DNA of 64,000 nucleotides from Mustelus asterias (taxonomy: Eukaryota), in NCBI RefSeq assembly GCF_964213995.1, contig NW_027590147.1, positions 124,001-188,000 on the forward strand. The letters run 5' to 3'. The translations under genes were made by a program, and so were the position numbers. Numbering within the stretch: the first letter of the stretch is position 1; the number at the start of each line of letters is the position of its first letter. The notes below the pieces were generated by a model that was given only the letters and a program-made list of their open reading frames with translations, was not told where the DNA came from and searched no databases. Positions 1 through 64,000 of the stretch are shown here, piece after piece.

Positions 1-11995: not shown

Positions 11996-12874
11996 ATATA
12001 CTATTATAGTGTCATGTTCAAAATAAAAAAATCAGTTCAGTGTAACATAGGTAAGGGGCCCATTAAATACTCCCACAAGAGACCTCACACCTTTACCATT
12101 TCTTATCTTGACCCAAACCGATCCTTCATCCTGATCTTTCAGGCTAAGGTGGTAGCTCTGTACTGAACTAATGTCATCGTTAATTAATGGGAGAGATCCT
12201 ATCACCTTTTCCTAGCTTCCTGCCATTCCATTATGTCAAATACCCTTCAATATTTAGATCCCAGCCTAGGTCACCTTTCAACTAAGTCTCTGTAATGTCT
12301 ATCAGGACACACACATTTATCTCTATCCGCGCTGACAATTCATCCTTTTTGTTATAAATGCTGTGTGCATTTTCAGAGATTCAATAATCTAATAGGGATT
12401 TAATGTGAAACCTCTTTACCAGCGAGTGGTGAGACTGTAGAACTCACTATTACAGCGAGTGGTTGAGGTGAACAGCATGAATACATTGAAGGGGAAGCTG
12501 GATACATACCTGAGGGAGAAAGGAATAGAAGGATATGCTGATGGGGGGAGATGACGAGGGGGAGGCTCATGTGGAGCATAAATACTGACACAGACCAATT
12601 GAGCCAACTGGCCTGGCCCTGTGCTGTAGACTCAATGGAACAGAGACAAATGTATTTATTTTAGATCTACCTGTAGCGTTAGGAAAAACACTATTTACTA
12701 TCCAGAATAAAATAAATATCTTTCATCAGCTTTTGTGGATCATTTCAGTGGAAATGTGCTCTCCCAGGCTCAAAGAACATCAGCCCACTGGAAGCAAAGT
12801 CATGAGACCGGCCAGTCCAGCAGAAAGAAACCGTCCGACCCTCCCACTTCACCTACTGTCAGAATGAACGTGGT

Positions 12875-13855
12875 TCAGTTCTGGGTGTGATTAATAGCAG
12901 CAATAACAGCAGAATCCAATGCTTGTAATCGTTTGTGAATTCGCTGGTGTCTCAGCAGGTGGGATGATCGTGTGAATCCCTTTCCACATTCATTGCAGGC
13001 AAACAGCCTCTCCCCAGTGTGAAGTCGCTGGTGCGTCAGCAGGTTAGATAATCGATTGAATCCCTTCTGACACACAAAGCAGTTAAATGGCCTCTCCCCA
13101 GTGTGAACTCGCTGGTGTGAAATAAAGTTGGACGAATCACTGAATCCCTTGCCGCACACTGAGCAGGTGAACGGCCTCTCCCCGGTGTGGACTCGCTGGT
13201 GTGTCTGCAGACTGGATGCCTGACTAAATCCCTTTCCACACAGAAAGCAGGTGAATGGCCTCTCCCCAGTGTGAGTTCGCTGGTGTGAAAATAGGTTGGA
13301 TGAATCACTGAATCCTTTACCACACTCAAAGCAGGTGAAGGAAGCCTCCCCAGTGTGAAGTTGCTGGTGTCTCAGCAGGTTGGCGGAGTTACTGAATCCC
13401 TTCCCACACACACAGCAGGGAAATGGCCTCTCTCCGGTGTGAACTCGCTGGTGTGAATACAGGTTGGATGACTGAGCAAATCCTTTACCACACATGGAGC
13501 AGATAAATGGCCTCTCCCCAGTGTGAACTCTCTGGTGTGTCTGCAGTGTGGATGAATCGCTGAATCCCTTCTCACACACGGGGCAAGTGAATGGCCTCTC
13601 TCCATTGTGAACTCGCTGGTGTATCAGCAAGTGCAATGACTGAGTGAATCCCTTCCCACAATCAGAGCAGGTGAATGGCTTCTCCCCGGTGTGAACTCGC
13701 TGGTGTGTCAGCAAGATCGATAACCGAGTGAATCCTTTCCCACAATTGGAGCAGGTGAATGGCCTCTCCCCGGTGTGACTGCGTCGATGAATTTCCAGCA
13801 CTGATGGGGAACGGAATGACTTTTCACAGTCCTCACATTTCCATGCTTTTTCCAT
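12875..13855 (-). CDS. tandem C2H2 zinc-finger protein (11 fingers)
   Basis: 326-aa ORF starting MEKAWKC; the usual stop is lost, adding the tail [18 protein letters not shown] from the family 3'UTR. Confidence 0.9.
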
Positions 13856-14170
13856 GATCTGAGTGTCTTTCTGTCTCTCCTGCAGTTTTCACAATATGTG
13901 CACTGGAACACCGTCACTCGGGTTGCACGGGCCTCGATGCTTTTCTGTTCACACCAATGGTTCACCCAACTCAAGCAGATAAACGTTTCTTCTTCCAGAT
14001 TCAAACCGATGACATTCAGCTCCCATGAATTGAGTGAATGTTAGATCTTGACATTTCTATCAGCAAATCATCTCCTTCTAATATCCTGTCAAAAGAATTT
14101 ACAAAAGTCATCACTGTCAGAACAAGATAGAAATTCAGATCAGACAATTCTAGTTCCTGTGGAACATTGC

Positions 14171-14972
14171 AAAGGATGTCAATGTCTTTAAGAGAGAGAG
14201 AAACCTGGGCCAACCTTTCCAGAGTCTGCAGCCTCCCTGGATTCACTTTCTTTCCCTTCAGTTGCTGCAAGTCCCCAATTTCCCCCAGAATGAGAAAAGA
14301 AATGGAAAGGGGGAAACATTGATTTCCTCCCAGATGTTGCCCAGAGGAGGGAGTTTGAGTCTGAATCTGAATCAATCGAGCTGCCGCATTGTGACGTCAC
14401 AATGGAGCCCTGCCTGAATCAGCCAACAGGAATCAGTCTCTTCCACAATGACGTCATGGGGTGCCAGTGCGCAGGCCCGGGCGCGCGGACACGGAAGTCC
14501 CGCCCCCACCCATTGTTCCCCTCCCCCTGCACCTCCTCCAGCCAAGGTTTCCAGGCAACCGGCTGGCGGCTCCGGCCAGAGCGAGAAGCCTCTTGGTGAT
14601 CACCCCCTCCCCCCGGCCTGGGACTGCGCATGTCCAGTGGAGAGGCGACACTGCGCATGAGCGGGGCAGCCCGCCTTCTGACCTTCGTGCTGAGGTGTTG
14701 ACCAATGGGAAAAGACCGGAAGGACTCTGGTCCTTCAGCCAATCGGGCTTTGTGATACTCAGATTGAGGTGCACAACAGACTGAAACTTCCTCCTGTCTC
14801 TACCATTTGTGAGTGAAACACTTTCTTTCATCCCCCTTTCCATTTCTTTTCTCATTCTGGGGGTAATTGGGGACTTGCAGCAACTGAAGGGAGAGGAAGT
14901 GAATCCAGGGAGGCTGCAGATTCTGGAAAGGTTGCCCCAGGTCTCTCTCTCTTCAAGACATTGACATCCTTT
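14171..14972. repeat. about 143-bp inverted repeats flanking a bidirectional promoter
   Basis: 14171..14314 is a near reverse complement of 14831..14972. Confidence 0.85.
14380..14780. promoter_or_regulatory. CpG-rich bidirectional promoter between divergent ZNF genes
   Basis: 18-bp palindrome CATTGTGACGTCACAATG (CRE), a second TGACGTCA, CGGAAGT (ETS), GC box, TGCGCATG x2 (NRF1-like), CCAAT boxes; donor GTGAGT at about 14809. Confidence 0.75.
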
Positions 14973-16031
14973 CGCTCTCTCAGTCTGACACATTTATTTG
15001 TCTGGGTAAAAGGATGGTCTCTTTCCTAATGTTCACAATTAAAGAGATGGTTTCTCCAGGATAGGCTGACATTTAAATTAAGATAGGACAGAGATACGTC
15101 TAGTCTTGTAATATGGTACAGATTAGATATATTATTTGTAACAAAATACATTAATTATTTCTAATCTTGTATTATCCTACTGTAGCTACAATATGCATTT
15201 CCAGTCAGCGTCATTACGACACAAGGTGTCCATTCAGTAATTTGAGCCTATGCTAACACTCTGTAGGACAATCCAGTCACTCCCATTCCTTCTCTACATC
15301 CCCAGTCCCCCTACAGGTTATTTCCTTCAAGTGCCCCCCCCCCCCCAATTTCATTCTGAAATTATTCACCACCTCTGCTTCCATCAAGCTGGTAGGCAGA
15401 GAGTTTCAGGTCAGCAACACTAGCTGTCGAAATAAAATACTCCCTCACAGCCCTATGTATCTCTAATCATGTAATAGAGAACTGTATAATTATACATCAT
15501 AGTGTTATTGGGTATGTATTAAATACAGCAGAATGTGAATAGAGAGTGTGTGGTCCAGATATTTACAGCCTTCGATAAATGAGAGAGGAATGAATGTTCC
15601 TTCGCAATTAAAATTCTGTTCTGAATTTCTAACCTGTACTGTCACTGATAACGTTTGTAAACTCTTTTACAATATATTAGGGGAGGAGATATCGCAGACA
15701 GAACTCTCAAAGCAGATAGCACATCAGGATCTGACAGAGTCACTCCATTCATCGGGAGCTGAATATCATCAATCTTGAATCTAAAAGGAGAAATGTTTGT
15801 CCTTTTTGTCTGCTGTGAAAGATTTTAACATCAGTGTGACTGGAACAGTACAGAGAATGATACCTGAGTGAGAGTGTACAATGCAGTGACTGTGAAAGGA
15901 TCTTTAATCAGTTACATTGGCTGAAGCAACATCACACCATTCACAGCAGGGAGAGACTGCACACTGGTTGTATGTGTGAACGAGGCTTCAACTGATTGTC
16001 AAACCTGGAGAGACACAAGGACATTGACACC

Positions 16032-16622
16032 ATGGAGAAACCATGGAAATGTGGGGATTGTGGGAAACGTTTTTGTTGCCCAAGTCACCTGGAAATTCAT
16101 CGACGTTGTCACACAGGGGAAAGGCCGTTCACCTGCCCTGTTTGTGGGAAGGGATTCAGTAATTCATCCATTTTACAGACACACCAGCGAATTCACACTG
16201 GAGAGAGACCATTTGTCTGTCCTAATTGTGGGAAGGGATTCACCCAGTTATCCCACCTGCAGTCACACCAGCGAATTCACACTGGGGAGCGACCATTCAC
16301 TTGCTCTGTGTGTGGGAAGGAATTCAGTAATTCATCCATCCTGCGGACGCACAAACGAGTTCACACTGGGGAGAAGCCATTCTCCTGTTCTGAATGTGAG
16401 AAGCAATTCAGTCATTCGTCTGACCTCAGGAAACACGAGCGAGTTCATGCCGGGCTGAGGCCGTTCATCTGCTCCCAATGCAGGAAGCGATTCAGTGATT
16501 CATCTGACCTGAGGAGACACCAGCGAGTTCACACTGGGGAGAGGCCGTTCACCTGCTCTGATTGTGGGAAGGGATTCACTCAATTATCGAACATGCGGAC
16601 ACACCAGCGAGTTCACAAGTGA
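16032..16622 (+). CDS. tandem C2H2 zinc-finger protein (7 fingers)
   Basis: ORF 15996..16622; ACCATGG at 16032 (MEKPWKC). Confidence 0.88.
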   Translation: MEKPWKCGDCGKRFCCPSHLEIHRRCHTGERPFTCPVCGKGFSNSSILQTHQRIHTGERPFVCPNCGKGFTQLSHLQSHQRIHTGERPFTCSVCGKEFSNSSILRTHKRVHTGEKPFSCSECEKQFSHSSDLRKHERVHAGLRPFICSQCRKRFSDSSDLRRHQRVHTGERPFTCSDCGKGFTQLSNMRTHQRVHK

Positions 16623-17214
16623 TTACAGGTGTTGGATTCTGCTGTTAATCACACTCAGGACAGAACCATGTTCATTCTGACAGTTTGGGAAGTGGGAGGG
16701 TCGGAGGGTTTCTTTCTGCTGGACTGGCCGGTCTCACAACTTTGCTTCCAGTGGGCTAAATTTCTTTGAGCCTGAGAGAGTACATTTCCACCGAAAGGAT
16801 TCACAAATGCTGTTGAAAAACATTTATTTTATCCTCGGTGGTAAATAATGTTTTTCCCATCACTACAGGTAGATCGAAAGTAAATACAGAAAGAACTGGA
16901 AAAACACAGCAGGTCTGGCAGCATCCGTGGAGAGAGAAACAGAGTTAACGTTTCATGTCCAATGTAACTCTACCTCAGAACTAAAGAGAGGGAGAAATGT
17001 GATGGGTTTGATTCTGGTGAGAAATGGAGGAGGGTCAGGTGGAACAAAATGGAAAGTTAGGGATTGGTTAGAGGTCGGATGAGAATAAATGACAAAAACA
17101 TCCTGGAACAAAAGGCAAAGGGAGAGGTAATGGTTGTGGTAAAGGAACTGTTTGGGAGAATGAACTCAGAAGAATCATTCAACACTTAAGCCTGATTGAA
17201 TCGACAAACAGTTA

Positions 17215-18222
17215 ATTGAGTATTTATTCTGGGGATGAAGGGGATGACAAATGAGGAGAGATTAAGCAGTTTGGACTATACTCGCTGGAGTTTAGAAGGA
17301 TGAGCGGGATCTAATCGAAGGACATAAAATGTTAAAAGCGATTGATAAAGTAAATGTAGAACAAATGTTTCCTCTTATGGGACAATCTAGAACAAGAGGT
17401 CACAGGTATAGGTTGCGAGGCTATAGATTTAAAACTGAGATGAGGAGCTTCTCAGAGGATGGTGAATTTGTGGAACTCGCTGCCACATAGCGAGGTGGTG
17501 TCTGAATCATTGAATTGTTTCAAGAGGAAGATAGACATATTTCTGATAAAAAGAAAGGGAAAGATGGATATGGGGAACAGGTGGGGAAGTGGATTTGAGA
17601 CCAGGGAGAGATCAGCCATGATCTGATTGAAAGGCGGAGCAGGCTCGAAGGGCTGAACTTGCCTCCTTCTGCTCCTAATTTTGGTCCCCTTACTTGCGAA
17701 AGGATTGGCCTTGGAGGGAGTGCAGAGAAGGTTCACCAGGTTGATACCGGAGTTGAGGGGTGTAAATTATGAGGAGAGATTGAGCAGATTGGGTTTGTAC
17801 TCGTTGGAGTTTAGAAGATTGAGGGGTGATCGTACAGAGGCATATAAAATAATGAAGGGGCTGGATAGGGTAGAAGTGGAGAGATTCTTTCCACTTAGAA
17901 AGGAAGCTGGAACTAGAGGGCACAGCCTCAAAATAAAGGGGGGTCAGTTTAGGACAGAGTTGAGGAGGAACTTCTTCTCTCAGAGGTGGTGAATCTCTGG
18001 AATTCTCTGCCCACTGAAGTGGTGGAGGCTATCTCGTTGAATATGTTTAAATCACGGAGAGATGGATTCCTGATCGGTAAGGGAATTAGGGGTTATAGGG
18101 ACCAGGCGGGTAAGTGGAACTGATCCACTTCAGATCAGCCATGATCGTATTGAATGGCGGGGCAGGCTCGAGGGGCTAGATGCCTACTCCTGCTCCTATT
18201 TCTTATGTTCTTATGTTCTTAT
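17215..18222 (+). mobile_element. two stacked CR1 3' fragments
   Basis: LEGVQRRFTRLIPEL..YEERL..LGLYSLEFRR..TRGH; (TTCTTATG)n tail. Confidence 0.88.
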
Positions 18223-18223
18223 A

Positions 18224-18812
18224 AGCTGCAGGAAAGGATGTCCCGAGGCATGGTACATTGGGGAGACAATGCAGATGTTACGACAACGGATGAATGAACA
18301 CCGCTCGACAATCACCAGGCAGGAGTGTTCTCTTCCTGTCGGGAAACACTTCAGCAGTCACGGGCACTCAGCCTCTGATCTTCGGGTAAGCGTTCTCCAA
18401 GGCAGCCTTCACAATACACGATAACGCAGAATCGCTGCGCAAAAACTGATAGCCAAGTTCCGCACACGAGGACGGCCTAAACCGGGATCTTGGGTTCATG
18501 TCACACTATCTGTAACCCCCACGACTTGCCTGGACTTGCAAAATCTCAGTAACTGTCCTGGCTGGAGACAATACACATCTCTTTAACCTGTGCTTAACCC
18601 TCTCTCCACTCACATTGTCTATACCTGTAAAGACTTGATTACCTGTAAAGACTCGCATTCCAACCATCATCTTGTAAATTGAGTCTGTCTCGATGTATGC
18701 CTTGTTTGTGAACAGAACTCTTCACTCACCTGAAGAAGAAGGAACACTCCGAAATCTTGTGCTACCAAATAAACCTGTTGGACTTTAACCTGGTGTTGTC
18801 AGACTTCTTACT
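18224..18812 (+). mobile_element. Penelope 3' fragment (GIY-YIG end plus terminal repeat)
   Basis: Homologous to 55200..55795; CPEAWYIGET; degenerate hammerhead core near 18729. Confidence 0.85.
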
Positions 18813-18999
18813 GGGTTCAATCGCACAGTCACTGGTTCCTCTCTCTGTCCCTGATGCTGATTATTCACTCTTTTACAGAATGATACAGCACAAATAGAAA
18901 CCATTTGGCTCATTATGTCTGTACTGGCTCTCTGGAAGATCTATCCAATTAATTCCACAGCCAGAACAATGTATATCTGCTGTAGTATTCTGAGGCCTG

Positions 19000-20560
19000 A
19001 ATGGAAAAAGTTTTCCAGTCGGATAGTTCTCAGACACAATCAGCCCTGTGGAAAGATTGATTGCCTAATTCATTGAGAAGATATAAAGTGCCCATTAAGC
19101 AGATAAAGTGCCTGGCAGAGTTTAATTGTATATTTCTGCAGACCCCAAATACTGCAGTGACATTATCCTAAAGGGCCAATGGTTGAATTATGGAATTACA
19201 AAGAAAAAGCATTCACGTCCTGAATCTTCATAATTATTACTTGGCTGGGATGTTTCAGTATGAAAGAATCCTACGTCTCAGTCAGGCAAAAGCGGTCATG
19301 TCCAATGGACCTGTTAAAGACAAATAACTATTACATTGCACTGGGGTTTATGCGATCAGGTGTTGGTTTTATGAACAAGGTTTGTATCAGAGTGGAGCTG
19401 TGTGTTTGATTCTCCACAACAACTGTAGTATCCTTACTAAATATCCACCACAATCGCAACAGTTAGCCCAGAACTCTGAGGTTATTGCGGTCACAGCCCT
19501 TCAAACTGTTACCGATATAATCACCAAATATTCTGAAAGCTACGTTGGTTGTAATTCCCTCAGAAAACCTACCCCTCTGGGGGAGGAAACACAGCTTCAC
19601 CCCAGCAGAAAGGAAACCACTGCTCACCACTCCAAACTCTGAATGATTGGGAATGTTACTGGATGTCCAGGATAAATTGCTATTTGCCAGGTGAAGGTGG
19701 ATCAGCAGCAGGAGTTAGTGAAGGGAGTGATGGTAATAACCAAGCAGACTGACTCACCAGGAAAGCTGCTCTCGAGGAGATTCCATGGGATCCACCCAAA
19801 ACACAATCATTGGGACCGGTACGACAGACTCCAGTTATATGTCATTTAAAAACTTGTCAGGACACTGACCTAAGATGACTGTGGGTAAAAAGGGTTGGCA
19901 CCATAGAGAAAACTTTCCCTCATCATTCACAGCAAGTAAGGACTCACTCATCTGACACAATGAAGTTTTCTTTCACAAATATGGTTTAACTTTGACTTCA
20001 GTCACAACTCGATGGCTTAGAAAGGAATTAGTATATTTGATGGATCAAAGCAAGGCGTATTTCTTGTTTTTTGACTCCTCAATATTATACAACATGATCA
20101 TACTATCAGTGGCTGAGGATGTATCAGAATGTCCATCAGCACCTGAAGCTGTGCCTCATGTGTTCAAACTAATCAGATTCTGCAAAATGCATTGTCCCAA
20201 TTAACATGTTCCACATTATTGATGTTCCCTGGGAAACACTGCAGCTTGATTATACCGGCCCACTCTCCACACTAAGAGGAGGAGACTGGTAGATCCTGCT
20301 AATTACAGCTATGTTTACCTGGTGGATTGAAACCTTTCCTGTTTGTAAAAATGATGCAGACACAATAGCTAAAATCCTGGATGAGGCTTCCTGAAATGGA
20401 TGGAGAATGACAATAGTTCTCATTTCACAGCAGAAATAGTGTAATAGCTCTCCAAACGAAAAAATCCAGAAGAATAATTTTGAAAAAAAGTTGATTAATT
20501 TCATATTTATCCAGTTGAGTTCGGATGGTTATTACTGTCAGAAACAAAACCTGACTCTCA
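19000..20560 (+). mobile_element. ancient LTR-retrotransposon/ERV pol remnant (RNase H, integrase)
   Basis: Manual translation near 20230 gives PWETLQLDYTGPL..FTWWIETFP..DADTIAKIL (integrase core-like); ORF 19382..19642 AQNSEVIAV..AL..YSESYV resembles RNase H. Confidence 0.55.
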
Positions 20561-20584
20561 GAATGAACATTGTTCAGTCCAACT

Positions 20585-20805
20585 GGGTGGCATGGTGGCA
20601 CTGTGGCTAGCACTGCTGCCTCACAGCATCAGGGACTGGGTGCGATTCCCGGTTTGGGTCACTGTCTTGTGGAGTCAGCACGTTCTCCCCGTGTCTGCGT
20701 AGGTTTCCTCCGGATGTTCTGGTTTCCTCCCACATTCCAAAAGATGTGCTGGTTCGGTGCATTGTCCATGCTAAATTCTCCCAAATTCAGTGTACCTGAA
20801 CAGGC
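20585..20805 (+). mobile_element. HE1-type SINE (truncated)
   Basis: tRNA head and gtttcctccgg..ggtttcctcccaca core. Confidence 0.8.
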
Positions 20806-21900
20806 AAATTTAGCAACCATACCTTCAATTCCTTCATCTGAGTCATTTATATAAATGGTAAAAAGGTTGAGGTCCCAGCATTGACCCGTGGCCCACCACT
20901 CATCACATCCAGTCAACTAGAAAAAGACCCATTTATGCCAATCCTGTTTCCTGTTAACTACCCAATCTCCTTTCCGTGCCAATATGTTACCATTCCCCCC
21001 GCCCCACTAGGAGCTTTTATTTTCCACAATATCCTTTGATGTGATAGCTTATAAATGCATTCTGGAAATCTCAGTACATTCACCTTTCTGCACCTTTGGT
21101 TCCCGTTTATCCACAGCACATGTGACTCATTCAAAGAACTGAGAAAATAGGTTGAATATGATTTCCCTTTCTCAAAACCATGTTGACTCTTCTTCATGGC
21201 CTGATTTTATCTCACTGCCATGCTGTAACGTATTTAATAATAGCTTCTAACATTTTTCCTCTGGCATGTTAAGTTAACTGTCCTGTAGTTTCCTGCTTTT
21301 TGTCTCTCTCCTTCTTTGAATAAAGGAGCTGCATTTGCTACTTTCTAATCTAATAGAACTTCCACCAAAACCGGGGAATTTTGGAAAATTAAAACAATGC
21401 ATCAACTATCTCACCAGTCATTTCTACCCCTCTTCAGCTAAAGAACAGCCATGTGGCCTCGAAATGTCAACTCTGTTTCTCCCTCCACAGGTACTGCCAG
21501 ACCTGCTGAGTCTTTCCAGCATTTTCTGTTTTTATTTCAGATTTTCAGTATCTGCAATACTTTGCTTTTATCTGACGAGCTGCTTCTTTTCAGAGCCGAG
21601 AATTAAGTCCATCAGGGTCCGGGATTTGTCAGCCGACAGCTCCAACTATTTGCTCAGTACCACTTCATAAGTGACAGCAGTTTTCCTGAGTTCCTCTCTC
21701 CCTTCCACACCCTGATGAGATATTACTTCTATCCTCGATACTATCGGGTAGAGTACTAAACTATAGTGAAGACTGATACAAAGTACCTGTTGAATTCATC
21801 TGCCATCTCCTCACTTTCCATTATTAATTCCCCAGAGTCACTTTCTCTTGGACCAACATTCACTTGGATAACTCTTTTTATTTAAATATCCAGAGAAATG
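20806..21900 (-). mobile_element. old CR1 internal fragments with a Penelope remnant at about 21430..21575
   Basis: LFTIYIND..VAKFA and SQHGF.KG.S peptides on the minus strand. Confidence 0.7.
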
Positions 21901-21904
21901 TTTA

Positions 21905-23150
21905 CAGAACAAAGAGAATTACAGCACAGGAACAGGCCCTTCTGCCCTCCATGGTCCTGCACCGACCATGCTGCCTGACTGAACTAAAACCTCCTACCCT
22001 TCCAGGGACCATATCCCTCTATTCCCATCCTATTCATGTAAAGTCAAGACGCCCCTTAAAACTCACTACCGTATCCACTTCCACTACCTCCCCCGGCAAC
22101 GAGTTCCAGGCACCCACTACTCTCTGTGTAAAAAATCTGCCTCGTACATCTCCTTTAAATCTTGCCCCGCACACCTTAAACCTGTGCCCCCTAGTAATTG
22201 ACTCTTCCACCTTAGGAAAAAGCTTCTGACTATCCACTCTGTCCATGACTCTCATAATCTTGTAGACTTCTATCAGGTCGCCCCTCAACCTCCGTCATTC
22301 CAGTGAGAACAAACCAAGTTTCTCCAACCTCTCCTCATAGCTAATGCCCTCCATACCAGGCAACATCCTGGTAAATCTTTTCTGTACCCCCTCCAAAGCC
22401 TCCACATCCTTCTGGTAGTGTGGCGACCAGAATTGAACACTATATTCCAAGTGCGGCCTAACTAAGGTTCTATAAAGCTGCAACATGACTTGCCAATTTT
22501 TAAACTCAATACCCCGGCCGATGAAGGCAAGCATGCCGTATGCCTTCTTGACTACCTTCTCCACCTGCATTGCCACTTTCAATGACCTGTGTACCTGTAC
22601 ACCCAGATCCCTTTGCCCATCAATACTCTTAAGGGTTCTGCCATTTACTGTATATTTCCTATCTGTATTAGACCTTCCAAAATGCATTACCTCACATTTG
22701 TCCGGATTAAACTTCATCTGCCATTTCTCCGCCCAAGTCTCCAACTGATCTATATCCTGCTGTATCCTCTGATGGTCCTCATCGCTATCTGCAAATCCAC
22801 CAACCTTTGTGTCGTCCGCAAACTTACTAATCAATCCAGTTACATTTTCCTCCAAATCATTTATATATATTACAAACAGCAAAGGTCCCAGCACTGATCC
22901 CTGAGGAACACCACTTGTCACAGCCCTCTATTCAGAAACACTTCCACTGCTACCCTCTGTCTTCTTTGACCGAGCCAGTTTTGTATTCACCTCGCTAGCT
23001 CACCTCTGATCCCATGCGACTTCACTTTCTGCACCAGTCTGCCGTGAGGGACCTTGTCAAAGGCCTTACTGAAGTCCATGTAGACACCATCCACTGCCCT
23101 ACCCTCATCAATCATCTTCATCACTTCCTCGAAAAACTCGATCAAGTTCG
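21905..23150 (-). mobile_element. CR1 LINE 3' portion (young subfamily)
   Basis: ORF 22295..22921 [28 protein letters not shown]; homologous to 43700..44290 and 63288..64000. Confidence 0.93.
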
Positions 23151-23409
23151 AAAAATATTCACATCGTGAATATTTTTAATAACTCTAATACAAGTCAGTT
23201 CCTTTTGAAGGGCTCTCCCCTGTTTCCTCAATCCTCACCTCCAACAACAAGTGTGAGGAGCTCATGGAAGTACTTTGTCACTAAGATTGAGATAATCCAA
23301 TCAGCTGTCTCTGTTGCTTTGCTCCATTCCATTAGCCCAATGGGCCAAACTGTCTCTAAACATCCCTCTTGTCTGAGCCCCGAACTCCCACTTTTCTCCA
23401 TCCAGTCTC

Positions 23410-24100
23410 CACACACACCAGTGGGTTCATACTGAAGAGAGAGGATTTAAATGCTGAGACTGTGACAGGAGCTTTAAAAACCCACATTCACTGATGGTTC
23501 ACCAGTGTATTCAGTCCGTTCCACTCCACTCATCTGCTCTCAGTGCAGGGAGAGGTTCAAGCGATTGTCCATCCTGCAGCAACAGCAGAGAGTTCACACC
23601 AGGGAGAGGTCATTCACCTGCTCCATGTGTGGGAAGCAATTCACTGATTCATTCGTTTTGTTACCACACCAGTGAGTTCACACTGATGGAATGTGTTTCA
23701 AATGTCTGGATTGTGGGAAATGTTTTAAAATTTCTATGAATCTGATGTGCTATCAGCAGGTTCACACTGACAGCAGACCATCCAGAGTCTCTCACTATGG
23801 GACTGGGTTCAGCTGGACATGTGAACTCAGTGTCCACCAGTGCACTCACTCTGGGAGAGGCTGTTCACTTGCTCCATGTTTAGCAAGAGATTTACTCAGT
23901 CATCCCACTTCACTGCACATCAACTTGTTCACACTGATAAGGAACTTTTTCAAACTTCTGACTGTGAGCAGAGCTTTAAATGCAAAATGTATCTGCTGAT
24001 ACACAAACACATTCACAGGCTGTTCACCTGCTCCATGTGAGAAGAGATTCATTCGGTTACCTCACATTCTGACACACCAGCAAGTTCATAAGTTACTACA
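23410..24100 (+). pseudogene. C2H2 zinc-finger pseudogene
   Basis: Frameshifted fingers (FKCLDCGKCFK..; FTCSM) followed by the family 3'UTR ggattctgctgttattgctgctg. Confidence 0.8.
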
Positions 24101-25019
24101 GGGGCTGGATTCTGCTGTTATTGCTGCTGCTGTGAATCACATTCAGGACTGGACTATGTTCATTCTGATATTTGGAGTTTGTTTCTGATTATGTTAATAA
24201 TCCCTGTAACTGGACTGGAGTTTAATATTCCAAATAAATGTGAAATAAAACAGTGATATTTGAATACATAGTTGCAGATGTTCGTCTTTCCCAGCTGAAT
24301 GTTTAACATTGCCGGCTGGAGCTCAGAAGGGGCAATCTGGGGGAGGTTCACACAGCAGGAACAGAACTGCAGTCTGTTCCTGCCATAGGGTCACACTGAG
24401 AGGGACAAACAGCACTTTGGACTTTCTCATCTCTCTTCACTGACAGCAAAGTGGGTTAATCCTGAGGTGTGTAAGAAATGTGTCCCAACTGCTCTTTTCT
24501 ATAGTCCAGAGCTCCTAAACATGGAACAGAAGACTCTTTTATAACTATGTTTCGAGTCAGGTGAACAATTGTGAAAGAAAATCAAAATATTACAGATGCT
24601 GGAAATCGGAAATAAAAACAAAGCAGGTTTGGTAGCATCGCTGCAGAAACAGAGCTAATGTTTTGGAACTGAAGAGTCATATTGGACTGGAAACATTGAC
24701 TCTGTCTTTACAAATACCGTCACAGCTGCCGAGAGTTTGCAACAATTTTGAACAACGGTGAAGGCTGGAAACATGCTGTCAAATCAAAGTTTAGTGTGAA
24801 ACTGGGACGTGTTCCTGACTGAAAGTGAAAGAGCAAGTTTAAATTCCCAGACTGACAAATGATTGTGCACACTATTTCAAGGAAGGTGTTAATTAATTTA
24901 AAATAAGCCTGTTTAAATATATTTTCATAGAAAATAGGAACAGGAGTAAGCCATTCTCGGCCAGGCCAGTCATTATGATCATGGACCACAAAAGATGTAT
25001 TTGTATTTGACAATATCAA

Positions 25020-25500
25020 GTGGCAATGGCGGTGCCATTACCCAGCGTGCACCGAGAGGGTGACGATACCCTATCTTCAATACTGGAGATCATTGCGCAG
25101 ACGCAGTGCCTCTCTGACTGGAGCATGCGCAGTGCGGTGTAGGCAGTGGTCGGACGGGGTGGTGTCGGAGCAGCAGGGAGACCAGAAACTGATTGTAGAC
25201 ACCGGGTGAGTGAGATTAAATGGAGCCTGAGAGTCAAAAGGGAGGACTCATAAGCACCCGGTATAGGAAGCGGAGCTTTCATAAACATCGGATATTAGCT
25301 TCAAACCACAAATAAGACGCCCGAGGCCCTGCCTGACCGATTTTGCAGCCTCCATCTTTCGAGAACAATGGGCAGCGTGACCGCCATATTTATTGGGGGC
25401 AATGGACAGCAGGGCGGTGGCCATCTTTATAGGGGGCAATGGGCAACAGGGCGCATGTGCAGCCGCCACCTCGATTGGAGGCAGTGGGCATTGATTCCAG
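25020..25500 (+). promoter_or_regulatory. CpG-rich promoter and first exon, probably for the ZNF at 29788
   Basis: GCATGCGCAGT (NRF1-like), donor G|GTGAGT at about 25208, repeated GCCAT.TT YY1-like motifs downstream. Confidence 0.6.
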
Positions 25501-25685
25501 AAGTTAGTTCCTGGCCTCCAGAATTGGTCTCTTTTTCATTAAGCCACAGAAACATTGAATTATTACACTACAGAAAATGACTAACCCATCATGCATTTGC
25601 TGGTTCTCTACAAGGGAATCAGCTCATCCCACTACCCTGTCTTTTCACTAACAAGACCAACAGAAAATATTTCCCATCCCCAAAA

Positions 25686-26030
25686 CGGGCGGCACGGTAG
25701 CACAGTGGTTAGCACTGCTGCTTCACAGCTCCAGGGACCTGGGTTCGATTCCTGGCTTGGGTCACTGTCTGTGCGGAGTTTGCACATTCTCCTCGTGTCT
25801 GTGTGGGTTTCCTCTGGGTGTTCTGGTTTCCTTCCACAGTCCAAAGATGTGCCGGTTAGGTTGATTGGCTATGCTAAAATAAAATTGCCCCTCAGTGTCC
25901 TGGGATGCGTAGATTAGAGGGATTAGCGGGTAAAATATGTAGGGATATGGGGGTAGGGCCTGGGTGGGATTGTGGTTGGTGCAGACTCGATGGGCCGAAT
26001 GGCCTCTTTCTGCACTGTAGGGTTTCTCTG
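25686..26030 (+). mobile_element. HE1-type SINE, CR1-type tail
   Basis: Full head, core and tail. Confidence 0.9.
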
Positions 26031-26789
26031 AAATTACCTGTGGAGAAGATTATGTTTTATCTTCTTGAACAGCTGCAGTCCATGTGGTGAAGGTGCTCCC
26101 CTTTAGGTCAAGAGTTACAGGCTATTCACCCAGTGATGATGAAGGGACAGTGATACATCTCCAAATCAATAATTACAATGTGTATTTATACAGCATCTTT
26201 CATGTACTGGAGCATTCTGAGGCGTTTCTCAGGTGTGTTATAAAGCAACATTTGACATAGAGTCATGTGAGCAGACATGAGGGTGGATGGGTAAAGGTTT
26301 GGTTAAAGAGGTAGTTTTAATGAGTATCTTAAAGGAAGGATGACACAGAGGGGGAGCAGGGGGGGGGGAGTATGACACAGAGGGGGAGTATCTTAAAGGA
26401 AGGATGACACAGAGGGGGAGCAGTTTAGGGGGAAATTCCGAAGATTATGGCCTTGGTAACTGGGAGTGCGGACACGTATGATGGAGTGATTAAAACTGTG
26501 AATGCTGAGGAAGCCGGAATGAAAGGAATGCAGAGATATTGGAGGGTTGTGAGGCGAGAGGAGATTACAGAGATGGGGAGGGGTGAAACCATGGAGGGAC
26601 TTGAGAACAAGGATGAGAAATTTAAAATGTTGATTCATAAACAGGAGCCTTTGTGGTGGGTGAACAAGATTTGGAATGAGTAAACACGTGGGCAGCAGGA
26701 TTGTGATGACCTCAAGTTAATAGACAGGTTGAGTGAGGGAGACCGGCCAGGGGTGTGTTAGAATGATTAAGTCTAATGGTAACAAGCAC

Positions 26790-29292
26790 TCAGAACCTGC
26801 ATGGATCAGCTGGCCGGGGTATTCGCAGACATCATCAACCTCTCTTTACAACAATCTGAGGTCCTATCTGCTTCAAGAAGATGACCATCATCTCAGTACG
26901 AAAGAAAAGCCAAGCAGCGTGCCTTAATGGCTCTCGTCCGGTGGGTCTAACATCCATCATTATGAAGTGCTTCAAAAGGTTAGCCTCTCGGACTGCCTGG
27001 ATCCGATACAGTTCGCCTACCGCCCAACAAGTCCACAGCAGATGCCAATTCCCTGGCCCTGCACTCAACCCTGGAACATCGAGATTACAAAGACAGCTTT
27101 GTCAGACTCCTATTTATTGACTACAGTTCAGCCTTTAACATCATTATTCCCACAAAACTCATCTCCAAACTCCGTGGCCTGGGCTCGGCTCCTCCCTCTG
27201 CAACTGGATGCTGAACTTCCTAACCCACAGACCACAATCAGTAAGGATAGGCAACAACACCTCCTCCACAATCATCCTCAACACCGGTGCCCCACAAGGC
27301 TGTGTTCTCAGCCCTTACTATACTCCTTATACATCTATGATTGTGTGGCCAAATTTCACTCCAACTCGATTTTCAAGTTTGCTGGTGACACCACCGTAGT
27401 GGGTCAGATCTCCAACAATGACGAGACAGAGTACAGGAATGAGATAGAGAATCTGGTGAACTGGTGCGACAACAATAATCTCTCCCTCAATGTAAACAAA
27501 ATGAAGGAGATTGTCATCGACTTAAGGAAACATAGTGGAGAACGTGCCCTGTCTATATCAACGGGGATGAAGTAGAAATGGTCGAAAGCTTCAAGTTTTT
27601 AGGTGCCCAGATCATTAACAACCTGTCCTGGTCCCCCCAAGCCAACACTCTAGTTAAGAAAGCCCACCAACGCCTCTACTTTCTCAGAAGACTAAGGAAA
27701 ATCTCACGGGATCCAGGGTGAGGGAGCTAAATGGATACAAAATTGGCTTGATGACAGAAGCCAGAGGGAGGTTGTAGAAGGTTGTTTTTCAAACTGGAGA
27801 CCTGTGACCAGCGGAGTGCCTCAGGGATCGGTGCTGGGTCCACTGTTATTTGTAATTTATATTAATGATTTGGATGAGAATATAGGAGGCACGGTTTGTA
27901 AGTTTGCAGATGACACCAAGATTGGTGGCATAGTGGACAGTGAAGAAGGTTATCTCGGATTGCAACGGGATCTTGATCAATTAGGTCAGTGAGTTGACAA
28001 ATGGCAGATGGAGTTTAATTTAGATAAATGCAAGGTATTGCATTTTGGTAGATTGAACCAGGGCAGGACTTGCTCAGTTAATGGTAGGCCACTGGGGAGA
28101 GTTACAGAACAAAGAGATCTAGGGGTACAGGTTCATAGCTCATTGACAGTGGAGTCACAGAGTGGTGAAGAAGGCATTCAGCATTCTTGCTTTCATTGGT
28201 CAGAACATTGAATACAGGAGTTGTTGAAGTTGGACAAGACATTGGTAAGGCCACACTTGGAATACTGTGTTCACTTCTATTATAGAAAGGATATTATTAA
28301 ACTAGAAACTAGAAAGAGTGCAGAAGAGATTTACTGGAATGCTACCGGGACTTGATGGTTTGAGTTATAAGGAGAGGCTGGATAGACTGGGACTTTTTTT
28401 CTCTGGAGCGTAGAAGGCTGAGGGGTGATCTTATAGAGGTCTATAAAATAATGAGAGGCATAGATCAGCTAGATAGTCAATATCTTTTCCCAAAGGTAGG
28501 GGAGTCTAAAACTAAAGGGCATAGGTTTAAGGTGAGAGGGGAGAGATACAAAAGGATCCAGAGGGGCAAAGTGTCTGGAACAAGCTGCCAGAGGTAGTAG
28601 TAGAGGTGGGTACAATTTTGTCTTTTAAAAAACATTTAGATAGTTACATGGGTATGATGGGTATAGAGGGATATGGGCCAAATGCGGGCAATTGGGACGA
28701 GCTTAGGGGTTTAAAAAAAAAGGCAGCATGACAAGTTGGGCCGAAGGGCCTGTTTCCATGCTGTAAACCTCTATGACTCTATGAAATTTGGCATGTTAGC
28801 TATGACTCTCACCAACTTTTACAGATGCACCATGGAAAGCATTAGCATCAGCTTGGTATGGCTCCTGCTCTGCCCAAAGACCACAAGGAACTACAGAAGG
28901 TCGTGAATGTAGCCCAATCCATCACTCAAACCAGCCTCCCATCCATTGACTCTGTCTACACTTCCTGCTGCCTTGCTAAAGCAGCCAGCATAATTAAGGA
29001 CTCCACGCACCACGGACATTCTCTCTTCCACCTTCTTCCGTCAGGCAAAAGATACAAATGTTTGAGGTCACGTACCAAATGACTCAAGGACAGCTTCTTC
29101 CCTGCTGCCATCAGACTTTTGAATGGACCTACGTTGCATTAAGTTGATCTTTCTCTACACCCTAGCTATAACTGTAGCACTACAGTCTTGTTTCCTTCTC
29201 TATGAACGGTATGCTTTGTCTGTATAGCACACAGGAAACAATACTTTTCACTATGTTAATACATGTGACAATAATAAATCAAAACAAAACAA
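26790..29292 (+). mobile_element. Rex1/Babar LINE fragment split by a CR1 insertion
   Basis: [56 protein letters not shown]; resumes after 28782; tail gtgacaataataaatcaaaac. Confidence 0.85.
27701..28782 (+). mobile_element. CR1 LINE 3' portion nested in Rex1
   Basis: [29 protein letters not shown]; tail ctatgactctatg. Confidence 0.9.
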
Positions 29293-29787
29293 AGGAATGG
29301 GTGACGGTTTCAGCAGCAGATGAACTGAGAGGAGACTGGAGTTGGGTGATGTTACTGAGGTGGAACTGGTCTTGGTGATGATGTGGATTTGTGGTCAGAT
29401 TCTCAGGTTGGGTGAAATATTTTGCTATGTGAACAGACTGGCTCAGTCTCAGACAGTTTCCGAGGAGAGGGATGGAGTCAGTGGGTGGAATTTGTAGCAG
29501 AGAGCGTTGACAATAACTGCAGTTTTCCCAGGATTAAAATGGAGGAAAATTCTAGCCCAGAGCTGGAGAGATCTTTCAGGGAATCAAAGGATTCAGGGAG
29601 GGGGTGGGAAATTGGCACTAAAACCAGCTCAATTTCACAACCTGCCTTTCTGTTTTTGAGAGTTCTCTCTCACTCCCTTTTTTCTGTTTTAAATCAGTTT
29701 CACAGGGCATTAGAAGGGGAAGATTTGCAGTCAGGGAAACTGAAACCAAACATCACATCAGGATCTGAATATCATCGGGTTTTTAAC

Positions 29788-30822
29788 ATGCAAGAAAACA
29801 GCAACGTTCACAGTGTAGATAAACCGTGGAAATCTGGGGACTGTGAGCAGGAATTCAGATCCCCGTCTGAGCTGGAAACTCATCAGCCCTGTCACACTGG
29901 GGAGAGGCCATTCACCTGCCCTGAGTGTGCGAAGGGATTCACTTGGTCATCCAACCTGTTGAGGCACCAGCGTGTTCATAATGCGCAGAAGCCATTCACC
30001 TGTCCCGAGTGTGGGAAGGGATTCACTCGATCATCTGGGCTGCAACAACACCACCGAGTTCACACTGGGGAGAGGCCATTCACCTGCTCCAAGTGTGGGA
30101 AGGGATTTACTGATTCATCCACTCTGCTGAAACATCAGCAAGTTCACACTGATGAGAGACCATTTAAATGCCTGGACTGTGGGAAGTGCTATAAAAGTTC
30201 TCAGAACCTAATGCGACATCAGCTTGTTCACACTGACGAGAGACCCTTCAGATGCTCTCACTGTGAGACTGGGTTCAGACAATCATCTGAACTCGCTGCA
30301 CATCAGCGAATTCACACTGGGGAGAAGCCGTTCATCTGTTTCAAATGTGGGAAGAGATTCACTCGATCATCAGGGCTTCTACAACACCGAGTTCACACAG
30401 AGGAGAGAACATTCACCTGCTCCAAATGTGGGAAGGGATTCAGCGATTCGTCCACTCTGCTGAAACACCAGCAAGTTCACACTGACGAGAGACCTTTTAA
30501 ATGTGCTGACTGTGAGAAATGCTATAAAGGTTCTGTGGACCTGATGCGCCATCAGCTTGTTCACACTGACGAGAGACCGTTCAGGTGCTCTCACTGCGGG
30601 ACTGGGTTTAGACAATTATGTCAACTGACTGCACACCAGCGGGTTCACACTGGGGAGAAGCCATTCATCTGTTTGCAGTGTGAGAAAGGATTCACTCAAT
30701 CAGCCACCCTGCAGAGACACCAGCGAATTCACACTGGGGAGAGACCATTCACCTGCTTCGTGTGTGGGAAGAGATTCACTCGCTCATCCACCCTGATGAG
30801 TCACCAGCGAGTTCACAAATAA
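29788..30822 (+). CDS. tandem C2H2 zinc-finger protein (12 fingers, 2 degenerate)
   Basis: Within ORF 29422..30822; the upstream part crosses the family splice acceptor (about 29705), so the likely start is ATG 29788. Confidence 0.82.
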   Translation: MQENSNVHSVDKPWKSGDCEQEFRSPSELETHQPCHTGERPFTCPECAKGFTWSSNLLRHQRVHNAQKPFTCPECGKGFTRSSGLQQHHRVHTGERPFTCSKCGKGFTDSSTLLKHQQVHTDERPFKCLDCGKCYKSSQNLMRHQLVHTDERPFRCSHCETGFRQSSELAAHQRIHTGEKPFICFKCGKRFTRSSGLLQHRVHTEERTFTCSKCGKGFSDSSTLLKHQQVHTDERPFKCADCEKCYKGSVDLMRHQLVHTDERPFRCSHCGTGFRQLCQLTAHQRVHTGEKPFICLQCEKGFTQSATLQRHQRIHTGERPFTCFVCGKRFTRSSTLMSHQRVHK

Positions 30823-30969
30823 TCAGTGACTGGATTTTACTGTAAATCACATCCAGGAATGGATTATGTTCATTGACGTCCATTTATTTAAACTGGTGAA
30901 GTGAGTGGTAATTACAAAAGGAGACAGAATGGCTGTGTGAATTTAAACTGTGAGGATTTTTTATGCATT

Positions 30970-31900
30970 TGTGGGACATGGGCGTCACTGCATGGCCAGC
31001 ATTTATTGCCCATCCCTAGTTACCATCGAACTGAGTGGCTCACTGGGCCATTTCAGAGGGCAGTTGACAGTCAGTCACATTGCTATGGCTCTGGAGTCAC
31101 ATGTAGGCCAGACCAGGTAAGGACAGCAGATTTCCTTCCCCAAACGGACATTCATGGGGTGGCACAGTGGTTAACACTGTTGCCTCACAGCGCCAGGGAC
31201 CCGGGTTCGATTCCCGGCTTGGGTCACTGTCTGTGTGGAGTTTGCATGTTCTCTGCGTGTCTGCGTGGGTTTCCTCCGGGTGCTCCGGTTTCCTCCCACA
31301 GTCTGAAAGACATGCTGGTTCGGTGCATTGACTCGAACAAATGCCGGAGTGTGGCAACCAGAGGAATTTCACAGTAACTTCACTGCACTGTTAATGTAAG
31401 CCTACTTGTGACTAATAAATAAACTTTACTTTTTGCTTTACTGAACCAAATGGTTTTTTTCTGACAATTGACAATGGTTTCATGGTCAGCAGTAGATTCT
31501 TAATTCTGATTTTTTAAAATTGAATTCAATTATTTTTATTGAATTAAATGTACGAGGCAAGTTTTTTTTTACAAAGAGTGGCAGGTGCCTGGAACTCGCT
31601 GCCGGGGGAGGTAGTGGAAGCAGATATGATAGTGACTTTTAAGGGACACTGGACAAATGCATGAATAAGATGGGAATAGAGGGGTATGGTCCCCAGAGGC
31701 CTTTTTAGTTCAGACGGGCAGCATAATCAGTGCAGGCTTGGAGGGCCAAAGAGCCTGTTCCTGTGCTATAATTTTCTTTTTTCTTGTTCTTTGTTCAAAT
31801 TACACCACTTGCTGTGGTGGGATTTGAACCCGGTCCCCAGAACATACGCTGAGTTTATGGATTAAGTCCAGGGATAATAGCATTGGGCCATCACCTCTCA
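30970..31900 (-). mobile_element. second-family SINE with a nested HE1-head SINE (31156..31425, +) and a CR1 tail (about 31548..31790, +)
   Basis: Core at 30970..31150 continues at about 31440 and 31800; nested elements recognised by homology to other copies. Confidence 0.75.
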
Positions 31901-33311
31901 TCTGGAACAAAACTGTTTTCACTACTAAGGCTCTGCTGTGATGTAATAGTCTCTATGACATCATCGCAGCAGGACTGGATGACATCATCAGAATCCATTG
32001 TTTCTGAATGATCCACATCAATAACAACAGGAAATACTCATCAAGCTGAGCACATTATCTAGGCTGACACTGCAGTCTGATACTGAGGGACTGCTGCACT
32101 CTGACACACACCATCCTTCACATGGAGCTTGTGGAGGCTCTGGCCACAACCTTCCAATCCTTATAGAGTCGTAGTGACAAAGGACAGAGAATGTAAATGT
32201 TACATCCCTGTTCAAAAACACAGCAATTACAGAACAATCAGCTTAACATCAGCAGTGGGGAAAAGCCAATAATCTGGGACACAATCAACTGACACTTGGA
32301 AAAGTATGGATTATAATTTCCAGTATTTTCTGTTTTTAAATACTGAAAACTTCCCTAGATCTCAAGGCTGGGAGAGACATTCTAGAAAGTATAGGGAGCT
32401 GGGACTTGTCCATGATAAGAAACAATACTTTTCCTTTTATGCTAATACTTGTGACAATAATAAGTCAAATTTTAAAAAAATGAGTGTAACTGAAGGTCTG
32501 AGACTGAAATAATCTGGAGTTAAAAGGAGAAAAGAACCAAAAAACAGAAGTCAGTAACAAGACATCAATTAATCTCTTATCCTGGAGAAATCAAGGATTT
32601 AACACACCGTGTGTTTGGAACAAAGCTGATTTATTTAACAGATTTCAGAATATTAAATTCCAGGTCAGTTAGAGATTAACATCAGAAGAAATAAATGTTA
32701 ATTGTCTGATTGAAGATGGTCGAGAGGAGATTAATACAGGTATTCAAGATCCTGAGGAATTGGGCAGGTGAAATAGTGAGAAAATGTTCCCACCAAGAGA
32801 ACATCAAGAACTAGAGGGCACAGACCTACGTTAATGGGGAAAACAGAGTCAAAGTGATGCAAGGAAAATTATTTTCACCTCGTGAGTGGTTGGAGTCTGG
32901 AATAAACGTCCTGTGAGAGCAGTGGAGGCAGGTTTGATCAAGGTACTCAAAAGAGAATTGGATTGTTATCTGAAAAGAAAGAGTGTGCAAGGTTACAGAA
33001 GTATGGCAGGGGAATGGGATAAGGCTCTTTCAGTGAGCCAGTGCAGACTTGGTGGGCTGAATGGCCTCTTTCTGTACTGTGAAGAATCGGTGACGAGAGT
33101 TCCTGAATGATGGGGAAAGATCACAGACAGTGGTTCTTAAAGGGAAATGGCAACCCCAAAAACACAATCAGCTCTCGATCGAGAATATTAAACTCCAGCC
33201 CAGCTACAGGGATTATTATCAGCAGAAACAAACCTCAAATGTCAGAATGAATGTGGCTCACTCCTGGATGTGATTAACAGCAGCAGGTACAGCAGAATCC
33301 ACTCCCTGCAC

Positions 33312-33818
33312 TCACTCGTGAAGTCGCTGGTGTGTCACCAGGTGGGAGGAGGTAGTGAATCCCTTCCCACACTCTGAGCAGGTGAATGGTCTCTCCCCAG
33401 TGTGAAGTCGCTGATGTGCTTTGAGGCTGGATGAATGTCTGAAGCTCTTTCCACAGTCAGTGCAGCTGAATGGCCTCTCCTCAGTGTGAACTCGCTGGTG
33501 TGTCACAAGGTTGGATGAATTAATGAATCGCTTCCCACACACGGAGCAGGTGAACGGCCTCTCTCCAGTGTGAACTCTCCTGTGTAATTGTAGGTTATAC
33601 ATCTGGACGAATCCCTTCCCACACACAGAGCAAGTGTATGGTCTCTCTCCAGTGTGAACTCGCTGGTGTAATGTTAGGCAGGATGATTGAGTAAATTCCT
33701 TCCAACACACGGGACACGTGAAGGGTCTCTCCCCTGTGTGGGTGCGTCGATGAGTTTCCAGTTTGGATGGGCAAGTGAATGCTTTCCCACAGTCCCCACA
33801 TATCCACGGTTTTTCTAT
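33312..33818 (-). pseudogene. C2H2 zinc-finger gene (6 fingers) with start codon ATG>ATA
   Basis: Frame is open 33818..33312, but the family start reads ACC ATA GAA AAA CCG; in-frame TAA at 33855..33857. Confidence 0.75.
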
Positions 33819-34293
33819 GGTGTCAGTATCATCATGTCTCTCTATATTGAGTGATTAGTTGAAGCCTCGTCCACACACAGAACACATGCACAGATTCACA
33901 TTGCTGTGAATGGTGTGATGTTTTCTCAGGCTGTGTAACTGGTTAAAGCTCTTTCCACAGTCAGTTCACTGGAAAACTCTCACTCGGGTGTGTGTCTGTC
34001 TCAGTGCTTTTCCAGTCACACTGATGTTTGAAATCTTTTCCCGCACTCCACATTCAAAGGCTGATCGTGTTCAGGTGCTGGTGAATTGAGCGACTGTTAA
34101 ATCTTGATTCAATTTTTCTGACTGTAAATCTTCCCCATCAAATATCCTGCAAAAGAAGAAGTTTACAAAACTACTGTCAGTCCAGGATAGAAATTCTGAT
34201 CAGACAAGTCTAATTTCTAAGGAACAACTTTTCTGCTCTTGTTCCCCAAAACAGTAAATCTGTCCCATACACTCTCCCTCTTCCCTGAGCAGA

Positions 34294-34612
34294 GGGCGGC
34301 ATGGTGGCGCAGTGGTTAGCCCTGTGCCTCACAGCCCCAGTGACCCGATTTGATTCCCAGCTTGGGTCACTGTCTGTGTGGAGTTTGCATGTTTTCCCGT
34401 GTCTGCATGGGTTTCCTGCAGGTGCTCTGGTTTCCTCCCACAGTCCAAACATGTGCGGGTTAGATAGATTGGCTATGCTAAATTACCCCTGAGTGTCAGG
34501 GGGGCTAGCTAGGATAAATGCATGTGGTAATGGGGATAGGGCCTGGGTGGGATTGTGGTCAGTGCAGACTCAATGGGCCAAATGGCCTCCCTCTGCACTG
34601 TAGAATTCTATG
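34294..34612 (+). mobile_element. HE1-type SINE
   Basis: Head, core and CR1-type tail. Confidence 0.88.
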
Positions 34613-34799
34613 AGATCCAAATGAAATGCGTATTTTTCATGCATCCTTACAACTAATTTGTACAAATCACTCCAAGGCCTGTTCCTATCTCTGGAATCAC
34701 CTCTAACACTGTGCTGATTCTGGTTTCCTGCACATTCCCTATTTTAATCACTCCACCATTAGTGACTAGACCTTCAGTGCACAAGGATGACTTCTCAAA

Positions 34800-35097
34800 G
34801 AATTCCTACAGTGCAGAAGGAAACCATTTAGCCCATCAAGTCTACACTGACTCTGAATATTTTACCCCTGATCTGTACCCCACTAATCCCCCTTACCCGC
34901 ACATCTTTGGACACGAAGGGGCAATATAGCATGGCCAATTCCCCTGAACGTCACATCTTTGGGCGGTGGGAGGAAACCGGAGCACCCAGAGGAAACCCAC
35001 AGTCACAGGGATAACGTGCAAACTCCGCACAGACAGTGACCCAAGGCTGGGATCGAACCTGGGTCCCTGGAGCTGTGAGGCAGCAGTGCTAACCACC
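34800..35097 (-). mobile_element. HE1-type SINE
   Basis: Reverse-complement head and core. Confidence 0.85.
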
Positions 35098-35139
35098 CTG
35101 ATATTAATGGTGTTATATAAATAGAAGTTGTTGTTGGCT

Positions 35140-35404
35140 GTAACCCTAACTTCCGGTTTTACAACAACACATCGATTTTGTTATGAAATCAAACTCTGAT
35201 TTTTTTTGTCCCCTGTGGGTTATTCATTTGGTTTCACCCTCAACAAATACGGTGGCTGCGCATGCGTTGTTCCAATTTACCTCAATAAAGATGGCGGATG
35301 CGCATGCGCTTTGCAGTACACGGACCTTTATAAACATGGCGGATTTGAACTCCGGCCTGAAACCATCAGAAGGTCTGAGGAATTTGCTTTGCAAATTGAG
35401 GGAC
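35140..35404. promoter_or_regulatory. promoter segment left of the Gypsy insertion
   Basis: TGCGCATGCG x2 (NRF1), AAGATGGCGG and AACATGGCGG (YY1), ACTTCCGG (ETS). Confidence 0.65.
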
Positions 35405-35691
35405 TGATGCGCGACAATCAAGCACGTGGAACCAAGGCTTCGATATTGAAGGCTTTTATTGTGTAACAACTAACACAAATACACCAGTTCAGACTGAAGG
35501 GGTCCTGCCGGAGCAGAGGGTCTTATACCTCGCCACCGGAGGCGGGGCCCCACCGGGATGTGCCATGATAACACTTATAACAGGTAAACACCCTAACCCA
35601 ACAACATTGTACAACCCCCACAGTAACAACACCCTAGCCCAACAGTAACATAATAACAACCCCCAGTGGTAACCAACGATGGTTCACCACA
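35405..35691 (-). repeat. 3' LTR (287 bp)
   Basis: Matches 39778..40072 except an 8-bp indel and one substitution seen by eye. Confidence 0.95.
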
Positions 35692-35756
35692 TTCACCCCT
35701 CCTTTAAAAACAAAAGGCGGCGGGGTGCAAGAAAAAACAGGTCATATATACAGAAT

Positions 35757-37607
35757 TCACAAGTCCAGACGGTCTGGAGGACCGCACCGACGCTGTGATC
35801 TCCTCAACACCGGTTGCGAAACCGGAGCAGGTGCTTGCGGTGGCGTTCTCTCCAAAACAACGTCCGGCTGTCCCCTCAAGGACTCCCGGGCCGGTTGGCC
35901 CTGGTGAGGCGATGGTGCAGGGGATCCTGGAACCTTCGGTGGTGGCGCCGATCTCCGAGTCTCAGGCAAGCTGTACATGGGAGTAGAACTGTTATGCACT
36001 GGTCCTGGTGCTGACCGCGCCACGTCTGGGGAAGCAATGAGGAGTAGTGGATTCGTGACTGGGGGAATAGGAGCGACAGGAGTTGCTACGTCCCCTGCGG
36101 GCGCCAGGTCTCTAATGGAGACAGTGTCCTCTCGCCCGTCAGGATATGCCACATAGGCATACTGAGGGTTGGCGTGGAGGAGTTGGACCGGTTCGACCAA
36201 GGGGTCGGACCTGCGAGCCCTCACATGTCGCCGCAGAAGGACGGGTCCTGGGTACATCAACCAGGCTGGCAATGAGATCCCCGAGGATGACTTCCGAGGG
36301 AATGAGAACATCCTCTCGTGGGGAGTAGCATTGGTTGCCGTACACAGGAGGGAGCGGATAGAATGGAGCGCATTTGGAAGGACCTCCTGCCAACGGGAGA
36401 CTGGAAGGCCCCTGGATTTCAGTGCCAGTAGGACAGCCTTCCAGACTGTAGCATTCTCCCTTTCCACCTGTCCGTTACCCCTAGGGTTGTAGCTCGTGGT
36501 TCTACTAGAGGCAATCCCGAATGAGAGCAGGAATTGCCTCAAGTCGTTGCTCATGAACGACGAGCCCCTGTCGCTATGAATGTAGCAGGGGTACCCGAAC
36601 AGGGTAAAAAGCTCACTGAATGCCTTGATGACGGTGGCAGTCGACGTGTCCGCACAGGGGACAACAAACGGGAACCGGGAGTACTCGTCTATTATGTTGA
36701 GGAAATAGACGTTCCGGTCCGTTGAGGGAAGGGGGCCCTTAAAATCCACACTCAGCCTCTCAAAAGGGCGAGTGGCCTTGACCAATTGTGCCCGGTCTGG
36801 TCGATAAAAGTGTGGTTTGCATTCTGCGCAAATCCGACAGCTTCTCGTCACTGACCTGACATCCTCCACCGAGTAGGGCAGGTTGCGGGCTTTGACGAAA
36901 TGGTAGAGTCTGGTGACTCCAGGATGACACAGATCATTGTGGAGGGCCTTCAAGCGGTCCTCCTGCATGATGGCGCATGTTCCGCGCGAGAGGGCATCCG
37001 AGGGCTCATTGAGCTTCCCTGGACGATACATAATATCGTAATTATAGGTGGAGAGCTCAATTCTCCACCGCAAGATCTTATAGTTCTTGATCTTGCCCCT
37101 CTGCGTGTTGCTGAACATAAACGCCACGGATCGTTGATCCGTGATCAGGGTGAACCGCTTCCCCGCCAGGTAATGGCGCCAGTGTCTGACTGCCTCCACA
37201 ATGGCCTGAGCCTCCTTCTCCACCGCTGAGTGCCGAATTTCGGGGCCTTGAAGGGTGCGGGAAAAGAACGCGACGGGCCTGCCTGCCTGGTTTAGTGTGG
37301 CGGCTAGGGCGAAATCAGATGCATCACTCTCCACCTGGAAAGGGATGGATTCATCCACCGCGTGCATCGTGGCTTTCGAGATGCCGCTTTTCAAAGCCTT
37401 GAAGGCCAATTGGGCCTCCGGCGTAAGTGGGAAGGTCGTGGACTTGATGAGCGGACGAGCTTTGTCCGCGTAGTTGGGGACCCACTGCGCATAGTACGAA
37501 AAGAACCCGAGGCATCTCCTCAGTGCTTTCGTGCTAGCGGGCAAGGGAAGTTCAGTAAGGGGGCGCATACGGTCTGGATCAGGGCCAATGACCCCGTTTT
37601 CCACCAC
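35757..37607 (-). CDS. pol: Gypsy pol C-terminal part (RT end, RNase H, integrase)
   Basis: DASDF, EKEAQAIV, ITDQ, HPG..CxxC, VDFKGP, IHSDRG, GNGQVER; joined to the upstream ORF by a 1-nt frameshift at about 37670. Confidence 0.9.
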   Translation of the reverse strand: MVENGVIGPDPDRMRPLTELPLPASTKALRRCLGFFSYYAQWVPNYADKARPLIKSTTFPLTPEAQLAFKALKSGISKATMHAVDESIPFQVESDASDFALAATLNQAGRPVAFFSRTLQGPEIRHSAVEKEAQAIVEAVRHWRHYLAGKRFTLITDQRSVAFMFSNTQRGKIKNYKILRWRIELSTYNYDIMYRPGKLNEPSDALSRGTCAIMQEDRLKALHNDLCHPGVTRLYHFVKARNLPYSVEDVRSVTRSCRICAECKPHFYRPDRAQLVKATRPFERLSVDFKGPLPSTDRNVYFLNIIDEYSRFPFVVPCADTSTATVIKAFSELFTLFGYPCYIHSDRGSSFMSNDLRQFLLSFGIASSRTTSYNPRGNGQVERENATVWKAVLLALKSRGLPVSRWQEVLPNALHSIRSLLCTATNATPHERMFSFPRKSSSGISLPAWLMYPGPVLLRRHVRARRSDPLVEPVQLLHANPQYAYVAYPDGREDTVSIRDLAPAGDVATPVAPIPPVTNPLLLIASPDVARSAPGPVHNSSTPMYSLPETRRSAPPPKVPGSPAPSPHQGQPARESLRGQPDVVLERTPPQAPAPVSQPVLRRSQRRCGPPDRLDL

Positions 37608-37656
37608 ATATCCGAGGATGGCTAACCTGCGCGTACGGAATACGCACTTCTCCCTG

Positions 37657-39732
37657 TTATAGGTCAGGTTTCAGGCGAGATGCGGTGCGCAGAAAGTGTT
37701 GGAGATTCGTGTCGTGGTCCTGCTGGTCATGGCCGCAGATGGTGACGTTATCCAGGTACGGGAAGGTAGCCCGCAACCCGTTCTGGTCCACCATTCGGTC
37801 CATAGCACGCTGGAAGACCGAGACCCCATTGGTGACACCAAATGGAACCCTGAGGAATTGGTATAGACGACCATCTGCCTCAAAAGCCGTGTATTGTCGG
37901 TCCTCTGGGCGGATGGGGAGTTGATGGTAGGCGGACTTAAGGTCTATGGTAGAGAACACTCGGTACTGCGCAATCTGATTGACCATATCAGAAATGCGCG
38001 GGAGAGGATACGCATCCAGCTGCGTATAACGATTAATGGTCTGACTGTAGTCGATGACCATCCGAGGTTTGTTCCCGCTTTTGACTACCACGACCTGCGC
38101 TCTCCATGGACTAGCACTGGCCTGTATGATCCCTTCCTTGAGGAGCCGCTGAACCTCAGATCTAATAAAGATCCGGTCCTCAGCGCTGTAACGCCTACTT
38201 TTAGTAGCGATGGGCTTGCAGCCTGGTACCAGATTCTTAAAGAGGGATGGTGTAGTGATTTTCAGAGTGGAAAGGTTGCATGCGGGGCGCTTTGGGCAAT
38301 TTGGAGGCTGCGGCTGATTCCCTACTGCCAGTGAAGGGAGTGGCCCACCGTACTGTAGGATCACACTCTTCATGTGGACCATAAAATTTAGTCCGAGGAG
38401 AATTGGCGCACAAAGGTGAGGTAACACAAGGAGCCTGTATTGCTCGTAAATTGTGCCCTGTACCTCAAGAGTTACCATACATCGTCCTTGGATCGGTACA
38501 GACCGGGACCGTGATGCCATGGAAATTGTCTGCTTGGCAGGGAGAACCCGGAGTCCACACCTTTTAGCAGTTTCAGGGTGTATGAAACTTTCGGTGCTCC
38601 CACTGTCAAACAGACAATTCACAGTTCGACCATTTACCTTTATATCCATCATGGAATTCTCAAGCCTGTGGTGCTTAGTCTGGTCCAGGGAGATCGACGC
38701 CACCGTTGGCCCCTGGGCGTCACTGCATGCCGCCGATGTTGATGCTGAGGACCCCTGCTGGTCGCTCCTAGTCGTCGTGGACCATGATGGCCGCCCCCAT
38801 GAATCGCACGTGGGCGAGGGCGCCAAACGCAGCGACTCCTGGTGGTCTTCCTCCTCCTCCGTCAGCCACGATGGCGCCGTCCTGAGTTCGCACGTGGTCG
38901 GACCTCGTGGGTACTGCAACGCCGAAGGAGATTGTCTCCGTTCTGGAGGGTTACAAGCTGCACTGCCGTTTTTAGACTTCGACCTGCAGACTTTACCGTA
39001 GTGGCCTTTTTTACCGCACTGGCTGCAGGTTGCCATTCTTGCCGGACACTGTTGCCGTGGATGCTTGGCCCCACCACAAAAATAGCATCGCTGGCCACCT
39101 GGAGCTGCCGCCGTCGTCGGATCGATCTGGGAGCGCGGGTTAGCGGGGCAAGGAGGGAGCTGAGCTTGCTCCTGCCACGTTGACTGCACGTGGTCCTCAG
39201 GGTACAGCGCCAAGCTTTTCGACGCCGCTTCCAGCATCTCAGCCATCTCCATTGCTTGGGTCAAGTCGAGGTTCCCCTTTTCCAGCAATTTAAGCCTGAT
39301 GTACGAGGACCCTACCCCTGCTACGAACGCGTCTCGGGCGAGGTCGTACATATATTGTTCGGCTGATACGTCTTTACAATCACAACCCCTGGCAAGCTGC
39401 AGGAGCTCATTGGCGTAGTCCTCCATGGTTTCGCCCGACTGCCGACGTCGTGTAGCGAGGAGGTAACGAGCGTGTATCTCGTTGGGTGGTTTCGTGTATC
39501 GTTTCTTCAGGAGCTCGACGGCCCTCGGGTAAGTGGGAGCCGCACGAATCGCGAGATAAATCGTGTCGCTTACCCTTGCGTGGAGGACTTGGAGTTTGTC
39601 ACTGTCTGTAGTGATAGCTACAGAGGCAGCCAGGTAGTCTTCGAAACACTTCCACCAGTGGTCGAAGGTGTTAGCGGCACCGACTGCACGTGGGTCCAGC
39701 GCCAGACGATCTGGTTTTAAGATCTGTTCCAT
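37657..39732 (-). CDS. gag: Gypsy gag-protease-RT
   Basis: ATG 39732 (MEQILKPDRL); two CCHC knuckles; LFDSGS protease; RT PFG..YLDNV. Confidence 0.9.
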   Translation of the reverse strand: MEQILKPDRLALDPRAVGAANTFDHWWKCFEDYLAASVAITTDSDKLQVLHARVSDTIYLAIRAAPTYPRAVELLKKRYTKPPNEIHARYLLATRRRQSGETMEDYANELLQLARGCDCKDVSAEQYMYDLARDAFVAGVGSSYIRLKLLEKGNLDLTQAMEMAEMLEAASKSLALYPEDHVQSTWQEQAQLPPCPANPRSQIDPTTAAAPGGQRCYFCGGAKHPRQQCPARMATCSQCGKKGHYGKVCRSKSKNGSAACNPPERRQSPSALQYPRGPTTCELRTAPSWLTEEEEDHQESLRLAPSPTCDSWGRPSWSTTTRSDQQGSSASTSAACSDAQGPTVASISLDQTKHHRLENSMMDIKVNGRTVNCLFDSGSTESFIHPETAKRCGLRVLPAKQTISMASRSRSVPIQGRCMVTLEVQGTIYEQYRLLVLPHLCAPILLGLNFMVHMKSVILQYGGPLPSLAVGNQPQPPNCPKRPACNLSTLKITTPSLFKNLVPGCKPIATKSRRYSAEDRIFIRSEVQRLLKEGIIQASASPWRAQVVVVKSGNKPRMVIDYSQTINRYTQLDAYPLPRISDMVNQIAQYRVFSTIDLKSAYHQLPIRPEDRQYTAFEADGRLYQFLRVPFGVTNGVSVFQRAMDRMVDQNGLRATFPYLDNVTICGHDQQDHDTNLQHFLRTASRLKPDL

Positions 39733-39777
39733 ACTCTTTTTTTGTACAGCTGAGAGTTTTCTGTTACACAATAAAAT

Positions 39778-40072
39778 TGATGCGCGACAATCAAGCACGT
39801 GGAACCAAGGCTTCGATATTGAAGGCTTTTATTGTGTAACAATGGAACGACTAACACGAATACACCAGTTCAGACTGAAGGGGTCCTGCCGGAGCAGAGG
39901 GTCTTATACCTCGCCACCGGAGGCGGGGCCCCACCGGGATGTGCCATGATAACACTTATAACAGGTAAACACCCTAACCCAACAACATTGTACAACCCCC
40001 ACAGTAACAACACCCTAGCCCAACAGTAACATAATAACAACCCCCAGTGGTAACCAACGATGGTTCACCACA
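39778..40072 (-). repeat. 5' LTR (295 bp)
   Basis: Minus strand carries TATAAG, an Inr-like TCAGT and AATAAA. Confidence 0.95.
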
Positions 40073-40800
40073 GGGACTGTGGCCGACACCGGGTGTTTAT
40101 AAAGCCTCACCATCCACCCGCAAAGTCCATTTATGTTTCCGGTTTTATTTCGGGCTCTGGATCTGCACTCGGTCTTTGTAAAAATCTCCATTTAAAACCC
40201 GCTCGCTCGAGCTCCTTACCGTCTGCCGCAGGCACTGCGCATGCTCCAGCTCCAACCAGGATGGGGCCGTTAACCTGGGCCTGTTCCCGGGAGGGAGGGA
40301 GGGAGAAGCCCCGCAGCTGCAAACCAGGGAGCTGACAATGATTCTGAAGGGTTTGCGGATCCTCCCCAATCTCCAACCGCCGGCTCCAGCGCTTCACCCG
40401 GTGCTGAAATATTTGCTCCAGCCCCGCCCTTCCTTCACTCCGATTGGTTGGAGGACCAGCCGCTCCCGCTCGGTCCTCCAGCACCGCCCCCTCTTTCTAT
40501 TGGTTCGGAGCTGCCGTCAATCAGTGCCCGGGCATTGTGATGTGGAGCATGCGCAGTGTCATTGCTGTCCTTGGCGCTTGTTTGTCCCGGAGAAGCGGAG
40601 TCAGCGTTAGGCGGTGGCTGGGAGGATTTGGAAACACTTTGTGGATCCGCAAACCCTTCAGAATCATTGTCAGCTCCCTGGTTTGCAGCTGCGGGGCTTC
40701 TCCCTCCCTCCCGGGAACAGGCCCAGGTTAACGGCCCCATCCTGGCTCAGCCACTGGAGGATGGTTCACATCAGAGGATGGGGGAGGGGTCAATAAATAA
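40073..40800. promoter_or_regulatory. CpG-rich ZNF promoter with about 105-bp inverted repeats
   Basis: 40256..40362 is a near reverse complement of 40643..40745; the core has ATTGG x2, GC boxes and GCATGCGCAG. Confidence 0.75.
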
Positions 40801-41516
40801 CAGGTTACACTTTGGCCTCAAATCAATGAGGACTCTGATCTCTGGGAAGGAAGGAAACCCTGGGAGGTGGGCGGGGAGGATTCACAAACACCCGCTGGAG
40901 GCCCCAACACCCCCAATAAGACCCATTGGTTTTATTGTCAGTCTGCAGACAGGAGCTGGAGAACTGAACCCAGACAGAGGAGAGGGAGGGAGAAAACTGG
41001 GAGTGGAGGAAATAAATGGTGAGATGGGTTTGGATTTAAGCCAAGGGAGGAGGGAGAATTTGTGGGACAGGAATTTATTGATTTGGGGAACAAGAGAGGA
41101 AGAAATGTTCCAGAGAATTAGAATTGTCTGTTCAAAATTTCTATCCTGGACTGACAGTGATTAATTTTGTAAACTCCTTTTACAGGTGAGGTGAAGAAAC
41201 ATCACATCAAAATCAGACAGAGTCTCGATTCACTTGGACTTAAATATCCTCAGACTTTGAACGTGGAAGGAGAAATGTTTGTCTTCTGTCTGGAGGAGAA
41301 GATTTCAAACATCAGTGTGACTGAAAAAGCACCAAGATACACGCACACCCGAGTGAGAGTGTTTCAGTGAGTTGACTGGAAAGAGCTTTATCCAGTTACG
41401 CAGCCTTAAAAAAACATCACAGCATTCACAGCAAGGAGAAACTGTACACGTGTTCTGTGTGTGGATGAGACTTCAACTGATCGTTTAACCTGGAGAAACA
41501 TAAGGACACCAGCACC

Positions 41517-42440
41517 ATGGAGAAACCGTGGAAATGTGGGGACTGTGGGAAAGGATTCAGTTACCCTTCCCTGCTGGAAAACCATCGGCGCAGTCACACT
41601 GGTGAGAGACCGTTCACCTGCTCTGTCTGTGGGGAGGGATTCATTCAGTCATCTGGCCTTTGGTCTCACCAGAGAATTCACACTGAGGAAAAGCCATTCA
41701 CCTGCACCTCCTGTGGGAAGAGGTTCAGGCATTCTTCAGCACTCACTGTGCACCAACGCAGTCACACCGGGGAGAGACCATTCATCTGCTCCGTGTGTGG
41801 GAAGGGATTCACTCAGTCATTCCACCTGCTGTCACACCAGCGAGTTCATACTGGGGAGAGGCCGTTCACCTGCTCCGACTGTGGGAAGGGATTCACTGGG
41901 TCATCCCACTTACTGTCACACCAGCGAGTTCACATTGAGGAGAAGCCATTCAGCTGCACTGACTGTGGACGGAGTTTCAGACAGGCATCCTCCCTCGTTG
42001 CACACCAGCGAATTCACACTGGGGAGAGACCGTTTACTTGCTTTGTGTGTGGCAAGGGATTCACAGTTTTACCCACCCTGCTGAGACACCAGAAAATTCA
42101 CACTGAAGAGAAGCCATTCAGCTGCACTGACTGTGGAAAGAATTTCAGGCAGTCATCCAACCTCACTGCTCACCGACGCACTCACACTGCAGAAAGACCA
42201 TTCACATGCTCCGTGTGTGGGAAGGGATTCAGTCGGTCATCCAACCTCTCTGCTCACCAGCGAGTTCACACAGGGGAGAGGCCATTCACTTGCTCCGTGT
42301 GTGGGAAGGGATTCGCAAAGTCTTTCAACCTGCTGGCTCACCAACGCACTCACACTAAGAGGCCATTCAACTGCTCTGTGTGTGGGAAGGGATTCACTCA
42401 GTCACAATGGCTCCTGAGACATCAACAAGTTCACAAGTGA
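41517..42440 (+). CDS. tandem C2H2 zinc-finger protein (11 fingers)
   Basis: 307-aa ORF MEKPWKC...HQQVHK; acceptor ttttacag at about 41185. Confidence 0.92.
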   Translation: MEKPWKCGDCGKGFSYPSLLENHRRSHTGERPFTCSVCGEGFIQSSGLWSHQRIHTEEKPFTCTSCGKRFRHSSALTVHQRSHTGERPFICSVCGKGFTQSFHLLSHQRVHTGERPFTCSDCGKGFTGSSHLLSHQRVHIEEKPFSCTDCGRSFRQASSLVAHQRIHTGERPFTCFVCGKGFTVLPTLLRHQKIHTEEKPFSCTDCGKNFRQSSNLTAHRRTHTAERPFTCSVCGKGFSRSSNLSAHQRVHTGERPFTCSVCGKGFAKSFNLLAHQRTHTKRPFNCSVCGKGFTQSQWLLRHQQVHK

Positions 42441-43699
42441 CTGCAGGGGTTGGATTTTGCTGTTTTTGCTGCTGTTCAGTATTGACAGTCTGACAATATT
42501 TTATTTCTGCTGATGTTAACAAACCCTATAACTAGCTGGAATTTAATATTCTGGAAGTGTCACTGATTTTCAGGGCTGCAATGTCGCTTTTTAAAAGCAC
42601 CACCAATGATCTTCCCCCTTAATTGAAGAACTCTCAACAGGAACCTGTTTAGAATAAAGTTAAGAACTTTTGCTTCAATTCTAATTTGATCTTTGGGCAA
42701 AATCTACAATTCATTCTCTGAAAGATCCATCTGCAGGGCACAAAGTATTTATTTTCAATGCTTGTATTGAGATTTTCTGGAAAGCTACTCTTTGATTTTT
42801 AAGGGCTATTTTTTGGTTTCCAGGGGATCGTTTTCCATTCTCAGTAACTCCTTTATTAGTGACGTAGTCACGTAGTAACATTACCTTTTGTGTTTCTGTT
42901 AGTTTACTTCTTTGAGTAAGATAGCACAAATACTGAAGACTGTGTATATATTAAATCTTTTAAATTGGAATCTATGAATGATATGTTTTGTTAACTTATT
43001 TTAAAAATACTCCCATACTCTCTTTCCAAAATGAGAATTCGAACTATTTGACACAAGGTAACTGAATCAGATGTTTACTGGTTCAGACAGTGGAGCAGGA
43101 AAAATCTCTCCCGATTCTGATCTTCATTGTGTGTGGATTTACATTGATAACCCATCAATAACCTCACTACACCAGCTGAGATCAGCTCTGACCGGGGATT
43201 CTGTATGTTGTCTGTGAACATTAAACTGCAAATAAAAGCAGTTTAGAATATGAACCTGGATGAATGGATCTCAATTTCTAATGTGACGACCCAAGTGATT
43301 GGTAAGTACGTTCACAATATCTGGTTACTCCAATTCCTGAGCTGTAAACCCCACCTCCTGAGATATATAAAAATAATCGAGACTTGTTCAGCAGAATGGG
43401 GAAAGCTCTGCCGATGGTTGGATCATTCCTTTTGAGGCTCACACTGCTATGAAACTAGTTCTGTAGCAGGAAGACACAGCTCCTCCACACGTCACTGATA
43501 GGCTGCTGAGTCTTTTCTTAAAATAGGTGGCAAAGCTGTTCCTCCAGTTTGAGACTCTGTCTCTGCAGATGCAGCAACATCGGGAGAGACAGAATCTGTG
43601 ATTGGAGGAGATGGTCCTCACAGTTTCTGTCTCTCCCATGTACAGGATGATTTATTTTCTTCCAGTAGTTCCTCCTAAGACAGAATTTCTGCGGGCCTT

Positions 43700-44290
43700 T
43701 TGGCAAGTCATGTTGTAGCTTTATAGAACCTCAGTTAGGCCGCACTTGGAACATAGTGTTCAATTCTGGTCGCCGCACTACCAGAAAGATGTGGAGGCTT
43801 TGGAGAGGGTGGAGAGGGTACAGAAAAGATCTACCAGGATGTTGCCTGGTATGGAGGGCATTAGCTATGAGGAAAGGTTGGAGAAACTTGGTTTGTTCTC
43901 ACTGGAACGACGCAGGTTGAGGGCGATCTGACAAAGTCTACAAGATTGTGAGGGGCTTGGGCAGATGGATAGAAGCTTTTTCCCAGGGTAGAAGAGTCAA
44001 TTACTCGGGGGGCATAGGTTTAAGGTGCGAGGGGCAAGGTTTAAAGGAGATGTACGAGGCAGAATTTTTACCCAGAGGGTGGTGGGTGCCTGGAACTCGC
44101 TGCCGGGGGAGGTAGTGGAAGCAGATACAATAGTGAATTTTAAGGGGCGTCTTGACAAATACATGAATAGGATGTGAATGGAGGGATATGGTCCCCAGAA
44201 GGGTAGGGGGTTTTAGTTCAGTTAGGCAGCGTGGTTGGTGCAGGCTTGGAGGGCTAAAGGTTTTCCCGTGCTGTAATTTTCTTTGTTTTC
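43700..44290 (+). mobile_element. CR1 3' fragment
   Basis: VQFWSPHYQKDVEALERV..LGLFSLERRRLR. Confidence 0.88.
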
Positions 44291-45019
44291 TTTTGAGAGT
44301 GAATTCACCATCCACAGCCGTTCACTTTGAACCCTGGTTTGAAATATTCTCACTCTGGGTTTAAGGCTTCCTGGCGTAATACACAGATTTAGATCTTACC
44401 ACCAAACACCAATTCATATCCTCATCCGAGTCCCAGATTTAAATGTGGTTGTCCAAACTAGAAAACATATATAATTTGACTCTTTTTAAACCTGATTCAC
44501 CACACCCTGCCACACTAACTACAACAGATTGTGTTTGGGACCAGTTGTTCCGTTAAAGTCTGGGTTGTTCTCAATGGTGACAGTTTTAACCTCTCCATAA
44601 CCTGTCATAACCCTTCTGCCCTCCAGGGGGCTCTGTTTTTCTGATGGTGACATTTCCTGTTTACCCAGTCAGCCCTTGAATTGTTTGTGAATCCAGTCAC
44701 ATGTCGGTTAGACTGGATCAGGGCGGCAGATTTCCTTCCTTAAAGGGCATGACAGAACCAGGTGTGTTTTTACAACAATTAATTCATGCTCATCAATATT
44801 TTTGTTGAAACGTGGTGGGATTCAAACCCAGGTCCCAAAATCATTATAATAAATAGAGAAAATGCTGGATAAACTCAGCAGGTCGGTTCTTTTCAGAACT
44901 CCAGCATCTGCTGGATTTTGCTTTACCTCCAAATCATTCCCCTGGATTACTCCTGCTCTGGCTCTAATTCCAGTCAGCTCAGACAACAAAAACAGGTTTC
45001 ACAAAATCACAAACATTTA

Positions 45020-46411
45020 AAAAAGGAGGTAGACAAAAGGCAGGTAACTATAGGCCGGTTAGCTTAACTTCTGGAGGAGGGAAAATGCTTGGATCTATCA
45101 TCAGGGAAGAAATAGCGAGACATCTGGATATAAATTGTCCCATTGGTAAGACACAGCATAGGTTCATGAAGGGCAGGTCATGTTTGAGTAATTTGGTGGA
45201 ATTCTTTGAGAACATTACATGTGCAGTGGACAATGGGGAACTTGTGGATGTGGTGTATCTGGATTTCCAGAAGGCATTTGACAAGGTGCCGCACCAAAGA
45301 CTGCTGCATAAGATAAAGGTGCACAGTGCTACGGGTAATGTATTAGCATGGATAGAGGATTGGTTAACTAACAGAAAGCAAAGAGTGGGAGTAAATGGGT
45401 GTTTTTCTGGTTGGCGATCAGTGACTAGTGGTGTGCCTCAGGGATCAGTGTTGGGACTGCAATTGTTTACGGTTTACATAGATGATTTGGAGTTGGGGAC
45501 CAAGTGTAGTGTGTCAAAATTTGCAGATGACACTAAGAGCAAAGTGTACAGAGGACGCTGAAAGTCTGCAAAGGGATATAGATAATCTATGTGAGTGGGC
45601 GAGTGTCTGGCAGATGGAGTACAATGTTGGTAAATGTGAGGTCATCCATTTTGGTAGGAATAACAACAAAATGGACGATTATTTAAATGGTAAAAAATTG
45701 CAGCATGCTGCTGTGCAGAGGGACAGGGGTGTCCTTGTGCAGGAATCTCAAAGAGTTGGTTTGCAGGTGCAGCAGGTAATTAAGAAGGCAAATGGAATTT
45801 TGTTCTTCATTGCTGGAGGGATGGAGTTTAAAAACAGCGAGGTTATGTTGCAGCTGTATAAGGCGCTGGTGAGGCCACACCTGGAGTACTGTGTACAGTT
45901 TTGGTCTCCTTACTTGAGAAAGGATATACTGGCATTGGAGGGGGTGCAGAGGAGATTCACGAGGTTGATTCCGGAGTTGACAGGGTTGGCTTATGAGGAG
46001 AAACTGAATAGACTGGGGCTATACTCATTGGATTTCAGAAGAATGAGGGGAGATCTTATAGAAACATATAAGATTATGAAGGGAATAGATTAGAAGCAGC
46101 GAAGTTGTTTCCACTGGCGGGTGAAACTAGAACTTGGGGCATAGCCTCAAAATAAGTGGAAGCAGATTTAGGACTGAGTTGAGGAAGAACTTCTTCACAC
46201 AAAGGGTTGTGAATCTGTGGAATTCCCTGCCCAGTGAAGCAGTTGGGGCGACCTCATTGAATGTTTTTAAGGCAAGGATAGATAAATTATTGAACAGTAA
46301 AGGAATTAAGGGCTATGGTGAGTGGGCGGGTAAGTGGAGCTGAGTCCACAAAAAGATCAGCCATGAGGGCTCGAGGGGCCAGATGGCCTACTCCTGCTCC
46401 TAGTTCTTATG
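45020..46411 (+). mobile_element. CR1 LINE RT and 3' end
   Basis: ORFs 45085..45561 and 45482..46093 ([28 protein letters not shown]); ttcttatg tail. Confidence 0.92.
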
Positions 46412-46510
46412 TACTTCCCACAATCCCCACATTTCCATGGCATCTCCCTGTGACTGCAATTATGTTCCAAAAGGCCAGATGATTGGTTGAAGCTTTCACC
46501 ACACCTGACT
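46412..46510 (-). pseudogene. zinc-finger gene fragment truncated by CR1
   Basis: [30 protein letters not shown] in ORF 46357..46692. Confidence 0.7.
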
Positions 46511-46869
46511 AAACCTCTGACTAACCTGACTAAAACTGAGGATAAAGTATTGGTGTCTGTAAGGGCTAAAACAATACCCTTGGCTTCCTTGTAGATCTGT
46601 GGCACCAAGTTCAAGACTGCTTCATGAATCATCCTCTCGGCCTCTAGCCTGTCAACTGCCCATGAGAATCTTATATGTTTCAGAATGTTCACTGCTCATT
46701 CTTCCAAACCCAATGAGTATTGGTGCAACCCTTCCCCAAAAGACAACGAGTTGGATTCTGCGAGGTCAAAGGACCTTTGTGTGGTCCACCCCCCGGCCTG
46801 CTACGATTCCTGTGGTGGGTGGGATGGGAGAATTCTCCCCTACACCTTCACAACCTTTCCTCAAAAGAC

Positions 46870-47370
46870 AACACCTTCATCTTAGGAATGGGCCTGGTGA
46901 ACTTCCTCTGAACTCATTCCAATGAAAGCATGTCATTCCATAAGTAGGGAGACCAAAACCATACACAGTATTCCAGCTGCTATCTCAGCAATGTCCTGTG
47001 TAGGTGCAGCAAGTTCCCTTTTTCAAACTCCACCCCCTTGCAGTAAAGTCCAACACTCCATTTGCTGCCTTCTTTACTTGCTGTACCTTCATCCTATTTT
47101 TTCACGATTCATGTACAAGGACACCCAGATTCCTCTCTACGGCAGTATTCTTCAGTTTCTGTATATTTAAACAATTTTTTGCTTCTCTATTCTTCCTGCC
47201 AAAGTGGAAAAGCTCCCACTTTCCCGCACTATACTCCATCTGCCATTTTTCTGTCCATTCAGGTAACTTATCTGTGTCCCTTACAGATTTTTTGTAATAA
47301 CCTCACAGCTTGCTTTTCTACCTATCTTTGTATCATCAATTCTGGCTTCATCCAAGTCATTGATCAAGGT
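46870..47370 (-). mobile_element. old CR1 fragment
   Basis: LINDLDE..DDTKIG peptide on the minus strand. Confidence 0.65.
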
Positions 47371-47840
47371 GGCTGTTTTTCTCTCTCTCAGTTGTGGGTG
47401 ATATTTGTCTCTATTCTCCTGGAAACTGAATGAATCTTGTTCCAAACTGGGTTCAATATCAGACATTTCAGGGAGTCAGGAATCATTCGCCCCTGAACCT
47501 ACACTGGTAAAACCCCAGGCAGTTCCTCAGTAAGGATTTTTCTGGTTCCTCACCATATATTAGTCAGGATACTGAAACCCAGCTTTTTTACAGTCCACTC
47601 CTGGAGGCCCCACTCCCTGAGCCGACAACATTCAGCAGTGTCAGTGCTGAAGTTTCACCGTGGGAGTGATTCCCAGAGTAACTGTCAATCAGATCACCAT
47701 TGATGTCCAGGTTTGTGTATTTTTAGTTATCCTGATGTCTAACACACACACATCAATAAAACAGGGAATTCCTGCAAACAAACTGCAGCTTCTTCTCTAT
47801 CTGGAAATCCAATGTTTGTTGAATAATTGTCCCAGCGGTT

Positions 47841-48895
47841 AACATAGAACATAGAACATAGAACATTACAGCGCAGAACAGGCCCTTCGGCCCACGATGT
47901 TGCACCGACCAGTTAAAAAAAAAAACTGTGACCCTCCAACCTAAACCAATTTCTTTTCGTCCATGAACCTATCTACGGATCTCTTAAACGCCCCCAAACT
48001 AGGCGCATTTACAACTGATGCTGGCAGGGCATTCCAATCCCTCACCACCCTCTGGGTAAAGAACCTACCCCTGACATCGGTTCTATAACTACCCCCCCTC
48101 AATTTAAAGCCATGCCCCCTCGTGCTGGATTTCTCCATCAGAGGAAAAAGGCTATCACTATCCACCCTATCTAAACCTCTAATCATCTTATATGTTTCAA
48201 TAAGATCCCCTCTTAGCCGCCGCCTTTCCAGCGAAAACAATCCCAAATCCCTCAGCCTCTCCTCATAGGATCTCCCCTCCATACCAGGCAACATCCTGGT
48301 AAACCTCCTCTGCACCCTCTCCAAAGCCTCCACATCCTTCCTGTAATGTGGGGACCAGAACTGCACACAGTACTCCAAGTGCGGCCGCACCAGAGTTGTG
48401 TACAGTTGCAACATAACGCTACGACTCCTAAATTCAATCCCCCTACCAATAAACGCCAAGACACCATATGCCTTCTTAACAACCTTATCTACTTGATTCC
48501 CAACTTTCAGGGATCTATGCACACATACACCTAGATCCCTCTGCTCCTCCACACTATTCAAAGTCCTCCCGTTAGCCCTATACTCAACACATCTGTTATT
48601 CCTACCAAAGTGAATTACCTCACACTTCTCCGCATTAAACTCCATCCGCCACCTCTCGGCCCAACTTTGCAACCTGTCTAAGTCTTCCTGCAAACTACGA
48701 CACCCTTCCTCACTGTCTACCACACCACCGACTTTGGTGTCATCAGCAAATTTGCTAATCCACCCAACTATACCCTCACCCAGATCATTAATAAATATTA
48801 CAAACAGCAGTGGCCCCAAAACAGATCCCTGAGGTACACCACTTGTAACCGCACTCCATGATGAATATTTACTATCAACCACCACCCTCTGTTTC
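47841..48895 (-). mobile_element. 5'-truncated young CR1 with open ORF2 C-terminus
   Basis: Uninterrupted 314-aa ORF 47941..48885; (CATAGAA)n tail on the plus strand. Confidence 0.95.
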
Positions 48896-49473
48896 CTCCT
48901 GTGAACTCATCCAACTCGTACTGAACAGGCTCCTGTGAACTCATCCAACTCGTATTTTAATACTGACTTTAACAAATATATTTTAAATAGGTTTATTTTA
49001 AATGAGTTAAAACCAGCCTTAAAATGGTAGATATAGTATAACAACCATAGTACTTTTCAGACTGGAAACTTTAACCTGCTGTTTCACTTTGATTTAGGAG
49101 CAGATCCCAGTTTTACACCAATCTCTGATTCATGTATCCAGCATTCACTGTCATTCTAAAAGCAGAAGTTGCTGCAAAATCTCAGTAAGTCTGACAGAAT
49201 CTGTAAAGACAGGAACAGTTAATGTTTCCAGTTGAATGTGACTCTTCTTCAGTGTCAAAACATTCGCTCTGTTTCTCTCTCCAGAGATGCTGTCAGACCT
49301 GCTGAGTTTTTACAGCACTTCTTGTTTTTATTTACGAGTTCAGGACTCAGACAAGACAATCCACAATACAAATCTTACAACTGGGCCAGGGTTTATTAAC
49401 ATCAGCAGAAACAGACACCGATGAAAATGGTTGGGACCTCGATGTGATTAACAGCAAAATTCAGTCCTTGCAG

Positions 49474-50148
49474 TCACTCGTGAACATGATGGTGTTTCAG
49501 CAGGTGAGGTGACTGAGTGAATCCCTTCCCACACACGGAGCAGGTGAATGGCCTGTCCCCAGTGTGAATTCGCTGGTGCTTTACCAGGTTGGATGATTGA
49601 CTGAATCCCTTGCCACAATCAGAGCAGGTGAATGGTCTCTCCCCAGTGTGAACTCGCTGGTGCCTCCGCAGGCTGGATGAACAAGTGAATCCCTCCCCAC
49701 ACTGAGGGCAGCTGAATGGCGTCTCCCCAGTGTGAACTCGCAGGTGTTTCCGCAGGTTGGATAACTGAGTGAATCCCTTCCCACAATGAGAGCAGCTGAA
49801 TGGTCTCTCCCCAGTGTGAACTCGCTGGTGTGTCTGCAGGTGGGATGAACAAGTGAATCCCTTCCCACACTGAGGACATGTAAATGGTCTCTCCCCAGTG
49901 TGAACTCGCTGGTGCCTCCGCAGGTGGGATGAACAAGTGAATCCCTTCCCACACTGAGGGCAGGTGAACGGTCTCTCCCCAGTGTGAACTCGCTGGTGTG
50001 TCCGCAGGCTGGATAAATGACTGAATCCCTCCCCACACTGAGAGCACATGAATGGTGTCTCCCCAGTGTGGCTGCGCCGATTAGTTTCCAGCTGTGATGG
50101 GGCTCTGTATCTCTTCCCACAGTCCCCACATTTCCATGGTATCTCCAT
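49474..50148 (-). CDS. tandem C2H2 zinc-finger protein (8 fingers, first degenerate)
   Basis: ORF 49474..50184; ACCATGG at 50148 (MEIPWKC). Confidence 0.87.
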
Positions 50149-51069
50149 GGTGCAGGTGTCCTGACCTCTGTCTTGGGTGGACAATCAGTTCAAGCCTCGT
50201 CCACACACAGAACACGGGTACAGTCTCTCCCTGCTGTGAATGGTGTGATATTTATTCAGGCTGTGTAACTGGTTAAAGCTCTTTAGTCCGAGCACTAGAA
50301 CACTCTCACTCGAGTGTGGCAGTGTGTTGGTACTTTTCCAGTCACACTGATGGTCGAACTCTTTTCAAATCGACAAACTGGACAATCATTTCTCTCTCTA
50401 GATTCAATGGCTGATGATATTCAGATCCCAAGGAATATGACTGTCAGATCTGACATGACATTTGAGATTTCGGTCTGTGATTCCTCTTTCAATATCCTGT
50501 AAAATGAATTTACAAAAGTCATCAGTGTCAGTGCAGGATAGAAATTCAGAACAGACAATTCTAGTTTCTATGGAACATTCTTTCCTATTTCAGTCCCAAA
50601 AATCTGTGAATCTCCATCCCACACACTCTCCCTCCATTCTCACTCTGCTGTATCTAATATTCACCCTCCCAATTCTCCTGAAGGTGCTGATTGAGGCTGA
50701 TTGACAGATCCATGTTCACTGCTTCCTGTCCTGGACACAGAGACCATAACAAATAGGAGCTGCAGTCGGCCATTTGGCCCATCGAGCCTTTTAAACTATT
50801 CAATGAGATAATTCGTTCATCTACCTCAGCATCATTCTCCCCACACTAAACCCATATCCCTTGATATCCTCAATATCTAGAAACCAATCAATCTCTCTCT
50901 TGAAAATAGTTGATGACTGAGGCTTCACTGTCCTCAGGGATTGAGAATTCCAAAGCTTTACCACATCCTTGAGTGAAGAAATCCCCCCACATCTTAGCTT
51001 TTGCTCCATCTTCTTGTCTGTTCCCCATAACCCTTGACACCCTTGTCAGTCAAAGATCTGTCTAACTGG

Positions 51070-51680
51070 AATATGTTCAATGATCCTGAGTACAGGAGTT
51101 GGGTGTTATAGTTGTATGAGTCGTTGGTGAGGCTGCACTTGGAGTATTGTGTACAGTTTTTGTAACCCTGTAATAGGAAAGACATTGATAAACTGGAAAG
51201 AGTGCAAAGAAGATTTATGAGGATGTTGCCGAGTGATCGTGAGAGGTTGGACAGGCTAGGGATTTATTCCTTCGAACGTAGGAGAATATGGGGGTGACCA
51301 TATTGAGGTGTATTAAATAATACGGGGCATAGATCGGATGAACCCACATTGTCTTTTTGCCAGGGTAGGAGAATTGAAAACTAGAGGGCCTAGGTTTAAG
51401 ATGAGAGGGAAAAGATTAAAAGAGACCTGAGGGGCAACTTCTTCATGCAGAGGGTGGTGTGTACATGGAATGAGCTGCCAGAGAAAGTGGTTGAGGCAGG
51501 TTCAAACAGCAGGTTTAAACATTTAAAAAGCATTTGGATAAGTAAATGAATTGGAAAGGATTAGAGGGATATGAGCCAAACATGGGCAATTGGGACTAGC
51601 TGGGAGGGCACCATGTTTGGCATGGATCAGTTGGGCCCAAGGGCCTGTTTCCGTGCTGTATTGCTCTATGACTCTATGTG
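51070..51680 (+). mobile_element. CR1 3' fragment
   Basis: cacttggagtattgtgtacag..ctagaggg..; ctatgactctatg tail. Confidence 0.82.
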
Positions 51681-52506
51681 CTGGCTGCATCAGCATCTAT
51701 TGCCCATAACTCATTGTCCTTGAACTGAGTGGCTTGCATTGCTGGGGGATGTGGTAGATTTCCTTCTTTAAAGGACATTATTAAATCAGATGGATTTTTA
51801 CAACAATTGTCATCAATGGACTTCTAATTCTAGATTTTTACTGAATTCAAATTTCAACATTTGCCATTGTGGGATTCGAACCCAGGGTTCACAGTGCATT
51901 GCCCTGGATCCCTGTATTACTAATCCAATAACACTATCACATGCTCCATTGCCTCACCATCCATGGTAAAGGAGTCACAGTAGCCCGAGATCCATGGAAT
52001 CAGAGCATGCTCTGAATTTAAATTAATGCTCACTAACACTCACCTCAAAACAATTTCACTGTTTTCACATTTTAAAATCTGCTGCAGCTGAAAAGATCTG
52101 AGAGAGATTGGTGTCCGGGAAAAATATTGCAATCTTCAAATCTTCTCCCTGTAAATGAGGAAAGTTATAGGTGTAATTCAAGGTTAGAAATTCAAGACAG
52201 ACAAACATTTCTTTTGGTCTGAGTTTGCTGTGTGTAAATCCTCCCCTTCTAACCCCCTGTAAAAGGAGTTTCCAAAATCCATCAGCATCTGTCCAGAACA
52301 GAGATTCAAAACATTCCCTCCTCCTTTAACCTGGCACAGAATTACTTTAGCTGGGACAAAATTGCAGTGGAGGCAGTTCAGAGAAGATGCAGTTGGTTGA
52401 TTCCTGAAATGAGGAGTTTTATCTTTCAGGTTGAGCAGTTTGGTCCTGTACTCTTTGGGGTTTTGAAGACTGAGAAGTAATCTTAATGAAACATCTGGGA
52501 ATTTAA

Positions 52507-52805
52507 GGGCGGCATGGTGGCTAGCACTGCTGCCTCACAGCGCCAGGGTCCCAGGTTCAATTCCGGCCTTGGGTCACTGTCTGTATGGAGTTTGCACATT
52601 CTCCCCATGTCTGCGTGGGTTTCCTCCAGGTGTTCCAATTTCCTCCCACAGTCCAAAGACTGTGGTTCGGTGGATTGGCCATGCTAAATTGACCCTCGTG
52701 TCAAATGCATGGGGTTGTGGGGATAGGGCCTGGGTGGGATTGTTGTCTGTCCAGACTCGATGGGCCAAATGGCCTCCTTCTGCATTGTAGGGATTCTATG
52801 ATTCA
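52507..52805 (+). mobile_element. HE1-type SINE
   Basis: Head, core and CR1-type tail. Confidence 0.88.
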
Positions 52806-52899
52806 TATGATCGAAGGTGCTTGACAGCAGCGCATGCGCTCTCCGTCTCCGCTGAAACAAGATGGCGGCCGATAACTGGGAACTGTTCCCGAGATTAAA

Positions 52900-55800
52900 T
52901 GATCTTCTACAAAGATGCAAGAAAGCAGACAAGATACCAAAAGGACGACAGATCACGAACCCACTCAGGTCAACCTATAACACAGACTACGCTGAGACAC
53001 TTTGCCGTCGCACCTCTCTCACACTCCTCAAACACCTCGTACACCAGCTCTACAGCAAACGCCGCAGCCTGCAAACCAAGATCGAATCCATATTCTCAAC
53101 TTGCGCTCAGGATGCAGACCAGCTGCGAAACTCTGCCAAGCAGACGAGACAAAGGAACTACACCATCTACATGCACACCAAGAACAGGAAACTTGAGAAA
53201 CTCGGCATCACCACCAGCAGCAACCAAGCCTCCCCCGGTACCACAGCAGGAAACAGTACCACTGCAGGGAAGTCCATTGTCAACTTGTCTGATGACACAC
53301 TTCAACCAGATGAAATCGAGGTTCTCAGCCGACGGCTTAATTTTTGCCCCACCACCAAAATAGACCCCATCAGTCTCGCAGTAGACACAGAGGAATTCAT
53401 CAGGCGAATGAGGCTGTGGGAGTTCTTCCACAAACCCCAAGAGGCCAACAGCGAACACAATGAGACAGCCAATGAACCGGAACAGTCGACAGAGAGATCC
53501 ACAGTGCATCCGAAGAGGAAAGAGTCGAATTGGACTCCTCCGGAAGGCTGCTGTCCTCGACTTGACATGTATGCCCAAGCCATCAGGAGGTGCGTCAACA
53601 CCAAATTCATCAGCCGCACTCACAAGACAGCCCTGAACATCACCCAAGCACAACGCAATGCCATCCATGCTCTCAAGACCAACCGCAACATTGTCATCAA
53701 ACCAGCAGACAAAGGAGGGGCCATCGTCATATTGAACAGAACGGATTACTGCAAAGAAGTGTACCGACAACTCAACAATGAGGAACACTACAGACAGTTA
53801 CCCGCAGATCCGACCAAAGAACACACCTGTCAACTCAACACTCTGATCAAGACCTTTGATCTGGACCTTCAGAGCACCCTCCGTGCTCTCATCCCATGTA
53901 CTCCCGGTGTTGGAGATCTCTACTGCCTCCCGAAGATACACAAGGCAAACACACCCGGCCGTCCCATTGAATCGGGCAATGGGACCCTGTGCGAGAACCT
54001 CTCCGGCTATGTCGAGGAAATCCTGAAACCCATTGTACAAAGAACCCCCAGCTTTTGTCGCGACACTACGGACTTTCTACAGAAACTCAGCACACATGGA
54101 GCAGTTGAACCAGGAGCGCTCCTCATCACAATGGATGTCTCGGCACTCTACACCAGCATCCCCCACGACAATGGCATTGCTGCAACGGCCTCAGTGCTCA
54201 GCGCCGACAACTGCCAGTTTCCAGATGCAATTTTACATCTCATCCGCTTCATCCTGGACCAAAATATCTTCACCTTCAACAACCAATTCTTCATCCAGAC
54301 ACACGGAACAGCCATGGGGACCAAATTTGCACCTCAATATGCCAACATTTTCATGCACAGGTTCGAACAAGACTTCTTCACTGCACGGGACCTTCAACCG
54401 ATGCTATACATAAGATACATCGATGACATTTTCTTCCTTTGGACTCATGGTGAACAATCACTGAAACAACTATATGATGTTCCAAGTTCCATCCCACCAT
54501 CAGACTCACCATGGACTACTCTCCGGAATCAGTTGCATTCTTGGACACACGCATCTCCATTAAGGACAGTCACCTCAGCACCTCACTATACCGCAAGCCC
54601 ACGGATAACCTCACGATGCTCCACTTCTCCAGCTTCCACCCGAAACACGTTAAAGAAGCCATCCCCTACGGACAAGCCCTCCGTATACACAGGATCTGCT
54701 CAGATGAGGAGGATCGAAACAGACACCTCCAGACGCTGAAAGATGCCCTCATAAGAACAGAATATAGCGCTCGACTCATCGATCAACAGTTCCAACGCGC
54801 CACAGTGAAAAACCGCACCGACCTCCTCAGAAAACAAACACGGAACACGGTGGACAAAGTACCCTTCGTCGTCCAGTACTTCCCCGGAGCGGAGAAGCTA
54901 CGGCATCTCCTCCGGAGCCTTCAACATGTCATTGATGAAGATGAACATCTCGCCAAGGCCATCCCCACACCCCCACTTCTTGCCTTCAAACAACCGCACA
55001 ACCTCAAACAGACCATTGTCCGCAGCAAACTACCCAGCCTTCAGGAGAACAGTGACCACGACACCACACAACCCTGCCACAGCAACCTCTGCAAGACATG
55101 CCGGATCATCGACACAGATGCCATCACCACACGTGAGAACACCATCCACCAAGTACACGGTACCTACTCTTGCAACTCGGCCAAAGTTGTCTACCTGATA
55201 CGCTGCAAGAAAGGATGTCCCGAGGCATGGTACATTGGGGAAACCATGCAGACGCTGCAACAACAGATGAATGAACACCATTTGACAATCACCAGGCAAG
55301 ACTGTTCTCTACCTGTTGGGGAGCACTTGAGCGGTCACGGGCATTCGGCCTCTGATATTTGGCTAAACGTTCTCCAAGGCGGCCTTCACGACACATGACG
55401 GCGCAGAGTCGCTGAGCAGAAACTGATAGCCAAGTTCCGCACACATGAGGACGGCCTCAACCGGGATATTGGGTTCATGTCACACTATTTGTAACCCCCA
55501 CAGTTTGCCTGGACCTGCAGAGTTTCACTGGCTGTCCTGTCTGGAGACAATACACATCTCTTTAGCCTGTCTTGATGCTCTCTCCACTCACATTGTTTGT
55601 ATCTTAAAGACTTGATTAGCTGTAAGTATTCGCATTCCAACCATTATTCATATAAATTGAGTTTGTGTCTTTATATGCCCTGTTTGTGAACAGAATTCCC
55701 ACTCACCTGAAGAAGGGGCTTGGAGCTCCGAAAGCTTGTGAGGCTTTTGCTACCAAATAAACCTGTTGGACTTTAACCTGGTGTTGTTAAACTTCTTCCC

Positions 55801-55970
55801 GAGATTAACTTCTTCCCGAGATTAAAGTCATGACGTGGAGATGCCGGCGTTGGGTGGGGTAAAGACAGTAAGAAGTTTAACAACACCAGGTTAAAGTCTA
55901 ACAAGTTTATTTGGTGTGTGGCTTTTGCTACCAAATAAACCTGTTGGACTTTAACCTGGTGTTAAACTTC
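52900..55970 (+). mobile_element. Penelope-like element (RT plus GIY-YIG endonuclease), frameshifted
   Basis: ORF 52862..54739 (IKPADKGGA, LPKIHK..PGRPI, DVSALYTSI, GTAMG, RYIDDIF) and ORF 54511..55398 (VVYLIRC..C..YIGET); direct and inverted terminal-repeat pieces; target TTCCCGAGAT repeated at both ends. Confidence 0.93.
55702..55742 (+). ncRNA. minimal type I hammerhead ribozyme
   Basis: CTCAC-CTGAAGA-A-GGGGCT/TGG/AGCTCC-GAAAGCTT-GTGAG. Confidence 0.8.
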
Positions 55971-55979
55971 TTCCCGAGA

Positions 55980-56230
55980 TGAAAGGCTGGGAGCTGTAAA
56001 CCCGGGGCCTGCAGAGTCTATTCGGGCCGTGCGACCTACAGCGGGTGTTGGTGAAGCCAGAGCTCCCTCCCGACCCCGACTCCCGGCTCCGACTCCCGGC
56101 TCCATTTCTCCCGCAGCCCCACCGACTCACCCACTGAAAAAAGCGGCTCCCGCACTCACAGGGCTCCGAGCAAAATGACACTGCGCACGCTCCAGATAGA
56201 GCAGCGCGCCTGCGCAATGGGCTCCTGTGG
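55980..56230 (-). promoter_or_regulatory. CpG-rich promoter and first exon, probably for the ZNF at 50148 (-)
   Basis: TGCGCA motifs; minus-strand donor G|GTGAGT at about 56130; originally contiguous with the NRF1/YY1 sites at 52830..52870. Confidence 0.6.
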
Positions 56231-57200
56231 AATGAATAGCACACTTTCATACCCGCAGGGGCACCTGGGAATTAACGGCGTCATTGTCAAAGACAATAAT
56301 AGAAAATTATCTTGTGCAATTAAGATCAAATAGTTTTTAAAAATGCATTCCTCGGAATTTGTGCGCTGCCATTCTCCATTTCTAAAATTGATTTAAACCA
56401 GTGCTCTCCTGTGGGAATACCCCGAGTTTTTAAACCTTTTCCCACTGGTTTCCTCCCCTCTCTTTGCTCTCCTGAAGGTGCTCATACTGGTTGGGTAAAT
56501 CCCACAGAGACTGGTTTCTTTCACTTTCTTTCTCCTGATGCTGAATATTCTGTTTTATGAAATGATACATCACAGATGGAAACCATTTGGCTCATCCTGC
56601 CCAGTCGGCCTGTCTTTAAGATCTGTCCAGTTAATCCCACAGCCCTGCTGGCAGAGTGAGAACAATGTATATATACTGCAGCAATGCAGGAGGTGAATGG
56701 AAAATGTTTTCCAGTTGCATACCTCTCAGACACACTCACCCCTAGAAAGATAAATTGGCCTGTGTACTAAGCAGATATTAAGGTTCCACTTAAAATTAAA
56801 AGAGAAGGTGCTGGAAAAATGCAGCAGTCACCAGGGCCGAGTTTATGGTCAAAATGATGGTGCTGAGCTGCTGTTAGAAAGTAACCAGCAATCCAACAAG
56901 CCACTCAAAATATTGAATCAAACAAAATTGTTCAAAGATTGAGCCAAAGAATTCTGTTTTCCAACATGGTGCTCTGATTTTTTGTGATTGTTTTAATGTT
57001 CTGACAATTACCTGGTGTAGTCCGGGTTTATTTTATACTCATTCCAACCCATCGCTGTCCATGAGCACATTACCCCCACTCTGATTCTCCATCCCATCAG
57101 AGACAACTCAGTCACTGACTGGAAATCAGGGCTTTTAATGAGAGCTCTGACAACCGAGAATGCACCGTAGGCAGAACCAACCCGAGCTAACAAACCCCAG

Positions 57201-57325
57201 ACAGTGAACATTATCTCCCAGACCCGAATATAAAGTAGTGAACATTCTCCCCGCAGACCTGAATATAAAACAGTGAACATTATCCCCCTGACCCGAATAT
57301 AAAACAGTGAACATTATCCCCCCCA
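57201..57325. repeat. about 35-bp minisatellite, about 3.5 copies
   Basis: Unit acagtgaacattatc(c)cccagacccgaatataaa. Confidence 0.8.
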
Positions 57326-57777
57326 CACTTGAATACAAAATTGTCCTGATGGATTCAGACAGCATTATCACAATATTCCAAATGTGTTTTTTCCAGGAAT
57401 AGATTCAGCGGCTGCATCACTGGAGGCCAGAGATACTCTCCTCAAACTCGGCTCATGTGAGGAATCCCTCCAATGAGGCTCAGGAATGCAACAACCAGAC
57501 TTACGTGACCACCAAGTGTGTAACTGAACAAACTACCGCAACGTTGAAGATGTGTTTCAGTGTGAAATGATTTGCTTCACCTGTTGCTTCAGATTTGAGA
57601 GAAAATTTCCCTTTCTGGGGTAATTTGACCTTGACCCAGGCACTTTTCAGATCTGAAAGTGATGGCCTTTAGCACAATCACAAGGCTGCACAATACAGAG
57701 GGAACACTAATCTGTTTCATTCTGTGACTATGTCGTGGTTACACGAGTGATACTTTCCACTAATTAGCTGCCAGCAC

Positions 57778-58358
57778 CATGCAGACGCTACGACGACGGA
57801 TGAATGAACACCGCTCGACAATCACCAGGCAAGACTGTTCTCTTCCTGTGGGGGAGCACTTCAGCGGTCACGGGCATTCAGCCTCTGATCTTCGGGTAAG
57901 CGTTCTCCAAGGCGGCCTTCACGACACACGACAGCTCAGAGTCGCTGAGCAGAAACTGATAGCCACGTTCCGCACACATGAGGACGGCCTCAACCAGGAT
58001 ATTGGGTTCATGTCACACTATCAGAAACCCCCACAGCTTGCCTGGACTTGCAAAATCTCACTGGCTGTCCTGTCTGGAGACAATACAAATCTCTTTAACC
58101 TGTGCTTTATGCTCCCTCCATCTCTTTAACCTGTGCTTAATGCTCCCTCCACTCACATTGTCTGTATCCTTAAGACCTGGTTGGCTGTAGAGCTTCGCAT
58201 TCTAATCAGTATTCTGTAACTTGATTTTGTGTCTCTGTGTCCTGTTTGAGAGCAGATTTCCACTCCATCTGATGAAGGAGCAGCGCTCCGAAAGCTAATG
58301 GCATTTGCTACCAAATAAACCTGTTGGACTTTAACCTGGTGTTGTTAAATCTCTTACT
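57778..58358 (+). mobile_element. Penelope 3' fragment
   Basis: ORF 57779..58129 R..EH..PVGEHF..HEDGLN; terminal repeat. Confidence 0.88.
58265..58301 (+). ncRNA. minimal type I hammerhead ribozyme
   Basis: CCAT-CTGATGA-A-GGAGC/AGC/GCTCC-GAAAGCTA-ATGG. Confidence 0.82.
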
Positions 58359-58544
58359 ATGAATATCTTTGCCAGTGCAGTGCCGGGTCCTGTTGAGAGT
58401 TCCTGAATTAAAAAAACTCACAGATGGTGCTTTCAAAAAGGGACACAGCAGCCCTGAAAATCAGTGACATTTCAGAATATTAAACTTCAGCCAGTTGTAG
58501 TGATTGTTAATGTCAGCAGAAACAAACCAAATATTGTCAGACTA

Positions 58545-59573
<1,029 letters not shown>

Positions 59574-59659
59574 TTAGTTGAAGCCTCATCCACATACAGA
59601 CCATGTGTATGGTTTCTCCACACTGTGAATAGTGTGGTGTTTTTCAGAGCTCCTTCCCG

Positions 59660-60170
59660 CCTGCGGATCCACAAAGTGTTTCCAAATCCTCCCAGCCACC
59701 GCCTAACGCTGACTCCGCTTCTCCGGGACAAACAAGCGCCAAGGACAGCAATGACACTGCGCATGCTCCACATCACAATGCCCGGGGACTGATTGACGGC
59801 AGCTCCGGACCAATAGGAACAGGGGGCTCTGCTGGAGGACCGAGCGGGAGTGGCCGGTCCTCCAACCAATCGGAGTGAATGAGGGGCGGGACCTGAAGCA
59901 TGCGCAGTGCGGGTAATGGCGACGGACGGACGGTTTTAACTTGGAAGCGAGATCAATACGAGGTAGAGGGCAGCGTGCGGGGAATGATAAATGTGGCGGG
60001 TGGGTGGAGAGGCTTTGTAAACATGTTGTTCAAACCCAAACCCCGGAAATGAACTTCCCGGTCTCCCCTTTGTACCAAATGGAGCGGCAGCTTGCAGTGT
60101 TAGACCCGGGCTGACTGCCGCCATTGAGGCTGCATGTGGGAGGCCGGCAGGGATTGTGATCGGAGAGGGA
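59660..60170. promoter_or_regulatory. CpG-rich bidirectional promoter
   Basis: 59663..59890 is a near reverse complement of 40421..40650; GC box, GCATGCGCAG, CCAAT, CCGGAA. Confidence 0.7.
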
Positions 60171-60175
60171 AGCCC

Positions 60176-60314
60176 TGACGTCACAATGGAATGGGTGAGG
60201 GTGTGACGTCACAATGGAATGGTTGAGGGTGTGACGTCACAATGGAATGGGTGAGGGTGTGACGTCACAATGGAATGGGTGAGAGTGTGACATCACAATG
60301 GAATGGGTGAGGGT
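60176..60314. repeat. 5 x 28-bp tandem repeat, four units with a perfect CRE palindrome
   Basis: Unit TGACGTCACAATGGAATGGGTGAGGGTG starting at 60176, 60204, 60232, 60260 and 60288 (last unit TGACATCA). Confidence 0.92.
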
Positions 60315-60361
60315 TCCAGATGAGCTGAGACTGGGCTGGAGTCGGGCGATGGCACTGACAT

Positions 60362-60670
60362 GTGGCCCGGTGGCACAGTGGTTAGTGCAGCTGCCTAACA
60401 GCGCCAGGGACCCGGGTTCAATTCCAGCCTCGGGTCACTGTCTGTGCAGAGGTTCTACATTCTCCCCGTGTCTGTGTGGGTTTCCTCCGGGTGTTCCGAT
60501 TCCCTTCCACAGTCCAAAGATGTGCTGGTTAGACGGATTGGCCATGATAAATTGCCACTTGGTATCAGGGGGATTAACAGGTAAATATGTGGATAGGGCC
60601 TGGATGGGATTTTTGTCGGTGCAGGCTCGATGGGCTGAATGGCCTCCCCCTACACTGTATTTTATGATTC
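60362..60670 (+). mobile_element. HE1-type SINE
   Basis: Head, core and CR1-type tail. Confidence 0.85.
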
Positions 60671-60859
60671 ATTATTATTAATTAATTACTATTCTGATTT
60701 ACAGCTGTTTCTGAGTTTTAACTGTATCCTCTATTGTGAACACCGAGGCAAAATACTTGTTCAATTAATCTCCCAGCTCCTTATTTTTCATTATCAATTC
60801 CTGGACTCACTTTCTATTAGACAGTTAAGAAATGAGGTCGGGCAAGTAACTGAAGTGTC

Positions 60860-61545
60860 AGTCAGGGAGCACTGTTGGGAGCACCAATAGTTTCAAAATA
60901 GTTCTGGAAAAAGATAGGACAGGTCCACAGGTCAAGGCCCTAAACTGGAGCAGGGCCACTTTTGTGGGCATTAAGCAGGATCTGGTAGATGTCGATTAGG
61001 TGAATTTCTTTGAAGGGAAAGGAATGACTGGCAAATGGGAGGTTTTAAAAGTGTGATATCAAGAGTCATGGGGCAGTATATTCCTGTTAAGATGCATGGA
61101 ACGAATGGTAAATTTAGGGATCTCTGGCAGACAAGGGATATTGAGGCTCTGGTCAGGTAAAAGAAGGAAGCATACATTGGGTTTAGGCAATCGGGGACAA
61201 GTGAATCACTCTGATTATAAAAAGTGTAAGAAAATACTGAAGAGGGAAATCAGGAGGACAAAAAGAGGGTATGATATGGATCTGGCAGGTAAGATTAAAG
61301 AAAATTCCAAGAGGTTCTATAGCTATATTAAGAGTTAGACGGTGGCTAGAGAGAGAATAGATCCCCTTAAAAATCAGTATGGCCATCTGTGTGTGGAGCC
61401 ACAGGAGATGGGTGAGATTTTTAATGAATACTTCTCCTCTGTGTTTACTGCAGAGAGCACCATGGGTGCTAAAGAAATAAGGGAAACAAGTGGTGATGTC
61501 TTGGGCACACGCATGTTACTTGGGAGGAGGTATCTGCAGCCTTAG
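60860..61545 (+). mobile_element. CR1 internal fragment
   Basis: LKREIRRTKRGY...KENSKRFYSYIKS; EIFNEYFSSVFT. Confidence 0.78.
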
Positions 61546-62195
61546 AAAAGCAAATTACTGCGGATGCTGGAATCTGAAACCAAGAGAGAAAATGCTGGAA
61601 AATGTCAGCAGGTCTGGCAGCATCTGTAAGGAAAGAAAAGAGCTGATGTTTCTTGTCTAGATGACCCTTTGTCAAAGCTCTGAAACTTCAGTTCTTTTCT
61701 CTCCATCCAGATGCTGCCAGACCTGCTGAGAATGGGGAGAGAGCTTTTGGGGAATGAGAGAGGAAAGAATGTTCCATAGAAATTGTCTGTTCTGAATTTA
61801 TATTCTGTACTGACACTGATGACTTTTGTAAACTCATTTTCCAGGATTTTGAAAGAGGAATCACAGGCCGAAATCTCAAACATCACGTCTAGATCTGACA
61901 GAGTCGTATTCATTGGGACCTCAATATCACCGGACTTTGAATCCAGAAGGAGAAATGATTGTCCAGTCTGTCGATTTGAAGAGATTTGAAATGTCAGTGT
62001 GAGTGAAAAAGCATCAACACACTGCCACACTTGAGTGAGAGTGTTCCAATGCACTGACTAAAGAGCTTTAACCAGTTACACAGTCTGAATAAATATCACA
62101 CCATTCACAGCGGGGAGAGACTGTAATCTTGTTCTGTGTGTGGACGAAGTTTCAACTAGTTGTCCACCCAAGAGAGAGGCAAGGACGCCTGCACC

Positions 62196-63038
62196 ATGGA
62201 GAAACCATGGAAATGTGTGGACTGTGGGAAGGGATGCAGAACCCCATCTCAGCTGGAAGCTCATCGGCGCAACCACACTGGGGAGAGGCCGTTCATCTGC
62301 TCTCAGTGTGGGAAGGGATTCACTCAGTTATCCCACCTGCAATCACACCAGCTACGTCACACAGGGGAGAAGCCGTTCACCTGCTCTCAGTGTGGGGAGG
62401 GATTCACTCGGTCAACCAACCTGCAGTCACACCAGCGAGTTCACACTGGGGAGAGACCATTCACCTGCTCTCAGTGTGGGCAGGGATTCATTCAGTTCTG
62501 CAGCCTGCAGACACACCAGCGAGTTCACACTGGAGAGAGGCCATTCACCTGCTCTCAGTGTGGGAAGGGATTCACTCGGTCATCCCACCTGCAGAGACAC
62601 CAGCGAGTTCACACTGGGGAGAGTCCATTCACCTGCTCTCAGTGTGGGAAGGGATTCACTCAGCCATCCCACCTGCTGAGACACCAACGCATTCACACTG
62701 GGGAGAGGCTGTTCACCTGCTCTCAGTGTGGGAAGGGATTCACTCAGTCATCCAACCTGCGGACACACGAACGAGTTCACACTGGGGAGAGACCGTTCAC
62801 CTGCTCTCAGTGTGGGCAAGAATTCACTCAGTTATGCACCCTGCGGACACACCAGCTAGTTCACACTGGGGAGAGGCCATTCACCTGCTCTCAGTGTGGG
62901 AAGGGATTCACTCGGTTATCCACCCTGCGGACGCACCAGCAAGTTCACACTGGGGAGAGGCCGTTCACCTGCTCTCAGTGTGGGAAGGGTTTCAGCGTTT
63001 CATCCCAGCTGCTGAGACATCAACAGGTTCACGAGTGA
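62196..63038 (+). CDS. tandem C2H2 zinc-finger protein (10 fingers)
   Basis: ORF 62160..63038; ACCATGG at 62196; homogeneous [10 protein letters not shown] units. Confidence 0.9.
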
Positions 63039-63287
63039 TGACAGTGGTTGGATTCTGCTGTTATTGTTTCTGCTCTCAATTACATCCAGGACTGTATTTT
63101 GTTCATTCTCACAGTTGGTCAATGGGAAGGGTCAGAGGGTTTCTTTGTGCTGGACTGGCCAGTCTCAGCCTCCAGTGGGCTGATGCTCTTTGAGTCTTTT
63201 TGCGAATACCTGATTTCAAATGTCACACGGATCACAGAGTGACAGGGTGTTAGGAAGTTTAGAGATATTTAGTCAGAAGAAAACAGA

Positions 63288-64000
63288 GGTTGGCAGTGCA
63301 AAGGTACATTTCTGAATGGAGGGCTGTGACAAGTGACATTCCTCAGCGATCAGTGCTGGGACTTTTGCTGTTTGTAATATATATAAATGATTTGGAGGAA
63401 AATGTAACTGCTTTGATTGGTAAGTTTGTGGACGACACAAAGGTTGGTGGATTTGCGGATAGCGATGGGGACCGGCAGAGGATACAGCAGGATATAGATC
63501 AGTTGGAGACTTGGGCGGAGAGATGGCAGATGAAGTTTAATCCGGAAAAATGTGAGGTAATGCATTTTGGAAGGTCTAATACAGATGGGAAATATACAGT
63601 AAATGGCAGAACCCTGAAGAGTATTCATAGGCAGAGGGATCTGGGTGTACAGGTACACAGGTCATTGAAAGTGGCAATGCAGGTGGAGAAGATAATCAAG
63701 AAGGCATACGGCATGCTTGCCTTCATCGGCCGGGGCATTGAGTTTAAAAATTGGCAAGTCTTGTTGCAGCTTTATAGAACCTTAGTTAGACCGCACTTGG
63801 AATCTAGTGTTCAATTCTGGTCACCACACTACCAGAAGGATGTGGAGGCTTTGGAGAGGGTACGGAAAATATTTATCAGGATGTTGCCTGGTGTGGAGGG
63901 CATTAGCTATCAGGAGAGGTTGGAGAAACTTGGTTTGTTCTCACTGGAACGACGGAGGTTGAGGAGGGCGACCTGATAGAAGTCTACAAAATTATGAGGG
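63288..64000 (+). mobile_element. CR1 LINE RT fragment (runs off the window)
   Basis: ORF 63290..63976 [30 protein letters not shown]. Confidence 0.92.

Follow-up and report, generated by a model that had tools for sequence, protein, structure and literature searches.

The window analyzed here, a 64,000-nt stretch of Mustelus asterias DNA (contig NW_027590147.1), contains a young Ty3/gypsy element of 4,668 bp, which spans 40072 to 35405 of the minus strand. Its assignment to Ty3/gypsy rests on the presence of TG...CA LTRs, a target duplication, a polypurine tract (PPT), and the order protease, reverse transcriptase (RT), RNase H, then integrase; the coordinates of these and the other features are given in Table 1. 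The two LTRs differ by 1 mismatch and one 8-nt deletion. We note that this deletion, near 35470 in the 3′ LTR, takes out most of the leader segment for which pairing with the gag AUG is predicted.

Table 1. Features of the Ty3/gypsy element in the window (window coordinates)
Feature	Positions	Strand	Description
Target site duplication, left	40073..40077	-	GTCCC, 5 bp
5′ LTR	39778..40072	-	295 bp, TG...CA
TATA-like box	39903..39908	-	TATAAG from 39908; TATAA(A/G) lies 32-33 nt before the Inr-like A in three families
Inr-like TCAGT	39874..39878	-	Transcription predicted to begin at 39876
Leader segment with predicted pairing to the region of the gag start codon	39842..39848	-	Present in the minimum-energy and centroid structures; weak across families
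Arm	39827..39841	-	15 nt, AATAAA at 39833..39828; likely 3′ end of the self-primer
Loop	39777..39826	-	Remainder of R, U5, and 1-nt spacer; would be copied into minus strong-stop DNA
Primer-binding position (site)	39762..39776	-	Perfect complement of the arm; no TGG
gag, protease, most of RT	37657..39732	-	Two CCHC-type knuckles by inspection; YLDN motif in RT
RT end, RNase H, integrase	35757..37670	-	No chromodomain; frame broken near 37660 in the window copy
Polypurine tract	35696..35705	-	PPT
3′ LTR	35405..35691	-	287 bp; arm copy at 35468..35454, no downstream partner
Target site duplication, right	35400..35404	-	GTCCC, 5 bp

The element seems to lie within promoter-like DNA that belongs to a cluster of zinc-finger genes with units of 84 nt. 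Directly outside the 5′ LTR, a GC-rich segment (40233-40745) contains perfect inverted arms of 70, 46, and 16 nt, which adjoin a C2H2 zinc-finger-like gene and look like a local inverted duplication. On the other flank, at 35237-35346, there are three short repeats spaced 42-45 nt, and GCGCATGCG comes after two of them. Further away, at 9026-9100, the window contains a tRNA-Lys(CTT)-like sequence that is possibly repeat-derived.

A single A (39777) separates the 5′ LTR from a 15-mer (39776..39762; the site), which is a perfect 15-nt complement of a stretch inside the same LTR (39841..39827; the arm), with 50 nt between the two. The chance of such a complement within one LTR is about 4 × 10⁻⁸, and within the window, only the site and the two LTR arms (three occurrences in all) carry the 15-mer or its complement. 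The first-pass annotation of this DNA, made from the letters alone, had claimed that no TGG-initiated tRNA primer-binding site (PBS) follows the 5′ LTR, that the 15 nt found there instead are perfectly complementary to an LTR stretch holding AATAAA, that the 3′ end of this stretch would thereby be brought to 1 nt from the LTR end, and that no chromodomain is visible. All of these points hold at the coordinates given above: the LTR end lacks a TGG, the spacer is the single A, and a Pfam search of the window element found no chromodomain.

The family to which the window element belongs is abundant in the host genome, with 2,404 candidates, of which 40 were scored (98-100% identity). The pair of arm and site was retained in all 30 loci of this family that were fetched. 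When a second set of 30 loci was collected with a pattern leaving three core bases free, the arm was the complement of the site in 28/28 scorable loci, which covered five core variants. An unanchored pattern, applied without the LTR end, gave 5,337 matches, all of them LTR arms. The window insertion recurs with an identical flank at L002 and L003, on two contigs other than that of the window, which suggests haplotigs or duplication of the segment.

For the sister families, 100 stretches were fetched and 95 parsed, of which 83 belong to a family that we call family B. The cores of arm and site were concordant in 65 of these 83 copies, compared with a mean of 19 and a maximum of 35 in permutations; the mismatch between arm and site, at 2.2% per base, was close to the divergence between LTRs (median identity 97.4%). 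In a poorly resolved FastTree of family B gag-pol, there were at least 7 core changes among concordant copies, and the subfamilies form a ladder, so that crossovers in family B do not show where strong-stop DNA ends. Among 61 copies, only the site differs in 10, compared with 5 and 4 in which only one or the other arm differs, which is a small excess. Fast matched drift of arm and site would fit a cycle in which the primer is copied back into the site each time. We also note that a sister-subfamily element (L024), which is separated from another copy by no more than about 1.2 kb and has the opposite orientation, displays a three-base compensatory swap.

The other Gypsy elements of the host genome served as controls. 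A complement of 6 nt at most was found in 18/18 of their LTR pairs (essentially two families), and TGG sites were present wherever the LTR end could be called cleanly. One of these other families (L321-L340), also young and with open frames near 2,000 residues, has a short stretch of Ts ahead of its TGG site. The best match of a host tRNA to the site was 7 nt in an incomplete sample of 32 tRNA sequences with 10 anticodons. Because the site differs between families and subfamilies and always follows its own LTR, a fixed host RNA cannot explain it. This covariation also speaks against a half-tRNA primer, for which the site would have to match an internal tRNA segment.

Diverged relatives were taken from metagenomes. 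A scan gave 80 loci, and in 40 of them a gag start was present together with sequence upstream of it. After exclusion of 12 in which a usable start could not be recognized, the remaining 28, together with 5 copies from the host genome, collapsed to 19 families at <85% gag identity. The longest inverted repeat before gag, searched for without regard to the position of the LTR end, was a perfect complement of at least 11 nt in 15/19 families. By comparison, shuffled sequences reached 11 nt in 1/380 cases, and cross-family pairs reached 10 nt in 0/342. Where LTR pairs fix the LTR end, the duplex begins 1 nt after its CA. The four families below 11 nt were L107 (in which 15 of 16 pairs match), L039 and L041, which sit close to the beginning of their contigs, and L100, which has no evident explanation. 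Covariation of arm and site in related elements, which had been put forward in the first-pass annotation as a check, is thus seen in 15/19 families against 0/342 cross-family pairs.

The features around the duplex were compared in a set of 20 families picked for showing it, four of which were taken from the 12 skipped loci. CAA directly precedes the site in 18/20 families, RCC follows the arm in 16/20, and AGGY lies downstream in 12/20, with the window family itself having no good RCC...AGGY helix; the distance from the site to the 5′ arm ranges from 21 to 87 nt across families. The hexamer with which the arm ends is AATAAA or ATTAAA for 12/20 families and a different one for 8/20 (GTTAAA, TTTAAA, TTCAAA, TGAAGA, ACAAAT, and others), and pairing is kept in arms without a canonical poly(A) signal (L088, L045, and L110). 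What is constant across families is the geometry of the pairing and the boundary of the arm, and not the poly(A) hexamer. Overall, we consider priming of reverse transcription by the element's own LTR arm very likely.

To place the clade defined by these elements, we used protein relatives, which are labeled ray, hagfish, nematode, crustacean, insect, and sea anemone and are relatives by protein alone; the best match of the window element (78-79%) is in a ray, and viral contigs yielded no relative. Because a chromovirus search of the host genome gave other integrase types, the tree outgroups were instead taken from the protein relatives. In RT-RNase H trees of 88 and 52 rows (near-duplicates thinned, SH-aLRT support only, Tf1 and sushi not among the rows), the clade was monophyletic (SH-aLRT 100) with a long stem (0.52), fell outside the chromodomain-rich group (support 96-99), and grouped with elements including one from the host genome (SH-aLRT 93), which we take to be Mag-like from their motifs, the trees containing no named Mag/SURL references. 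A placement of the clade as sister to the chromodomain-rich group was not rejected by an AU test (p 0.34). The chromodomain (PF00385 and PF24626) was absent from 24/24 clade proteins at E ≤ 0.05 and from all 120 protein matches listed; the clade proteins carry SPWRAQ and mostly YLDN. Because they have no chromodomain and their tree position is outside the core chromoviruses, we did not file the clade as Tf1/sushi. An RT phylogeny had also been proposed in the first-pass annotation, and the one obtained here, which holds no named GyDB or Repbase references, places the clade outside the core chromoviruses.

The position of the arm in the transcript was estimated from promoter-like motifs. In five copies from three host-genome families, a TATA box lies 32-33 nt ahead of an Inr-like A, which in turn lies 43-45 nt ahead of AATAAA, and the sequence between these motifs differs among the three families. 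Because this conserved spacing sets the predicted start at the Inr, the arm would lie at about +36 to +50 (in the window element, the Inr A at 39876 sits 35 nt ahead of the arm), which lends indirect support to the earlier suggestion that the arm is ∼35-40 nt inside the transcript. An internal primer of about 50 nt therefore seems likely from the sequence. Alternatively, as in Tf1, Tf2, and Tj1, which prime with the 5′ end (PMC10085805 and PMC4600332), transcription could start at or next to the first base of the arm, so that the primer would be the first 12-19 nt of the RNA. The sharp end of the complement at 13-15 nt in three host-genome families and the lack of a clear TATA at a fixed distance in the metagenome families favor such a start. 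However, there is no TATA 30 nt ahead of the arm, the TATA/Inr spacing is conserved, and, for the window element, the part of the leader that adjoins the arm has a predicted pairing with the region of the gag AUG; we therefore consider a start at the arm unlikely.

The predicted pairing between leader and AUG is matched by a change in family B but is weak across families (3/19 at p < 0.05, Fisher p 0.01), and the folding energy of the whole leader is unremarkable (z −1.6 and −1.0). The signal lies in the position and covariation of the duplex and not in overall leader stability. In most families, the predicted folds consist of the main duplex and a helix starting at the arm end. A search of 39500..40100 against Rfam gave no match at E ≤ 1, so the region contains no known ribozyme. 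None of the 80 metagenome loci has a poly(A)-tailed contig end. Masking of the 5′ poly(A) signal by the duplex has, in our judgment, about an even chance of being correct and is not obligatory, because AATAAA or ATTAAA ends the arm in only 12 of the 20 families.

We searched the host genome for junctions between LTR and site after which the complement of the leader follows and found 11 among 1,631 junctions in the window family, 3 among at most 2,524 in family B, and 9 in another sister family, family C. Seven aberrant matches were left out: three complex rearrangements (L395, L441, and L443) and four 2-nt extensions (L405, L406, L408, and L409), which were judged uninformative. In six LTRs of family C, the arm is followed by a T, then by the complement of the final 24 bases of the copy's own U5, and then by the loop; these inserts track each copy's own U5 variant with 0-2 mismatches. 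The adjacent internal sequence is absent in 6/6 (i.e. they are solo LTRs), and a perfect 5-bp duplication is present in 4/6. Most simply, minus strong-stop DNA would have terminated at the arm boundary and, after folding back, copied first its own start and then a primer ending in the arm, before it moved to the 3′ R. Alternatively, these junctions could have arisen when the 5′ LTR of a parent folded back in the chromosome and was later transposed again.

Three further copies (L394, L396, and L397) are palindromic inserts of 544-589 bp, in which LTR, A, and site are followed by inverted leader and U3; because they have 5-bp duplications, they were integrated as units. The two halves of the palindrome differ in L396 and L397, and in L393 the complement continues through U3 into the PPT and pol. 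Palindromic inserts require a plus strand ending in site sequence, for which several routes are possible, and do not separate a 5′ from a 3′ primer. In two rearranged copies (L399 and L448), the LTR piece starts within a few bases of the arm end; in L448 alone, the complement stops at the Inr, although this endpoint has a few bases in common with a neighboring repeat. In L391, L392, L404, L398, and L157, the complement reaches 6-10 nt into the leader before the element's own sequence resumes. Short read-throughs of this kind could also arise by template switching at a quasi-palindrome during chromosome replication. Extension of the complement beyond the arm in the 5′ direction, by 6-10 nt and in one case by about 40 nt, is a further point against transcription starting at the arm itself. 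Overall, these rare aberrant insertions appear to preserve the junction between primer and cDNA, and the exact cut site can therefore be predicted.

It is also conceivable that the arm that primes is supplied by a trimmed 3′ R copy, a second packaged RNA, or a short transcript. The complement in the palindromic inserts spans U3 and, in L393, the PPT and pol as well, and the differing halves in L396 and L397 point to two molecules. However, plus strong-stop DNA annealing to the 3′ arm of the RNA would also account for L393, and the strong-stop-like ends at the arm boundary (family C, L399, and L448) look as if the 5′ template had been cut or blocked there, whereas a displaced 5′ arm would have been copied through. 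Further, no more than 21-87 nt separate the site from the 5′ arm, which should pair first. We therefore regard a primer supplied from elsewhere as improbable. A purely regulatory duplex, which hides the 5′ poly(A) signal or start codon while a tRNA fragment or other host RNA primes, would suit the 12 of 20 families with AATAAA or ATTAAA in the arm and the incompleteness of the tRNA sample, but we hold it to be very improbable because the site differs in every family and subfamily yet always tracks its own LTR, begins 1 nt past the LTR end, and stays paired in families without a canonical signal, because the arm-T-cDNA junctions require an arm-ended primer or a two-step history, and because the best tRNA match in the sample is 7 nt.

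The explanation that we favor, with a probability of about 0.7, is that an animal-wide, chromodomain-less Ty3/gypsy clade primes minus-strand DNA with an ∼50-nt piece of its own leader RNA. Arm and site are complementary in the DNA and change together. Transcription would start at the Inr (39876) of the window element, and the arm would fold onto the site. By analogy with Tf1, the element's own RT/RNase H would cut at the arm end, between AAAA and GCC, a point that would coincide with the start of the second short helix (RCC...AGGY) in most families. RT would then extend the arm across the 1-nt spacer and the 49-nt loop; the resulting strong-stop DNA would terminate at the arm boundary and transfer to the 3′ R, as the aberrant copies support, and plus-strand DNA would copy the arm back, a step that is also supported. 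Such copying would rewrite the site in each cycle and lead to fast matched drift. As a proposal only, the duplex would hide the 5′ AAUAAA and leave the copy in the 3′ LTR free for polyadenylation. The first-pass annotation had suggested a self-priming variant of this kind, and the suggestion is supported by covariation among families, by tracking at the level of copies (28/28 and 65/83), and by the arm-cDNA junctions. More tentatively, and with chances that we put slightly below even, self-priming may have originated independently and animal-wide in a non-chromovirus Gypsy lineage, in which an RT cut at an internal helix junction would free a capped ∼50-nt primer in which the poly(A) signal forms the paired 3′ end; one duplex would then start cDNA synthesis, silence the 5′ polyadenylation signal, and be rewritten from the primer in every cycle.

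Self-priming has been described for the Tf1/sushi chromoviruses and Tj1 (PMC10085805, PMC4600332, PMC5341516, and PMC11042837), and the PBS sequence of Tf1 is copied into the cDNA's 3′ end (PMC11042837). Like Tf1/Tf2, Tj1, and Tf1/sushi elements generally, the window clade has a PBS that is complementary to its own LTR and would use no tRNA. RT is reported to cut the primer free in Tf1/sushi and would do so here by analogy with Tf1. Unlike in Tf1/sushi, the arm is predicted to lie ∼35 nt inside the RNA and usually holds a poly(A) hexamer, and the clade lacks the chromodomain and lies outside the core chromovirus group. Tf1/sushi RNA is described as a three-duplex “pretzel”; the predicted folds of the clade show the main duplex and, in most families, the helix that starts at the arm end. 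We conclude that the clade works like Tf1 self-priming, which is a likeness of mechanism and does not amount to membership in Tf1/sushi. Self-priming has also been predicted, from sequence as here, for plant Tcn1 (Ty3/gypsy) and TAR/Houba/Osr-1 (Ty1/copia) (PMC6317226), and these elements show that it can arise in unrelated lineages. Unlike the window clade, Tcn1, which clusters with Tf1/sushi, and TAR, a copia element, are plant lineages, and an overlap with a poly(A) signal is not mentioned for them in the portions of PMC6317226 consulted. Dictyostelium Skipper likewise has a pyrimidine-rich site without TGG after its LTR but, unlike the window clade, is a chromovirus, and no LTR complement is reported for it in the part of PMC5006619 covered. 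The Saci2 clade, with a 4-bp target duplication and a tRNA PBS (PMC12471100), was considered and ruled out as the identity of the element, which has a 5-bp duplication and no tRNA site.

No account of the clade was found in the parts of the PubMed Central and bioRxiv literature covered, which included PMC3601003, PMC13524379, and PMC3587641, and neither PMC6238403 nor PMC12471100, including the supplement text searched, gives a published name for it; Repbase or GyDB entries may already note the complementarity. If our reading is true, a large animal clade with an internal primer represents a further origin of self-priming and presents RT/RNase H with a different substrate. Such a clade would escape control by tRNA fragments, and LTR finders that rely on the PBS would miss or mislabel it. 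Further, a single genome offers >4,000 LTR-site junctions of these types (1,631 and 2,524), among which rare failed copies appear to keep the junction between primer and cDNA.

As in the Mag lineage, the window clade has two CCHC-type knuckles in gag and no chromodomain; we take the two-knuckle gag to be a resemblance to Mag. In contrast to the window clade, the Mag-like element of the host genome has a TGG site and YLDD. Mag-lineage elements fall into A/B/C clades; a PMC6238403 supplement places Cigr-1 under Mag. With regard to the RT active site (at about 37745-37756 in the window), we note that 21/27 clade proteins have Y(L/M/V)DN and not YxDD, with 5 having DD and 1 unmatched, and that the outgroups with a matched motif have DD. 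The equivalent Asp-to-Asn substitution in Ty1 RT retains polymerase activity in vitro (PMC2148107).
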